From an uncultured Gemmatimonadota bacterium (GTDB taxonomy: Bacteria; GCA-2686955), in contig CAZBBK010000017.1 in NCBI GenBank assembly GCA_964490075.1, positions 1-64,000 of the forward strand: 64,000 nt of DNA. Direction: 5' to 3'. Positions 1 through 64,000 of this stretch are shown here, piece by piece; the stretch's first letter is position 1, and each line of letters begins with the position of its first letter. Under the pieces are notes generated by a model. The model made no database searches. It was not told the origin of the DNA and saw only the letters and a list, made by a program, of their open reading frames with translations. A program made the translations under genes and the position numbers.

Positions 1-882
1 CGGTCCACCCTCGGCCAGCAAGGTCAGCCCTTTGTCGCTCACCACATGCTCGACAGCGGTGCCGAGAAAGCGGTCGCTCAGGATCACGTGGCCTTCGTTC
101 TCAGGCCCGACCTGCACATCGTACTCCTCGATCTTGTCGACGAATGTGGTGTAGAAGTGCTCGGCGAGGATCTTGATGAAGTACTCGGCGTCATCGACCA
201 GCAGCAGCGCGCCCAGATCGACCTCGTACGGGGTCTTTTCGATGTCGTTGGGATCGGGCTCGATCAAGGGCGCGGCCTCCAGCCGACTGGTGTAGCCCTC
301 ACTCCAGATGTCGGGAGTGGCGCCATAGCTGGTGTTGTTGGTGCGGAAGGCTCCGTCGACATCGATCTGCACGGCGTGCAGAGTGACCAAGTAGGGGATC
401 TCCGGCGCGTCGTCGGAGCTCGCCTGCTCGTTCTGCCACTTGATGAACCGGTAGTCATCGTAGACCGGCGGGTGGACCCACTCCGGCTCGCCCTGGTCGT
501 GCTCAATGTAGTGTATCTTGTCGAAGTCGCGAGTGTCTCCCGGATCATCGCCTTCCGTGACATCCCAGTGGCTCTCCCGCCCGATCGTGTTGATGGCGGC
601 GTCGCGCAGCAGCACCCGAACATCCTCCGCCCATTCGAACCAAGGATCGTCGTCCCACGCCGCATCGGTCGTGCTCCAGTCCGGCAAATGCGCCAAGTTG
701 TGCATCTCGATCTTGTCGATCGCGGTGGGCACAAAAGGGTGGCCCTCAGGGTCGAACCAGAGCCAGCCGGCGCCCCCCGGTGCAGATTCGGAAAGATGGA
801 GCCAACGGATCTCGCGCGCCTTGGTCCGGCCCCGTTTCCTCGATCGGTTCTTCCGCATGGGTCGATGGTCTCTCTTGGTCAT
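1..882 (-). CDS. Hypothetical protein, partial (runs off window start); weak resemblance to GH50/beta-agarase-like glycoside hydrolases
   Basis: Open minus-strand frame read manually from ATG at 882 to base 1 (MTKRDHRPMRKNRSRK...GWLWFDPEGHPFVPTAID...GHVILSDRFLG); not in ORF track because it lacks a stop. WxWFDPEGHPF recalls the WWLVDPEGxxF motif of agarase-like proteins. Confidence 0.55.
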   Translation of the reverse strand, partial: MTKRDHRPMRKNRSRKRGRTKAREIRWLHLSESAPGGAGWLWFDPEGHPFVPTAIDKIEMHNLAHLPDWSTTDAAWDDDPWFEWAEDVRVLLRDAAINTIGRESHWDVTEGDDPGDTRDFDKIHYIEHDQGEPEWVHPPVYDDYRFIKWQNEQASSDDAPEIPYLVTLHAVQIDVDGAFRTNNTSYGATPDIWSEGYTSRLEAAPLIEPDPNDIEKTPYEVDLGALLLVDDAEYFIKILAEHFYTTFVDKIEEYDVQVGPENEGHVILSDRFLGTAVEHVVSDKGLTLLAEGGP

Positions 883-993
883 GGGGCACCGAGGAAGAAC
901 AGACTCGCGGTCCCTGCCATTGGAATCGCTCACAATCAGCATGGTGTCGTGGTCGACGGCTACTTTCCGCAGTCTCTCACATGGGGCGAGAGG

Positions 994-1500
994 GTGGGCA
1001 ACGACCTTCGACAAGCTGCCGGCGATTGCCGTCCCCCGACGCAACTGATTGCCTGTGGCGTAGTCGGTGCCGATGACATTCGGCAAGTTGCACTGAGAAT
1101 CGCCGAGGCTGTCGACGCTCGACGCGTGATTCTCTTCGGGTCCCACGCGCGCGGTGAAGCGCGAGAGGGGAGCGATGTAGATCTTCTGATCATCGCTGCG
1201 AGCGACCGGCCGAGATTCAAGCGAAGCCGCGATCTCCTCCGGCTCTTTCGCCCCCATCCTTTCCTCATGGATCTGGTTGTGCATACGCCGCCGGAGATCG
1301 AGGAGGGGCTGCGGACACCGGTCTCGTTCATCGCTTCGGAAATCTCAAACGCTTCCACGCGCTGCCGAGCCCCCGCGACCCGAGCGCAGCTCGCTCGGAA
1401 CCGTACGCGATCTTCCCTGGCAAGAAAAAGCGCCCCCCCGGCTCCATCGTTCAGTCGTCCCGTTGCCACCGCGCGCCACGACCGCGCACCCCCCGCCTGA
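994..1500 (+). CDS. Minimal nucleotidyltransferase (MNT) domain protein, possibly degenerate C-terminus
   Basis: 3' part of ORF 46..1500: RVILFGSHARGEAREGSDVDLLII (GS...DxD motif) and DLVVHTPPEIEE. Start (GTG 994) uncertain; no HEPN partner follows. Confidence 0.7.
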   Translation: MGNDLRQAAGDCRPPTQLIACGVVGADDIRQVALRIAEAVDARRVILFGSHARGEAREGSDVDLLIIAASDRPRFKRSRDLLRLFRPHPFLMDLVVHTPPEIEEGLRTPVSFIASEISNASTRCRAPATRAQLARNRTRSSLARKSAPPAPSFSRPVATARHDRAPPA

Positions 1501-1519
1501 ATACCAAGAGGATTCGATC

Positions 1520-2095
1520 ATGAGTTTGCGCACCCTCCGCTCCCGCGGCTTCGCCACCCTGGTCACCGTCGCCGGCTTGTCGGCCTCGATCGCCGCTTCG
1601 CCCGCCTCCGCTCGCTGCTTCAACATGGAAGCGCCGCCGCCCGGCGCCACCTACCCGGTCGGCTTCGCCCTGGCCCTGCCCGACGTGACGATCCACATCC
1701 AGCAATTCCAGGACGGCCTCTTCAACTGGGCCGGCCCCGCCCATGACGCCAATATCGTCGTCAGCAACATCGCCATGGGCACCCCGACTCAGGAGATGAT
1801 GGTCGACAACTGTACCGTCACCTTCGAGCCGGTTCCGCCGGCGGTCGCGGCCCGCTTCCGCTACGCCGATCTCGGTGGCAACACCAATTTCGAGATCAAC
1901 GGCGACTTCCGCAATGTCGCCGATCTCTCCATGTTGGACGGCCTGATCGTCGGTGGCCACCTGGTGACCGTCGCCTGGGCCGGCGTGGGCGGCGGCGAGC
2001 GCGGCACGCTCACCGTGCACCCGGGCGGCCCGATCGACCGGCTGCGCGTCGGCGGCCAGGAGTTTTTCCTCGACGATCTCTGCTACAGGAGGTAG
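1520..2095 (+). CDS. Secreted hypothetical protein
   Basis: ATG 1520 after GAGGA RBS; signal peptide ending ASA; high GC3 codon usage. Confidence 0.75.
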   Translation: MSLRTLRSRGFATLVTVAGLSASIAASPASARCFNMEAPPPGATYPVGFALALPDVTIHIQQFQDGLFNWAGPAHDANIVVSNIAMGTPTQEMMVDNCTVTFEPVPPAVAARFRYADLGGNTNFEINGDFRNVADLSMLDGLIVGGHLVTVAWAGVGGGERGTLTVHPGGPIDRLRVGGQEFFLDDLCYRR

Positions 2096-2175
2096 GGATC
2101 CGCGCGGACCCCAGCGGGAGCTTCTTCCGCAACCGACCCACGGGGGTGTCGCCGATTCGCGGAAGGAGCAACCGG

Positions 2176-2212
2176 GCGGGGCGCGCGGCCGAGAGCGCGC
2201 CTCGCTTGTTTT
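2176..2212 (+). terminator. Putative rho-independent terminator
   Basis: GCGGGGCGCGC / GCGCGCCTCGC stem followed by TTGTTTT downstream of 1520..2095. Confidence 0.5.
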
Positions 2213-2340
2213 GTGGGGGACGGCACCAAGAGGCCGACGCCGCCCTTGTGGCGCCCGAAGGCCGGTAGTACCATTCGCCGTTCAATCGCAATCGACTATC
2301 GACACCCGATTCGCCCGAACTTCCAGGGAGATCCCCCGTC

Positions 2341-2973
2341 ATGCGCTTTCGAGCCGGATGCACGCGCGGCGCGCTCCTCGCGTTCGCGATGCTCCTTTCA
2401 GCCTGTGGTTCCGACGACACCCAAGAGCGCGTGGACGCCCTCTTCCAGAGCGCAGAGACGCGAATCGACGCGGCCCGCTCCCACCAGCAGGACCTCTACG
2501 AGACCGCCGAGATCCTGGCGGCGCAGGGCGAGATGCTGCGGCTGCGGGCCGATGAGCTGGAGACCTCGCTGAGCGACATCGAAGCCTCGCTGGAGAACCT
2601 GCGCGAGTCCTACCAACCTTCCGCGGCAGCGATCCCGGTCGAGGATGACGACGAGGCCGCGGAAGATACCGAGGCCGGCGCCGCGGTGGCCGGCGACGAC
2701 GATGAAGAGGGCGGAGGATTCGGCAAATTCCTCTTCGGCCTGGTCATCGTGATCCTGGTGCTGGTCGCGCTCAAGCGGCGCAAGGCACGCCAGCAAGAAG
2801 AGGAAGCCTGGCGCAGCGCCACCTACACGCCGCCCTCCTACACCCCGGCGTCCCCACCGGCCCCGACCACGACGCCCAGCGCTCCGGAGCCGGCCGTGGA
2901 GGGGACGGGCGGCGACGAGGGCGCGGAGTCGGCGGACGAGACGCCGAAAGAGGAGCCCCCGGCGGATCGATAG
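2341..2973 (+). CDS. Putative lipoprotein with coiled coil and C-terminal TM segment
   Basis: Lipobox LSAC, helical segment, acidic linker, TM helix FLFGLVIVILVLVAL, Pro-rich tail. Confidence 0.75.
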   Translation: MRFRAGCTRGALLAFAMLLSACGSDDTQERVDALFQSAETRIDAARSHQQDLYETAEILAAQGEMLRLRADELETSLSDIEASLENLRESYQPSAAAIPVEDDDEAAEDTEAGAAVAGDDDEEGGGFGKFLFGLVIVILVLVALKRRKARQQEEEAWRSATYTPPSYTPASPPAPTTTPSAPEPAVEGTGGDEGAESADETPKEEPPADR

Positions 2974-3005
2974 TCGAGGCCCACGGGGACCTGGGGCGCC
3001 TCGCT

Positions 3006-4466
3006 CTACTCGAGTGAGCGCCTGGTGCGTATCAGAACGTCGATGCGGCGGTTTCGAGCCCGGCCGACCGAGGTCTCGTTGTTGGCGATGGGGCGCATCT
3101 CGCCGTATCCAACCGCCTCGATCTGATCCCACGCGATGGCCGAATTGACGGTCAAGTACTCGCGCACCGCACTTGCCCTGGCTCTGGACAGTCCCAGGTT
3201 GAGCTCGTCGCCGCCGTGGGAATCGGTGTGCCCCTCGATCACCACCTTGGCCCGCGGAAAGACGGCAATGGCGTTCTGGAGCTTCGCGAGGAGGCCATAG
3301 TACTGGGGGTCGATGGACGATCCCCCGGAGCGGAAGCTCAAGCCCACCAGTCGTATGGTCAGATCGTTCCCCTGGCGGAGGATGTCCGCCTCCCCCAGGG
3401 CGAACATCTCCTCGATCCGCTCGTAGCGCCTGCGGGCTTCGGCCTGGGCCTCCATCTTCCGCTTCAGCCGCATCTGCTCCTCGTTGAATCCGCCCAACGC
3501 CTTCTCCAGGTCGGCGACCTGTGCCTCGAGGTCGGCGATCAACCGATCTCGATCGGCCACGTCGCCCGCGAGCCGCCGCCTTTCTCGGTCGGTCTCCCTG
3601 ATCCACGCCTCCACCTCCCGCGTCACCGACTCGGCGCCTGCGTCGAATCGGGCACCGAGCCCGGCCGCGGCGGCCACCTCGGCCAGCGGCTTCTCCCAGC
3701 CCAGCACCAGATCCTCAGTGGTCACCGACCCGTTCTTCACCTGCCGGAGCACGCTGGCCAGGTAGAGCGCGTGCTTCGCTTCGTAGTTGGACTGCTGGGC
3801 CAGTGTGCGCGCCAGGTCGGTGTCGTAGCGATTCTGCTCCAGCTCCTGCTCCGAATTGCGCAAGAGCGTCGCTGCCCGCTGGATCGTGTTCGGGGCCAGA
3901 TCTTCCGCCTTGTTGCGCTCGGCGCGGGTCAGGAGCGCTCGCGTCTCGTCGAGAAAAGCGGACTTGATGGCGGCCAGCTCCGCGTCCCGAAAAAACGTCT
4001 CGGCCTGCTTGGCCTTCTTCTTGGCGTCCTTGATATCGCCCTTTTCCAGGGTGCGGGTGGCGCCGTTGAACTCCTTCTCCCCCTTCTGCCAAAGCTCGGG
4101 GGCGGACTGCGGGGCCTCGGCCTTGATTGCGTCGGCGCGGGCCGCGATCGAAGCGGCGAGAGTGACCTTGGCGAGCTTGGCGGCGTCGGTGGCGTGAGCC
4201 ATGATTCGCACCGCCTTGCCGAGCTCCTTGCGGATGTCCTCGACCTTCTTGCCATCCTGCAGCTTCTCGTCGGCTTCTCGGTAGTGGCCGAGGCCCTTGG
4301 CGAAGCTCTCGGGGGCGAGAAACTGAGCCTTGACCTCGCGAGCCTCGGCGAGGGCTGCGTCGGCCTCGGTGAAGAGCAGATCTCGGAGCTCGGACGTTGT
4401 TTGGGCGACGGTCGCGCCGCCGAGCCAACATGTGAGAAGGAGGGCGAGGCAGAAGGGGGACTTCAT
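3006..4466 (-). CDS. OmpA family protein with N-terminal helical repeats
   Basis: C-terminal IEGHTDS...NLGLSRARA...GYGEMRPIANN...GRARNRRIDV; signal peptide; Ala-rich helical repeats. Confidence 0.9.
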   Translation of the reverse strand: MKSPFCLALLLTCWLGGATVAQTTSELRDLLFTEADAALAEAREVKAQFLAPESFAKGLGHYREADEKLQDGKKVEDIRKELGKAVRIMAHATDAAKLAKVTLAASIAARADAIKAEAPQSAPELWQKGEKEFNGATRTLEKGDIKDAKKKAKQAETFFRDAELAAIKSAFLDETRALLTRAERNKAEDLAPNTIQRAATLLRNSEQELEQNRYDTDLARTLAQQSNYEAKHALYLASVLRQVKNGSVTTEDLVLGWEKPLAEVAAAAGLGARFDAGAESVTREVEAWIRETDRERRRLAGDVADRDRLIADLEAQVADLEKALGGFNEEQMRLKRKMEAQAEARRRYERIEEMFALGEADILRQGNDLTIRLVGLSFRSGGSSIDPQYYGLLAKLQNAIAVFPRAKVVIEGHTDSHGGDELNLGLSRARASAVREYLTVNSAIAWDQIEAVGYGEMRPIANNETSVGRARNRRIDVLIRTRRSLE

Positions 4467-4568
4467 GGTTTCCTCGATGGGGCGGTGGCGAGGAGAGGCG
4501 GAACCCTCGGAGGATAGCACCGGCGGGTCTGGAGTCTGGCGCGTGAGCTGATCGCGCCCCTCCGCCGA

Positions 4569-5213
4569 TCAGTAGTCGAGCCGAAACGAGCGCCGGTGGA
4601 TCGGCGCAGGACCCAGCTCCGCCAGCGCACGGCGGTGTTGCAGGGTCGGGTAGCCCTTGTGCGACGCGAAGCCGTAGCCCGGATGGGCGGCGTCCAGCTC
4701 GACCATGATCCGGTCGCGTTCGACCTTGGCCAGGATCGAGGCGGCGGCGATGGAGGCGAAGCGGTCGTCGCCCTTGACCTCGGCGCGCCACTGCGCCGGG
4801 TCGCCGATGTCGAGGGCGGGCAGGCGGTTGCCGTCCACCAGGACGAGCTCGGGGCGGGGATCGAGCGCGTCGACGGCGCGGCGCATCCCGGCCAGGGTGG
4901 CGCCCAGGATGTTCAGGCGGTCGATCTCTTGGTGATCGACGGCGACGACCGACCAGTCGCGGGCGCGGCGGCGGATCTCGGTCGCCAGCTCGCGGCGGGT
5001 GGGCTCGGGCAGCTTCTTGGAGTCGCGCAGACCGGCGATCGGATCGGCGGGATCGAGCACCACGGCGGCCACCAGCACCGGCCCGGCCAGCGGTCCGCGC
5101 CCGGCCTCGTCCACTCCGCAGATCCGCTCGACGCCGTGGTGGCACGCGAGATCGCGCTCCGCCCGGTCGAGTAGCTCGAGCTGGGCGAGATCGGCTCTCG
5201 CCCCTCGCCTCAT
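4569..5213 (-). CDS. rnhB: Ribonuclease HII
   Basis: [22 protein letters not shown]...[26 protein letters not shown] motifs; ATGA overlap with upstream stop. Confidence 0.95.
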
Positions 5214-6769
5214 GCGCTCCCCCATCCGCCCCCTCCCGGGCTCTCGATGCGCACCCGGTCCCCTGGTCGAAGGGTCGCTTCCGCGCGCGCGGGGAGCGCT
5301 TCCAGGGCTCCGTCGCCGCGGCGGATGGCGGCCCGGCCCGCGGCTGCGGGCGCTCCGCCCTCCAGGCCGTAGGGGCGGAGGTCGCGACGATCGGAGAGCA
5401 GGGTCAGCCGGGCCTCGGCGAGCAGCTCGATCTCGCGCACCACGCCCCGACCGCCCTGGTGGCGGCCGGCACCGCCGCTCCGTGGGCGCAGCCGGTACTC
5501 GACGACGCGCAGCGGAAGCTGGTGCTCCAGCGCTTCGATCGGCGTGTTCAGCGAGTTGGTCATGTGGCTGTGGATTCCGCTCTCGCCCGGGCCGCTCGGT
5601 CCGGCGCCGGCCCCGCCGGCCACGGTCTCGTAGTAGGCCCATTGGCGCCCCGCCGGGGTCAGACCGCCGAGGCAGAGGTTGTTCATCGTACCCTGGCTGG
5701 CCGCCGGGATCCGCTCCGGCAACGCCGGCGCCAGGGCCCCCAGCAGAGCATCGACCACCCGCTGGCTGGTCTCGACGTTGCCCCCCGCCACCGGCACCGG
5801 CGGCCGCGCGTCGAGCACGCTGCCGGGGCGGGTGCGCAGCTCGACCGGGCGCATGGTGCCGGCGTTCCAGGGGGCATCGGGGCCGGCGATGCAGCGCACC
5901 ACGTAAGCCACCGCCGACTCGGTCACGGCTCGCGGAGCGTTGAGCGGCTCCGGCACCTGGTCGGCGCAGCGGCCGAAGTCGACCAGCAGCGCGCCGCCGC
6001 GTCGCACTTGCAGCTTCACGGAGATGGGGATGGGGCCGTCGAGCGCGTCGTCGAAGCGGTAGACACCGGGCTCGATGGTGGCCAGCGCCGCCCGGGTCAT
6101 GCGTTCGGAGTAGTCCAGGAGCAGGTCGCAGCAGCGAGCGAGAGCGGTCGATCCGAAGCGCCGAGCGGCTTCCTCCAGGCGACGGGCGCCGACGTGAAGT
6201 GAGGCGATCTGCGCCTCCAGGTCGCCGCGCCTTTCGTCGGGTGCGCGCAGGTTGGCCAGGAGCAGCTTCCAGATATCCGCGACCGGCCGACCGGCGCGCA
6301 GCAGATGCAGCGGCGGGATCCGCAAGCCCTCGGCGACGATGTCGTTCGCCAACCCCATCGACCCCGGTGTCGCGCCGCCGATGTCGGCGTGATGAGCGCG
6401 ATTGGCGACGAAATAGTCAGGAGTCGCGGCGGACTCGGCGAGAAAGACCGGCGCCACCAGCGTCACATCCGGCAGGTGGGTGCCGCCCCGGTAGGGATCG
6501 TTGGCGACGACCACGTCCCCCGCCGCCGGTGAGCAGTCGTCCAACACCGCCGCCACCGCCGCCGGCATCGATCCCAAATGAACCGGCATGTGGTCCCCCT
6601 GGGCGACGGCGCGCCCGTGGCGGTCGAAGAGGGCGCAGGAGTAGTCGCGGCGTTCTTTGATGTTGGGGCTGAATCCGGTGCGCATCAGGGCGGCACCCAT
6701 CTCGTCGGTGATCGCGCCGAGTGTGTTGCGCACGATTTCGAGCTGGATCGGATCGAAATCTGTTTTCAC
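5210..6769 (-). CDS. Hydantoinase B / oxoprolinase family protein
   Basis: [49 protein letters not shown] motifs. Confidence 0.93.
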
Positions 6770-8827
6770 CTAGGCCCGCCCTTCGCTCGCTGGTCGCTCC
6801 GGAGTCAAGAGCAAGCTGCCCCCGGCATCGACCCGCAGGGTCCAGGCGCGCGGCACTACGGTGGTGGCGGTGGGCTCCACGACCACCGCCGGGCCGCGCA
6901 GAACGGCGTCCGGGCCCAGGCTGCGCCGCTCGTGCACCGTCGCCCGCGCGGGTCCCGCTTCGTCGAAGAAGTCGGCCGGCGGCAGCGACGGTACTTGCTC
7001 GTGGTCGGTGGCAGACGAAGTCGCCGGTGCCGGAGACCCAAGATGCCGCCGCAGTCCAGGCGCCGAGGCGTTCGCCCGCACCGTCACGATTTCGACCGAG
7101 CGATCTTCCATAGCACTCCCGTAGCGACGCTCGTAGATCCGGTGGAAGGCCGCGACCGGGTCGCCGCGGTCGAAGGGCACGCGCAGCTCGTGCGCCTGGC
7201 CCTGGTAGCGCAGGTCGACCTCGGCGGCGATGGAGATCGGACCGGCCCCTTCCGCGGACAGGGCCCGTCGCACCCGGCCGGCGAGAGCGTCGCGCAGACG
7301 CTCCGCGCGGCGCAACCCCCGGTCGTCGGCCGGGACCAGCAGACTCCGCGCCAGGGCGCGCTGCGCCGGAGCCACCAACATCCCGCGTGCCGACAGGGTG
7401 CCGGGATCGGGCGGAATCCGCACTTCCGCGATCCCCAGCTCGTCGGCCAGGGCCGCGGCGTGCATCGGACCAGCGCCGCCGAAGGCCACCAGCTCGTGGT
7501 CACGCGGATCGATCCCGCGCGCCACGGTGATCTCGCGAATGGCGCGCGCCATCACCGCGCAGGCCACGCGGATCACTCCGAGGGCGGCCTGCTCGGCGGA
7601 GCGCCCCCCGAGGCGCGCACCCAGCTCCGCCAGAACCTCCCGGGCGCGCTCCGCGTCCAGGGCCATCGCGCCGTCCAGGAAGCGCTCCGGCACCAGCCGC
7701 CCCAGCACCAGGTTGGCGTCGGTCACGGTCGCCTCGACGCCGCCCTGGCCGTAGCAGGCGGGTCCCGGCCGCGCCCCGGCGCTGCGCGGACCGACCCGCA
7801 GCACGCCCCCGGCGTCGACCGTCGCGATCGATCCGCCCCCCGCGCCCACCGTGTGGATGTCGAGCACCGGCGTGCGCAGGGTCATGCCGGCGAAGCGCAT
7901 CTCGGCGGTGGCCGGCGGCCGCTCCCCGCACACCGCCACGTCGGTCGAAGTCCCGCCCATGTCGAAGGTGATGCAGGCGGCCGCGGCGCTCGCCTCGCCT
8001 CGGGCGCCGATCACCCCCCCGGCGGGTCCGGAGAGCAGGGTGCGGATCGGCTGTCGGACGGCGTAACGCGCCGCGGCGCTGCCCCCCGACGAGAGCATGA
8101 CGCGCAGCTTCGGCAGCCGGCGCGACAGGCGCCGCAGGTAGCGACGCATGATCGGGGCGACGTAGGCGTTGGCCAGGGTGCTCCAGGCCCGCTCCACCTC
8201 GCGGAACTCGCCGACCAGCTCGCTCGACAGGGTGACGTCGAGTCGCGCGGCGCGCAGGGCGGCGGCGATCTGTCGTTCGTGGCGGGACCGCGCGTAGCTG
8301 TGCAAGAGACAGATCGCCACCGACTCGACCCCGGCTCCGACCAGATCGCGCGCGAGATCCGGTAGCCGGGCCGGATCGAGCGCCCGCAGCACGTGACCCT
8401 CCGGCCCCACGCGCTCGTCGACGCCGCGCGTGACAGCGGCCAGGGGCGGCTCACGGCGCGGCTCCAGCGCGTAGAGGTCGGGGCGCGACTGGCGACCGAT
8501 GGCGACCAGGTCCTCGAAACCCCGCGTCGTGACCAGGGCGGTGCGCGCCCCGCGCCGCTCCAGCAGGGCGTTGGTCGCAACGGTCGAGCCGTGGATCACC
8601 GCCAGCTGTTCGGGCAGCGGCGGGTTGCGGCGCCCCTCGGCTCCAAGGGCGGCGGAAGCCAGCGCCGCACGAATCCCCGCCATCACCGCCCGTCCCGGAT
8701 CATCGGGGGTCGACGGCACCTTGGCGACCCAGAGGCCCGCGCCGGGACCCACCAGGACCACGTCGGTGAAGGTGCCGCCGCTGTCGACTCCGACCGCCCA
8801 GGGTCTCGGTTGAGGATCCGCGCTCAT
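6770..8827 (-). CDS. Hydantoinase A / oxoprolinase family protein
   Basis: GVDSGGTFTD, HGSTVATNALLER, LLSGPAGGV, DMGGTSTDV, GAGGGSIA, TVTDANLVLG motifs. Confidence 0.93.
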   Translation of the reverse strand: MSADPQPRPWAVGVDSGGTFTDVVLVGPGAGLWVAKVPSTPDDPGRAVMAGIRAALASAALGAEGRRNPPLPEQLAVIHGSTVATNALLERRGARTALVTTRGFEDLVAIGRQSRPDLYALEPRREPPLAAVTRGVDERVGPEGHVLRALDPARLPDLARDLVGAGVESVAICLLHSYARSRHERQIAAALRAARLDVTLSSELVGEFREVERAWSTLANAYVAPIMRRYLRRLSRRLPKLRVMLSSGGSAAARYAVRQPIRTLLSGPAGGVIGARGEASAAAACITFDMGGTSTDVAVCGERPPATAEMRFAGMTLRTPVLDIHTVGAGGGSIATVDAGGVLRVGPRSAGARPGPACYGQGGVEATVTDANLVLGRLVPERFLDGAMALDAERAREVLAELGARLGGRSAEQAALGVIRVACAVMARAIREITVARGIDPRDHELVAFGGAGPMHAAALADELGIAEVRIPPDPGTLSARGMLVAPAQRALARSLLVPADDRGLRRAERLRDALAGRVRRALSAEGAGPISIAAEVDLRYQGQAHELRVPFDRGDPVAAFHRIYERRYGSAMEDRSVEIVTVRANASAPGLRRHLGSPAPATSSATDHEQVPSLPPADFFDEAGPARATVHERRSLGPDAVLRGPAVVVEPTATTVVPRAWTLRVDAGGSLLLTPERPASEGRA

Positions 8828-8905
8828 CCGGTGGAGAGTAGACTGAATCGTCGCTCCCCTGGCCGCTCCGGATTGGCTGCGGGAGTGCGCCGGAACGGAC
8901 CAGAG

Positions 8906-9199
8906 ATGATCGCTCCGCTACAGCTCGCCGGCCTGATCGTCGCGATGATCGGCGTCGGGCAGGCCTGGAAGAACCCGCGCGCCGGTGCCGCCTTGATGGT
9001 GCTGGGCGGCATGCTCTTCGGCGCCGGCACGATCACGCTCGGGGGGCGGCTCTACACGATCCTCGGCGGCGCCTGGATGATCGTGGTGCCGCTCTTCGCC
9101 TTCCAGCGCGGGCGGATTCGACGGCGCGACGCGGAGCGCGCGGCGGCCGCGCGGGCCTCGCTGGAGCGGATCCGGCGCGCGGGCTCGGATCCGCCCTGA
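8906..9199 (+). CDS. Small membrane protein
   Basis: Three hydrophobic segments in 3' part of ORF 8393..9199. Confidence 0.6.
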   Translation: MIAPLQLAGLIVAMIGVGQAWKNPRAGAALMVLGGMLFGAGTITLGGRLYTILGGAWMIVVPLFAFQRGRIRRRDAERAAAARASLERIRRAGSDPP

Positions 9200-9211
9200 C
9201 GGACTTCCCGC

Positions 9212-9547
9212 TCAGCGCTTGGCGAAAATCGCCGGATTCTGCAGCTTCATCACCGCGCCCATATCGCCCTTGACCTTGAGCTGCTGGGTCATGAACGCGG
9301 TCATCGGGTTGACGGTGCCCTCGATGATGCCGATCCAGGTGTCGTCGCTGGTGACGATGGTCGACGTGGCGTTCTCGTCCACTCCCTCGACCGCCGTGCA
9401 GGTGCCGTCCTTCACGGTCACCACGTAGTCGCCGCCCTTGTCGCCCGAGATATTGAACTGGATGATCGCGTTCCAGTCCCCCGCGCCATCCGGCTGGAAG
9501 CGGTTGGGGAACTCGTCGAAGATCTGCTTCACGTGGGTGATCGCCAT
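9212..9547 (-). CDS. SCP2 sterol/lipid-binding domain protein
   Basis: IQFNISGDKGGDY...NPMTAFMTQQLKVKGDMGAVMKLQ typical of SCP2. Confidence 0.92.
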   Translation of the reverse strand: MAITHVKQIFDEFPNRFQPDGAGDWNAIIQFNISGDKGGDYVVTVKDGTCTAVEGVDENATSTIVTSDDTWIGIIEGTVNPMTAFMTQQLKVKGDMGAVMKLQNPAIFAKR

Positions 9548-9617
9548 GGTCTGCTTCCTTTTCTCGAGGGGTGGCGCGCTGCGCTCCGGGGCGCGGGAGG
9601 GAACTCGTCCCGGATAT

Positions 9618-9635
9618 TGACTGACGAGTCAATCA
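9618..9635. promoter_or_regulatory. Putative TetR operator, copy 1
   Basis: TGACTGACGAGTCAATCA upstream of SCP2 gene; 17/18 identical to 28033-28050. Confidence 0.7.
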
Positions 9636-9918
9636 AGGTAGTGCGGGGCGGTGGGGGTGTCAATGGGGGGGGCGATCTGAGGCTTCGATATACCGAGCCT
9701 CCCGCGGGGTGCGCGCGAGCGGACCTCGTCAAGGAGGTCCTTTCTGCTCGCGCGCACCCTGACGCCGGCCGGGAGCCCCACGGCGCGGCGCACTCCCGAG
9801 TCGATGGCCGACCGATCGGCAGCGGGCAAACGCCTCCCTCCACCAATCACCCGAGAGGCTCGACGGCCCCTGCGGCTGATGGAACGATCCACTTTGGTAG
9901 ATTGGTGTTGGATCGGAC

Positions 9919-10077
9919 TGGATTCCGGCTTTCGCCGGAATGACGGGGAAGGAGGCGTCGACGGGTGGATCGATGGCTGCGTCTGCTTGCGGATGGAGCA
10001 CACGGCTCCGCCGAACGCGCCGCCCACCTCTCGACGATCAGCCCCCTATTCGTCATTCCGGCGAAAGCCGGAATCCA
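9919..10077. repeat. REP-like palindromic element pair in inverted orientation
   Basis: TGGATTCCGGCTTTCGCCGGAATGACG (9919-9945) and its exact reverse complement at 10051-10077; each copy is itself a hairpin. Confidence 0.85.
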
Positions 10078-10603
10078 TGCCTGCACGACGACCCAAGCCG
10101 GGGGCGCCCGCCCGATTCCAAGAAAAAGGAACGTAGGATCTCAACGTCGCGCTCTAAGCTTTGCTCCCCAGGAATCGACTCCTCGCCATCGCTTTCCGGA
10201 GTCTGCGCATTGCAAAGGTAGTAGCGCCGCAGCTGCTCGGTCATCCGCGACCACTCCCGGAGCTCGATCACCATCGGCGCCGCGACACATTCGTCTCTTC
10301 CATGGCCAACTCCTTGCTGAAACGCACAGACAAGATCGCCGCGATGGTCGGGTCACCCCTGTACTGGCGCTCGAAGCGCTGGGCAAGAAAGGTGGCTCCC
10401 GGAGGATTGGCCTGGCCCGACTGGATGATCCCTGATCAGGGGCTCCAGCTAGGTTGGGAGAAACGGTACCGGGCAAGGGCAGGGGCATGGGCACGCGAAG
10501 AAGTCCAGTCGAGACCGCCTCCCCCCAACCGCGGATCGATCCCCGAAGGTCCGCGAACTCCCGTTGGGCCCGCGCTTCTTCGCCGACGATCTCGTCCCGC
10601 ACC

Positions 10604-11011
10604 GTGGGCAGCACGTCACCTTTCGCACAGGTCCATATCGAGGGAAACCTTCTTCACCAGACCGCCACCCAGGGAGTCGGGCACGCGGCGATCGAAATAC
10701 AAGGGGTGGGGGACTACAGCCAGAACCCGCCGCTCGCCTGGCACTCCGACTACAACCTGATCGTCGGCAGCCTCAACGAGTACGAGTTCGACACCCTGAT
10801 CGGTGCTCACGATCGCAACGAGACGACCGGCAACAACAACCCCCGGTTTCAAGGGCTCATCAGCGGTTCGAACAGCGCGGTCAGCTTCATGCTGAAGACC
10901 GATGCGCAGCCCTCGCCCTGCTACCCGGTGACGCCGGGTCTGAAGTCGGATGCGATCGATGGGGGGTTTCCGGGTGTCGCTCCAGATCTGCGGCATGGCG
11001 GCTTCCAGTGA
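10604..11011 (+). pseudogene. C-terminal remnant of a secreted beta-helix-like protein
   Basis: SDYNLI...NNNPRF...SDAIDGG...APDL resembles the tail of beta-helix surface proteins; no N-terminus or signal peptide. Confidence 0.4.
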
Positions 11012-11107
11012 TCCCCCGGCTCTCGGAACTCCGCATTCGCATTCTGTGGAGTCTCAGGATCCACGAAGAGCTTGCCTTGTCCGTAGCATCTGGTTGTTAT
11101 GCTTCTT

Positions 11108-11905
11108 CTACGGAGCATTTGCGCCAGCCACCGCTCGCTCAAGCCCAGGGAGCACGGCTTCCTCTTTGCTCAACTGTACTCCACTCTGTCCTTTCGCCCT
11201 AACAGCCGGGTACTCGTCCCAAGTTCTGTGGAGCAGCGTTCGACCGGCTCGCTTCTTGTTGACTCCACCCCATTGCTTGAAAAAGAAGGGCACATTCGCC
11301 ACGCGACACTTCCGCAGTATCTCAACTGCCCAGATCTCCTTCATCTCGCGTGCACCGGGTCCCGATTCGCCCCCCACAATGACCCAATCAATTCCTGCGA
11401 GATCGAGCGATGGTAAGCTCCCGAGAAGGGGCTCCAGCGAAAGGAACTTGACCTTCGCATTCGTGGCTCTAAGATGATCGACGCGGGAGAGCTCGGCTTC
11501 GCCTTCTACGCTCACGCCCATCCATATATTGTCAGGCCAAACCAGTTGTTTCGATACATCTTTAAGGCGCTCAGATCGTTTCGTAAGAACTTGGAAGACG
11601 TGCCTCGGAGCCCGTTCCATTACATCGAATACCTGCTTCACATACTCATCCGGCACGGCTTCGTGAAAGAGATCGCTCATTGAATTCACAAAAACAGTTC
11701 GGGGCTTGCGCCACGTCAGTGGCAGCACCAAAGTTTGCGGCTGCAGCGTCACCTCAAAGGCGTTGACGTAGTTCGGTTGGCCCATCGCGCGGAGCCTCAG
11801 GGCCATTCGCTCCGCGTAGCAGTGTTTGCATCCAGCGCTGACCTTCGTGCAACCCGTGACAGGGTTCCAGGTTGCCTCGGTCCATTCGATTGAACTAGTT
11901 GCCAT
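11108..11905 (-). CDS. Phage Gp37/Gp68 family (DUF5131) three-Cys-motif protein
   Basis: IEWTEATWNPVTGCTKVSAGCKHCYA, VFVNSMSDLFHE, FLSLEPLLG, DWVIVGGESGPGAR, FFFKQWGG. Confidence 0.95.
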   Translation of the reverse strand: MATSSIEWTEATWNPVTGCTKVSAGCKHCYAERMALRLRAMGQPNYVNAFEVTLQPQTLVLPLTWRKPRTVFVNSMSDLFHEAVPDEYVKQVFDVMERAPRHVFQVLTKRSERLKDVSKQLVWPDNIWMGVSVEGEAELSRVDHLRATNAKVKFLSLEPLLGSLPSLDLAGIDWVIVGGESGPGAREMKEIWAVEILRKCRVANVPFFFKQWGGVNKKRAGRTLLHRTWDEYPAVRAKGQSGVQLSKEEAVLPGLERAVAGANAP

Positions 11906-11916
11906 GGTCGGGCCCC

Positions 11917-13038
11917 TTACTCATTTGGGAACTCAACTTGCACCCGATCAGCGAAGGCAATCTTTCCGTTTCGCTTCTGCCGTCTACTCGCGGGAGGAGC
12001 TGCAACGAGTCGCCCTGCGTTCTCAAGTTCGCCTAACACGCTCTTGTAGTTTGACTTTATAAAGTGCGTCCCCACATGGTGTTGCTCATAGACTTCCTTC
12101 ATGCTCAGAGAGCGCCCATGAAATTGTTGGACGAGGAGATCAGCCAGATCGTCTAGTGGCTGCGCCAGCTCAAGGAGCACTCCCTGCGCAGCCGCAGCTG
12201 CGTTGTACTCAAAGGAGGGCACGCCTTGAACCTGGGTGGAACTCTCGCGAGCCATGATCTCCTTCATAATCTCATAACCTCGGACGTGCTTGCTCACGAA
12301 AATGAGATGGTGGCTAGTGCGTCCGTGCTGCGGAGACTTGAATCGGAATGGCAAAACGAAGGTCCCACCCATGTCCTTGAGTGCTTGACACAATTCCTCA
12401 ATGACGCAGAGTTCTCGCTCTGCCGCGCCTAGGCCTTCGACCGCCTCTATTAGTGCTTCAGTCCGGGTGTTGCCGAACAATGCCGCCATGTGATCTCGGA
12501 CCAGGGGATTTCGAATGCCCATGTTGATTCGATTGTAATTGAAGAAAAAGATGCAGTCACATCCCCAGTCCTGGAGTACGGAGTTGACCAGGCGAAGGCT
12601 CAAGCCCTTGTAGCCCCAGGGATCTACAAAGAACAGCGTTGGCACAAGAGAGGTTTTCTCCAGAGCTTTTGCCATCTCTTCGTCGACCTCACCATGATGT
12701 ATTTGTGGTGCATGCTTCAGTTTAGTCACATCTGCTAGATTTGCAATCTCCGCACGCAGTTTCTGTACGTTTTCTTCGTCACGGTCATTGAATACCGTCA
12801 CGAGCATTCGGCGCAGATCTTCGTCTGCGATGGCTCGCTCCAGGACAAGGAGCGGGGTTGACGCCGCGCCATCTCCGTAGCGCCCCGGACCACAGAAGAG
12901 ATCAATGTAAGCGAGCTTGTCGGCTCTAGTCTTGGCCCATGGGACAATGACTCGCGACCATGCATCGAAGTACTTCTCGACAATCGTGGACTTCACGAGG
13001 GACTGTTCCTGCATTTCGTCAAAAAGCTGGTCTGCCAT
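11917..13038 (-). CDS. tcmP: Three-Cys-motif partner protein TcmP
   Basis: YIDLFCGPGRY (SAM-binding-like), FFVDPWGYKGL, HLIFVSKH...MKEIM; directly upstream of DUF5131 gene. Confidence 0.9.
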   Translation of the reverse strand: MADQLFDEMQEQSLVKSTIVEKYFDAWSRVIVPWAKTRADKLAYIDLFCGPGRYGDGAASTPLLVLERAIADEDLRRMLVTVFNDRDEENVQKLRAEIANLADVTKLKHAPQIHHGEVDEEMAKALEKTSLVPTLFFVDPWGYKGLSLRLVNSVLQDWGCDCIFFFNYNRINMGIRNPLVRDHMAALFGNTRTEALIEAVEGLGAAERELCVIEELCQALKDMGGTFVLPFRFKSPQHGRTSHHLIFVSKHVRGYEIMKEIMARESSTQVQGVPSFEYNAAAAAQGVLLELAQPLDDLADLLVQQFHGRSLSMKEVYEQHHVGTHFIKSNYKSVLGELENAGRLVAAPPASRRQKRNGKIAFADRVQVEFPNE

Positions 13039-13135
13039 GCTGCATGTCTCCAAGGGCGATAGTCACATTGACTGAAGCCGAGAATAGCATTCTGCTGGAC
13101 GAGCAGCAACTGAGGATCCAAGTGCGCGACTTTCT

Positions 13136-13780
13136 ATGAGCATAACAACCGATTCGACCTCGCTGGCGGCCCGGGGCTTGGTACCCGCACATGCGACATC
13201 GGCGCCTACGGCGGCCCCTTCAACATGTGGGATCCCAACGGCACCCTCCCCTGCGTGGAGTACGTGGAAGGGGTGGGCGAGTGCGGCAGCCCATGAGGCG
13301 CGCCGCTCCTCTTCGGGCACGCGTCGTGGGAAGCTCGGCCGTGCTGGCGACACTCTCCTCTTCGCCGCTCCAGGCGATCGAGGAGAACGCCGGCTGGCCG
13401 GTGAGCTGGGGGCTCAGCGCGGCGCCCGCCGTGTGGTCGCCGATTCCACGGCTTGGGGTGGCCGGGCGCTCAGCCTCGCCGAAGGCCCCGGCCGGGTCTT
13501 CCTGCGCGCCGAAATGCCGGAATGGGACGACTACACGATCTGGCTCCGATTGCGTCGCCAGGGCGACGCGGCGGCAGCGGCGCCTCTGGTGTCGCTGAAC
13601 GGCCTGGTGCCCAGCACCGACCCCCCGATCCCCGCGCCGGCCGGTTGGTGGTGGGTGAGTCTGGGACGAATCCGTCTGCCGGAGGGGATCAGCGAGTGGA
13701 GCATCGAGCTGCCCGCAGCGCCGGTGCTCCTGGATCGCTGCCTGTTCAGCACCCGAGCGGGCTTTCCGATCGCCGAGTAG
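13136..13780 (+). CDS. Hypothetical protein, possibly a truncated C-terminal fragment
   Basis: C-terminal half looks like a beta-sandwich (YTIWLRLR...WWWVSLGRIRLPEG...LLDRCLFST); N-terminus uncertain. Confidence 0.4.
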   Translation: MSITTDSTSLAARGLVPAHATSAPTAAPSTCGIPTAPSPAWSTWKGWASAAAHEARRSSSGTRRGKLGRAGDTLLFAAPGDRGERRLAGELGAQRGARRVVADSTAWGGRALSLAEGPGRVFLRAEMPEWDDYTIWLRLRRQGDAAAAAPLVSLNGLVPSTDPPIPAPAGWWWVSLGRIRLPEGISEWSIELPAAPVLLDRCLFSTRAGFPIAE

Positions 13781-13792
13781 GTCGCGGTCATC

Positions 13793-14029
13793 ATGGCGTT
13801 GACGGATCGCGCCGCTGCTGTGACGCGGTTGGTGGGCGCGGGATCGCCGAGCCCGACTTCCGGCCGAGGGCTCCTGGAGGGGACGGTGGAGTTCACGGTT
13901 CCGGAGGAGGCCGATCTCGGCAACTACCTCCTCGCCCTGCGCGCCGAGGAGGAGGAGGAGCTGGTCGATGTGCGGATGATTCGGCGGTCGTGGCCGGCGG
14001 AGCTCCGAGGCGGCAGCCTGATGTTGTGA
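13793..14029 (+). CDS. Hypothetical small protein or fragment
   Basis: Short ORF with host-like codon usage. Confidence 0.3.
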   Translation: MALTDRAAAVTRLVGAGSPSPTSGRGLLEGTVEFTVPEEADLGNYLLALRAEEEEELVDVRMIRRSWPAELRGGSLML

Positions 14030-14084
14030 TCCCGGTCCTCACGCTCGCACTCGAGCCACTGCCGAGCACCACACAGGGCGCCTG

Positions 14085-14500
14085 TCATGGCCGAGACTCA
14101 CGCCATTCAGGCGAAGAACGTGGCGACCATATCGGCGCATCGCCCAGGTAGACCACGAACGCCGCCGAGATGCGCCCCGCCTCGACCGCGGTCTCCAGGC
14201 CCCGAGCGCTTTCGGGGCGCCATCGCGGCGACGCCTTCACCTCGATGCCGACGGCGCGCCCGGCACGGGACCAGATGAAGTCGACCTCAGTGCCCGCGGG
14301 AGTGCGCCAGAAGGACAGCTCGCCACGGCGGCGTCGCGGGCGATCCCCGCCACGTTTGTGAGCTGCCCGTTGGCCGGCGCGGCGACCTCGAGAAAGCGAC
14401 CCAAGGCATCCAGGTGCCGCACGTCCGCCTCGATGCGCACCTCCCGGCTCACGTAGTTGGCCACGTAGGCCTCGAGCAGCTCGGTGCGCGTTCGGGGATC
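14085..14500 (-). pseudogene. AAA+/DUF4143 ATP-binding protein remnant
   Basis: Two frames: LEAYVANYVSREVRIEADVRHLDALGRFLEVAA...GIARDAAV and LSFWRTPAGTEVDFI...GIEVKAS; middle and N-terminal ATPase missing. Confidence 0.75.
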
Positions 14501-14652
14501 GCTCTTCCGCCGCTGGACTTCCAGGCATGGAGGCGCGCATTCCATGTCACAATGGCGCTTTCCGGGCGCCCCCCCTCGATCGGGAGGCGTCCAATCCAAA
14601 CAACCGCGCCGCGCGGCGATACGCGGCACGCGCGCGACCAGTGGAGACATCG

Positions 14653-16416
14653 ATGTCCAAGAACCTGCGCATCGCGAACTGCTCCGGCTTCTACGGCGAT
14701 CGTCTGACGGCGGCGAAGGAGATGGTCGAGGGGGGACCGATCGACTTCCTGACCGGCGACTACCTGGCCGAGCTGACGATGCTGATCCTGTTTCGGGACC
14801 GGCTGAAGGACTCGAGCCTGGGCTACGCGCGCACCTTTTTGACGCAGATGGAGCAGGTGTTGGGGACCTGCGCCGATCAGGGGATCAAGGTGGTGGCCAA
14901 CGCGGGGGGGCTCAACCCCGCCGCGCTGGCCGAACAGATCGACGGCATCGCGCAGCGCCTCGGCGTCGCTCCGAAGGTCGCCTGGATCGAGGGGGACGAC
15001 CTCTCCGGCCGCCTGGAGGAGCTGCAGCAGCGCGGCAATCCCCTGGCCGACAAGTCGACCGGTCGGCCGCTCTCGGAGCTGAGCGAGCGCGTGCTTTGCG
15101 CCAACGCCTACCTGGGCGCCTGGCCGATCGTCGCGGCGCTGGAGCGTGGCGCCGACATCGTGGTCTGCCCGCGCATCACCGACACCGCGCTGGTCGTGGG
15201 GCCCTCCGCCTGGCACCACGGTTGGCGGCGCGACGACTGGGATCGGCTGGCCTCGGCCACCGTCGCCGGCCACATCCTCGAATGCGGCACCCAGTGCACC
15301 GGCGGCAACTACTCCTTCTTCGAAGAGGTCGAGTCCTTCGACCAGCCCGGATTCCCGATCTGCGAAATGGAGGAGGAGGGCAGCTTCACGGTCACCAAGC
15401 ACGACGACACCGCCGGACTGGTGTCGATCGGAACGGTGACTTCGCAGCTCCTCTACGAGACCACCGACGCGCGCTACCTGACGCCCGACGCCACCGCCCG
15501 CTTCGACACGATTCACCTGGAAGACGCGGGCCCCGACCGCGTCAAGGTCAGCGGGGTGCGGGGCGAGCCGCCGCCCGAGACCCTCAAGGTGGCGATGCTC
15601 TATCTGAGCGGCTACCGCAACGCCGGCACCATCCTGCTCACCGGTCTCGACATCGAGAGGAAGGCCGAGATCGTCAGCGAGGCATTCTGGAAGCTGATGG
15701 GGGGACGGGAGAGCTTCGACGAGGCGCGCACCGACCTGATCGACCTGACGCGCCCCGACCCCGACAGCAACCCGCACGCCTACGCCAGGCTGCGCTTCTC
15801 GATGCGTGATCGCGATCCCGACAAGGTCGGGCGCCGCTTCTTCAACAAGATGGTGGAGCTGGCGCTCTCCAGCATTCCGGGGTTCACGGTGCCGACCAGC
15901 TTGCGCAAGAAGGCGTCGCCCTGCGCGTCGTTCTGGGATGCGCTGGTGCCGCCGGAGGAGATCGACCAGGTGGTGGTCGTCGACGGAGAGCGGATCCCCG
16001 TCCCCCACACCGACCGGCCCGACGAGCCGCCCGCCCTGCAGATGCCCGAGGAAGGGATCCCGCCGCCGCCGACCGGTCCGACCCGGCGGATCGCGATCGG
16101 CCAGGTGCTTGGCTCGCGCTCCGGCGACAAGGGGGGCGCGGCCACGCTGGGGGTCTGGGGGCGCACCCCGGAGACCTACGCCTGGGCGGTCGACTACCTG
16201 AGCGTGGAGCGGATGAGAGAGATGATTCCGGAGGCGCGCGAGCTGCGCATCGAGCGCTTCCTGATGCCCAACATCCTCTCGATCGGATTCCTGATCGACG
16301 GTCTGCTCGGCGAGGGAGCCAGCGCCTCGACGCTGATCGACCCGCAGGCGAAGTCGCTGGGTGAGTTCTTCCGGGCGCGCTTCGCCGACGTCCCGGTCGC
16401 CCTGATCGAGGAGTAG
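14653..16416 (+). CDS. atuA: Acyclic terpene utilization AtuA family protein (DUF1446)
   Basis: LRIANCSGFYGDR, DFLTGDYLAELTM, NAGGLNP, AGHILECGTQCTGGNY, RSGDKGG, DPQAKSLGE. Confidence 0.92.
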   Translation: MSKNLRIANCSGFYGDRLTAAKEMVEGGPIDFLTGDYLAELTMLILFRDRLKDSSLGYARTFLTQMEQVLGTCADQGIKVVANAGGLNPAALAEQIDGIAQRLGVAPKVAWIEGDDLSGRLEELQQRGNPLADKSTGRPLSELSERVLCANAYLGAWPIVAALERGADIVVCPRITDTALVVGPSAWHHGWRRDDWDRLASATVAGHILECGTQCTGGNYSFFEEVESFDQPGFPICEMEEEGSFTVTKHDDTAGLVSIGTVTSQLLYETTDARYLTPDATARFDTIHLEDAGPDRVKVSGVRGEPPPETLKVAMLYLSGYRNAGTILLTGLDIERKAEIVSEAFWKLMGGRESFDEARTDLIDLTRPDPDSNPHAYARLRFSMRDRDPDKVGRRFFNKMVELALSSIPGFTVPTSLRKKASPCASFWDALVPPEEIDQVVVVDGERIPVPHTDRPDEPPALQMPEEGIPPPPTGPTRRIAIGQVLGSRSGDKGGAATLGVWGRTPETYAWAVDYLSVERMREMIPEARELRIERFLMPNILSIGFLIDGLLGEGASASTLIDPQAKSLGEFFRARFADVPVALIEE

Positions 16417-16472
16417 GACCAGGACCGAACGAGGAGCGGCGGGCCCCGTGAGACCCGCCTTACTTCGTGTAG

Positions 16473-18623
16473 CTACTCGTCCTCCATCTCGAGCAGATCC
16501 ATGTCGCCTTCCGCGGTGCTCTCGAGCACCTCGTCGCCGATCGGGTCGCCGGAGGCGTCCATGTAGCCGAGCATCCGCCCAGAGGCGTCGAGCGACGCCA
16601 GCATGCCGCCGGAGGCTTCCAGCGACGCCAGCATGCCACCGGAAGCGTCGAGCACCGCCAGCATCGCGCCGCTGCCTTCGAGCATGCCGATGATCCCGCC
16701 CGAGGCCATCAGCGAGTCCATGAACTCGTGGCCCGAGGCGTCGAGCAGCGAGAGCATGCGGCCGGAGGCGTCGAGCATCGACAGGATCCTCCCCGAGGCG
16801 TCGAGCATTCCGAGAATGCCGCCCGAGGCATCGAGGAAGCCGAGCATCAGGCCAGAGGCGTCGAGGAACGCCAGCATTCCGCCGGAGGCCTCGAGCATGG
16901 CGAGCAGCCCGCCCTGGCCGGTCATCAGCGACTTCAGATCGGTCCCCGGAATCTGCCAGATCACGACCTCCCCAGACTCGTCGTCATAGAGGCAGAACAG
17001 GCCTTCGGGCGTCTCGATGAAGAGCACCAGGCCGAGCTCGGGGTCGTCGATGACCACTCCGAACTGGGTGGCCGGAACGACAGCCGCCGGCAGCTCGTTC
17101 TCGTCGACATAGCCCTCCAGCTCGTCCAGCGGCAGGGGAATGATCGACCGCCAGTCGGACAGCGCCGCGACCGGATCGATCAGCCCGTAGCCGTGCTCCG
17201 GATCCCATCCCGGCTCGCCGAGGTCGATGGCGCTCTGCACGATGATGTTGCGCACGTCGAGCGGGGTCAGCTCCTGGGAGGTCGCGCTGGAGTTCGACAG
17301 GATCAGCGCCGCCAGCGCCGCCACGTGGGGCGCCGCCTGGGAGGTGCCGGCGCTGAACCAATAGCCCACCTTGCCGGGCCTGCGATGGCCGATCGAGCTG
17401 CTCAGGATGCCGTCCGGATAACCGTCGTGATCCTGGTCGCGGCGCACGCCGCCCGGGGCCAGGACGTCGAGGGTCATGCCGTAGTTGGAGTACGGTGTGC
17501 GGGCGCCGAATCGATCCGACGCACCCACCGCGATCACCTCGTTGTAGGCCGCCGGATAAGAGACGCTCGGCACACCTTTGTTGCCAGCCGCGGAGATCTG
17601 CACGATCCCCTGCTGGTCGGCGTCCAGCACCACCTGGCGCAGGTAGGGACCGGGATCGAAGCCGGGCGGGAAGGAGACGCTCATGTTGATGACGCGGTAG
17701 GGATAGTCCTGGTCGATGATGTGCTGGATGCCGTCGGCCAGGGTCTCGGTGGTGCCCTTCCCGTGCTCGTCGAGGACCCGCACCGGCGCCAGGGTGAAGA
17801 AGGGCGCCATGCCGGCGATCCCTCGATTGTTGTCGAGCGAGGTGTGGATGATGCCGGCCACGTGGGTGCCGTGCTGGTTGAGATCGAAGCCGTCGGGCTC
17901 GTTGTCGACCAGGTCGATCGCGGCGTCGATGGCCAGCGACATATCGTTGTGGCGCTTGCAGTACTTGCCGCTGCGCCGGTGATTGCCGCCGCGCCAGGCG
18001 ACGCCCGAGTCGAGCACCGCGATCAGCAGGTCGCCGGTCGGGGCGGTGCCGTGCTCGATGGTCCAGGCGGTCTCCATGTCGAGCATCTCGAGGTTCCACT
18101 GGTGGCGATAGTGGCGGTCGGTGGTCGCCCTTCCCCCCGGGTAGCCGCTGGAGCCGCACACCGCGTTGGGCGAGGCCGCCGCCACCCGCGGGTCGGAGCC
18201 CAGGAGCTCCAGCAGCTCGGTCAAGCCGCTGCGGTCGGCCAGCGGGGCCCGGCGGCCGAGCCGCGCTAGGCGACGAGCGATCGCCGCCGGCGCCGGAGTC
18301 CGCACCTTGAACCAGCCATGCGGCAGACCGTCGCGCTCGATGGTGAGTCCGTAGTCGCGCAGCAGCTCGGCGCGGCGCGTGCCACCGATCCCGGGCCGAA
18401 GCTGGATCAGCAGCTCACGGTCGACGATTTCGACGTGGGCACCCAGACGACCGAGAGGGCTGGCGATGGTCGACCGTCCGCCAGCCGACGGGGCCGCGAC
18501 GGCGCTCTGGGGCGAAGCGAGCGCGGCACTCGACGCGAGGGCGAGGAGGCTCAGGGCGGCGGGTGCCACGATCGACCAGGGCGATCGTCCCGTCGCGTGA
18601 CCGGGGGGTTCGACTCGAAGCAT
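16473..18623 (-). CDS. S8 (subtilisin-like) serine protease with C-terminal decapeptide repeats
   Basis: Triad IAVLDSG / HGTHVAGII / GTSQAAPHVA, oxyanion AAGN; signal peptide and prodomain; start ATG 18623 after CAGGAG. Confidence 0.9.
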   Translation of the reverse strand: MLRVEPPGHATGRSPWSIVAPAALSLLALASSAALASPQSAVAAPSAGGRSTIASPLGRLGAHVEIVDRELLIQLRPGIGGTRRAELLRDYGLTIERDGLPHGWFKVRTPAPAAIARRLARLGRRAPLADRSGLTELLELLGSDPRVAAASPNAVCGSSGYPGGRATTDRHYRHQWNLEMLDMETAWTIEHGTAPTGDLLIAVLDSGVAWRGGNHRRSGKYCKRHNDMSLAIDAAIDLVDNEPDGFDLNQHGTHVAGIIHTSLDNNRGIAGMAPFFTLAPVRVLDEHGKGTTETLADGIQHIIDQDYPYRVINMSVSFPPGFDPGPYLRQVVLDADQQGIVQISAAGNKGVPSVSYPAAYNEVIAVGASDRFGARTPYSNYGMTLDVLAPGGVRRDQDHDGYPDGILSSSIGHRRPGKVGYWFSAGTSQAAPHVAALAALILSNSSATSQELTPLDVRNIIVQSAIDLGEPGWDPEHGYGLIDPVAALSDWRSIIPLPLDELEGYVDENELPAAVVPATQFGVVIDDPELGLVLFIETPEGLFCLYDDESGEVVIWQIPGTDLKSLMTGQGGLLAMLEASGGMLAFLDASGLMLGFLDASGGILGMLDASGRILSMLDASGRMLSLLDASGHEFMDSLMASGGIIGMLEGSGAMLAVLDASGGMLASLEASGGMLASLDASGRMLGYMDASGDPIGDEVLESTAEGDMDLLEMEDE
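16548..16913 (-). repeat. About 12 tandem 30-bp coding repeats, consensus G(G/R)MLxxL(D/E)AS
   Basis: GGLLAMLEAS GGMLAFLDAS GLMLGFLDAS GGILGMLDAS GRILSMLDAS GRMLSLLDAS GHEFMDSLMAS GGIIGMLEGS GAMLAVLDAS GGMLASLEAS GGMLASLDAS GRMLGYMDAS. Confidence 0.9.
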
Positions 18624-18844
18624 CTGCGCTCTCCTGCTGGGGTCCGGAGCGGAGGCGGGTTGCCCGGAAAGGCGCCGCCGCCAAACATCGATGGCCGAGA
18701 TGAGCACGAGCCGTGCCGGATATTCGTTGCAATATGCAACGCCATAACTCGTTGCAATACAGCCTGTTGAGGAGCACGATGGGAGAATCGCGAAATGCAA
18801 AGGACGAATCGCGGCCGATCTGTGCGGCGCTTGCGCAGTGCCGT

Positions 18845-21800
18845 TCAGGCGCTGAACAGCTGTTCGGAGAAGTGCGACTCACCTTCGGCGAGGGCGCTCA
18901 GCCGCTCGGTGATGACCACGCAGTTGCGGCCGCCGCGCTTGGCCTCGTAGAGCGCGCCGTCGGCGCTGGGCAGCAGCAGCGCGAGGTCGCCGTCGCGCAC
19001 CGCGGACAGGGCGACGACGCCGATGCTGCAGGTCAGGGCACGCCCGCTCACCAGGGGCGCCTGCTCGATGCGGGTGCGCACTTCGTCGGCGATGTCGAAG
19101 GCTCGATCGGCGCGAGTGCGGGGCAGCACCACCGCGAACTCCTCGCCGCCGAGACGGCCGACCGCCCCGCGCTCACCGACCACCTGGCGGATCAGGGCGG
19201 CGGTCTCGGCCAGCACCCGGTCGCCCGCACCGTGTCCGAAGTCGTCGTTCACGGTCTTGAAATGATCGATGTCGAGCATCAAGAGCGCCAGGGAGGTGCC
19301 GCGCTCGAGGGCGCGCAAGAACTCCTCCTCGAGACGCTGCAGCAGGTGATGGCGCATCGAGACCCGGGTCAGGGAGTCGATCGTGGCGCGCTCGAAGAGC
19401 TGCGCGTTGCGGATCGCCAGCGCGGCCTGGTTGGCCAGTGACTGGAGGACGAAGAGCTCCTCGCGGCTGACGTCGTAGACCGCCCGGTCGTCGTCGACGT
19501 AGAGCGCTCCGATGACCCCCTGCATGTCGGCGACCGGCACACCGATGATGAAGCGCAGCTGCAGCTTGCGGATCGAGGAGCGGCGCGAGATCTCCTCGGC
19601 ATCGGCCACGTTGGTGACCACGCGCGATTCCCCGGAACGGAAGATGTCTTCCACGAACGACCTGCTGTAGTGCACGCCGTTGCGCGCGGCGCCGTCCCGA
19701 TAGGCCGAGGCGGCCAGCTCGGTCGGGCTCTTGGGGGTGGATCGCAAGAACACCAGGGCGCGCCGCGCGCCGGTGAGCTCGACGGTCTTGTGGGCAATCA
19801 GATCGAGCAAGGGCGCCAGCTCGTGAATCGCGTTGATCTGCAGCGTGATGTCGAGCAGGTGCTCGAGCAGATGGTCCCCGGGCGCGAAACGCGAGGTCTG
19901 GACTCGCAAGGGCTCGTCGTCCTCCAGCTCCATCAGGAGCCGGTTTGCCTCGCCATGGTCGGCCAGCGCCCCCAGCCGCTCCAGCCCCCCCAAGGCATGC
20001 TCGAGCAGCGCGCGCGCCGCGCCGTGGCGACCGGCCTCGAGCAGCAGACGGGCACGGGCCACGTCGACCCGGTGGGCGGCGTGATCGAGGCGCAGGTCGC
20101 TCATCTCGCGGCGCGCCCGGGCGTAGCGATGCAGCGCCTTGGCATCCGCCCCCTGGCGCTCCGCGACCGCCGCCGATGCCGCCAGCAGGTGCGCCAGCTC
20201 GGCCCGCGCCCCGATCTTGCGGGCGGAGCGGATGGCGCCGGCCACCAGGGCACGCGCCAGAACCGGGTCGCCGTGCTCCGCCTCCCAGGTAGCGATCCGC
20301 CGCGTGGCCTCGATCCCCTCCGGGCTCTCCAGCAGCGCCTCGCTCTCGCTGCCGGGCGCGGCGGCGGCGAGGCCGCGCACCGCCTTGTCGAAGCGCGCGC
20401 GCGCCGCCTCGGCCTGCCCCTCGAGGAGATCGAGCTCGCCCAGGTTCCCCTCGAGGATTGCCTCCGCGGCGGGATCGGCCAGGCTCCGCGCCAGCTCGAT
20501 TCCTTCCTCCAGCATCCCCCGCGCGCGCCGTGCCTCGCCGCGATCTCTGAGCAGCATCCCCAGGTTGTTCAGGGTTCGCATCCGTGTGCGCAGGTCGCCG
20601 ACCCCGCCCGCGACGGCCAGCACGTCGCGATAGGCCTCGGCCGCCTCCGCCCACTGGCCGCCATCGGACTGCGCCACCGCCCGATTGGAGAGCGCGACCA
20701 GGTAGCCGCGCAGATCGTTGGCGCGCCGGCTGCGCTCGGCCGCATCGTGGAAGCTGCGCGCGGCCGCGGCATACTCCGAGCTCTGGTAGTGAATGGCGCC
20801 GAGCGCCACCTCGCAGGCGGTCGCGCGCCGGTGATCGTCCAGCTCCTCGAAGACGGCGAGGGCGGCGGCGTAGGTGTCGGCGGCCTGGTCGAGTTGGCCG
20901 CGGGCGATGTCGACGCGGGCCCGGGTGCTCCCGAGCCGCGCTCGCTGCTCGCGTCCGTCGGGGACTCGGTCGACCAGCGCTTCGGCCTGGTCGAGGGCGC
21001 CGACGCAGCCCTCGATGTCGCCCTTGGCGAGATGCACCAGCCCCAGGCGGTGCAGCAGAATCACCCGCAGGCTGCCGCCGGTCGACAGGGGCAGCGAGGC
21101 GGCCGCCGAGATTCCGACCTCGAGCGCCTCCCTGGCCGCGTCGGGCTGCTCGATCCCCAGGGCGGCTTTGGCGAGGCAGGCGGCGGCGCGCGCGCGGCGC
21201 TCGCCTTCGCGAGATCGCAACACCGGATCCAGCGCCTCGCCCACCTCGTGCCCGCGGCCGGCGCGTTCCAGCGCCTGCCCCCACGACAGCCTCAACTGCT
21301 CGACCATCGCTTCCGGGACCCGGTCGCAATGGGTCGCGACGAAGCTCTGCAGCGATTCCGCCTGCTCCACGTAGAGATGAAGCGCCGCGAAGCACTCGCT
21401 CGCTTCGTCGAGGGCGATCTTGGCGGCGTGGTAGTCGTCGCTCCAGGCCAGGTGCGAGCCGATCCGCGCCAGCTTGCGCGGGCGAGCCGAGCGTTGGCAG
21501 CGCTCCAGGCTGGCGCGCAGTCCGTCCGCGGCGCGGCCGTGGAGCACCGCGCGCTGAATCGGATCCAGCTGCAAGAGCAGCGCCTGGGCGGTGGACGCCG
21601 CGGAGAAGCGCAGCGTGGGATCTTCCCAAGGCGCCATCGGATCGATCCTGCGGGTCACGAAGCCCTGGTCCTCGAGACGGTCCAGGAGGCCCTCGATCTC
21701 CTCCGGCGCACGGCGCGCGACTGCCGCCACGGTGGCCACGGTGGCCTCTTCGAGCGTGGCCAGCGCCTCCACGACCGCCCGCTCGGCGGCGCCGAGGTCG

Positions 21801-23553
21801 GCCGGCAGCGGCTCGGGAGCATCGCGGCAAAGCTCGGGGACCTTGAAGCGGGCACCGGGGAGCTCGGCGGTCCAGCGCTCCTCTCGACGCAGCTGACCCG
21901 TGCGCATCAGCGCGCGCAGCGCCTCGACGACGGCTCCCGGCGCACCGCCGGAAGCGCCGTAGACCGCGTCCACGAACTCGGTCGTCAGTCGATCGGAATG
22001 GAGCACTCCCTCCAGCACGCCGCGGGTCTCGCCGGCATCGAGCGGCGCCAGGGTGGCGCGGCGCAGATGGTCGCCGATGCCCGGCAGCCGCGGCGGATCG
22101 CCGTGGCGAGAGGTCACCACCAGCGCCAGCTTCTCATCGGCCGCGGTGCGGCAGATGGCGGCCAGGAGCTGCGCCGCCAAGGGGCCGGCGCTCGGCGGAG
22201 CGTCGACCAGGAACAGGGTGCGGCGCTGGCGGGCCAGCTCGCTCACCACCACTCCGAAGGCGTGGATCAGCGCCAGCAGCTCCACCCCCTCCGACTCCGC
22301 CGCGGCGCCCGCCACGGGCGCGGTCGAGTCGAGAGCGCCGACGATGCCGCGGAGGGTCGGCCAGGTGCCGCGATCGGCCACCGGAGCGCCCGCACAAGCA
22401 TCGAGGCGGTCCAGCTCGGCATTGAAGAGCGCCTGCGAAAGAGCCGCCCGTCCGTCCTCCCCCGACTCGGGGGCGAACGAGAGCACCACGCAGTCGAGGC
22501 GACGGCCGAGGGTCGCCGCTTCGGTCAAGAGCCGCGNNNNNNNNNNNNNNNNNNNNNNNNNNNNNNNNNNNNNNNNNNNNNNNNNNNNNNNNNNNNNNNN
22601 NNNNNNNNNNNNNNNNNNNNNNNNNNNNNNNNNNNNAGCCGCGAGCGCCGGGCCGACAGGGTCAACGCCCAGCGCACGGCGTCGATGGGGTCGGCTCGTC
22701 CCACCAAGGGCGCCGGAGCCAGCCGGCCGATCTCGGGGTCGGCGGCGCCGTCGAGCAGCTCGAGCGCGGCCCCGGCGTGTTCCGGTCGCCGGGCCGGCAG
22801 GGGATCGAGGAGCCGCTCGATCAGCTCCCGTACGTCGACCGGCACGGCGGGCGCTACCTCCGCGAGCGTTTCGGCGACCCCCTGGCGTGCTTCGACCATC
22901 GACTCGACCGGATCGGGCGATGGAAAAGCCGGACGCCCGCAGGCCAGCTCGTAGAGACAGGCGCCCAGCGCGAAGAGATCGCTGCGCGGCGAGGGCGTGG
23001 CGCCGTCCAGGTACTCCGGTGCCAGGTAGCCGGGCGTGCCGGCGACGCAAGTCGCTCGATCGTCGACCGGCGCAGAGAGGCCGAGGTCGGCGATGCGCAA
23101 CCTGGGTCCCTGCTCTCGCTCCTCCACCAGCAGGTTGCCCGGCTTCAGATCGCGGTGCACCAGGCCCTGACGGTGAAGATGATCGAGTCCCTCGAGCAGA
23201 TCGCGAGCGGCCGATCTGAGCCGGTTCGCCGGGAACGACCCGACCAGGGCTTCGGCGTCGCCGCCCGCGGCGAGATCCATCACCACGTAGGGGAGACCCT
23301 CGTGCACGCCGCAGTCGAAGACCCGCAGCAGGTTTCGATGGGGGTGCTCGGCCAGGATGCGGAACTCGCGCCGGAACGCGACCAGCTGTGCGCCTTGGCG
23401 TGGTTCGCGGTGGACCTTGATCGCGACCTCGCGACCGTCGATGCGCCGCACCGCGCGGTAGACCAGGCTGGCGGCTCCCTCGCCGATCGCTTCGACGATG
23501 CGGTACCTGGCCGGGACGGCCGGGCTCGGGACCTTGTCCAGGGTCTCTGGCAC
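18845..23553 (-). CDS. Ser/Thr kinase - ATPase-like - TPR - GAF - GGDEF diguanylate cyclase (interrupted by assembly gap)
   Basis: Kinase IGEGAASLVY, VAIK, HRDLKPGN, GTPGYLAPE (22637..23553); after gap TPR repeats, GAF, DIDHFKTVND...GD, RLGGEEF, ALYEAKRGGRN. Single gene inferred across the N-run. Confidence 0.8.
22537..22636. other. Assembly gap (100 N)
   Basis: Run of N. Confidence 1.
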
Positions 23554-23727
23554 GCGATGTCTCTGTGCGCGGAGGACGTTCGGCGGACGATCGGCGGCCG
23601 AACGGCCGCTGCTGCTGGCTGGGGCGGGCGCTGGGGAGGCGCACGGTCACGCCCTTTGGCGCGGTGCGCTTCTTTCTCTAATCGGACTGCGCGGCTCCCC
23701 GATTGACTCCGATCGGGTGCCCAACCC

Positions 23728-24231
23728 CTATTCAGATCGAATCTCTACCAGCTCATCGCCCGGCGCCACCTGGGCGCCCTCGCAGGTGTGAATCGCCGCC
23801 ACGATCCCCGCCTGGTGGGCGCGCAAGGTGGTCTCCATCTTCATGGCGCTCACCACCAAGATCGCGTCGCCCGCCTCGACGCGCTCCCCTTCGGCCACCA
23901 GCAGCTTGACGACCACCGCTGGCGTGGGCGGCGTGATCGCACCCCCTCCCCCCGCTCCCCCCGCCGCGCGCTTCGGCGGCCGATGCGTAAGATCCTCGAA
24001 GGCGTAGGTCGTGCCGTCGATGAAGATGAGCCGTCTGGCTCCCGATCGGGCGACGAACACGATCCGCGAGCGCCGGCCGTCGTCGATCAGCAGCCGATTG
24101 GGGTCCAACCAGCGCCATCCGACCAGCTCTTCCCTGCCCCCAAGCTCGATCCGCCAACGCCCGTCGGCGGCCCGCTGCGCGCTGAGCTCGTGGCATTCGT
24201 CTCCGTCGGCGATGCGGTGGTTCATGATCAC
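23728..24231 (-). CDS. Biotin carboxyl carrier subunit of acyl-CoA carboxylase
   Basis: SAMKMET biotinylation motif; GTGA overlap with upstream gene (alternative ATG 24225). Confidence 0.88.
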   Translation of the reverse strand: MIMNHRIADGDECHELSAQRAADGRWRIELGGREELVGWRWLDPNRLLIDDGRRSRIVFVARSGARRLIFIDGTTYAFEDLTHRPPKRAAGGAGGGGAITPPTPAVVVKLLVAEGERVEAGDAILVVSAMKMETTLRAHQAGIVAAIHTCEGAQVAPGDELVEIRSE

Positions 24232-25736
24232 AGCGTCCAATCGCCAAGGGTGGACCAGGGGCTCTCGGGCGCCGCCGCCTCGCTCGACGCACCCTTGGCC
24301 TCCGCGGGCCGGGCGCCGCTGGCGGCATCGGCCAGGAACGCGATCAGGGCGTCGTCGAGCGCATCGCGCCGGGCCGTCCACTGGGCCAGGTGCTCGTCGA
24401 TAAAGCGGGTCGACAGCGCGCCATCGATGAAGGCAGGGCTCTCGACCAGGTCGTGGAGAAAAGGGATCGTGGTTTCGATGCCGAGGATCGGGTATTCGCG
24501 CAAGGCCAGCGCCATCCGCCGCCGCGCGCTCTCGCGGTCCTCGCCCCAGGTGATCAGCTTGGCGATGATCGGATCGTAGTGGACCGGGATTTCGCTGCCG
24601 GTGACCGCGCCAGCGTCGACCCGCACGCCCGGACCCACCGGCTCTTGAGCGAAGAGCAGAGTGCCCGGGGAGGGGGCGAATTCCAGCGCCGGATCTTCCG
24701 CGTAGATGCGACACTCCAGCGCATGCCCCACACGTGAAATCTGTTGTTGCGTCCAGGGGAGCTCTTCGCCGGCGGCGACACGCAGCTGCGCCGCGACCAG
24801 GTCGATCCCGGTGATCGCCTCGGTCACCGGATGCTCCACCTGCAGCCGCGTGTTCATCTCCAGAAATGTGTAGTCACCGCGCGCGTCGAGCAGGAACTCG
24901 ACCGTGCCGGCGTTCTGGTAGCCCCCGGCACGCGCCAGGCGCAGCGCACTCGCGCACATTTGCGTCCGCAGCTCCGGCGTCAGGGCCGGGGAGGGCGCCT
25001 CCTCCACAATCTTCTGGTGGCGGCGCTGGATCGAGCATTCGCGTTCGAAGAGGTGAACCATGTTGCCGTGGCTGTCTCCCAGCACCTGCACCTCGACGTG
25101 TCGCGGGCGGGCGATGTATCGCTCGACGAGCAGCTCGTCGCTGCCGAAAGCGGCCAGGGCCTCGCTCCCGGCGGCGGCGCAGGCCGGCTCCAGGTCGCCG
25201 GGCCGCTCCACCAATCGCATCCCCTTGCCGCCGCCGCCGGCCGCCGCCTTGATGAGCAAGGGATAGCCGACCTCGGTGGCGGCAGCGCGCAGCCGCGCGG
25301 CGCGTGCCGCGGCCTCCTGGCCTCGCTCCAGGTCGATCGCCGGCAACACCGGCACCTCGCAGGAGAGCGCGAGCTCCCGGGCCCGCCCCTTGTGCCCCAA
25401 CTTCTCGATCGCCTCGGCCGGCGGCCCGACGAAGACCACACCGGCATCGTCGCAGGCGCGTGCCAGGTGCTCGCTCTCCGCAAGAAAGCCGTAGCCCGGA
25501 TGCAGCGCCTGGGCACCGCTCTCGACCGCCGCGGCGACGATCCGCTCGATGTTGAGATAGCTTTCGAGCGGAGCGGCGGCCCCCAGGTGAAGCGCCCGAT
25601 CGGCGCCCCGCAGGTGCAAGGCGTCGGCGTCGGCATCGGAGTAGACCGCCACGGTCTCGATCCCCAGCGCGCGACAGGTGCGGGCGATGCGGACGGCGAT
25701 CTCACCGCGATTGGCGATCAGCACTCTGTTGAACAC
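24228..25736 (-). CDS. Biotin carboxylase subunit (methylcrotonyl/geranyl-CoA carboxylase alpha-like)
   Basis: VLIANRGEIAVRI, HPGYGFLAE, GGGGKGMR, ERECSIQRRHQK, EMNTRLQVEHPVTE. Confidence 0.95.
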   Translation of the reverse strand: MFNRVLIANRGEIAVRIARTCRALGIETVAVYSDADADALHLRGADRALHLGAAAPLESYLNIERIVAAAVESGAQALHPGYGFLAESEHLARACDDAGVVFVGPPAEAIEKLGHKGRARELALSCEVPVLPAIDLERGQEAAARAARLRAAATEVGYPLLIKAAAGGGGKGMRLVERPGDLEPACAAAGSEALAAFGSDELLVERYIARPRHVEVQVLGDSHGNMVHLFERECSIQRRHQKIVEEAPSPALTPELRTQMCASALRLARAGGYQNAGTVEFLLDARGDYTFLEMNTRLQVEHPVTEAITGIDLVAAQLRVAAGEELPWTQQQISRVGHALECRIYAEDPALEFAPSPGTLLFAQEPVGPGVRVDAGAVTGSEIPVHYDPIIAKLITWGEDRESARRRMALALREYPILGIETTIPFLHDLVESPAFIDGALSTRFIDEHLAQWTARRDALDDALIAFLADAASGARPAEAKGASSEAAAPESPWSTLGDWTL

Positions 25737-25746
25737 CGCAACGCTC

Positions 25747-27360
25747 CTACATTCTGAACACACCCCAGGGGGCGCGTTCCGGGAAGGGTCGATTGAGCGA
25801 CGCCGAGATGGCCAGTCCGAGCACGTCGCGGGTCTTGGCCGGATCGATGATCCCGTCGTCCCAGAGATTGGCGGTGCTGTGCCAGGGGTTCGATTCGCCC
25901 TCGATCATCTGGATCACCGGCTCTTTCAGCGCCGCCGCCGCCTCGGAGGACAGGGTCGGCTGGCCGTGGCGCGCCAGCTGCTCGTTCTTCACCGTGACCA
26001 GCACGTCGGCCGCCTGCTCCGCCCCCATGACGCTGATGCGGGCGTTGGGCCACATCCAGAGCATTCTGGGACCGTACGCACGACCGCACATGGCATAGTT
26101 GCCGGCGCCGAAGGAGCCGCCGACGATCACCGTGAACTTGGGCACCCGAGTCAGCGACACCGCGGCAACCATCTTGTGACCGTCCTTGGTGATTCCCCCT
26201 TCCTCGTACTCGCGGCCGATCATGAAGCCGTTGATGTTCTGCAGAAACACCAGGGGAATCCCCTCGCGATCACAGAGCTGGATGAACTGTGTCGCTTTCA
26301 GGGCGCTTTCCGAGAACAGAACACCGTTGTTGCCGAGCAGGCCCACCGGATGGCCGTGGATGTAGGCCCAGCCGCAGAACAGAGTGGGACCGTAGCGGGG
26401 CTTGAACTCCAGAAACTCGCTGCCGTCGACCAGTCGCGCCAGCACCTCGCGCACGTCGTAGGGCACGCTCAGGCGCTGCGGCACGATGCCGTAGATCTCC
26501 TCGGGATCGTAGAGCGGCTCTGCCGCGCTGCGGTTCTCGAGGCGTTGGCGGGGCGCCGCGGGCAGGCGGCGCACCAGCGCGCGCAGCTGCCGAACCGCAT
26601 CGGCGTCGTCCTCGGCGACGTAGTCCGAGACACCCGAAAGGCGGCAATGCAGATCGGCGCCGCCCAGGCTCTCCTGGTCCACCACCTCTCCGGTCGCGGC
26701 CTTCACCAGCGGCGGCCCCCCCAGGAAGATCGCCCCGGTCCCCTTGACGTGCACCACCTGATCCGACATCGCCGGAATATACGCCGCACCCGCCGTGCAC
26801 AGTCCCATCACCGCGGTGATCTGTGGGATATCCAGCGCCGACATATGAGCCTGGTTGTAGAACACCTGCCCCCCGTCGTCGGCATCGGGGAACACCTCCG
26901 ACTGGAGTGGCAGATAGGCGCCGCCCGAATCGATCATGTTGATCACCGGCAGGCGGTTCTCCATGGCGATCCGTTGCAGGCGCAACGACTTCTTGACCCC
27001 CATCGGGTAGAGCGTGCCGCCCTTGACCATCGCGTCGTTGGCGTTGACCAGCACCTCGCGCCCCTCGACGACGCCGATGCCGCCGCGGATTCCCGCACTG
27101 TGCACCTTCGAATCGTACATCCCTTTCGCCGCCAGCGGCGCGATCTCCAGGAAGGGGGTTCCCGGATCCAGCAACAGATCGAGACGCTCTTGAACCGGTA
27201 GCTTGCCCTGCTCGATGTGGCGGGTTCGAGCCTTGTCGGAGCGATCGGTCCGCGCCTTGTCCAGCTCTGCGCGCAGCTCGTCGACCAGCGCGCGCATCGC
27301 ATCTCTGTTGGCGACGAAGTCGGCGCTTCGAGTGTCGATTCTGCTGTCGAGAACGTCCAT
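25747..27360 (-). CDS. Carboxyltransferase subunit (methylcrotonyl-CoA carboxylase beta-like)
   Basis: DSGGAYLPLQSEVFPD, GLCTAGAAY, IFLGGPPLVKAATGE, GGSFGAGNYAMCGR, WDDGIIDP. Confidence 0.95.
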   Translation of the reverse strand: MDVLDSRIDTRSADFVANRDAMRALVDELRAELDKARTDRSDKARTRHIEQGKLPVQERLDLLLDPGTPFLEIAPLAAKGMYDSKVHSAGIRGGIGVVEGREVLVNANDAMVKGGTLYPMGVKKSLRLQRIAMENRLPVINMIDSGGAYLPLQSEVFPDADDGGQVFYNQAHMSALDIPQITAVMGLCTAGAAYIPAMSDQVVHVKGTGAIFLGGPPLVKAATGEVVDQESLGGADLHCRLSGVSDYVAEDDADAVRQLRALVRRLPAAPRQRLENRSAAEPLYDPEEIYGIVPQRLSVPYDVREVLARLVDGSEFLEFKPRYGPTLFCGWAYIHGHPVGLLGNNGVLFSESALKATQFIQLCDREGIPLVFLQNINGFMIGREYEEGGITKDGHKMVAAVSLTRVPKFTVIVGGSFGAGNYAMCGRAYGPRMLWMWPNARISVMGAEQAADVLVTVKNEQLARHGQPTLSSEAAAALKEPVIQMIEGESNPWHSTANLWDDGIIDPAKTRDVLGLAISASLNRPFPERAPWGVFRM

Positions 27361-27363
27361 CTT

Positions 27364-28047
27364 CTACTCCCTGGGCGGCCGGGATTCCGATGCCAGGAGT
27401 CCTTGCAGCACCAGATTCGTCAGCTCCCTTTTGGTACGCGCCACATCGCCCAGCCGGTCCGCGGGGATGTCGCGCCAGGCCCATCCGGCGACCACGCCTT
27501 GCAAAGCGCCCCAGAACACGCGCGCGGCGAGCTGCGGATCGACCGCGACGCTCAGCTCGCCGGTGTCGATCCCGTCGCGGATGATCTCGGCGAAGACGTC
27601 GTGGGCATCGTCGAGCGCCAGGATGTTGGCTTCGGCGAAGAACTCCGGAGTGCGCACCAGTTCCTGGAAGAGCACCTTCATCAGTCGCGGATAGGCGCAG
27701 TAGGAGTCGACCACGAAGCCCACGATCTTGCCCAGCTTCTGCGCCGCGCCGCCGGCGTCGGCCCGCAGCGCCCGCGCCAGATCGACCAGAACCACCAGTC
27801 GATCCCTGAAAATCGAGAGCAGCAGCTCGTCCTTGGACTCGAAGTAGTGGTAGACGAGGCCGTGGCTCACTCCCGCCCGGCGGGCCACGTCCGATACCCG
27901 GCAGCGATCGAAGCCCTGCTCGGCAATGGTCCGGATCGCGGCGTTCTGAATCCGCTCGCGTTTATCCAGGGCGCGCTGGTCGCGGCTGGCGATGAGGGCT
28001 CCCGGCGGAGTTGAAGAACCGGCGACGAATGCTGACTGACCAGTCAA
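27364..28047 (-). CDS. TetR/AcrR family transcriptional regulator
   Basis: HTH RIQNAAIRTIAEQGFDRCRVSDVARRAGVSHGLVYHYFESKDELL; first gene of carboxylase operon. Confidence 0.92.
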   Translation of the reverse strand: MTGQSAFVAGSSTPPGALIASRDQRALDKRERIQNAAIRTIAEQGFDRCRVSDVARRAGVSHGLVYHYFESKDELLLSIFRDRLVVLVDLARALRADAGGAAQKLGKIVGFVVDSYCAYPRLMKVLFQELVRTPEFFAEANILALDDAHDVFAEIIRDGIDTGELSVAVDPQLAARVFWGALQGVVAGWAWRDIPADRLGDVARTKRELTNLVLQGLLASESRPPRE

Positions 28048-28050
28048 TCA
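28033..28050. promoter_or_regulatory. Putative TetR operator, copy 2 (overlaps tetR start)
   Basis: TGACTGACCAGTCAATCA imperfect palindrome overlapping TTG start. Confidence 0.75.
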
Positions 28051-28066
28051 AAATGTGCGGGCCGCG

Positions 28067-28531
28067 TCAATCCAGGAGCAGCCACGCGACCAGGGCCGAC
28101 ATCCCCAGAGCCAGCGCCACCAGCAACGGAAAGGGGGCCATGCCCGGAGGCCGCGGCCGATTCGCGTCGCCTCCCAGCCCGGCGCGGTCGTCGACGAACT
28201 CGCGGATCAGCGCCAGCGCGTCGTCGCCAAACTCCTCCGGCACCGCGATTTCGAGGTGCTGGGGGACGCCGAAGATGCCGGTGGCGGCGTCGGCCAGGCG
28301 CACGTGGGGGATCTGGTGGTCATCGAGCAGGCCGCGAATCAGGTCGGCGATCGCCGGATTGGGCGCTCGGTAGATGGTCCGCAGGCGCCCCAGGCCCGGA
28401 CCGGAGGGGGACCCGGCCGGCCCGAAGGCCGCCCGGCCGGAGGGGGCGGCATGACGATCGCCGCGCCAGGCCTCGCTGGAGCGATGGCGGGTCCCCCGCC
28501 AGCTCTCGTCCTGGGGCGCTTCCCAGTCCAT
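28067..28531 (-). CDS. DUF2007-like putative signal-transducing membrane protein
   Basis: TIYRAPNPAIADLIRGLLDDHQIP...LEIAVPEE..DDALALIRE plus C-terminal TM; start uncertain. Confidence 0.65.
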   Translation of the reverse strand: MDWEAPQDESWRGTRHRSSEAWRGDRHAAPSGRAAFGPAGSPSGPGLGRLRTIYRAPNPAIADLIRGLLDDHQIPHVRLADAATGIFGVPQHLEIAVPEEFGDDALALIREFVDDRAGLGGDANRPRPPGMAPFPLLVALALGMSALVAWLLLD

Positions 28532-28669
28532 GCGACAACTTTCGTGGACGGTCGCCGGAGAGGATCGATTACTCCCGTTGTCGATTCGACCCCGGCGCCT
28601 GGTTCCTGGTACCCCAAGAATCGCCCGAGATCGCTGAAATGGCAACCGGTTGCGAGGGATTCCGATAGA

Positions 28670-28684
28670 TGGCACAGCCCATGC
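28670..28684 (+). promoter_or_regulatory. Possible sigma-54 (-24/-12) promoter
   Basis: TGGCACAGCCCATGC has GG-N10-GC spacing, about 290 nt upstream of porin gene. Confidence 0.4.
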
Positions 28685-28971
28685 GAAAGGCAGAACCCAG
28701 GCGCCGCCGAGAGCCGACGCCGCAAGACAAAGGGCGACGGTCGCCTACGGGACGATCGCCACCCGGGCGCCTCCGGGCGCCAACAAGACCTGCTACCGGC
28801 AGGGAACGGGACGGGCCGCCCTTGGAGAAATCCTCCGAGGGCGGTCTCCGTGTTTGGGGCCGTGAACGAGGCTTCATCAGAGATTTACCCCGCCCGCTCG
28901 GCGCATCCGTACAGAATCCTCGCGCCGCCGATCTTCGCAACCGTGACGGCCGGCACGAGGAGAACCTGACA

Positions 28972-29979
28972 ATGAACCGAATCTCGACCACCGCGCTGCT
29001 GTGGACGCTCGGCGCCCTGAGCTCGAACGCCAACGGGGCCGACACCAACCCCTTCGCCGACTTCAAGATCAAGGGCCAGACCTACTTCGACTTCGAGCAG
29101 CCGGTCACGGACGACGGACCGCGCACCACGGGCGAGTTCAGCAGCTTCGATTTCCGCCGCGGCTATCTGACCATCGACCACGCTATCGACGACGACTTCA
29201 CGATCCGCTACCGCACCGACGTGGATCGCAAAGGCGGCGCCGACAAGCTGCGCGCGTTCGTCAAGCACGCCTATGTCTCCTGGAAGGGACTGGTGCCCGG
29301 CGCCAAGCTCTACGCCGGCATGGTCGGCACCCCGACCTGGTCCGACTACTCGGATAAATACTGGGGCTACCGAGGGGTTTCGAAGACTCTTCTCGACGGA
29401 TTCAAGGATGTGACCGGCGAGGACATCGACGTGAGCTCGGCGGCCATCGGTGTCTCTCTGAAGGGACGCGCTGCCGGAGATCTGGTCGGCTACAACGCAT
29501 TCGTGTCGAACGGACGCGGCTACAGCAAGTCGGAAGACGACAAGTACAAGAAGCTGACGCTGCAGGGTTCCCTGCACCCCGCCGACGGCCTGGTTCTGGT
29601 GGCGCTGACCGAGTACGAGCCACAGAGCAGCGCCGACGACAATGTGTTGCTGAAAGGTTTCGCGGGCTACCAGGGAGACGGCTTCGCCGCCGGAATCGAG
29701 TACTTCAGCTACGACCGCGGCGGCTCCAACGACCAGAGCTCCGGTCTCTCGGCCTTCGGCCGCTACGACCTCACCGATCTATGGACGCCCTTCGTCCGTT
29801 TCGACAGCTACGAGCCGCGCTCCGAGACCAGCAACGACGAAACATCGCTGGTCATCGCCGGCATCGACTACAACCCGAACAAGCACGTCCACTTCGTTCC
29901 CAACATCCGCTACTACAGCAACGCGGGCGATGGGAACCCAGACTTCGTGGCCCTGATGACCGCCATCTTCGGGCTTTGA
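28972..29979 (+). CDS. Outer-membrane porin-like beta-barrel protein
   Basis: Signal peptide, FDFRRGYLT, FVKHAYVSW, alternating aromatic strands; GAGGAG RBS. Confidence 0.8.
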   Translation: MNRISTTALLWTLGALSSNANGADTNPFADFKIKGQTYFDFEQPVTDDGPRTTGEFSSFDFRRGYLTIDHAIDDDFTIRYRTDVDRKGGADKLRAFVKHAYVSWKGLVPGAKLYAGMVGTPTWSDYSDKYWGYRGVSKTLLDGFKDVTGEDIDVSSAAIGVSLKGRAAGDLVGYNAFVSNGRGYSKSEDDKYKKLTLQGSLHPADGLVLVALTEYEPQSSADDNVLLKGFAGYQGDGFAAGIEYFSYDRGGSNDQSSGLSAFGRYDLTDLWTPFVRFDSYEPRSETSNDETSLVIAGIDYNPNKHVHFVPNIRYYSNAGDGNPDFVALMTAIFGL

Positions 29980-29990
29980 GCCCACCTCGT

Positions 29991-30380
29991 TCACCAGAGA
30001 ACGGTGACGGAGTAGTCGGACATGCGCGGGTCGCGGGAGAGAATCGCCATCTTCTCGACCTTGGCCTGAGCAAGCAACATGCGGTCGAAAGGGTCGCGAT
30101 GGTGGAAGGGGAGCTCCAAGATCTGACGACAGTGTTCCTCTTCGATCGCCAGCCAGTTGACCCGATTGATCTCCATCTCCTGGCGCAACCGTTCGCTCCA
30201 GTCCATCGCCAGGCGCAATCTCCCCAGGCTGATCTTGATACAGATCTCCCAGTAGCTCGCGATGCTGAAGTAGAGTCGGCGCTCGGAGTCGAGGAAGATC
30301 GCCCTGGCGTTCTCGCTGAGCCGCGCGTCACCTTCGAGCGCCCACAGCAGAGCGTGGGTGTCGAGCAGGATTCTGGTCAC
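29991..30380 (-). CDS. vapC: PIN-domain toxin (VapC family)
   Basis: ILLDTHALLW, SIASYWEI, HHRDPFDRMLLAQA, ILSRD. Confidence 0.93.
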   Translation of the reverse strand: MTRILLDTHALLWALEGDARLSENARAIFLDSERRLYFSIASYWEICIKISLGRLRLAMDWSERLRQEMEINRVNWLAIEEEHCRQILELPFHHRDPFDRMLLAQAKVEKMAILSRDPRMSDYSVTVLW

Positions 30381-30607
30381 TCCTGGTACTCCGCGAAGTC
30401 GTCCAGAGCAGCGTCGAAGTCATCGCTCATCTCGAGGAGCAGACCCTCGGATCCGCCGATTCTCCGCTCCGGCAGCACTCCTGGCAGCACCACCAGCTTG
30501 ACCAGGGGTTCGCGTCCCCTGGCGATGATCACCTCTTCGCCCTTGAGGGCCTCCTGGATGAGCCTCGAGAGGTGGGTCTTGGCTTCGTGGATGGTCACCT
30601 GGTGCAT
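30377..30607 (-). CDS. Phd/YefM family antitoxin
   Basis: VTIHEAKTHLSRLIQEALKGEEVIIAR; overlaps toxin start. Confidence 0.93.
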   Translation of the reverse strand: MHQVTIHEAKTHLSRLIQEALKGEEVIIARGREPLVKLVVLPGVLPERRIGGSEGLLLEMSDDFDAALDDFAEYQE

Positions 30608-30678
30608 CGGGAGTCCTTGGTCGGGCGCCTTTCTTAGCTAATGTAATTAGTCATTGCCGCTCTGTCAACGTCGGCGCC

Positions 30679-31012
30679 TACGTGCTCAGGTAGGCGATCT
30701 GTCTGCTGGCCTCGGGCGTGAAGCGCAGCAGCACATCCAGGAGCCGGCGGTGCTCGGCGGCACGAGCCCGGTCGTCGAGGTAGAGTCGCGCGGCTTCGCT
30801 CCGCCAACGCAGAAGCTCGCGCCGCAGCGGGGGGCGTGGCTGCACCGCCACGGTCAAATCGCAGAGGTTGAGCGCCCGCTCGCAACGACGCCGCGCTCGA
30901 CGTCGACGACGTACTTGACCATGTCGGAGAACCAGTGGGCGACCAGGCGGGTGAGCTCGGAGGGCGGAATCGCCTGGTCGCAGACGACGATGCTCGGCTC
31001 TTGCTCGGTCAT
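30679..31012 (-). pseudogene. DUF5674-like N-terminal fragment joined to remnant of a downstream small gene
   Basis: ELTRLVAHWFSDMVKYVVDVERGVVA stops early; another frame gives RRELLRWR...LLDVLLRFTPEASRQIAYL. Confidence 0.55.
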
Positions 31013-31113
31013 GGGGGCTCGTGCGGTGAGAACCAGATCATGCATGCTACCGGGCGAGGCGCTTCGCGGGGAAGCGAGGGCGGCGGCAGCCAGGCCTCGG
31101 TCGCCGCCGGCCG

Positions 31114-31253
31114 GGCTCCTGAGCAGACTCAGGGGCGAGGGACGGCCGAAAAACGGCCAGAACCACCTTCTGTTGGGACTCAGACCCGAGAGATGACCGC
31201 TCAGTGGACCTGACTCCCCCCTGAGATCACTCAGTCGCTCGAGATGACCGCCG
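31114..31253. repeat. 140-bp dispersed repeat, copy 1
   Basis: Aligns with reverse complement of 58343-58482; CTGAG-N4-CTCAG palindromes near both ends. Confidence 0.65.
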
Positions 31254-31364
31254 TCCTTCGCACTTGGGCCACACCCCTCGGGACCGCTATACTCCGCGAT
31301 TCGCCGAGGCGATCGTTCCCGCCCCCAACCCCCGCCGCGCTGCGCGGACCCAGAGGACTGCACC

Positions 31365-32261
31365 ATGCTCGTCGCCATTCCGACCGACCAACCCGGCGGC
31401 CTCGAGGCCACCATCTCCGATCATTTCGGGCACTCCGACACTTACACCCTGGTCCGGGTCGAAGATGGGAGGGCGGGGGATGTCAAGGTGATCCCGAACG
31501 ACGGCCACGCCGCCGGCGGCTGCATGGGACCGGTGGACTTCCTCTGCGAACAAGGCGCAGAGGCGCTGGTGGCGGGAGGGCTGGGCGGCCGTCCCCTGGC
31601 CGGCTTCCAAGAGGCGGGGGTGGCGGTCTACTTCCACGAGCAGAAGGGAACCGTGGCGCAGGCGATCGAGGCCTTCATCGCCGGCGAGCTGCGCGAGTTC
31701 GGGCCGGCGGAGACCTGCTCTTCGGGATGCTCGGGCGAGGAGTCGGATCCGCACCACCACGGGCATGCGCCGATCGAGCGCCCGCCCCTCGAAGGCCCGG
31801 CCGAGATCCGCGACGAAAGGGTGGTGACGCTGGACTACGTGCTGCGCGATCCCGAGAGCGGCGAGGTTCTGGAGCGCAGCGAGGGGCGTCAGCCGATGCG
31901 TTATCTGCACGGCCGCGGGCAGATCGCGGTGGGGCTGGAGCGGGCGCTGGCCGGACTGGAGGTGGGCGCCACGACGCGCGTCACGGTGTCGGCCGAAGAG
32001 GGCTTCGGGGAGCGCGATCCCAAGCGCGTGATCGAGGTACCGCGCGCCAACCTGCCGGACGACGTGGAGGTGGGGATGGTGCTGGCGATGCGCAGCCCGC
32101 AGGGGCCGCGGCCGGTGGTGGTGCTCGCGCTCGACGACGACAATGCGCAGCTCGACGGCAACCACCCCTATGCCGGCCGGGCGCTCGACTTCGAGGTGAC
32201 GGTGACCGACGTGCAGGCGGCGGTCGAGGAAGAGCTGACGGCGGGCCGGGTGCTAGACTGA
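31365..32261 (+). CDS. NifB/NifX-family domain fused to FKBP-type PPIase (SlyD-like)
   Basis: N-term ISDHFGHSDTY...GGLGGRPLAGFQEAGV; Cys/His linker; C-term YLHGRGQI..GLERAL...EEGFGERD...LDGNHPYAGRALDFEV. Confidence 0.88.
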   Translation: MLVAIPTDQPGGLEATISDHFGHSDTYTLVRVEDGRAGDVKVIPNDGHAAGGCMGPVDFLCEQGAEALVAGGLGGRPLAGFQEAGVAVYFHEQKGTVAQAIEAFIAGELREFGPAETCSSGCSGEESDPHHHGHAPIERPPLEGPAEIRDERVVTLDYVLRDPESGEVLERSEGRQPMRYLHGRGQIAVGLERALAGLEVGATTRVTVSAEEGFGERDPKRVIEVPRANLPDDVEVGMVLAMRSPQGPRPVVVLALDDDNAQLDGNHPYAGRALDFEVTVTDVQAAVEEELTAGRVLD

Positions 32262-32265
32262 GCCC

Positions 32266-32547
32266 ATGCGACTCGACCCGGACGAGGCCGCGGCGCTGCG
32301 CGAAGCCACCCGGGGGCTGGAGCAGGTCTGCCTCTTCGGCTCGCGGACCGATCCCGGAGCGCGCGGTGGCGACATCGACATCCTGGTCTACTCGAACGAT
32401 CCGCCGCTGCCGCTGTCGTAGCGCATCAGCCGAGAGTTCTTCCTGCGCTGCGAGCAGAAGCTCGATGTGCCCGTGCTCGATCCCGACGATCTGAGCGCCG
32501 AGCAGGCGGCGTTCGTGGCCACACTTGCCCTGGAGCGCCTCGGATGA
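32266..32547 (+). pseudogene. MNT nucleotidyltransferase antitoxin with in-frame TAG
   Basis: LFGSRTDPGARGGDIDILV; TAG at 32419-32421, frame continues to TGA 32547. Confidence 0.8.
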
Positions 32548-32990
32548 CGCACGAATCGGCGCGCCTGGCGGCGATCGGCAAGATGAAGTGCGAGGCGGCC
32601 CCGGTGCTGCTGGAGGCGTCGCTGCGACGGGTGGCGGCCTATGATCCGGAGCGCGACTATACGCCCGACGAGCTGGAGCCTTTCGACGCGCTGACCGATC
32701 GTTTCGTGCGCTCGGTGAAGATCGCGCTGCGCTTCTTCCGCAGCTACGAGCTGCTGCACGAGGCAGTGGCCTCGGAGGCCTTGCGCGACCGCCCGCGGCG
32801 CATGGAAAAGCTGGGGCTCGTATCCTCGACCACCCTCTGGCTCGATATGCGCGATGTGCGAAACCGCATTGTTCACGACTACTTGCCGGAGTAGGTGGCG
32901 CAGCTCTTCGGCCAGATCACCGGTGCCTTCGCGACCGAGCTTGCCCGCTTCGGTGATGCGCTGGAGGGACTCGATATTCCGCCTTCGTAG
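32544..32990 (+). pseudogene. HEPN toxin with in-frame TAG
   Basis: DALTDRF, WLDMRDVRNRIVHDY (R-x4-H); TAG at 32892-32894, frame continues 32 codons to TAG 32990. Confidence 0.75.
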
Positions 32991-32997
32991 TGCCCCG

Positions 32998-34539
32998 CTA
33001 CTTCAAGAGCAACAAGCGCCTGGCAGGGAGGCGCTTACCGTCGAGCTCGGCGATCGCCAGGTAGAGACCGCTGGTCCTCCCCACCCCGTGCTGGTCCCGG
33101 CCGTCCCAGGCGAAGAGGTGATCGCCGGCCGGTAGATGGCCGCGGTGCAAGAGGCGTACGCGGCGGCCCGCCAGGTCGAAGATGGCGAGCTCGAGATGGC
33201 CGTCCCGCGCCGCGCGCAGCCCGATCTTGGTGCGGGGATTGAAGGGGTTGGGACGCGGCGCCAGGAGCTCGGCGTGGGCCGCCGGGGGGGTGCCGCGACC
33301 TGTGCCCTCGGCGATGTCGACCGCCACTCCTGCACCGAAGTAGATGTCGCCGCGGATGTCGTCGCGACGATCGGTCCAGACGGCGAGCGGGGTTCCGGCG
33401 GCGTCGACCACCAGCTCGACCTCGTCCTCGCGGACGCCGGGGGGCGACTCGGCCAGGTAGCCGAGCAAGGTCCAGCTTGCACCGCGGTCGGTCGACCGGG
33501 CCAGCAGCACATCGGCGGCGTCGCGATCGGTCGATCGGTAGGCGACGTAGAGCAACGAATCGGGGCCGTCGACCGCGGCGATCACCGGCCGGTCGACATC
33601 GATCGAGAGGCCCGGATCGCGCACCACGACGTCGGCGCCGAAGCTGGTGCCGTAGTCGGAGGAGCGGTCGGAGAAGATCACGCGGTGGCCGCTGGCGGCG
33701 TCCATCCAGGCCATCACCAGCTGGCCGCCGGAGATCGCCAGGGCGGGGCCGCTGGTGGGACAGGCGTTGATGTTCCAGGCGGAGTCGGCGACCCGCACCG
33801 GCGCGAGCCAGCTCGACCCGCTGTCGGTGGAGCGCGCCAGGTGGGCGTCGCGCACGTCGTCGATGTTGTTGCGGAAGGCGAGCAGCAGCGAGCCCTGGGG
33901 GCCGGCGACGAGATGGGGAAGGCAACAGTCGCAGGGCTCGCCCTGCGGCTGGACGACGGCGGCGACGTTGGCGCTCCAGGTCTGGCCCAGGTCGGTGGAG
34001 CGGGCGCAGTAGATCTGTGAGCCCTCGCCGCGCTCGTCGAGCCAGGCGGTGGCGAGGGTTCCGTCGGCGGTCGCGGCGAGGCTCGGCAGGAAGTTGAAGG
34101 AGCCTTCGGGGTCGTCGTTGACCCGCACCGAGGGCGCCCAGGTTGCCCCGCCGTCGGTGGAGTGCGCCGCGAACACGTCGGTGTCGAAGTAGCCGTAGCG
34201 GGAGTCGCTCCACACCACGACCAGGGTGTCGGGGCCGAGGGCACGGAGCTGTGGCCCGTTCTGGTAGCCGGCCACCAGGTGGCCCTGGACGTCGTTGACG
34301 CGGACCGACGCGCTCCAGGTGGCGCCGCCGTCGTTGGAGCGGGCGTGGCGAACGTCCTTGCCGCCGTCGCGGGCGTCGCCCCAAACGACGTGCAGGCCAC
34401 CGCCGGAATCGACGGCCAGGTAGGGCGACTCCTGGCCGGTGTCGGGGGGGGCGTCGTCTACGCGGATGTTGGCGGCGCGGGCGGCTGGGAGGGTGGCCAG
34501 GAGGGTGGCCAGGAGGGGAAGGAGGGTGCGGGTGGGCAT
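32998..34539 (-). CDS. Secreted BNR/Asp-box repeat protein with C-terminal FlgD-Ig domain
   Basis: Repeated SxDGGxTW boxes; PRPNPFNPRT...IFDLAGRRVRLL...WDGRD...SGLY tail. Confidence 0.88.
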   Translation of the reverse strand: MPTRTLLPLLATLLATLPAARAANIRVDDAPPDTGQESPYLAVDSGGGLHVVWGDARDGGKDVRHARSNDGGATWSASVRVNDVQGHLVAGYQNGPQLRALGPDTLVVVWSDSRYGYFDTDVFAAHSTDGGATWAPSVRVNDDPEGSFNFLPSLAATADGTLATAWLDERGEGSQIYCARSTDLGQTWSANVAAVVQPQGEPCDCCLPHLVAGPQGSLLLAFRNNIDDVRDAHLARSTDSGSSWLAPVRVADSAWNINACPTSGPALAISGGQLVMAWMDAASGHRVIFSDRSSDYGTSFGADVVVRDPGLSIDVDRPVIAAVDGPDSLLYVAYRSTDRDAADVLLARSTDRGASWTLLGYLAESPPGVREDEVELVVDAAGTPLAVWTDRRDDIRGDIYFGAGVAVDIAEGTGRGTPPAAHAELLAPRPNPFNPRTKIGLRAARDGHLELAIFDLAGRRVRLLHRGHLPAGDHLFAWDGRDQHGVGRTSGLYLAIAELDGKRLPARRLLLLK

Positions 34540-34653
34540 GGGCGACTCTCCGTCTCGGATGTCGGTGGGGCGGCGGTGGTCGGAGCTCCTGGGTGCTCGT
34601 ACCTGGAGGATAGTGCGGCGCGCGGCGTGCGGCGACCGGGTAGAATCACCGCC

Positions 34654-35451
34654 ATGCAGCGGCCGCGGCTTTGGCGACCCGAAGTCCCGATCTGGGACGC
34701 CCATATGCACGTCCACGAGCTGCCCGGACATGTCTGGGACAGCCCGCCGGGGCGGGCGCTGGCGCTGATGGACCGGGCCGGGATCGAGAAGGCGGCCATC
34801 ATGCCCTACTCCGAGATCGACCATGGCTCGATCTCGCTCCTGGAGCAGGGGGCGAGCTACGCGGCCGCCCATCCCGGCCGTTTTCTGCTCTTCGCGCGCC
34901 TGCACCCGGGGGAGGGGGAGGGGGCGCAGGAGCTGCTGGAGCGGGCGGTGGCGATCGGCTACGTGGGGCTGAAGCTGCACCCGGTCGGCAGCCGTGTGGC
35001 GCCCGCCGATGCGCGCTCGGTGGGACTGGTGCGGCGCGCGGCCAAGCTGGGGCTGCCGACACTTTTTCACTGCGGCGACGAGGAGCTGACCTTGCCCGAC
35101 GATGTCGGCGCGCTGGCCGAGAAGGTGCCGGAGGCGACCATCATCCTGGGGCACGCCGGGGGCTACTTTCATGTCGCGAGCGCGGTCGACTGGGCGGCGC
35201 GCTTGCCGAACCTGGTGCTCGAAGTGTCGGCGACACCCGACATCCTCGGCCTGCGCCGGGGTCTGGACCGGATCGGGCCGGAGCGCTTCATCTTCGGCTC
35301 CGACGGGCCGGGCTGTCTGCCGCAGCTCGACCTGGTCAAGACGCGGGCCTTGATCGCCGGCGGCTACGAGGCGGCGGCGGCGGGGATCTTGCGCGACAAT
35401 TTCGCGCGACTGTTGCCGGGAGGGGGAGCGGCGGCGGAGCCGGCGCGATGA
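34654..35451 (+). CDS. Amidohydrolase family protein
   Basis: DAHMH, GLKLHP, LFHCG, ILGHAG, FIFGSDGP. Confidence 0.9.
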   Translation: MQRPRLWRPEVPIWDAHMHVHELPGHVWDSPPGRALALMDRAGIEKAAIMPYSEIDHGSISLLEQGASYAAAHPGRFLLFARLHPGEGEGAQELLERAVAIGYVGLKLHPVGSRVAPADARSVGLVRRAAKLGLPTLFHCGDEELTLPDDVGALAEKVPEATIILGHAGGYFHVASAVDWAARLPNLVLEVSATPDILGLRRGLDRIGPERFIFGSDGPGCLPQLDLVKTRALIAGGYEAAAAGILRDNFARLLPGGGAAAEPAR

Positions 35452-36149
35452 TCGTCGACGCTTTCTCGCGATTGACCGGGGACCATCCGGCGACGCTGCG
35501 ATGGGGCGCCCTGGCCGATGCCTATGTCGTTGCTCCGGCGGAGGACGACACCGACATCGAGACCTTTCCCGACCGCGCCGGGACCTGCGCGGCGGCCGCG
35601 GGTGGGCTGCTGCCGGTGCTCGACCTCGATTCGGGCGCCCTGGGTGCGGCGCTCGGCGAGCCCTTCTGGTGCGGTTTGTTGCTGGGGAAGGGTGGGCACG
35701 GGCGCACTCTGGACGATCCCGCGCTGGAGGATCTGTTGGCTGCCCGGGGAGCCGCGGCCATGCCGATCGTGGTCGACTGCGGTCGCGACGCCTTTTCCCG
35801 CCCCGCGGATCTGACTCGATTCCTGGAGCGGGCGCCCGAGCGCCCCATCGTGCTCACGCACGGCGCCCAGCTCAACATCTCCGGGGGCCACCTGGAGGCG
35901 GCCGCGGAGATCTTCGCGGCCCATCCCTGGACCGTCCTGGAGAGCTCCGGCATCTACCGCCAGGACTTCCTGGAGCAGATGCTGGAGGCGATCGGCGCGG
36001 AGCGCATCGTCTACGGCAGCGGCCATCCGCTGATGCACGAAGCGCTCGAGGTCGAGCGGATTCGGCTGTTGCCCTGCGCGACGCACGAGCGCGCGGCGAT
36101 GCTCGGTGGCAACGCCGCGCGGCTCTTCGGGCTGCAAAAGCCGATGTAG
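35448..36149 (+). CDS. Amidohydrolase family protein (degenerate metal ligands)
   Basis: IVLTHG, IGAERIVYGSGHP, MLGGNAARLF; ATGA overlap with previous gene. Confidence 0.8.
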   Translation: MIVDAFSRLTGDHPATLRWGALADAYVVAPAEDDTDIETFPDRAGTCAAAAGGLLPVLDLDSGALGAALGEPFWCGLLLGKGGHGRTLDDPALEDLLAARGAAAMPIVVDCGRDAFSRPADLTRFLERAPERPIVLTHGAQLNISGGHLEAAAEIFAAHPWTVLESSGIYRQDFLEQMLEAIGAERIVYGSGHPLMHEALEVERIRLLPCATHERAAMLGGNAARLFGLQKPM

Positions 36150-36160
36150 CGACGAATCGC

Positions 36161-36700
36161 CTATTCGATCGGCTGCTTCGACCAGACCCCGTCCTTCTCC
36201 ATCCAGTTGTAGCGGGCCTTGCCGGCCTCTTTGTGGATCATGGTGTCGGAGACTCGCAACCCCTCGCCGGAGTTCTCCACCCAGAAGTCGAGATCGAAGA
36301 TCTTGCCGGTGCGGTCGGTGAAGTCGGCGCAGACGAAGTAGACACCCTCGCCGGTCTTGGCGAGGCGTTCGCGGTGGACCTTGCTCAGCTTGAGCTCTCG
36401 CTCCACGCCAGCCTTCTTGTCCATGATCGCCAGCACGCCGCCCTCGCCGGCCGCGGCCTGGGTCACGTGCTTGCGGATGAACTTCGCGACCTGGTCGATG
36501 GTCGGCGCCGCGTGCGTGGCTTCGGGATGCTCGGCGTGCTCGGGATGCTCGGGGTGCTCGGGATGCTCGGCCTTGGGGGCGGAGCCGGACTTCGGATGCT
36601 CGGGATGCTCCTGCGCGAGTGCCTGCACGCGCGGCAGGGCGGCCATCGCCAGCATTGCGCACACCAAGGTCGCGGACGGGGTCCAGTTGCGTTTCATCAC
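36161..36700 (-). CDS. Secreted protein with EHP repeats
   Basis: Signal peptide, QEHPEHP...EHPEHPEHPEHAEHP, then YFVCADF...FDLDFW domain. Confidence 0.8.
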   Translation of the reverse strand: MMKRNWTPSATLVCAMLAMAALPRVQALAQEHPEHPKSGSAPKAEHPEHPEHPEHAEHPEATHAAPTIDQVAKFIRKHVTQAAAGEGGVLAIMDKKAGVERELKLSKVHRERLAKTGEGVYFVCADFTDRTGKIFDLDFWVENSGEGLRVSDTMIHKEAGKARYNWMEKDGVWSKQPIE

Positions 36701-36722
36701 TGCCTCCAGTGGTTTGCGGGAT

Positions 36723-37763
36723 TCAAGATCGATTGGAATCTATGCCCCGATATGTACAGCGCCGGCTGACCTTGCTCCATTTCTCTCCGCTCACCTCGAC
36801 GTGCGGATCGATGAAGAAGTTCAGCGGCGCGCACTGCATGCCCTCGAAGAGCAGATCGCGTCCAACGGTCAGAAGGATCCGGTCCTCGGAACTACCGCCG
36901 AAGAAAAACTCGTGCTTGTGAGGGTTTTTGTGTGCTTCCGAGGCGTCGATCGGGATCCAGCCTCGGTCTTCCAGGTGGACCTGTGCCCAGCAGTGGTAGC
37001 CGGCGATCTCGCCCGCTTCGCGGTCCAGGGGGATCGGCACGCCCATCTCGAAGCGCGCGGGGATCCCTACGGCTCGCGCGCAACCGATGAAGAGCGAGTG
37101 GAAATCGGTGCAGTTGCCGCGCCTGGCGTCGCAGGCCCAAATGGCGTCGCCATTGCCCCAGCCGCTTCCCGACTTGTCGTAGTCCATCTCGCGAACCACG
37201 TAGTCGTAGATCGCGCGGGCCTTGGCGGCCGGCCGCGGGTGGGGAGCGGTGATGCGCAGCGCCAGCTCGCGCACCAGGCCGTCGATCGGAATCAGGCGAT
37301 CCGGTCCCAGCCAGAGGCGCGGATCGTGCGCGGCCGAGTCGGCGAGGGGGGCAGGGGCGGCGCCCGATCGAGACGCGCCGCCGAAACGTGTCATGTCGAA
37401 CTCGAGCGCGACGCTCTGCTCGGCGACTCCGGAGCGGAGCTCGAAACGCATGGCGCGATTGCCGTACTTGGGCTCGCGCAGCTCCAGGTGTGGCACGGCG
37501 CTGTCGACGCGGATGCGGTGCGTGGTCTGATCGAGGTCGGTGGGCGGGATCGGCACCCAGAGGTAGGCCGGGCGCGCGGTCGCCGGCACATCCTCGACCC
37601 GCACCTCGTAGCGGAAGCTCAAGCGCCGCGATTCGCGGGGCTCGGCGGCCGGTGGCTCCGATCCCGCGGGCGCCGAAGCCGCTTTCGCCAGCGGGAGGGC
37701 GAGGGCGGTCGCGGCGAACGCGAGAGGCGCGATGCGGGCCAGATGACGCTGAAGAAAAGGCAT
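36723..37763 (-). CDS. Transglutaminase-like domain protein
   Basis: KARAIYDYV, GNCTDFHSLFI..ARAVGIPAR, GYHCWAQ, GWIPIDASE. Confidence 0.9.
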   Translation of the reverse strand: MPFLQRHLARIAPLAFAATALALPLAKAASAPAGSEPPAAEPRESRRLSFRYEVRVEDVPATARPAYLWVPIPPTDLDQTTHRIRVDSAVPHLELREPKYGNRAMRFELRSGVAEQSVALEFDMTRFGGASRSGAAPAPLADSAAHDPRLWLGPDRLIPIDGLVRELALRITAPHPRPAAKARAIYDYVVREMDYDKSGSGWGNGDAIWACDARRGNCTDFHSLFIGCARAVGIPARFEMGVPIPLDREAGEIAGYHCWAQVHLEDRGWIPIDASEAHKNPHKHEFFFGGSSEDRILLTVGRDLLFEGMQCAPLNFFIDPHVEVSGEKWSKVSRRCTYRGIDSNRS

Positions 37764-37840
37764 GAGTCCGGCCAGTCTGGGCCCACGAGCAGGGGAGCGC
37801 AAGTGGGGGAATTCCTCCTTTTCTTGCACCCGTTTCCCGT

Positions 37841-38344
37841 TCAGCCCCCTTCCGGTGCCCCCGCTGGGCTCAGCCGCCGCGGCCGCACCCCCCGGCGCAC
37901 GAAGAGCGGGTGGCGCGGCTGCCCGCGTTGGGTGGTTCCGAGGCAGTGGACCGGGCCGCGGCGCCGGAGGATCTCCAGCACTTCGCTGTCGCGCCCCGCG
38001 CGGGCGCCGTGGAGGCCCCAGGCGGCGACGACCAGCGCGGCTTCGCGGGCCGCGGCGCGCAGGAAGCAGTCGTTGCGCGGCCCCACCGGATCGGCGGCGG
38101 CGAAGAGCTCGGCCGGGCGGGTGGCGCGGAAGGCGTAGAGGTTGACGACCTCGAGGGTTTCGAAACCCCACGCGCGGGCGAAGCCGATGCAGCGGCGGAT
38201 GGTGGGATCGTCGGCGCACTCGTCGGCGGTGCTGGGGTTCAGCATCACGAACACGACCCGCTCCGCGCCCTCACCCCAGCGGCGGCTGAGGCTGTAGCGG
38301 TAGCGACGGGTGCGGTCGAAACGGGCGGAGGATCGTGGGGGCAT
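37841..38344 (-). CDS. DUF1643 domain protein
   Basis: YRYSLSRRW, FVMLNPSTAD..DDPTIRRC, VVNLYAFRAT, PRHPLFV. Confidence 0.9.
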   Translation of the reverse strand: MPPRSSARFDRTRRYRYSLSRRWGEGAERVVFVMLNPSTADECADDPTIRRCIGFARAWGFETLEVVNLYAFRATRPAELFAAADPVGPRNDCFLRAAAREAALVVAAWGLHGARAGRDSEVLEILRRRGPVHCLGTTQRGQPRHPLFVRRGVRPRRLSPAGAPEGG

Positions 38345-38515
38345 CGGCGGATCGGCTTCGGTCGGTCGAGTCCGGGGTTCCGGGCGCTGTGACGCGAGGC
38401 TATCCTCCGGAGGAGAGTCGCATCACGGGATTTGGCGGTGCTGGGTGCCGTCCTCCGGGAGGACCATCGCAGACGGCGCGCGTCTCGAAGCACCCGCCGA
38501 CGAAGGGAGCAGACC

Positions 38516-41500
38516 ATGTCAATCGCTCTTCCGCTGATCGCGGCGGGCTCGATCCTCGGCGCGACGATGCCGGCCGACACGACCGACGTGCCCGGCGACT
38601 TCCCGACCATCCAGGAGGCGATCGATGCCGCCGGCTGGGGGGATGTCGTGGTGGTGGCGCCGGGCACCTACTACGAGAGCGGCGTGGTGTTCCGCGGCCG
38701 ACCGGTGCGGGTCACCGGCGGTGCGCCAGCGGACAGCAGCGTCGTCGCGGCCACCGTGGTCGACGGCCAGGGCTTGGATACGGTTTTTCGATTTCGCATG
38801 TCGGAGGGGCGGAACACGGTGCTGGCCGGGCTGACGATTCGGGGAGGGGACTACTACGCGGATGGGGGCGGGGTCGACTGCGAGCAGGCATCGCCGACCA
38901 TCGAGGACTGCGTGATTCGGGACAATCGCGGCTCCGGTGGCGGCATCCGCTGCGAGGATTCGTCGCCGAGCTCGATCGAGTGTGGTTGCAGGGCAACCAG
39001 GCGCAGCTCGGAGGCGGCGTCTATGTCCGGGGCACCGGCCGGGTGCTGTCGCAGTGCGTGCTGATCGAGAACAGCGCCGACACCGGAGGGGGCGCCTATC
39101 TGTACGGCAGCTCGGTGAAGCTCGAGCACTGCACGCTGACGCTCAACTCGGCGCAGGAGGCCGGAGGTATCTACGTGCAGGGCACGCAGGTCAAAGTGTT
39201 CGATTCGATCCTCTGGAACAACTCCCCGCAGGAGATCTTCGGCAAGGACCCCAATGTGCAGTTTTCCAATGTAGACGGCGGCTGGTCCGGTGCCGGCAAC
39301 ATCGAAGCCGATCCGCGTTTCTGTGAAGCTCGCTGCAGCGGAATCGACCTTGGACTCGCCGTCGATTCTCCGTGCGCCGGCACCGGGCAAGGAGGCACCG
39401 ACATGGGAGCGTTGCCGCCTTTGTGCGACGCGCCGCGGGACGCACCAGCCGAGCCGATCCGCGTACCCGACGACCAGCCGACGCTCTCCGCCGCCCTGGC
39501 GAGCGCCTGCGAGCGCGACACCATCGTGCTCGCGCCGGGCACCTATCGGGAACATCATCTCGATGTCGAGACTCGCCGCGTGGTAATCCGCTGCGAGGAT
39601 CCCGACAACCCGGCGACCGTGGCCGCGACGGTAATCAGCGGGGACTCCCTGGGTCCGGTGCTGCTCTTCGAGGGCGCCCACACCGGTCGCCGGGCTCTGC
39701 TCGGTGTCACGCTACGCGGAGGCGCTGGCGAGGGCGAGCGGGGCGGCGGCATCACCTGTACCAGCGCGGCGCGGCCCGTCGTCTCGCGCTGTGTCATCAC
39801 CGACAACACCGCGTATGCGGGGGCCGGGATACGCTGCATCGCGGCCAACCCCACGCTCGAGGATTGCACGATCTCCGGCAACCACTCGAAGGGAACCCTT
39901 GGCGCCGGGGGCGGAGTATGCTGCGAACAGGCTCAGCCGATCCTGCGCCGCTGCGCCATCGAGGCGAACCGCGCCGATTTCCGCGGCGGCGGCATCGACG
40001 GCGTAGACTCCTCCCCACGGATCGAAGCCTGTCGCATCGCGGGCGCGATCGATGCCGCGGCGCTCGGCGATTCCGTGGTCGTCGCGCCCGGCACCTATCT
40101 GGAGTCGAGCATCGACTTCTCCGGCAAGGCGATCGCCGTGTCGGGCAGTGCGCCGCTCGACAGCGCGGTCATTGCCTCGACCGTGGTCGATGGTGGTGGC
40201 GACGGTTCGGTGTTTTTGTTTCGCAGCGGCGAGGGGCGGCGGGCGGTGTTGGCGGGGCTGACGATTCGCGGGGGATTCGCTGAGCAAGGCGCCGGGGCGC
40301 TGATCGAGGAAGCCGGCCCCAGTGTGGTTCATTGCGTGTTCGAAGGCAATCTGGCGGCCGGAGACGACGCCCGAGGAGGCGGAGTCCATGCGGATGGCGG
40401 CACTCCAATCTTCCTCGATTGCACATTCCGTGGGAATTCAGCCACCACGGACGACAGCGGTGCTCGAGCAGCCGGAGGCGGTGTCTCGCTTTCTTCGTCA
40501 GTGGTCTCCTTGCAGCGCTGCCGTTTCGAGAGCAACCAGGTCTTCGGAGGCTATGCGCGCGGCGCGGGATTGGCGGCGGTCGACTCGGAAATCGGCGTTA
40601 CGGATTGCGACATCCTGAGAAATGAAACGACCGGCGGTACGACCCTGGCCGGAGGTGGCATTCACGCGGAGGCCTCGACTATCGTCGCGAGCGGTTGCAC
40701 AATGGAGGGCAATCGGAGCTCCGATGGCGCCGGATTCGCACTCGCGGTCGGATGCGAAGCTCACCTCGAGGCGTGCACGGTGAACGACAACATCGGCTCG
40801 GGCACAGCGGGCATCGGCTTGGGTGGGTCGCTGCGCGGGGCAAGCGCCACGCTGGAAGGATGCGAGATCTCCGGGAATTGGATTGCCAGCTGGGATACCT
40901 GGGTCTGCACGACTCAGGGCGGCGGCCTGAGTGTAACCGGTGGTTCTCTGACTCTGCTGGACTGCATCGTGAGCGACAATCTACTGAACGTGTCGTGCAT
41001 GAACGGTGGCGCGGGAGTGGCGGCGGTGAACTCCGACCTCAACATCAAGAGCTCCACTGTAACGAACAACGGCGGCACGGATCACGGTAGCAGCCATCAG
41101 GGGAGCGGGGGGGGGCATCCTCACTCAGGGGGGGACGATCGCGTTGGAAGGATCTCAACTGGTCGGAAACTATGCCAGCTCTGGTGGGGGGGTGTGGATG
41201 GCTGAGACCTCGGGCGAGATCCGGCGCACCGTGATGAGCGACAACGAGGCGGCATGTGACGGCGGCGCTATGCTCTTGTCCGGCGACGGTTTGGCCGTGT
41301 CGCATGTGACCGTGGCGGGAAACAGGTTGGTGAACAGCTGGTGCGGACTCGGGGGAGCCGGAATCCAATGTGAGCGCGGATCGCCGACGCTGAGCAATTG
41401 TCTGATCATCGACAACTTGGCGGCGCCGGGTCACGAAGGCGGTGGCGTCTACTGCTTGAATGGCAGCCCGCTCCTCGAGAACTGCACGATCGTGAACAAC

Positions 41501-41908
41501 CATGCCGAAGCGGTCGGCGGGGGGGCGCATTGTCGAGCCTGGTACGGCTACCAGAGCGAGCCGGAATTCGTGAACTGTGTCATCTGGAACAACACTCCAG
41601 AACAGATCGGCCTGGAAGACGCCGCGGCGATCGTGAGCTACAGCAACATCCAACGCGGCTGGCCAGGAATCGGCAACATCGACGTCGATCCGCTCTTCGC
41701 AACCTTCGGCGAGTACCAGAAACTGCTCGGACCCGGTTCGCCTTGCATCGACCGCGGCGACCCTGCCCGCAGCGATCAGGTCTACGACACCCACCCCGCC
41801 TGGCCCCCGGCACATTCTAACGGTGCGCGCTCCGACATGGGCGCTTACGGAGGGGAGCAGAACGGCGCGTGGTGGCCGCCGCTCGGGGAGCCGGGGCTGG
41901 ACCGCTAG
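38516..41908 (+). pseudogene. Large right-handed beta-helix repeat protein split by two frameshifts
   Basis: Continuous homology over three frames (VPGDFPTIQEAIDAA; GGGI.C...SP; RSDMGAYGG); frameshifts near 38969 and at G9 tract 41107-41115; abrupt internal junction near 40040. Confidence 0.8.
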
Positions 41909-43098
41909 CGGACCCAGAGCCGATTCCCCGGGCCGCCGTAAGCTCCCATGTCAGAGCGTACCTGGTTCGGGTACCAAGGAGGCCACCAGGGATGCCAGTC
42001 CGAGATACCGTCCTCGAGAGCCGGAGATCCGGCGTCGACGCAGGGAGAGCTCGGCGTCGGGGTGCGGTAGAGATCGCGCCAGTCGGTGAGCAGAGGATCG
42101 ACGCTGAGGTTTCCCTGGCCCGGCCAGGGCCCACCGACGTCACAGTAATCCACATCGAGGCTCCCGCCGCCCTGCCGCAGATCCCCGTCCCTGTTTCCCC
42201 AGACGATGCTGTTCTGCACCCGTACGGAAGAGAAGTCGCCCCGCAGCGCGATGCCGTAGTCGAAGTTGTTGATGATGGTGCAGTTGATGGCCATGACGCT
42301 CGACACTCCCTCGCAGGAGAGACCATCATTGGTGCGTCCGTAGAATCCGTTGCTCCCAAGGATGCAATTGCGGAGGATCAAGCGCGTCCCGTAACCGTGG
42401 GCGAAGATGCCCGAGGAGTAGTTGCCGCGAACGATCGAGGCGGCGATCGTCACGGTTCCACCGCAGACAGCGATCCCCCCACCTCCCGGCTGATCGCCCC
42501 CCTGGTTCTCCTCGCTGTTTCCCTCGATCAGACAGCGGAGGATGGTTGCGTCGGAGTTGACGAGTCCGAGTCCTCCGCCGGAGCCGAGTGCGGAGCTGTT
42601 GCGATCCACGTGGCAGTCGACCAACACCGGCGCGGCGTACTCCGCATGAATCCCGCCTCCAGCGGTGCCCCCGATCTTGTTCGCCGTGCAGCGTAGGATC
42701 TCACAGTTGGCGATGATCGGTGCCGCGCGGTTGCAGAGGACTCCGCCGCCGATCGATGCAGTGCCGCGGATCAGCGTGAAACCGACCAGGAGGCTTCCGT
42801 CAACCTCGCTGCCGTTGAACTCCACGACACGACCGGTCTTCCCTCCATCGATTCGGGTCGTGGCCGCGCCGCCGGCGCCATCGACGCTGGCGATCACCAG
42901 CCTCTTGTCTTCGATGCGAAGGTGCTCTCGATAGGTTCCCCGGCTCACCAGCACCGAGTCACCATCGACGGCGGCATCAATGGCCTCCTGGATCGATGCA
43001 TGGTCAGCCGGCACCCGGATTCGCTCGGCCGCGGCATCCCTCGGGAACGTAGAAAGGGTGGCGAGTGAAAAACAGAGTGCTCTGGTCGTATGTCGCAT
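41905..43098 (-). CDS. Right-handed beta-helix repeat protein
   Basis: Signal peptide, VPADHASIQEAIDAA, GGG/NC repeats, SPCVDAG...RSDMGAYGG. Confidence 0.88.
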   Translation of the reverse strand: MRHTTRALCFSLATLSTFPRDAAAERIRVPADHASIQEAIDAAVDGDSVLVSRGTYREHLRIEDKRLVIASVDGAGGAATTRIDGGKTGRVVEFNGSEVDGSLLVGFTLIRGTASIGGGVLCNRAAPIIANCEILRCTANKIGGTAGGGIHAEYAAPVLVDCHVDRNSSALGSGGGLGLVNSDATILRCLIEGNSEENQGGDQPGGGGIAVCGGTVTIAASIVRGNYSSGIFAHGYGTRLILRNCILGSNGFYGRTNDGLSCEGVSSVMAINCTIINNFDYGIALRGDFSSVRVQNSIVWGNRDGDLRQGGGSLDVDYCDVGGPWPGQGNLSVDPLLTDWRDLYRTPTPSSPCVDAGSPALEDGISDWHPWWPPWYPNQVRSDMGAYGGPGNRLWVR

Positions 43099-43274
43099 CT
43101 TCTTCCTCCGGCGCGCCCTTCGATCGGTGGGGCGAACTCTTGAAACCTCCCTCAGGCTAACACCTGCGCCAGCGTGGGGTGGGTCGCGGCAAGTCCGCTG
43201 CTACGTCGGGTACCTGCCGGCCGTTTTGATAGGCTGCTTCCAGCGACTCCGCAGCGCGACCAACGGAAGGTCCC

Positions 43275-44324
43275 ATGAAGCGCTCCCTAGAATGGTCCAC
43301 CGACCACCTGCGATTGATCGATCAGCGCCGCTTGCCCCAAGAGCTGACCTACCTGGAGCTGCGCTCGTGGCCGGAGGTGGTGGAGGCGATTCGCGAGATG
43401 ACGGTGCGCGGGGCGCCGGCGATCGGGGCGGCGGCGGCGTTCGGGCTGGCACTGGCGGGGCGCGCCGCGTGCGACCTGGGACGGAGCGAGTGGCTGGAAC
43501 GCTTCGAGGAGGCCGCGCAGGGGCTGGCGACGGCGCGACCGACCGCGGTGAATCTCAGCTGGGCGATCGATCGCGTGCGGCGACGGATCGGAGGCTGTGA
43601 CGCACCGTCGGGGAAGGAGCTGGCCAAGGTGGCGCTGGACGAGGCGCAAGCGATCGCCAACGAGGATGCGCGGGTGAACGCGGCGCTGGGGGAGCACGGA
43701 GCGGCGCTGGTGCCGGAGGGGGCGCGGATCCTGACGCACTGCAACACGGGGGCGCTGGCGACCGTGGAGTGGGGCACCGCACTAGCGGTGATCTACAAGG
43801 CGCACGCCGCCGGCAAGGCGTTGTACGTGTGGGTCGGCGAGACCCGGCCGCGGCAGCAAGGGGCGCGCTTGACCGCCTGGGAGCTGCAGCGCGCGGGAGT
43901 GCCGATGACGCTGATCAGCGACACCGCGGCGGGGCGGCTCTTCCAGACCGGACGGGTCGACTTGGTGGTGGTGGGAGCGGATCGGGTGGCGGCCAACGGC
44001 GACGTGGTCAACAAGATCGGCACCTACCCGCTGGCGGTGCTGGCCCACCGGCACGGCGTGCCTTTCTACGCGGCGCTGCCTTTGTCGACGATCGACCTGG
44101 GGACGGCGACCGGAGCCGACGCGCCGATCGAGGAGCGAGCGGAGGACGAGGTGCTGCGCATCGACGGCCGGCGCATCGCCCCCGAAGGCGTGCGGGCGGC
44201 CAACCCGGCTTTCGACGTGACGCCGCACCAGCTGGTGACCGGGATCATCACCGAGGTCGGCGTGCTGCGTGCGCCCTACAGGGAGTCGCTGCGGGCCGCT
44301 CTCGATCAGTCGCCGACCACGTGA
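43275..44324 (+). CDS. mtnA: S-methyl-5-thioribose-1-phosphate isomerase
   Basis: VRGAPAIG, ARPTAVNL, LTHCNTGALAT, ETRP..QGARLTAWEL, NPAFDVTP. Confidence 0.96.
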   Translation: MKRSLEWSTDHLRLIDQRRLPQELTYLELRSWPEVVEAIREMTVRGAPAIGAAAAFGLALAGRAACDLGRSEWLERFEEAAQGLATARPTAVNLSWAIDRVRRRIGGCDAPSGKELAKVALDEAQAIANEDARVNAALGEHGAALVPEGARILTHCNTGALATVEWGTALAVIYKAHAAGKALYVWVGETRPRQQGARLTAWELQRAGVPMTLISDTAAGRLFQTGRVDLVVVGADRVAANGDVVNKIGTYPLAVLAHRHGVPFYAALPLSTIDLGTATGADAPIEERAEDEVLRIDGRRIAPEGVRAANPAFDVTPHQLVTGIITEVGVLRAPYRESLRAALDQSPTT

Positions 44325-44725
44325 ACCACGATGCGCCGCAGCGGGGCGTGGGCGCGATGTTCCCAGAGAAAGAGCCCCTGCCAGGTGCCGAGGCCGAGGC
44401 GACCCTCGACCACCGGGATCGATTCGCTGGTCGACGTGAGGGCGGCACGCAGGTGGGAGGGCATGTCGTCAGGGCCCTCGGCGGTGTGCGTGTAGGCCGG
44501 ATCGCCTTCGGGCGCGAGGCGGCGCAGGTAGCGCTCCAGATCCATGCGCGCCGAGGGGTCGGCGTTCTCCTGGATCACCAAGCTGGCCGAGGTGTGCTGG
44601 ACGAAGACCGTGCACAGGCCGGTGCGCAGCGCGGCGGCGCCGACGACGCGGCGCAGCTCGGACGTGATCTCGGTGAGACCGCCGGGACGGCCGCGAACTT
44701 CGATGATCTCCTGGTGCTGGCGCAT
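44306..44725 (-). CDS. yjbQ: YjbQ (UPF0047) family protein
   Basis: HTSASLVIQENADP, EGPDDMPSH, LGTWQGLFLWEHR. Confidence 0.93.
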   Translation of the reverse strand: MRQHQEIIEVRGRPGGLTEITSELRRVVGAAALRTGLCTVFVQHTSASLVIQENADPSARMDLERYLRRLAPEGDPAYTHTAEGPDDMPSHLRAALTSTSESIPVVEGRLGLGTWQGLFLWEHRAHAPLRRIVVHVVGD

Positions 44726-44844
44726 GGCGGGCAGAGTAGCCCGAGCGCGGAGCGAATTCCGAGACCTGGCCCGTGATATCTTCGAACTCCTCGGGCGCGC
44801 GCCGGCGGATGCGACCGCGGGCGCGCGGGATCCCGAGCGCAGCG

Positions 44845-45540
44845 ATGCCACCGATGACTCCTCAACAGGCACTCGATCTCTTCGGCGATCTGCCGCCGCG
44901 GCATATTCGCGCGCTCTTCGAGCAAGCGGCCGTGGTCGACCTGGGCTCGTTGCCGCGCGGCCTGTGGCTGGGGCGCGCCGGAGGTGGGACCCGGATCTTC
45001 AAGTGGATCCTGCGGCGGGTGGCGCGCCGCGACTACTTCGCCAAGCTCCTGATCGAGGATTGGGGCGTGAGCCTGCTTGTGGAGCAGAAGACCGGCCATG
45101 CCTGTCGCTTCAACTCCCGCGGCGCCCCACGGATCGACTTTCCCTTCTGCATCAACTGGGACACCTTCGACTACGGCTATCACATCCTCGGCCAGGACCT
45201 GCCTCAGCCGCCGCTGATGATGCAAGACGAGGTCCGCGCGCTGCCGCTCGCCGACCTGGCCGATGTCGTGCCGGCGTCGCAGTTGGAGCGAATCGGGTTG
45301 ACACGGGCGTCAGCGCTCGGAGCGGCCGGCGCCGGACTGATGCTGGTCGGCTACGTGTCGCCCCTGGGGCTGCACCGCCTGCGCGGCACCCCCTTCGCGA
45401 TGGTGTTCCACCGCAAGGCCACGCGGCCGGAAATCCACGGCGCACGTAGCCACGTGGCGAGCATGCGAGTTTTCGATTCGTCCCCCGGGCCGCGTCGCTG
45501 TCGAGCGCACGAGCCGGCGGCCGTTCCCTTTCCAACCTGA
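44845..45540 (+). CDS. Hypothetical protein
   Basis: Host-like codon usage between yjbQ and gdh. Confidence 0.6.
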   Translation: MPPMTPQQALDLFGDLPPRHIRALFEQAAVVDLGSLPRGLWLGRAGGGTRIFKWILRRVARRDYFAKLLIEDWGVSLLVEQKTGHACRFNSRGAPRIDFPFCINWDTFDYGYHILGQDLPQPPLMMQDEVRALPLADLADVVPASQLERIGLTRASALGAAGAGLMLVGYVSPLGLHRLRGTPFAMVFHRKATRPEIHGARSHVASMRVFDSSPGPRRCRAHEPAAVPFPT

Positions 45541-45600
45541 TAGACCGACAATGCAGGGGGTCATTCTCCACCCTCCCAACCCGAGAGTTGAGCGAAGACG

Positions 45601-46851
45601 ATGAGCGGATACAACCCATTCGCGGTGGCACAAGCACAGCTCGATGAGGCATCTGAGCATCTGCACCTTCCCGACGGCACTCGCCGGCTGCTGCGCAATC
45701 CCCTGCGCGAGCTACACGTCACATTGCCGGTCCGGATGGACGACGGCGGCGTGGAGGTGTTCCAGGGCTTTCGGGTGCAATACAACGACGCGCGCGGGCC
45801 GACCAAAGGCGGCATTCGCTTCCACCCCGACGAGACAATCGACACGGTGCGGGCGCTGGCGGCGTGGATGACCTGGAAGACGGCGGTGGTCGACATTCCC
45901 CTGGGCGGCGGCAAGGGAGGGATCATCTGCGATCCCAAGCAGATGTCCACCGGAGAGCTGGAGCGGCTCAGCCGACAGTACGTGCGCCAGGTCGGTCGCC
46001 TGCTCGGTGTCGACCGCGACTGCCCCGCTCCCGACGTCTACACCACGCCGCAGATCATGAGCTGGATGATGGACGAGTACTCGTGGCAGAAGGGGGCCAA
46101 CGAGTTCGGCATGATCACCGGCAAGCCGGTGGCGATCGGCGGCAGCCTGGGGCGCAACGACGCGACCGCGCGCGGCGGCGTCTACTGCGTGCGCGAGGCG
46201 GGTCCGTTGCGAAATGTCGATGTCAAGGGTGGACGTTACGCGGTACAGGGATTCGGCAACGCCGGCCAGTTCGCTGCTCTGCTCATGAAGGAAGTTCTCG
46301 AAAACGACAACCTGGTGGCAGTGAGCGACTCGTCGGGAGGCGTCTACAATCCTCGCGGAGTCGACCCCGACGAGATCGTGAACTACAAGCTAGAGACCGG
46401 CACCGTGGCCAATTTCCCCGGGACGCGGCCGGTGACCAACCAGGAGCTGCTGGAGCTGGAGGTCGAAATCCTGTTCCCGGCCGCGCTGGATAATGTGCTG
46501 CGCGAAGACAACGCCGCCAAGGTGCAGGCCAAGCTGGTGTGCGAACTGGCCAACGGCCCGACCACGCCCGCGGCCGACCGGATCTTGCACGAGCGAGGCT
46601 GCTACGTGATTCCCGACTTCCTGGCCAACGCCGGTGGAGTCACGGTCTCGTACTTCGAGATGGTGCAGAACAGCTACAACTTCGCCTGGCCGATCGACGA
46701 CGTGTATCAGCGCCTCGACCAGCGGATGACGCGGGCCTTCCATACGGTGTACGAGATCACCGAGAAGGCCGGCGTGCATCCGCGCCTCGGAGCCTACATG
46801 GTGGCGGTCGACCGGGTGGCCGAGGCGATGCGGCTGCGAGGATGGGTATAG
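45601..46851 (+). CDS. gdhA: Glu/Leu/Phe/Val dehydrogenase (glutamate dehydrogenase)
   Basis: RGPTKGGIRFHP, GGGKGG, PAPDV, QGFGNAG, ELANGPTT, NAGGVTVSYFE. Confidence 0.95.
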   Translation: MSGYNPFAVAQAQLDEASEHLHLPDGTRRLLRNPLRELHVTLPVRMDDGGVEVFQGFRVQYNDARGPTKGGIRFHPDETIDTVRALAAWMTWKTAVVDIPLGGGKGGIICDPKQMSTGELERLSRQYVRQVGRLLGVDRDCPAPDVYTTPQIMSWMMDEYSWQKGANEFGMITGKPVAIGGSLGRNDATARGGVYCVREAGPLRNVDVKGGRYAVQGFGNAGQFAALLMKEVLENDNLVAVSDSSGGVYNPRGVDPDEIVNYKLETGTVANFPGTRPVTNQELLELEVEILFPAALDNVLREDNAAKVQAKLVCELANGPTTPAADRILHERGCYVIPDFLANAGGVTVSYFEMVQNSYNFAWPIDDVYQRLDQRMTRAFHTVYEITEKAGVHPRLGAYMVAVDRVAEAMRLRGWV

Positions 46852-46860
46852 AATCCGCGC

Positions 46861-48654
46861 TCAGCATCCCGGCTTGTATCCGTGCATCAGGTAGATGATG
46901 CGATAGACATCGATCAGGTCGATTCCGCCGTTGCCGTCCATGTCGGCGTAGGCGGACTGTAGGACACAGTCGGGCGGCGGACCGACCGCGCCGTAGTAGT
47001 GCCACCACATGGTGAGGATGGCGCACTGCACATCGACCACATCGACCGAGTCGTTGCCATCCAGATCGCCCGCCATCGGATGTTCGTAGGCGCCCATGTC
47101 GGCCACCGGGAAGCCGAGGCCGGTGTCGGGGGCGAAGGACTCGTCGACATCCACCGCACGCGCCAATCCGTCTAGATCGGCCGTCAACGAATCCGGCAAA
47201 ATCTCGCTGTTTCCCGCATCGACCGCCGGCGAGCAAGGGGCCAGACGCAGATCGTCGTCCTCTGTGCCTTCCCAACCGTCGGCTCCTTCCGGATCGAAGA
47301 ACATCGGATCCTGATCGATGTTGCCCTTGGTCTCCGCGATCCCCTGCACGCAGCTGTAGCTCACGTCGAAGGGCGCGGCGAGCGCGAAGAGCTGGGTCGC
47401 GAGATCGTCGTTCTCGTTCGCCGCGCTGTTGTCGCGCACGATGCTGTTCAAGAGCGGCACCGGAATCGGAGACGCTGAGAAGATGCCGGCACCCGCGCCG
47501 TAGGCGTGGTTGCGGGTGATGGTGCAGTGCAGGATGCCGTCGGGAACGCCGACCGGGCCAAAGTAGATGCCCGCGCCGAAGTCCAGCGCCCGGTTTCCGC
47601 TCAGGACAGAGTTGCTCATCTGCAGCGCCCCCGTCGCGAACATGCCGCCTCCCAGACTGGCATAATTGCCGAACAAGCGACAGTCGCGCATGTCCAGGCT
47701 GCCACTGGCGAGCAGGCCGCCCCCACTCTTGCCGGCAGCATTTCCGACAAAAGTGCAGCCGTAGAGACGCAGCGTTCCGCCTACGGCAGCGACGCCGCCT
47801 CCCCGGGAATCGGATCCGCTCACGGCGTTGTCGCGGAAGGCGCAGCCGATCATCTCGAGATCGGCGTGGAAAGCCCCCAGCGCGCCGCCATAGATCACGT
47901 CATCGGGATCGATCGGATCGCTGCTGTAGTTCTCCTCGAAGAGGCAATCCTCGAAGACGACGCCGACTCCGCCGTTGATCTGCACCGCCGCGCCGCCGTC
48001 GTTCTCGTCCATGTTGCCGGAGAAGTGGGCCAGGTTGGAGCGGAAGACGCAGCGCCTGATCTCCACCTGGGAAGGCTCGTAAGCGGGCAAGGCCAGCTTC
48101 AGCGCGGCACCGGCCGCGCCGTCCTCGAGAGTCTTGGCGGCGAAACCGCCGCTGAGCTCGAAACCGTTCAGGGTCGTGTTCCGGGTCAGGGCGAGAATCT
48201 GGTAGCTGTTGTCGTTGAAGGTGGCGAGCGAGTCGAGATCGTCGTTGCCGGCCAGGTCCCCGCTCAGAACCGTCGGATGGCTTGGAGGATCCTGCTCGCC
48301 CAGAGCCAGCTCGTCGCCGGCGAAGCCGCCGTAGAGTCCGACTCGCTTCGGCACATCAAAAAGCGCATCCTGGTCATCGGACTCGATACCCGGTCCGTCG
48401 ACCGGCAGATAGACACCTTAGGCGACCCAGATCTGGCAGGTTGCATTCGGGTCGCCGCCGACGATCAACTCGGCCGACTCGATCGCCGACTGCAGTGAGG
48501 TGTAGGCGGTCGGCCAGCTGGCACCGTTCCCGGGTTCTGGGGCGTTCTGGTCGACGTAGACCACGATCGGATCGCCCAAGGCCGAGGCGCCCAGCAGCAA
48601 TCCGGTGGCGATGCACATGCCGAAGGCATGGCGCACGTACCCTGTCTCGATCAT
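46861..48654 (-). pseudogene. Beta-helix secreted protein with dockerin-like tail, in-frame TAA at 48418-48420
   Basis: ORFs 48418..48684 and 46861..48354 share one frame; paralog reads WVAEGVY (GAA) where this copy has TAA. Confidence 0.8.
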
Positions 48655-48680
48655 TGCTCTCTCCAAGAGATACGAAAAGG

Positions 48681-48708
48681 GCACCCGGGCCCGATCGGGC
48701 CCGGGTGC
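48681..48708 (-). terminator. Perfect palindrome, likely terminator between the paralogs
   Basis: GCACCCGGGCCCGATCGGGCCCGGGTGC followed on minus strand by CCTTTTCG. Confidence 0.6.
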
Positions 48709-48724
48709 GGCTCAGGCTGTATGT

Positions 48725-50443
48725 CTACAGCTCCGGCGCGCAGGGAGGAGGATCGCCTACCGCCATCTCGGCGATGCAGTCGGCATCGGCCTTTTCGATC
48801 AGGCCGTTGGCGTTCATGTCGGCGTAGGCCGGCTGCGTGACGCAGCTCGGCGGAGGACCGACGGAACCACCTTCCTGCCAGAACCGAGTCAGGTTCGTGC
48901 ACTGCACGTCGGTCACGTTGACGTAGCCCGAACCGTTGACGTCACCGGCCATGGGATGCTCATAAGCCCCCATGTCGACAACCGGATCGCCCACGCCCGT
49001 GTCGGGCGCGAAGTCGTCATGCACGGCATCGACGCGGGCGTAGCCGTCGAGATCAACAGTCAGCCAACCCGGCAGATAGAGGCTGTTCCCGGAGTCGACG
49101 GCCTTCGAGCTGACGGCGAGACGCAGATCGTCGTCGGCGTTGCCCGGCACGTCGTCGATGCCGTCGGCGTCGAAGAAGAGCGGGTCCTGGTTCAGATTGC
49201 CGAAGGTCTCCGCGATCCCTTGCACGCAGCTGAAACGCACGTTGAAGGGCGCGGCCGCGGCGAAGATCTGTGCTCCGAGCTCATCCACACCGTTTGCCTC
49301 GTTGCCCCATACGATGCTGTTGCCCATCGCCACGGGAATCGGGCTGCTGAGGAAGAGCCCGCCTCCGGCACCGCCCGAGCTGTTGCCGACGATCGTCGAG
49401 TTGACGATGGCGCGCGGATCCCAGATCAGACCGAGATAGGCGCCGCCGCCGCGCGATTCAGCAACGTTGCCACGCAGCACGCAGTTTGCCATCTTCAACT
49501 GGCCGGAGGCGAAGAAGCCGCCGCCGTGACCGGCCTGGTTGCCGGTGAAGACGCAGTTCGCCATCAGCAGATAGCCGTTGCTGTTGGCCAGGCCGCCGCC
49601 CCAGGAGTTGGAGCCCATTACCTGATTGTCGCGGAAAGTGCAGTCGATGAGCTGGAGCTCGCTGTCGAAGGCGCCCAGCGCGCCGCCATAGACGATGTCG
49701 TCCGGGTTGGTCGCGTCGCTGCTCAGATTGTCGATGAACAGACAGTCGCGGAAGGTGACGCGCTTGGTGCTGTTGATCTGCACCGCGGCGCCGCCGTCCA
49801 TCTCGTCGGCACAGCCGGTGAAATCGGCACGGTTATGGCGGAAGGTGCAGCGATTGATCTCGATGCCGGAAGGATCGGAGCCGCCCAGGTAGATCTTGAT
49901 CGCGGCGCCGGCACCGCAGTCGGCCTCCACGAAGCCGCCCGAAAGCTCGAAACCGTCGAGGGTCGTGTGCCAGCCGAGGATCATGATCTGGTGGCTGTTG
50001 TCGGCCATGTTGTCGAAGGTGCCCGGCAAGTCGTCCTGCGCCAGGTCGCCGCTCAGGATCGTCGGATGGAGCGCGGGGTCCTGCTCGCCGAGCGAAACTT
50101 CGGTGCCGGCGAAGCCGCCGTAGAGGGCGCTGCCCTTGGGCGGATGGAAGAGCGCGTTCTGGTCTCCAGGCTGAATTCCGGCGCCGAAATCGGGTCGGTA
50201 GACACCTTCGGCAACCCAGAGCTGGATGCTCGCTTGCGGATCCTGCTCGGCGATCTGCTGCGCCTCGCCGATGGCGTCTTGCAGGGCCTGGAAGGCGTTT
50301 GTCCAGCTCTCGCCGGTTCCGGGCGCGGGAGCGTCCTGGTTCACGTAGATGACGACTTCGTCGGCCAGGGCCGCACTGCTGAGCAGCAGCCCGGCGGCGG
50401 TGCACATCCCGAGGGCGCGACGTACTTGTCGTGACTCGAACAT
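48725..50443 (-). CDS. Beta-helix secreted protein with C-terminal dockerin-like Ca-binding repeats
   Basis: Signal peptide, GESWTNAF, LYGGFAGTE, TILSGDL, VDMGAYE, GDVNGSGYVNVTDV...ADMNANG. Confidence 0.85.
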   Translation of the reverse strand: MFESRQVRRALGMCTAAGLLLSSAALADEVVIYVNQDAPAPGTGESWTNAFQALQDAIGEAQQIAEQDPQASIQLWVAEGVYRPDFGAGIQPGDQNALFHPPKGSALYGGFAGTEVSLGEQDPALHPTILSGDLAQDDLPGTFDNMADNSHQIMILGWHTTLDGFELSGGFVEADCGAGAAIKIYLGGSDPSGIEINRCTFRHNRADFTGCADEMDGGAAVQINSTKRVTFRDCLFIDNLSSDATNPDDIVYGGALGAFDSELQLIDCTFRDNQVMGSNSWGGGLANSNGYLLMANCVFTGNQAGHGGGFFASGQLKMANCVLRGNVAESRGGGAYLGLIWDPRAIVNSTIVGNSSGGAGGGLFLSSPIPVAMGNSIVWGNEANGVDELGAQIFAAAAPFNVRFSCVQGIAETFGNLNQDPLFFDADGIDDVPGNADDDLRLAVSSKAVDSGNSLYLPGWLTVDLDGYARVDAVHDDFAPDTGVGDPVVDMGAYEHPMAGDVNGSGYVNVTDVQCTNLTRFWQEGGSVGPPPSCVTQPAYADMNANGLIEKADADCIAEMAVGDPPPCAPEL

Positions 50444-50580
50444 TGCTGTCTCCGGTGATCGGTCGGGGGGGATTCGAACGGGACCGTACCGGAGGGAACG
50501 GGGGGATTGCGGGCAATATAACCTCACAATTCCTGCTGTCATCCGGAATAGATTGCCCAGGTTCCGCACTGGGTTGGGGG

Positions 50581-50967
50581 TTATGGCGCGGACCCTTGGC
50601 GACGCGGCCCTTGCTCCCCGATCGCCACCACCCGTCCCACCACCGCCTCGAGCGCGATCCACTCATCGGTCGACGGCCGCGCATCCCCCCGCACCCGCAC
50701 CCGATCCCCGTCCCGATCCCGATCCAGCCCGACGACCCGGTGCAGGATCATCCGCCCCGCCGCGGCCTGGTAGAGCACGATCTCTCCGATCCGCGGGCCG
50801 CCGCCGCCGACCGGCGCGACGGTCACCAGCTCAAGGTCGCGGATCGCCGGATGCATGCTGCGCCCCGTCGCCCGGAAGCGCAGCTCGCCGCCGCGCCCCA
50901 GCACCTCGCGCGCCACCCCTCGCAACTCGTCGCGATCGAGGAAGAGGGGTGAATCGTCGCCCCTCAC
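50581..50967 (-). CDS. S24/S26 family peptidase
   Basis: LRFRATGRSMHPAIRD...GEIVLY...ILHRVV...RGDA..STDE. Confidence 0.85.
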   Translation of the reverse strand: MRGDDSPLFLDRDELRGVAREVLGRGGELRFRATGRSMHPAIRDLELVTVAPVGGGGPRIGEIVLYQAAAGRMILHRVVGLDRDRDGDRVRVRGDARPSTDEWIALEAVVGRVVAIGEQGPRRQGSAP

Positions 50968-51908
50968 CGCGCCGCACCCTGCTCCGCCTCGAGCCCCAGC
51001 GCGGCCACCACGCGCGCGTCCGGCACGAACTCGAAACGCTCCGGCGGGCGGGCCTCGACCACCTTTTCGACCAGGTCGGCGGCGGCGGCGAGCTGGTCGG
51101 GGTCCCAGTAGGGCGGAAAGCAGCGCGCCATCAAGGTGGCCACCGCCTCGAGCCGCGCCAGTGGATGGACACGGTTCGACGCGCCGTGCTCCAGGAAGAG
51201 GATTCGATCCAGGGGCGCGCCCCCGGCGGCGACCTGGTCGACATCCCCATGCCAGGGCGTGCCGAAGATCCAGGGCTCACCGTCGATCAGGCGCAGCACG
51301 TTCCGGTCGTCGCTGAGCACCTCGAGCGCCGCCAGGTCGCTGCCTCGCGGACGCGCGCCGGCGGCCTCGATCAGCACCCGACTGAGCGTGCTCTTGCCGG
51401 CGCCGGAGGTCCCGGGGAAGAGCAGTCCCCGTCCCCCCACCCGCACCGCCGTGGCGTGCACGATCACCCCGGCGCCACACCCCAGCAGCTGCCCGAAGAG
51501 CAGCTCGTCGAGCGGGTAGTCGAGCGCCGGCAGGCGTTCGCCGAAGCCGGCCTCGGGCGGGTTCATCCACAGCTCCACGCGCGCCGGCACGGAACTCCCC
51601 TGCTCCGCGATCCATGCCTGGCCGTGGATTCGCCCACCGAGATGGGGCGCGAAGACGGTCAGCAACCGGCCCCCGCGTGCCTGTTCCAGCCGCCACAGGC
51701 GTGCCGCCTGGAAGATCGGTTCGAGGTCGTCTCGTGCCGGCGCCGGCCCCCGATGCACGCGCACCTCCACGTCAGGATCTTCGCGGGGGGCGCGCTGGAC
51801 GAAGGGGAGGTGCGAGCGCGCCAACGCGATCGGCGGGAGTCCCGAGTCGGCGACCAGGTCGAGAACGAGTCCGGCGATCTCGAGCTGGAGGGACGACGCG
51901 TCTCTCAG
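50964..51908 (-). CDS. HPr-kinase-related P-loop protein
   Basis: IVHATAV...LFPGTSGAGKSTLS...LSDDR...FGTPWHG; frame extends upstream to a CTG overlapping the precursor stop (ORF track starts at TTG 51824). Confidence 0.82.
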   Translation of the reverse strand: MRDASSLQLEIAGLVLDLVADSGLPPIALARSHLPFVQRAPREDPDVEVRVHRGPAPARDDLEPIFQAARLWRLEQARGGRLLTVFAPHLGGRIHGQAWIAEQGSSVPARVELWMNPPEAGFGERLPALDYPLDELLFGQLLGCGAGVIVHATAVRVGGRGLLFPGTSGAGKSTLSRVLIEAAGARPRGSDLAALEVLSDDRNVLRLIDGEPWIFGTPWHGDVDQVAAGGAPLDRILFLEHGASNRVHPLARLEAVATLMARCFPPYWDPDQLAAAADLVEKVVEARPPERFEFVPDARVVAALGLEAEQGAAR

Positions 51909-52093
51909 GTACCCGCCTCTGAGCAGTTGACCGGCTGGCGGGAGAAGTCGTTGCAGCCCGCTCCCCCGGAGTTGGAATGGGGGCCCGGGTTCTTCAGCCG
52001 CTTGCAGGCGGCCAGTACGGCCTCCTCGGCCACCAGGTGAACCCGCCTCACCTCTGGCCTACTCCACTGACGTTTCTTGTCGTTCTTGGCCAC
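51905..52093 (-). CDS. Putative RiPP precursor peptide (62 aa, 3 Cys)
   Basis: MAKNDKKRQWSRPEVRRVHLVAEEAVLAA-CKRLKNPGPHSNSGGAGCNDFSRQPVNCSEAGT; sits between rSAM and kinase genes. Confidence 0.82.
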   Translation of the reverse strand: MAKNDKKRQWSRPEVRRVHLVAEEAVLAACKRLKNPGPHSNSGGAGCNDFSRQPVNCSEAGT

Positions 52094-52107
52094 GGTTCAC
52101 CCTGTTC

Positions 52108-53310
52108 CTAGAGCCCGGGCAGGGTCGGCAGCGGGTGCAGCTCCCGCGCCTCGGGCGGCGTCTTGCTGCCATTCGTCGGAACCCTCGATGCATCACCTCG
52201 AGAGAAGGCTCGCTCGCGAGCTACGGCGATGTTGTGAAGATAGTCCACGGTTGTCTCTGGGTCACCGTTTTCCATCTCCGCCATCGCCGGGCAAGCCCCG
52301 CAGAGCGAAATTAGATCGCAGATAGTACAAGCATACTCTCGCGAGTAGCGGGTTGCACGTTCAATCGGCAGAGCGCGCTCCCAGCCTTCGCGAAAAGATC
52401 CAGTCTTGAGACCATAACCCGGCCTGAGGGACATTCCGCACATCGTCAGCTCACCATAGGCGGTGATGTTGAAGTTCACCAGACCGGCGCCGCAGTGGTA
52501 GAGGCGCCCGTCGTCGACCTGGCGCCGATCGAACTTGCACATGAACTCCACCCAGGCGTCGACCCGCTCCTGGTCGTCGAGATCCATCGCCAGCACGGCG
52601 TCCGGCGCCAGGCGCACCGCCAGCGGCGCGTGGCCGCCGTCCTTTCGGGGATTGATCACCTGGTCGAAGCGGAACTCCAGGCCCAGCGCTTCGACCCAGT
52701 GCTTCATATCGTCCATCTCGTGGTGGTTCAAGGTCGTGGCCACGCTCTTGAGCTCGATCGGAACGCCACGATCGAGCAGCCGGCGGATGCCTTCGCGGGT
52801 CCGCCGGTGCGATCCACGCTTGGCGGTCATCGTCTCGTACGTGGCGCGGGTGTGGCCGTAGAGCGTGATCTCGACCGTGAAGGGCCGCCACTCGGCGAAG
52901 AGGTCGGCCAGCGCGTCGGTGACCAGTGCTCCGTTGGTGAACACCGTGATCAGGAAGCCGAGCTTCTTGGCGTGCAGGTAGATCTCGGCGAAATCCTTGC
53001 GAATCAACGGATCTCCGCCGGTCATCAGGAGCCACAGGGTGCCTGCCTCGGCCAGCTCGTCGAGTATGCGCAGAACCTGGCCGGTGGTCAGCTCGAGGCG
53101 ATCCGGTCCCGGTCCGGTCACGATGTAACAGTGGGCGCAATCGAAGTTGCAGCGGTTGGTCAGCTCGAAGCTGCCGGCGATCGGCACCCGCTCGCTGAGC
53201 ACCCTCTCGTGGATGGTGCGCGAGAACTCCAGGTAGGAGACCGCGGGCACGACCGTCGACTCGGTCACGCTCGCGCGCTGGCTTCGGTGGGGGTCGACTG
53301 AGCAATTCAT
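52108..53310 (-). CDS. Radical SAM / SPASM domain protein
   Basis: ELTNRCNFDCAHCY, MTGGDP, FTNG; SPASM CGAG...CGM...CTICDLISLCGAC. Start ATG 53310 or GTG 53268. Confidence 0.93.
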   Translation of the reverse strand: MNCSVDPHRSQRASVTESTVVPAVSYLEFSRTIHERVLSERVPIAGSFELTNRCNFDCAHCYIVTGPGPDRLELTTGQVLRILDELAEAGTLWLLMTGGDPLIRKDFAEIYLHAKKLGFLITVFTNGALVTDALADLFAEWRPFTVEITLYGHTRATYETMTAKRGSHRRTREGIRRLLDRGVPIELKSVATTLNHHEMDDMKHWVEALGLEFRFDQVINPRKDGGHAPLAVRLAPDAVLAMDLDDQERVDAWVEFMCKFDRRQVDDGRLYHCGAGLVNFNITAYGELTMCGMSLRPGYGLKTGSFREGWERALPIERATRYSREYACTICDLISLCGACPAMAEMENGDPETTVDYLHNIAVARERAFSRGDASRVPTNGSKTPPEARELHPLPTLPGL

Positions 53311-53347
53311 AGCAAGGTGGAAGTCATGGTAGGACGAAGTCGCGTCA

Positions 53348-54259
53348 TCAGAGGCTAACCCAACCCGGCAAGTCCCAATTTCCCGGATGACGCAGCAAAT
53401 CGAGGTCCAGGTGCCCGGTGCCTTCGTGCAGGACCAGCGCCGGCCCGGGATCCCATCCCGCCGCGGGTCGCGCGCCCAGCTCGAGCCAGGCCGCGGCCCA
53501 GGGCCCCTCGAGCGCCGGGACCAGGGCCAGCGTGGCGCCGAGTCGCCGGGTCTCGTGGCGGATCTGCGCGTGCGCGTCGGGCAGCGCGTCGAGATCCGCC
53601 ACCAGGTCGCGCAGGGTGACCACGCGGCGGCCTTCGATCTCGTTGCACTCCAGTGCCAGTCCCCGCCCCGCGGCGCCGGCGAGCAGGCGCACGCCCCCAC
53701 CCTTCCCCGCCGTCCGCCTGGTCCACGGCGATTCCGCCCCCGCGCGATCCACCACGATCGGCAGATCGGCCCCCAGGGCCGCGGCGTCCGCTGGCGACCT
53801 CCGGCTCCATCCCCCCGCCCCGCTCCAGCGCCGCCGCGGCGAGAGCGCCAGAATCCGCAGCGGAGCAACGACGCGGAAACGGCGGCCGGCGACCCGGTCC
53901 CAGAGACGCAGCGCGCGTTCGTTCGCCATCCCGAAGAAGAGCCGGCCCTCCGCCAGGATCCGGCGCATCAGGATCGGGGCCCGGCCGCGTCCCGCGTCAT
54001 CGACCAACAGGCGCCCGATCTGCCAGCCTTCGACCGGCTGGCCCCGGATCCGCAGCGGCACGCGGCGCGCGGCCACCATGCCGTGCACCGAGTCGCCGCG
54101 CGTCAAGAGGAGGATTCGGGCCCGCCCCTCGGTCCATCCCCGGCGCAGCTCCGCCACCACCGCAAGGGCGGCGGCCGGTGGCTCCCCCCCCGCACTCAGG
54201 CAGCCCGCCCAGGCGGCATCGCTCACCGCCCCCGGCTCCGCGACCTCCCAGCGCGCCAA
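53348..54259 (-). CDS. GNAT-like protein (divergent)
   Basis: VHGMVAARRVPLRIRG...IGRLLVDDAGRGR...FFGMANERA pattern resembles GNAT motifs A/B. Confidence 0.55.
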   Translation of the reverse strand: MARWEVAEPGAVSDAAWAGCLSAGGEPPAAALAVVAELRRGWTEGRARILLLTRGDSVHGMVAARRVPLRIRGQPVEGWQIGRLLVDDAGRGRAPILMRRILAEGRLFFGMANERALRLWDRVAGRRFRVVAPLRILALSPRRRWSGAGGWSRRSPADAAALGADLPIVVDRAGAESPWTRRTAGKGGGVRLLAGAAGRGLALECNEIEGRRVVTLRDLVADLDALPDAHAQIRHETRRLGATLALVPALEGPWAAAWLELGARPAAGWDPGPALVLHEGTGHLDLDLLRHPGNWDLPGWVSL

Positions 54260-54263
54260 CTCC

Positions 54264-54560
54264 TCAGCCTTCCGGCCGGACCGACGCGATCGCTCCCACC
54301 GCCTCGAGCTCCTCGAGCACGCGGCGCACGTCGCTCTCGATTTCGCCGCGCTCTCCCTCGAAGCTCGCCAGCGCCAGCGTCACCAGCTCATCCCCGGAGC
54401 GCCCCCGCTCGAGCGCGTCCCAAAGAAAGCCCGCCGTCTCGTTGAGAGTGAAGATCCAGTCCTTGTCGCCCAGCGAACGATGGATCGGGATCAGCAGCCG
54501 CTCCCCGGCGATGTTGCGGGTGACGATCAGAGGGCTGCGTTGAAAGCGAAGTGCTGGCAC
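54264..54560 (-). CDS. PqqD family protein (RiPP recognition element)
   Basis: IVTRNIAGERLLIPI...IFTLNETAGFLWDAL...IESDVRRVLEEL. Confidence 0.9.
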   Translation of the reverse strand: MPALRFQRSPLIVTRNIAGERLLIPIHRSLGDKDWIFTLNETAGFLWDALERGRSGDELVTLALASFEGERGEIESDVRRVLEELEAVGAIASVRPEG

Positions 54561-54663
54561 GTAGTTCTCCGTCCGCTTCGGAACTCATCTCAGGCTACCA
54601 TGCCGGGCGAGGCTCGGAGCTCAGCGCATCCCTCTACGCCCCCAACCGACGAGCGACCCCGCC

Positions 54664-55854
54664 ATGGAGCCATTCGACGATTTCGCCGACATCATCTACC
54701 TCGACTCGGCCGCCACCGTCTATCCCAAGCCGGAGTCGGTCCTGAGCTCGATGCTGGAGCTCTACGACCGCTTCGGCGTCAACCCCGGGCGCTCGGGCTA
54801 CGACCTCTGCGTGGTGGGCGGCAACTTGGTCGAAGAGACCCGCGCGGAGCTGACCAAGTTCTTCGGCGGCAAGAGCCCGCAGCGCCTGTGCTTCGCCTAC
54901 AACGCCTCCGACGCCCTCAACATCCTCATCAACGGGCTGGTGCGCCCCGGCGACCACGTGGTGGCGACCACGCTCGAGCACAATTCGGTGATCCGGCCTC
55001 TGAACCACCTGCGCCGCGATTCCGACGTGGCGGTCGACTACGTGCCGGCGGCGGCCGGCGGGCGAATCGACCCCGATGACATCGCGCGGGCGCTGCGCAA
55101 AGAGACCCGGCTGGTGGCGGTCAATCACGGCTCCAACGTGATCGGAACGATCCAGCCCTTGGCCGAGATCGGGCGGATCTGCCGCGAGCGCGAGGTCCTG
55201 CTGCTGGTCGACACCGCCCAGACCGCGGGCCTGGTGCCGATCGACGTGGAGCGCATGGGGATCGACGCGCTGGCCTTTACCGGCCACAAGTCGCTGCTCG
55301 GGCCGACCGGCATCGGCGGGCTCTACGTGCGCGAAGGGGTGCACGTGAACCACACCCGCGCCGGCGGCACCGGTGTCGAATCGGCCTACCCCTACCACCT
55401 CGATCACTACCCCTTCCGCCTCGAGGTCGGCACCCCCAACGTGCTCGGCATCGTCGGCCTGCACGCCGCGCAGGCCTACATCGCCGAGCGCGGCATCGAC
55501 CAGATCTACCGTCACGAGATGACGCTCTTCGCGCGCCTGCAAGAGGGGCTGTCCGAAATCGAGGGAGTGCGGCTGCACGGCACCACCGACCTCGAGCACC
55601 GGTTGCCGGTGCTGAGCTTCACCACCGAGGGCTGGGATCCCTCAGACGTCGGCACGATGCTCGACGTCGACCACAACATCGCCACCCGCACCGGGCTGCA
55701 GTGCGCGCCGCTGATCCACGAGCAGCTCGGAACGGCGCCGCGCGGCACGGTGCGCATGAGCGTCGGGCCGCTGAACACGGCCGAGCAGATCGAGCGGGCG
55801 ATCGAGGCGGTGGCGGCGATCGCCGCGACCGGACGCGCCAAGAGTCAGAGCTGA
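54664..55854 (+). CDS. Cysteine desulfurase family (class V PLP enzyme)
   Basis: IYLDSAATVYPKP, LEHNSV, DTAQTAG, FTGHKSLLGP, GTPN, RTGLQCAP. Confidence 0.92.
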   Translation: MEPFDDFADIIYLDSAATVYPKPESVLSSMLELYDRFGVNPGRSGYDLCVVGGNLVEETRAELTKFFGGKSPQRLCFAYNASDALNILINGLVRPGDHVVATTLEHNSVIRPLNHLRRDSDVAVDYVPAAAGGRIDPDDIARALRKETRLVAVNHGSNVIGTIQPLAEIGRICREREVLLLVDTAQTAGLVPIDVERMGIDALAFTGHKSLLGPTGIGGLYVREGVHVNHTRAGGTGVESAYPYHLDHYPFRLEVGTPNVLGIVGLHAAQAYIAERGIDQIYRHEMTLFARLQEGLSEIEGVRLHGTTDLEHRLPVLSFTTEGWDPSDVGTMLDVDHNIATRTGLQCAPLIHEQLGTAPRGTVRMSVGPLNTAEQIERAIEAVAAIAATGRAKSQS

Positions 55855-56609
55855 AGCGGCTCTCCGACCTCGCGGCGGCTGGCCACCTCGAGCGGCAGGT
55901 CGGGGCCGGCGATGCCGCGAAAGGTGCGCCGCGCGATCTCGGGCTCGTTGTTGGTACCCGACAGGTGGGCCAGACAAGCCCAGCGCAAGCGTCCGCCCCG
56001 GGCCGCGATCAGGTGGGCCGCCTCGGCGTTGGAGATGTGGCCCCGGCAACCGGAGATGCGTCGCTTGAGGGCGGGGGGATAGGGCCCGTGCTGGAGCATT
56101 TCGGGATCGTGGTTGCTCTCGATCAGCACCCCGTCGAGCGAAGCGACGATCCCTTCGAGGCCGCCGAAGACATGGCCCAGGTCGGTGAGCACTCCGAGCC
56201 GCCGCCGGCCGTCGTCGACCACGAACACCACACCGTCGGCCGCATCGTGCGGGGTCGCGTGGGTCTCGATGCTGAGGGGGCCGAGCGACACTCGGTCCCC
56301 GGCACGAAAGTGCTCGAGGTCCGCGATCGACCCCAGCTTCATTCGGGCCCGGCCGGCCGCCAGGGTCGGCCGGGTGATGAAGAGCGGAATGCCGTACTTG
56401 CGATGAAACACTCCGGCCGAGCGGATGTGATCGTCGTGATCGTGCGAGATCAAGAACGCGTCGACATCGCGAATATCGCGCCCGTGCCGCGCCAGGCGGC
56501 GCTCGGCCTGCACGCCGCTGATCCCGGCGTCCAGCAGCACCCGCACGCCGTCCGACTCCACGTAGATACAGTTGCCACTGCTGCCCGATTGCAGCGCGAT
56601 CGCGATCAT
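55845..56609 (-). CDS. MBL-fold metallo-hydrolase (YycJ/WalJ-like)
   Basis: SGSSGNC, SHDHDDH, PHDA, ESNHD, GHISN, LAHLS..NN. Confidence 0.9.
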   Translation of the reverse strand: MIAIALQSGSSGNCIYVESDGVRVLLDAGISGVQAERRLARHGRDIRDVDAFLISHDHDDHIRSAGVFHRKYGIPLFITRPTLAAGRARMKLGSIADLEHFRAGDRVSLGPLSIETHATPHDAADGVVFVVDDGRRRLGVLTDLGHVFGGLEGIVASLDGVLIESNHDPEMLQHGPYPPALKRRISGCRGHISNAEAAHLIAARGGRLRWACLAHLSGTNNEPEIARRTFRGIAGPDLPLEVASRREVGEPLQL

Positions 56610-57340
56610 CAGAATCCGATCCCGCCCATCATGCGACACCATTCCTCAGCGCTTTCGGCCTGCATGGTCGGATTGCGGCTCAGCTCGTGGGCGATGGTGC
56701 TGCGCGGCGCCGTCCCGTAATCGTGGCCGGGCAGCACCACGGTTTCTCCGGGGAGCCGGCCCAGGCGGCGCAGCGACTCGAACATGGCGCTCGGATCGGC
56801 GCCGGGCAGATCGACCCGGCCGCAGGCTCCCACGAAAAGCACGTCGCCGGTGATCACGTGGTCCGCCACCAAGAGACACATGCCGCCCGGTGTGTGGCCC
56901 GGCGTGTGCAACAGCTCGATGCGTTGCGCTCCGATCTCGATCGCGTCGCCGTCTTGGTGCTCGACCACGCGCGCGGCGTCGATCTCCGGCCAGGAACGCA
57001 GTGTCGCCGCCTCTTCGGCGTGCACGTGAATCGGGCCTTCGATCTCGGCGGCGAGCTGCCGCAGACCAGGGATCTGCAGGCCCATCCAGGAGCCGCCGAC
57101 GTGATCGGGGTGGGTGTGGGTGGCGACGCATCCGGTGACCCGCATCTGGTGGCGTTCGGCGATCCGCACCAGACCGCTCGGGTCCCATGATGGGTCGACG
57201 ACCAGGCACTCACCGCTCGTCCGGCAGCCGACCAGGTAGGCGAAGTTGGCCATCTGACCGGCGATCGGGTGGGCGCGCGCGTGGTCACGGCCGCCCAGCA
57301 GCTGCTCCAGGAAGAGCGTGGGTGGATTCTCTGAGCTCAT
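56609..57340 (-). CDS. MBL-fold hydrolase (glyoxalase II-like)
   Basis: NFAYLVG, THTHPDHV, HTPGHTPG, TGDVLF, LPGHDYG. Confidence 0.9.
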   Translation of the reverse strand: MSSENPPTLFLEQLLGGRDHARAHPIAGQMANFAYLVGCRTSGECLVVDPSWDPSGLVRIAERHQMRVTGCVATHTHPDHVGGSWMGLQIPGLRQLAAEIEGPIHVHAEEAATLRSWPEIDAARVVEHQDGDAIEIGAQRIELLHTPGHTPGGMCLLVADHVITGDVLFVGACGRVDLPGADPSAMFESLRRLGRLPGETVVLPGHDYGTAPRSTIAHELSRNPTMQAESAEEWCRMMGGIGF

Positions 57341-57436
57341 CGAACCTCTCAGGGTGGTGTGTGCGGGCACTATATCGCGGAGGGTGGCGTTCAAGGAAAT
57401 TGCGGCTCTGACGATGTTGCGGTTGAGGAGTCATTC

Positions 57437-57739
57437 ATGGTTCTGCGGATCCCCATCGTGGTCGAGCACCCCCGCGCGCTCTGCGAGCTGCGTGGCTTCG
57501 GGCACAATCCCGGCAAGGCGATCCACGCCGGCGAAGTGCTCGGCGAGCTGCGAGTCGAGCTGGCGCTCGACGACTTCGCCGATGCGCCGCTGCTCTACCT
57601 CGGCGACCTGGTGGCCCGCGCCGACGGCCGGCTGCGGGAAGTGCGCCACCTGAACGGCCACGGCTTGCGCGAAGGCGACGTGGTGGCGATCGTTGGGGAC
57701 GAGCCCGGGGACTTCCCGGTGGAGTTCGTGTCGAGCTGA
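57437..57739 (+). CDS. Hypothetical protein
   Basis: ATG after GAGGAG RBS; high GC3. Confidence 0.7.
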   Translation: MVLRIPIVVEHPRALCELRGFGHNPGKAIHAGEVLGELRVELALDDFADAPLLYLGDLVARADGRLREVRHLNGHGLREGDVVAIVGDEPGDFPVEFVSS

Positions 57740-57862
57740 TTGGGGGGTCGCCCCTTCTTGCTTGCCGCGGCAGCGATTCCGGCCGATCTTGCCCCGATCC
57801 CGTTCGCTCTATCGCCCGTCCCGTCCAGCTCTCGTGATGAGAGAGAGGAAGAGGAGACAACC

Positions 57863-58261
57863 ATGAGCGCATCCCGAGCAACGGACTTCTTGGGAAGAAC
57901 CGCCCTCGCAGCCCTCTGCGCGGCCATCTTCGCCTCCGCCAGTCAGGCGATCGATCTGCAGATCGAAAACAACCAGTGCCCGGACTTCTTCACCATCACC
58001 GCGGTGAACGGCACTCCCTTCGCCACCGTGGGCATCGTCTGGGCGCAATTCACCGGGCTCTACGTGATTCCCACCGGCCCCTGCGCCGGCACCCCCCTGG
58101 GACTCGACCCCGGCACCGTGATGCTGGTCCAGACCTTCACCCTGGACGGCAACGGCTTCGGCTACGCCGACTTCACCAACGTGTCGCCGCTCGCCTGCCG
58201 CGGCTTCGTGCAGCTCGTCGAAGTGCCGGGCTGTGCGACCAGTACAGTGCAATCGTTCTGA
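57863..58261 (+). CDS. Small secreted Cys-containing protein
   Basis: GAGGAG RBS, signal peptide ending SQA, four Cys in mature part. Confidence 0.75.
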   Translation: MSASRATDFLGRTALAALCAAIFASASQAIDLQIENNQCPDFFTITAVNGTPFATVGIVWAQFTGLYVIPTGPCAGTPLGLDPGTVMLVQTFTLDGNGFGYADFTNVSPLACRGFVQLVEVPGCATSTVQSF

Positions 58262-58342
58262 GCGAGGCGCGGGCGCTCCCCCGCCGGGTCCCGGCGACTT
58301 CGCCGGGACCCGGCTTCGGAGTTGGCGGGCGGCTTCCTCCTC

Positions 58343-58482
58343 CGGCGGCCATTCCCAGCGACTGAGCAGCCTCAGGAGGCGATTGGGACCTCTCGGCGGT
58401 CGCGCCGGGCTCCTGACTCTCCCCAGTGGGCGATTCTGGTCGCTATTCGGCCGTTATCGGCCCCTGAGTCGGCTCAAGAACC
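58343..58482. repeat. 140-bp dispersed repeat, copy 2 (inverted relative to 31114-31253)
   Basis: Manual alignment with copy 1; shared CTCAGGGG, ACGGCCGAA, CCAGAA, CTCAGTCGCT blocks. Confidence 0.65.
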
Positions 58483-59207
58483 GATCCGCGCCTTCACCAC
58501 CCGTGCGGCCGCTCCTCCAAGAGCGGAAAGCTCTCGCGGGTGGTCGGGAGCCAGCGATCGATCTCCAGCGCCGGTGCGGCGGCGATGCGCAGCTCGTGGA
58601 TCCCTCCTCTACGGGGCGCCGGCCGCTCCCAGTGTGGAGCCTCGCCATATCGAAACCTCAGAGAGGCCCTGGCGTTTCGATATAGCGCTTCTCGAGCGAC
58701 GCACTTCGCGAAGAAGCGCGGGCCCAGCGGGAGCTCGCGGGCCTTCGGGGCTCCATGCGCGGCTCGGGGGGGCGGTCTCTTCGCGGCCGCGCGCGGCGGA
58801 TGAACTGAGTCAGGCGCTGATTCTGGCTCTCGCGCGGTCGTTGGTGGCGGCTGAGCCGGGTCAGCGGGTGTTGTTGGTCGAGCTGCGGTCGTTCGTGCGG
58901 GCTGAGCCGGGTCTGTGGGAGGTGTTGGTTCTGGTGTCTTGATGTGGCGCTTCCCCCACGCGAAGGCGCCCGGATCGCCTCCCAACGTGCCCCTGCCCGA
59001 CTCCGTTGCCCGAATCGGGCATGGGCAGGGGCTCGATGGGAGGCGTTCCGGGCGCTTTCTGGGCGGCGAAGCGCCATATCGAGACGCCAGCGGAACGACA
59101 CCGTCGGGAGAGGAGAGGCGACGGCGTCGTAGCAGCAAGGCCGGAATCCGGTCGTATCTAGCGATTCCGATCGAGGAACTGAAGGTTGCGGCCAGATTCT
59201 GGTCACA

Positions 59208-59339
59208 ACTCACCACTCTCGATCGAGAGTCGCGAGGTACGACGCGAATACGGTCGTGGCTCCGGGTTCATCGCGATGAGCGGCGAGTTGTGGCGGATAT
59301 ACGGTCGTAGCTCCTCACTCTCGATCGAGAGTGGTGAGT
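59208..59339. repeat. 23-bp perfect inverted repeat with internal 16-bp palindrome
   Basis: ACTCACCACTCTCGATCGAGAGT (59208-59230) and its reverse complement at 59317-59339. Confidence 0.8.
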
Positions 59340-59623
59340 CGTGTCGCGAAACGGCGTCATGACTCGCGGTTCCGGGCGCGGAGCTGGGCTTTGTGTCGGG
59401 GTCGGGCGCGGGCGCGGGGGAGCGCGGCGTGCACCGGATCCTCCAGCGCCGGCTCGACCTCGACCCGCAGGCTGTCGCGGGCGCTGCCGAGTGCAGGCGC
59501 GAGGCCCGGGGCGAGCCGGAGGGGGAGCGACGGGGCTGTGTATCGGGCGGCGTGCGCGAAGTTGTGTAACGACATGATGTTACAGGGCTTGTACTGTCAC
59601 GCGGTTTGCTGTAAAAGGGTGAT

Positions 59624-60028
59624 GTGCAGCAGGATTCGTCAACCGTGGACAACACGCCGGAGCCCGTCGGCTGTAATCGCATCGCCGATTCGCTCTCCTG
59701 GCAGTGTGCGACCCGAGCCGATCTGCACGTGGCTCGCTTGGTGCACAAGGGTGAGGAGCCGGACGCGGTCTACCCGATGGCGGCCGCCACCCTTGTCGAT
59801 GGGTTCCTCGCGTGGCTCGACCGCATCGGGGTGCTGGCTCGGCTCAAAGCCCTCCGAGGCGAAGGCGTGCGGCGCCAGGTGATCCCCTTCCGCCAGTTCG
59901 TCTACCTCTACTTCTTGCGCTGTCTGGCCCTGCTCTTCGGACGTCGCGTGAAACGGCCCCAGGTCGGAGCGGCTGCCACCGTCGACGCGCTCTTCGAGCG
60001 GCTGAGGAGCGCCCAAAACGGGCCGTAG
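59624..60028 (+). pseudogene. Probable transposase N-terminal fragment
   Basis: WQCATRADLHVARLVHKGEEPDAVY...LVDGFLAWL...VRRQVIPFRQFVYLYFL recalls N-termini of DDE transposases; catalytic domain absent. Confidence 0.5.
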
Positions 60029-60465
60029 CCGTCGCCCTCGGCCGTTCCTGATCAGGGGCCCGGAACGGAGCCGCGTCGCGCCAGCGCGACCAAAGCCGCG
60101 AGCCGAGGTCGATGAGCGGTCGTTCTCCCGATCTCCGCCGCCGCGGTCACGCGTTGCGGCCAAATTCCGGTCGCAACTCCCATCTCCGCGGCCGCAATCC
60201 CCGGTTGCCACCGCCCGGGGGCCACTCGATCGCGCGCAGAGCTGGCAGACTCCTCGTCAATGAGACGGCAGGGCGCTTCGCTTGCCGCGCCATATCGAAA
60301 CGCCAGAGAGTCCCCCCCTCCCTTGAACCAACAACCCCGCTCTGGCTAAGGTCCCGGATCGTTTCGGAGCGGGGAACCCGGCGCGCCCGCTGCTCGTAGT
60401 CGGCGGGATGCGCGCCGGGCGGCTCTCTCCGGCGCAACTCGCGATACCACGCTCCCCAGGGATCC

Positions 60466-61452
60466 ATGGACGCCAGAATTCTCGAGCTCAATCGACGCAT
60501 CGAAGAAGAGAGCCGATTCACCGCAGACCTGCTGGAACAGGTGCGGCGGGCGGTGATCGGCCAGGACCACATGATCGAGCGGCTGATGGTCGGCATGCTG
60601 GCCGGCGGCCATGTGCTGCTGGAAGGGGTGCCCGGGCTGGCCAAGACGCTGACCGTGCATAGCCTGGCGCGTGCCATCGACGCCAGCTTCCGGCGCATTC
60701 AGTTCACGCCCGATCTGCTGCCGGCCGATCTGATCGGCACCCTGGTCTACAACCCGCGCGAAGGCAGCTTTACGCCGCGGCAGGGTCCGATTTTCGCCCA
60801 CATCATCCTCGCCGACGAGATCAACCGCGCCCCGGCCAAAGTACAGTCGGCGCTGCTCGAAGCGATGCAGGAGCGTCAGGTGACGATCGGCGACGCCACC
60901 TACCCGCTGGACGAGCCCTTCTTGGTGCTGGCCACCCAGAACCCGATCGAGCAGGAAGGGACCTACCCGCTGCCCGAGGCCCAGATCGACCGCTTCATGC
61001 TGAAGCTGCAGATCACCTACCCGGCCAAGGAGGAGGAGCGACGGGTGCTGGAGCTGATGGGCGTCGAGGAGCCGATCGACATCCGCGCGGTGGTCGGCCC
61101 GGATCGGATCATGGCGGCCCGCAAGGTGGTCAACGAGGTCTACGTCGACGACAAGGTCAAGGACTACATCGTCGACCTGGTGCAGGCGACGCGCACCCCG
61201 GACGACTACGGGATCGACATCGCGCGGCTGGTCGAGTACGGCGCCTCGCCGCGGGCGACGCTCTACCTGCTGCGCTCGGCGCGCGCCCTGGCCTTCCTGC
61301 GCGGGCGCGGCTACGTGACGCCCGAGGATGTGAAGTCGATGGCGCCCGACGTGCTGCGCCATCGGGTGATCGTCACGTACGAGGCGGAGGCGGAAGAGAT
61401 CGACGCCGCGGCCATCGTCGGCCGGGTTCTCGACGAGGTGCCCGTGCCGTGA
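60466..61452 (+). CDS. moxR: MoxR family AAA+ ATPase
   Basis: HVLLEGVPGLAKT, RIQFTPDLLPAD, LADEINRAPAKVQSALLEAMQE, ATQNPIEQEGTYPLPEAQIDRF. Confidence 0.96.
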   Translation: MDARILELNRRIEEESRFTADLLEQVRRAVIGQDHMIERLMVGMLAGGHVLLEGVPGLAKTLTVHSLARAIDASFRRIQFTPDLLPADLIGTLVYNPREGSFTPRQGPIFAHIILADEINRAPAKVQSALLEAMQERQVTIGDATYPLDEPFLVLATQNPIEQEGTYPLPEAQIDRFMLKLQITYPAKEEERRVLELMGVEEPIDIRAVVGPDRIMAARKVVNEVYVDDKVKDYIVDLVQATRTPDDYGIDIARLVEYGASPRATLYLLRSARALAFLRGRGYVTPEDVKSMAPDVLRHRVIVTYEAEAEEIDAAAIVGRVLDEVPVP

Positions 61453-62420
61453 GCCTCGCCCGCAGGATTCGCGACCGGATCCTGCCGCCGCCACCGACCG
61501 GCCGCTCCGATCCGAACGCCCGCGACGAAGGCCCGATCTCGGAGGAGCTGCTGGCGGCGGTGCGGCGGCTCGAGATCCGCACCCGCAACCTGGTGCACGA
61601 GGTGTTCGGGGGGCAGTACCATTCCGTGTTCAAAGGAATGGGGATGGAGTTCGCCGAGGTCCGGGAATACTACCCGGGCGACGAGGTGCGGGCCATCGAC
61701 TGGAACGTCACGGCGCGCACCGGCACGCCGCACGTGAAGCGCTTCGACGAGGAGCGCGAGCTCACCGTCCATTTCCTCTTCGACGCGTCGATGTCCGGGG
61801 CCTACACCAGCGGCGAGCGCTTCAAGCGCGAGATCGGCGCAGAGCTGGTGGCGCTGCTGGCGTTCAGCGCGGTGCGCAACAACGACAAGGTCGGACTGGG
61901 CGTCTTCACCGATCGCATGGAGCTCTTCGTGCCGCCGCGCAAGGGGCGCCGCCATGTGCTGCGCGTGGTGCGCGAGGTGCTGGCCTTTCGCGCCGATCAC
62001 CGCGGATCGGATCTCGCGGTGCCGCTGGACCACACGCTGCTGGCCCTGCGCGGGCGTTCGGTGGTCTTCGTGGTCTCGGATTTCGCCGGCGCGGGCTTCG
62101 ATAGGTCGCTCAAGGTGCTGGCCCGCAAGCACGACGTGATTCCGGTGGTGCTCTCGGATCCGCGGGAGCACGCCCTGGTCGATGCCGGACTGGTGGTGGT
62201 CGAGGATCTCGAAAGCGGGCGCCGGCACCTGGTCGACAGCGGCGATTCCGGAGTGCGCGAGAGCTACCGGAGCGCGGCGCGGCGGCGCGTGGAAGAGCTC
62301 GAGGAGCTGTTCCGCTCCGCGGCGGTCGACGGGATCGCGGTCTCCACCGAGGGGGACCACGTCGAGGCCCTGATCCGTTTCTTCAAGCTGCGGGCGCGGC
62401 GACGGGCGGCGGGGCGTTGA
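61449..62420 (+). CDS. DUF58 domain protein
   Basis: GMEFAEVREYYPGDEVRAIDWNVTAR, DASMS, VVSDF. Confidence 0.95.
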   Translation: MSLARRIRDRILPPPPTGRSDPNARDEGPISEELLAAVRRLEIRTRNLVHEVFGGQYHSVFKGMGMEFAEVREYYPGDEVRAIDWNVTARTGTPHVKRFDEERELTVHFLFDASMSGAYTSGERFKREIGAELVALLAFSAVRNNDKVGLGVFTDRMELFVPPRKGRRHVLRVVREVLAFRADHRGSDLAVPLDHTLLALRGRSVVFVVSDFAGAGFDRSLKVLARKHDVIPVVLSDPREHALVDAGLVVVEDLESGRRHLVDSGDSGVRESYRSAARRRVEELEELFRSAAVDGIAVSTEGDHVEALIRFFKLRARRRAAGR

Positions 62421-62422
62421 CC

Positions 62423-63475
62423 ATGAGGCACCGAATCCCGCTCTGGTTGGTGGTGATGCTGGGCGCGGCCGGCAGCGGGCGCGCCCTGGAGCCTCATGCC
62501 GCCGCGGTGGTGGACAGCTCTGAGACATTGCCAGGACTCCCCGTTCATTTGTCTATCGGTGTCCATCACCAGCCTGAGGACAGCGTCGGATTCCCGGCTC
62601 CAGAGAGCGCCCCATTCCCTGGTTTCTCGGTGCGGGCAATGGAGATGAGCGATCCCCTACCTTTGGACAATGGCCAGCACCGGAGCGCGGCGCGCTACCG
62701 TCTCGTCTCGCATGTCCTGGACTCGACCCTGGTCATTCCGGCGCTCTCGATCGAAATCTGGCCCCCCGAGAGCAGCGCCAGTCCAGCCCTGGCCATCACC
62801 GACGCCATCGCCGTCCGGGTCGGATCGCGCATCCCGACCGAGGACCTGGAGAGCGCCGAGGCACGCCCGGAGCGCCCCCCGGTGGCACTCCCGACGCCGA
62901 CTCCCTGGGGGAAGCTGCTGGCCGTCGCGGCGGTCACCGCATTGCTCGCCTGGCTGCTGTGGCGCCTGTGGCGGCGGCGCCAAAACCGCGACGCCCTGGA
63001 GTCGGTGTTCGTGGCCTTCGAGCCACCGCGCCCGGCCCACGAGCTCGCGCTCGAGGAGCTCGACGCGCTGGAGGCTTCGGAAGTGGCGCGCAGCGGTCCG
63101 GCCAAGCAGTTCTTCACCGAGGCCAGCGACATCTTGCGGCGCTATGTCGACCGGCGCTTCCTCGTCGATGCTCCCGACCAGACCAGCGACGAGGTGCTGC
63201 ACGCGCTGGAGGGAGCGGAGCTGCCGGGACGCACCCGCAGCCTGGTGCGCAACCTGCTCCGCGAGGCCGACCTGGTGAAGTTCGCGCGTCTCGATCCGCC
63301 CTGGTCGGAGTGGGCGAGCACGCTCGACCACGGGCGCGAGATCGTGCGCTCGACCATCCCCCCAGCGCCCGCGGAGACGCCGCTCGACAGCCTGAATGGA
63401 GCGCCAGGCAGGGCCGGCGACCGAGCCGAGTCGGCCGGCGCCGGCGATCGGAGCACGGAGGCCGGCGATGCCTGA
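62423..63475 (+). CDS. Bat-operon membrane protein
   Basis: Signal peptide, TM helix, ELALEELDAL, ILRRY, ADLVKFAR; between DUF58 and VWA genes. Confidence 0.8.
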   Translation: MRHRIPLWLVVMLGAAGSGRALEPHAAAVVDSSETLPGLPVHLSIGVHHQPEDSVGFPAPESAPFPGFSVRAMEMSDPLPLDNGQHRSAARYRLVSHVLDSTLVIPALSIEIWPPESSASPALAITDAIAVRVGSRIPTEDLESAEARPERPPVALPTPTPWGKLLAVAAVTALLAWLLWRLWRRRQNRDALESVFVAFEPPRPAHELALEELDALEASEVARSGPAKQFFTEASDILRRYVDRRFLVDAPDQTSDEVLHALEGAELPGRTRSLVRNLLREADLVKFARLDPPWSEWASTLDHGREIVRSTIPPAPAETPLDSLNGAPGRAGDRAESAGAGDRSTEAGDA

Positions 63476-64000
63476 GACGGTGTTCCGCTTCGAGTCGCCG
63501 TGGATGCTGAGCGGTCTCCTGGTGCTGCCTCTGCTCGGCGCCTGGCTCTTCGTCATCGCGCCGCGGCGACGCCCGGCGATCCGCTTCCCTCGAGTCGCCG
63601 AGCTGATCGAGATCGTGCCCTCCACCGCCCAGAAGCTCCACTGGCTGCCGAGCGCTCTGCGGGTGGGAGTGGTGGCCTTGCTGGTGCTGGCGGCGGCCCG
63701 CCCGCAGATCGGGCGGCGGGTCTCGACGGTGCTGACCGAGGGGATCGACATCTTGCTGGCACTCGACGTCAGTCGCTCGATGCTGGCCGAAGACTTCAAG
63801 CCGCGCAATCGGCTGCACGTCGCCAAGCAGACCATCGCGCGCTTCATCCGCGGGCGGCGCAACGACCGCATCGGCCTGGTGGTGTTCGCCGGTCGCGCCT
63901 ACACCCAGTGTCCGCTCACCACCGACTACGGTGTGCTGCTCTCGCTGCTCGACGAGATCGAGGTCGGCATGCTCGAGGATCCCACCGCGATCGGCACCGC
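63468..64000 (+). CDS. batA: VWA domain protein BatA-like, partial (runs off window end)
   Basis: Manual translation: FRFESPW...AAARPQ...GIDILLALDVSRSMLAEDFKP.NRL...DRIGLVVFAG.AYTQCPLTTD. Confidence 0.9.
   Translation, partial: MPETVFRFESPWMLSGLLVLPLLGAWLFVIAPRRRPAIRFPRVAELIEIVPSTAQKLHWLPSALRVGVVALLVLAAARPQIGRRVSTVLTEGIDILLALDVSRSMLAEDFKPRNRLHVAKQTIARFIRGRRNDRIGLVVFAGRAYTQCPLTTDYGVLLSLLDEIEVGMLEDPTAIGT

Follow-up and report, generated by a model that had tools for sequence, protein, structure and literature searches.

What is made by the six minus-strand open reading frames (ORFs) at positions 50581..54560 of the window, the whole 64,000-nucleotide stretch analysed here, and is the 62-aa ORF among them a genuine peptide gene? 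The ORFs are co-directional; three of their junctions are gaps (4, 37 and 14 bp) and the other two overlap by 4 nt. Their positions bear out the original prediction of a packed cassette with a small Cys-containing ORF downstream of a radical SAM gene, and, as it also claimed, none of the six genes encodes a transporter. The window's own flanks contain no glycosyltransferase, nucleotidyltransferase, transporter or C25 gene, and matches to PF14907 sit on other contigs, none in the six genes or their flanks. Two downstream genes for beta-helix/dockerin proteins (46861-50443) were excluded from the operon, as they are not retained in L002 and have no sorting-domain match; a weak promoter-like site (50542-50515; one site against 0.3 expected) lies between them and the operon. 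Upstream lies a divergent cysteine-desulfurase-family gene, which did not recur as a conserved neighbour among the ORF lists consulted.

The five larger ORFs had been read as a PqqD/RRE protein, a GNAT-like protein, a radical SAM/SPASM enzyme, an HPr-like kinase and an S26 peptidase, and these assignments largely stand. The 98-aa protein at 54264..54560 is a stand-alone, PqqD-like RiPP recognition element (RRE; PF05402, E 4.5e-13), whose family profile matches the lasso RRE TbiB1 (E 3.2e-18) as well as PDB entries 9x90 (E 2.7e-11) and 9x8z (E 3.9e-11), which are PbaB1 and LppB complexes. The 303-aa protein at 53348..54259 matched no Pfam or NCBIfam family, and its reading as a lineage-specific tandem-GNAT acyltransferase-like protein with an Eis/N-myristoyltransferase (NMT)-like fold comes from modelling: a model built from a 7-row alignment reached pLDDT 75 (43 for the first model, without an alignment), Foldseek retrieved GNAT/Eis/NMT chains (best E 4.9e-10), and Atlas feature matches were GNAT clusters (score 0.96). 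A metagenome scan with its alignment gave no matches. For the 400-aa enzyme at 52108..53310 the radical SAM domain is clear (PF04055, E 3e-22; C51/55/58), whereas the SPASM-type C-terminus (C270, C288, C325, C328, C334, C337, H356) has no Pfam match and is instead indicated by a cysteine pattern conserved across 51 cassette relatives, with six Cys kept in 49-51 of 51 and the seventh ligand being Cys in 42 and His in three, including His356 of the window. The ~314-aa HprK-like kinase (50964..51908) matches TIGR04352, TIGR04355 and TIGR04249 weakly and HPr kinase structures by profile (E 7.7e-5), and its residues H151, G166, G171, K172 and D200, which include the Walker A motif, are invariant in 35 homologs. 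Its start is probably the CTG at 51908, overlapping the precursor stop, rather than the first standard start (TTG 51824), because a start at 51824 would leave out a conserved N-terminal strand encoded upstream of it, and both close relatives retain the CTG. Lastly, the 128-aa protein at 50581..50967 is a soluble archaeal/ER-type signal-peptidase homolog (S26B-like; TIGR02228, E 1.6e-8) without a hydrophobic segment, whose nearest solved relatives are SEC11 (E 1e-12) and whose Ser37-His76-Asp101 triad is conserved in 31, 32 and 26 of 32 homologs, respectively; we predict it to be the leader peptidase.

The 62-aa ORF (51905..52093) contains three Cys and ends in Gly-Thr. By comparison with the leader register of LPP (LppA/B/K/S/N/D; Popov 2026, PMC13381572), which is the closest studied system, it divides into a predicted leader of residues 1-25 (52019..52093; W10-x-x-P13-x-V15, with E24-A25 at the LPP -2/-1 positions) and a predicted 37-aa core (51908..52018; Cys30, Lys31, Cys47, Cys57 and terminal Thr62; computed unmodified monoisotopic mass 3741.75). 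Codon changes in the core number 18 and 19 synonymous and 0 non-synonymous against L001 and L002, a pattern of purifying selection that marks the ORF as a true gene. Judged by sequence, the catalytic motifs are all intact, and the precursor gene is under selection and travels with these enzymes. The precursors matched no family in NCBIfam, Pfam or the PDB, and the Atlas clusters matched by a precursor homolog are unnamed. We also considered L-A-A-C as a lipoprotein lipobox but rejected this, as there is no hydrophobic signal region and the register differs across the family.

Radical-SAM-plus-kinase cassettes occur at 60 loci in 37 of 401 sampled genomes, with an RRE in view at 54 loci and a peptidase at 40. 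A conserved small ORF, anticipated for homologous clusters, is present in 44 of the 60; of the other 16, three have precursor genes elsewhere in their genomes and some loci end at contig edges. Precursor-positive genomes (15/401) all fall within the 43 radical-SAM-positive ones. Of 1472 candidates, 900 qualify as homologs at E<=0.01; this precursor family, in many phyla, adjoins this radical SAM enzyme, RRE, HprK-like kinase and Ser-His-Asp peptidase. Fusions join the radical SAM enzyme to the kinase in L013 and an S24 protein to a GNAT in L032. Protein P0138, placed in the P0002 cluster, is unrelated.

With LPP the cassette shares a discrete lasso-type RRE, an HprK-like kinase (set beside LPP by family motifs, without the LppK sequence), a soluble SipW/archaeal-type peptidase with the same triad spacing (39/25, as in LppS S29/H68/D93), a [Y/W]xxP leader with Glu at -2 and, in its relatives, frequent NTP_transf_5 and polysaccharide neighbours (glycosyltransferase and NTP_transf_5 in G004, L035 and L037). 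The LPP precursor motif YxxPxVLxHQxIxFETxxS is matched at WxxPxV and Glu(-2) but not at HQ, Phe(-3), Thr(-1) or Ser(+3). LPP, described from Bacillota, has no GNAT and no radical SAM enzyme (0 mentions in the main text), and its product is linear, whereas a radical SAM/SPASM gene belongs to the core of the cassette; conversely, the NTP transferase and MsbA-like transporter that are core genes of LPP are both missing here. The LPP kinase acts on core Ser3 rather than a terminal residue (PMC13381572), and the window peptide has Ala at that position. We consider it probable that the operon is a radical-SAM-containing branch of RRE/HprK-kinase/signal-peptidase-like peptide pathways with LPP-like logic. 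Our literature searches, for which most subscription journals and bioRxiv supplements lay outside coverage, turned up no account of this combination of enzymes.

The original prediction of a peptide-modification pathway is thus supported, as cassette homologs share the small ORF; of its individual steps, leader removal by a signal-peptidase-type enzyme has an experimental precedent by analogy, the RRE-dependent SipW-like peptidase LppS that takes off the LPP leader (PMC13381572), while the cross-link type, phosphorylation site and acylation are predicted. We are highly confident that the RRE would bind W10-x-x-P13-x-V15 of the leader, and only slightly less so that the soluble Ser-His-Asp peptidase would remove the leader in an RRE-dependent manner. 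The LPP register predicts a cut after Ala25, a position we hold with reasonable rather than strong confidence: Glu24 is fixed in 121/121 top homologs, which were chosen by the same profile, and this Glu is in place, at leader position 15, in only 24 of the 41 precursors located by neighbourhood. A modelled RRE-peptide-peptidase complex scored 0.78, against 0.01 for the best of three controls, a mark reached by 116/157 solved complexes and 2/215 mismatched pairs; runs shared at least 70% of contacts, with partner pLDDT at least 87. This pass may reflect likeness only, because RRE-leader complexes and SEC11/SPase are already solved and the job, with three chains and its own alignments, differs from the tool's calibration set. 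The terminal Ser/Thr is the likely kinase site, and phosphorylation or polyphosphorylation of Thr62 is a step that we would expect with fair assurance; 36 of the 41 neighbourhood-found precursors end in Ser/Thr (15% of background ORFs do so) and five end in something else. A little less assured is that the radical SAM/SPASM enzyme would build at least one Cys thioether cross-link into the core. In the window's lineage, the balance tips slightly towards the tandem GNAT acylating the new N-terminus or Lys31, and a nucleotidyltransferase encoded elsewhere might possibly add a sugar to the phosphate.

Some of these steps have competing explanations. Small residues at -1 and -3 follow the signal-peptidase rule, and they precede the invariant Cys-Lys of the family (Gly in 118/121, Ala in 100/121), which would suit a later cut at Ala29/Cys30 (Gly/Cys in most members) that exposes an N-terminal Cys-Lys for acylation and leaves a 33-aa core (3387.53 Da unmodified). 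We regard this as rather unlikely, since P1 is residue 25 by the LPP register, the window has Leu at -3, and peptide residues 16-29 contact the modelled peptidase with contacts ending before Cys30, in a model that does not itself locate the scissile bond. The radical SAM enzyme could instead act on the C-terminal Ser/Thr, by oxidative decarboxylation or cross-linking, with the Cys residues serving in a disulfide or metal binding and the kinase priming the radical step or modifying an internal residue. Its best NCBIfam scores do belong to decarboxylating enzymes, MftC (TIGR03962, 98 bits) and AhbD (93 bits), rather than to thioether formers, with NirJ2 also near the top; the AuxII site carries His in the window's lineage; and the last Cys lies five residues ahead of the terminal Ser/Thr in 115/121 top homologs, the spacing of the Cys32-Thr37 link of Tte1186a/thermocellin (PMC8172795). 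Yet those scores are far under their cut-offs (265 and 500), 31 of the 41 neighbourhood-found precursors keep three Cys, and some members, such as L007, lose the last Cys but keep a terminal Ser, so that we judge this chemistry improbable. More of a contender, if still doubtful, is that the GNAT came along as a passenger with a polysaccharide locus, acylating a sugar or other amine rather than the peptide: its ortholog occurs in 4/401 genomes, confined to the window's lineage, and in only 3/60 cassettes; the G004 copy lies in a glycosyltransferase/NTP_transf_5 cluster and is a distant match (hhalign 93%, N-terminal half only); and a different G004 cassette carries a second RRE. Against this, the gene sits within the operon between RRE and radical SAM genes in three genomes and, although the cassette has come apart in G004, still immediately follows the family RRE there; its fold matches the peptide-acylating NMT and Eis; and the cassettes of L032 and L041 have acquired unrelated GNATs. 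Acylation of the peptide stays our slightly preferred reading for this protein.

Other characterised systems are more distant. According to PMC6993621, HprK-family kinases phosphorylate the terminal Ser of the lasso peptides paeninodin and pseudomycoidin, which share with the cassette an RRE, a kinase with a DD metal motif, a terminal Ser/Thr (Thr here) and, in many relatives, a nucleotidyltransferase; the lasso hallmarks of macrolactam cyclase and B2 protease domains are absent from the six proteins, and any ring would come from the radical SAM enzyme. SynChlorMet (TIGR04248-04251) likewise has a PqqD-like protein, radical SAM/SPASM enzymes, the HprK-like ScmC, an S26-like peptidase and a Cys-containing small ORF, but has two radical SAM genes, where the cassette has one, and a different precursor. 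SynChlorMet, which the original prediction named as an example of such cassettes, and HPr-rel-A, whose HMM it proposed to run, were both rejected by HMM searches: bit scores against cut-offs were 17.9/125 for ScmC, 75/400 for ScmE and 58/400 for ScmF, with no match for ScmD and 23/200 for HPr-rel-A (TIGR04352), whereas the control L006, in which a true SynChlorMet copy lies directly behind a family cassette, passes three SynChlorMet HMMs (270, 416 and 563 for ScmC, ScmE and ScmF). The radical SAM enzyme falls below the cut-offs of all 25 listed NCBIfam families, and mycofactocin, PqqE, GeoRSP, PapB, AlbA and SkfB identities were rejected. With sacti-/ranthipeptide maturases (AlbA, SkfB, CteB, PapB; 52-68 bits against cut-offs of 300-850) the cassette may share a seven-ligand SPASM pattern, described for AlbA/CteB with an open site at AuxI (PMC6231123), and it has in common with them a Cys-rich core, a predicted RRE dependence and the thermocellin-like Cys(i)-Thr(i+5) spacing; it differs in its separate RRE, its kinase, S26 and GNAT partners and its seventh ligand, His.

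What the product does is less constrained; for LPP, the authors of that study state the biological role as unknown (PMC13381572). A cell-envelope role, as a glycan-linked tag or anchor, tentatively ranks highest, above a diffusible signal, which we find less plausible, and an antimicrobial, which appears remote. A sortase-anchor role is suggested because 10 of 15 scattered precursor genes, in three genomes, follow genes for secreted proteins that share one C-terminal domain, and 12 of the 15 giant C25 proteins encoded alongside contain that domain too; a C25 gene also lies within a second cassette in G004. The peptide might then be a ribosomally made anchor, its new amine, exposed once the leader is gone, joined by a PorU-like C25 transpeptidase to secreted proteins whose conserved C-terminal domain begins with Pro-Thr, and its terminal phospho-Ser/Thr tied to surface glycan by the nucleotidyltransferase. 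In the lineage of the window, that amine would either receive a lipid anchor through acylation by the GNAT or be used by the PorU that the genome itself encodes. The C25 domain beside relatives' cassettes has a His-Cys dyad like that of the type IX sortase PorU, and the cargo-like proteins share a cleavable-looking C-terminal domain; however, these C25 proteins score below the PorU cut-off, G218 and G366 have no type IX C-terminal domain match, and the accessible part of PMC4560394 has PorU attaching a lipopolysaccharide linker and describes no peptide anchor. The pattern comes from three genomes of two families, a third of cassette-bearing genomes (12/37) have no C25 match, and the window has no PorU-like adjacency at this locus, so we hold the full anchor scheme to be unlikely as it stands. 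A secreted signal or antimicrobial without an envelope role, its links to surface and polysaccharide genes reflecting co-regulation or shared genomic islands, is a serious possibility, albeit one we do not favour. The genomes lacking C25 are consistent with it, as are ABC transporters flanking 6/60 cassettes, three orphan precursors in G051 and another in G368, none of them beside a sorting-domain gene, and a core near-invariant within its class, which would also fit a receptor ligand. The window locus, however, has no transporter, sensor or immunity gene, and in G218 and G366 near-identical copies of the precursor immediately follow genes for secreted proteins, which fits a stoichiometric need better than a signal.

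The cassette family is common in little-studied bacteria, with no product in the literature searched, and it brings radical-SAM chemistry into a kinase/peptidase scheme first described in 2026. The six small genes of the window form a complete set that could be cloned and tested against exactly predicted masses. Should the product prove to be an anchor, surface proteins would be linked structurally through a RiPP, and there would be an acceptor for PorU-like proteases beyond the type IX system.

The six-ORF minus-strand array of the original prediction is present in full: an RRE protein (54560–54264), a GNAT-like ORF (54259–53348), a radical SAM enzyme (53310–52108), a 62-aa precursor peptide (52093–51905), a kinase and a peptidase (50967–50581), spaced by gaps of 4, 37 and 14 bp and then by two 4-nt overlaps. 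The kinase reading frame is open 5′ of its first standard start at 51824, and a CTG at 51908 overlaps the stop codon of the peptide gene; in one of the two closest relatives, an in-frame stop lies just upstream of this CTG. Because the N-terminal strand of the kinase family is encoded upstream of 51824 and the CTG is conserved in both closest relatives, we infer that the kinase probably starts at 51908. Distant radical SAM proteins excepted, all six proteins are single-copy in the window's genome (tblastn). Elsewhere in the window, 46861–50443 holds two tandem secreted beta-helix/choice-of-anchor Q/dockerin-like paralogs (53% identical) from a family that is very large in this genome, with a strong hairpin between them (48708–48681), and 58900–60100 is a repetitive, fragment-like stretch between annotated genes, resembling a mobile-element remnant.

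The 62-aa Cys-containing ORF is a real gene, as had been proposed. Compared with its counterparts at loci L001 and L002, its core (residues 26–62) shows 18 and 19 synonymous codon changes, respectively, and no non-synonymous change, while the codon-change counts for residues 1–25 are 10 and 6 in each. The precursor of G004, a genome of the same class with a radical SAM enzyme 44% identical to the window's, shares 32 of the 37 core residues. Of 1472 candidates, 900 proteins matched a profile built from 13 peptides (E ≤ 0.01). In 121 homologous sequences, selected with a profile on which these motif counts depend, three Cys are found throughout, the C-terminal residue is Ser (116) or Thr (5), Tyr/Trp-x-x-Pro lies 20 residues N-terminal of the first Cys, and a Glu lies six residues before that Cys. 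Given this selection, we made a second count on 41 precursors found only by position beside the enzymes, hand-picked from regex candidates (several closely related to each other) after chance matches on the opposite strand or lacking Cys had been set aside, with the exception of the L074 peptide: 36 end in Ser/Thr, compared with 15% of 11,376 background ORFs, 31 have three Cys and 24 have the Glu. Three tandem precursors with near-identical leaders, two with short Cys-free tails, occur at L032:5741–6629.

Defining a cassette as radical SAM and kinase genes at most 5.5 kb apart gave 60 loci (duplicate L084 left out; L083 repeats L009) in 37 of the 401 sampled genomes. They contain an RRE in 54, a peptidase in 40, NTP_transf_5 in 16, C25 in 15, an ABC transporter in 6 and the window's GNAT in 3, counts that are depressed by contig ends. 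The small ORF, on whose conservation the original prediction staked itself, was recovered in 41 loci by regex and in 3 more by profile, and all 15 precursor-positive genomes among the 401 have the radical SAM enzyme. The records matched represent at least seven phyla, judged by their titles, and fusions join radical SAM to kinase (L013) and peptidase to GNAT (L032). The cassette genes stay together as a unit. Variants carry three radical SAM genes (L012, L014 and L013, where one is the kinase fusion) or an inserted DUF512-like radical SAM and a PRMT-like methyltransferase (L035:8233–12674). At L006:12313–19359, a true SynChlorMet cassette directly follows a family cassette, with a 106-aa Cys/Gly-rich ORF (17227–17547, WxKP leader) as its candidate precursor. 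A second, distinct cassette in G004 (L152:4996–11333, contig C74) comprises a small precursor, S26-like peptidase, PorU-like C25, kinase, RRE and radical SAM, and in the window's own genome a second PqqD-like ORF precedes ATP-grasp and PLP decarboxylase-like genes (L115:9089–11708, contig C1), possibly a separate peptide pathway.

The radical SAM CxxxCxxC motif and six SPASM cysteines are conserved in 49–51 of 51 cassette enzymes; Cys occupies the seventh ligand position in 42, and the window's lineage has His there. The best HMM scores were to decarboxylating enzymes (decarboxylation is the role of MftC), all far below cut-off. Seven ligands for two clusters led to an open-site proposal for AlbA and are seen in CteB (PMC6231123), and this pattern supports thioether chemistry without demonstrating it. 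Among 32 peptidase homologues, the catalytic residues are kept in 31 (Ser37), 32 (His76) and 26 (Asp101); no membrane segment was found in the peptidase, whose closest relative among solved structures is SEC11. Signal peptidases follow the −1/−3 rule at their cleavage site. The kinase His, Walker A and Asp are all invariant, and a member of the same family, PsmK, phosphorylates the terminal Ser of pseudomycoidin with one or more phosphates, to which PsmN attaches a hexose (PMC6993621).

The closest studied system is that of the linear polyphosphorylated peptides (LPP; PMC13381572). Its RRE-dependent, SipW-like leader peptidase LppS has a triad (S29, H68, D93) spaced identically to that of the window's peptidase, and cleaves after F−3/E−2/T−1, with Tyr at −16 (PMC13381572). 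Setting Trp10 of the window peptide at −16 places Pro13 at −13, Val15 at −11, Glu24 at −2 and Ala25 at −1, a register that predicts a 37-aa core starting at Val26. The LPP kinase LppK targets core Ser3 (PMC13381572), whereas the window core has Ala there, so another phosphorylation site is needed, most plausibly the terminal Thr. Modelled as a complex, the RRE, the peptide and the peptidase scored 0.78 (best control 0.01; the mark is attained by 116 of 157 solved complexes, as against 2 of 215 mismatched pairs), with at least 70% of contacts agreeing between runs and partner pLDDT of at least 87. The modelled interface, between peptide residues 16–29 and the peptidase N-terminal helix, resembles the LppS model in PMC13381572; the score may reflect no more than likeness to known structures, since the job differs from the calibration set and solved structures of related proteins exist. 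The operon falls outside the LPP, SynChlorMet and lasso families; it shares the logic of LPP, to which it adds radical SAM chemistry and an acyltransferase particular to its lineage. The main text of PMC13381572 makes no mention of radical SAM, SPASM or C25; Radical_SAM and Peptidase_C25 head columns of its supplementary domain matrix.

In one radical SAM clade (11 rows, SH-aLRT 100, quick tree), a giant secreted protein with a C-terminal Peptidase_C25 lies directly upstream in 9, the other 2 loci being cut there. These giant proteins conserve the His-Cys dyad, and C25 also occurs beside cassettes outside this clade (L037, L068), as well as inside the second cassette of G004. Three genomes with a precursor-less cassette have clear precursor genes at other places, numbering 4, 3 and 8 when two weak partial matches in G218 are left out. 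Of these 15 genes, ten begin no more than 272 bp after a gene for a secreted protein with a shared C-terminal domain (0.015 expected by position alone), and another two immediately precede such a gene. The domain (~110 residues, starting Pro-Thr, often with a basic tail, no Pfam family) is also inside 12 of 15 adjacent giant C25 proteins, the 3 misses being cut by contig ends, and resembles a sorting signal recognised by a PorU-like enzyme. G218 has 27 matches to it and no T9SS-tail match; arrays of such secreted proteins occur at L138–L151 (G218, G051, G366).

The proposed role of P. gingivalis PorU is to cleave cargo and attach it to a linker; when its natural acceptor is absent, it uses peptides from the medium (PMC4560394). 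With this precedent, precursors behind genes for secreted proteins sharing a domain, and that domain in the giant C25 proteins, the modified peptide could conceivably be joined to secreted proteins as a surface anchor. We consider this unlikely: the pattern comes from three genomes in two families and may stem from duplication of a single unit; three precursors in G051 and one in G368 are orphans; most copies of the domain in G218 are not directly followed by a precursor; and 12 of the 37 genomes carrying a cassette lack a C25 match, the background rate of having one being 155 of 401. The genome of the window encodes a single precursor and a single Pro-Thr-type domain, the latter on a T9SS cargo. 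It also has 38 matches to T9SS tails and a PorU that passes the NCBIfam cut-off and has a PorV-family gene behind it (L116:2886–8411, contig C74); near its cassette there is no Pro-Thr-domain gene, T9SS-tail match, PorU or PorV-like gene. 

The GNAT-like protein had no family match and occurs in 4 of 401 genomes, all of the window's class. Its model (7-row alignment, pLDDT 75) matches tandem GNAT, Eis and N-myristoyltransferase structures, at best with E 4.9e-10. In G004, the gene for a distant homologue (hhalign 93%) follows that of the best-scoring family RRE after 112 bp; NTP_transf_5 and glycosyltransferase genes lie upstream of it, and it is on a different contig from the radical SAM, precursor, kinase and peptidase genes. 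This polysaccharide setting argues for a passenger that acylates a sugar or other amine instead of the peptide, whereas its persistence beside the RRE speaks for involvement in the peptide pathway. An NTP_transf_5 gene at a contig end in the window's genome (L114:9120–10391, contig C13) is a candidate partner in trans, and in G002 and G003 a gene similar to it is preceded by a sulfatase-like gene, an arrangement shared with G004.

Searches of the literature, most subscription journals excepted, returned no account of this enzyme set. The operon is a real, widespread peptide-maturation pathway, which by analogy would work like LPP with a radical SAM step and a lineage-specific acyltransferase.
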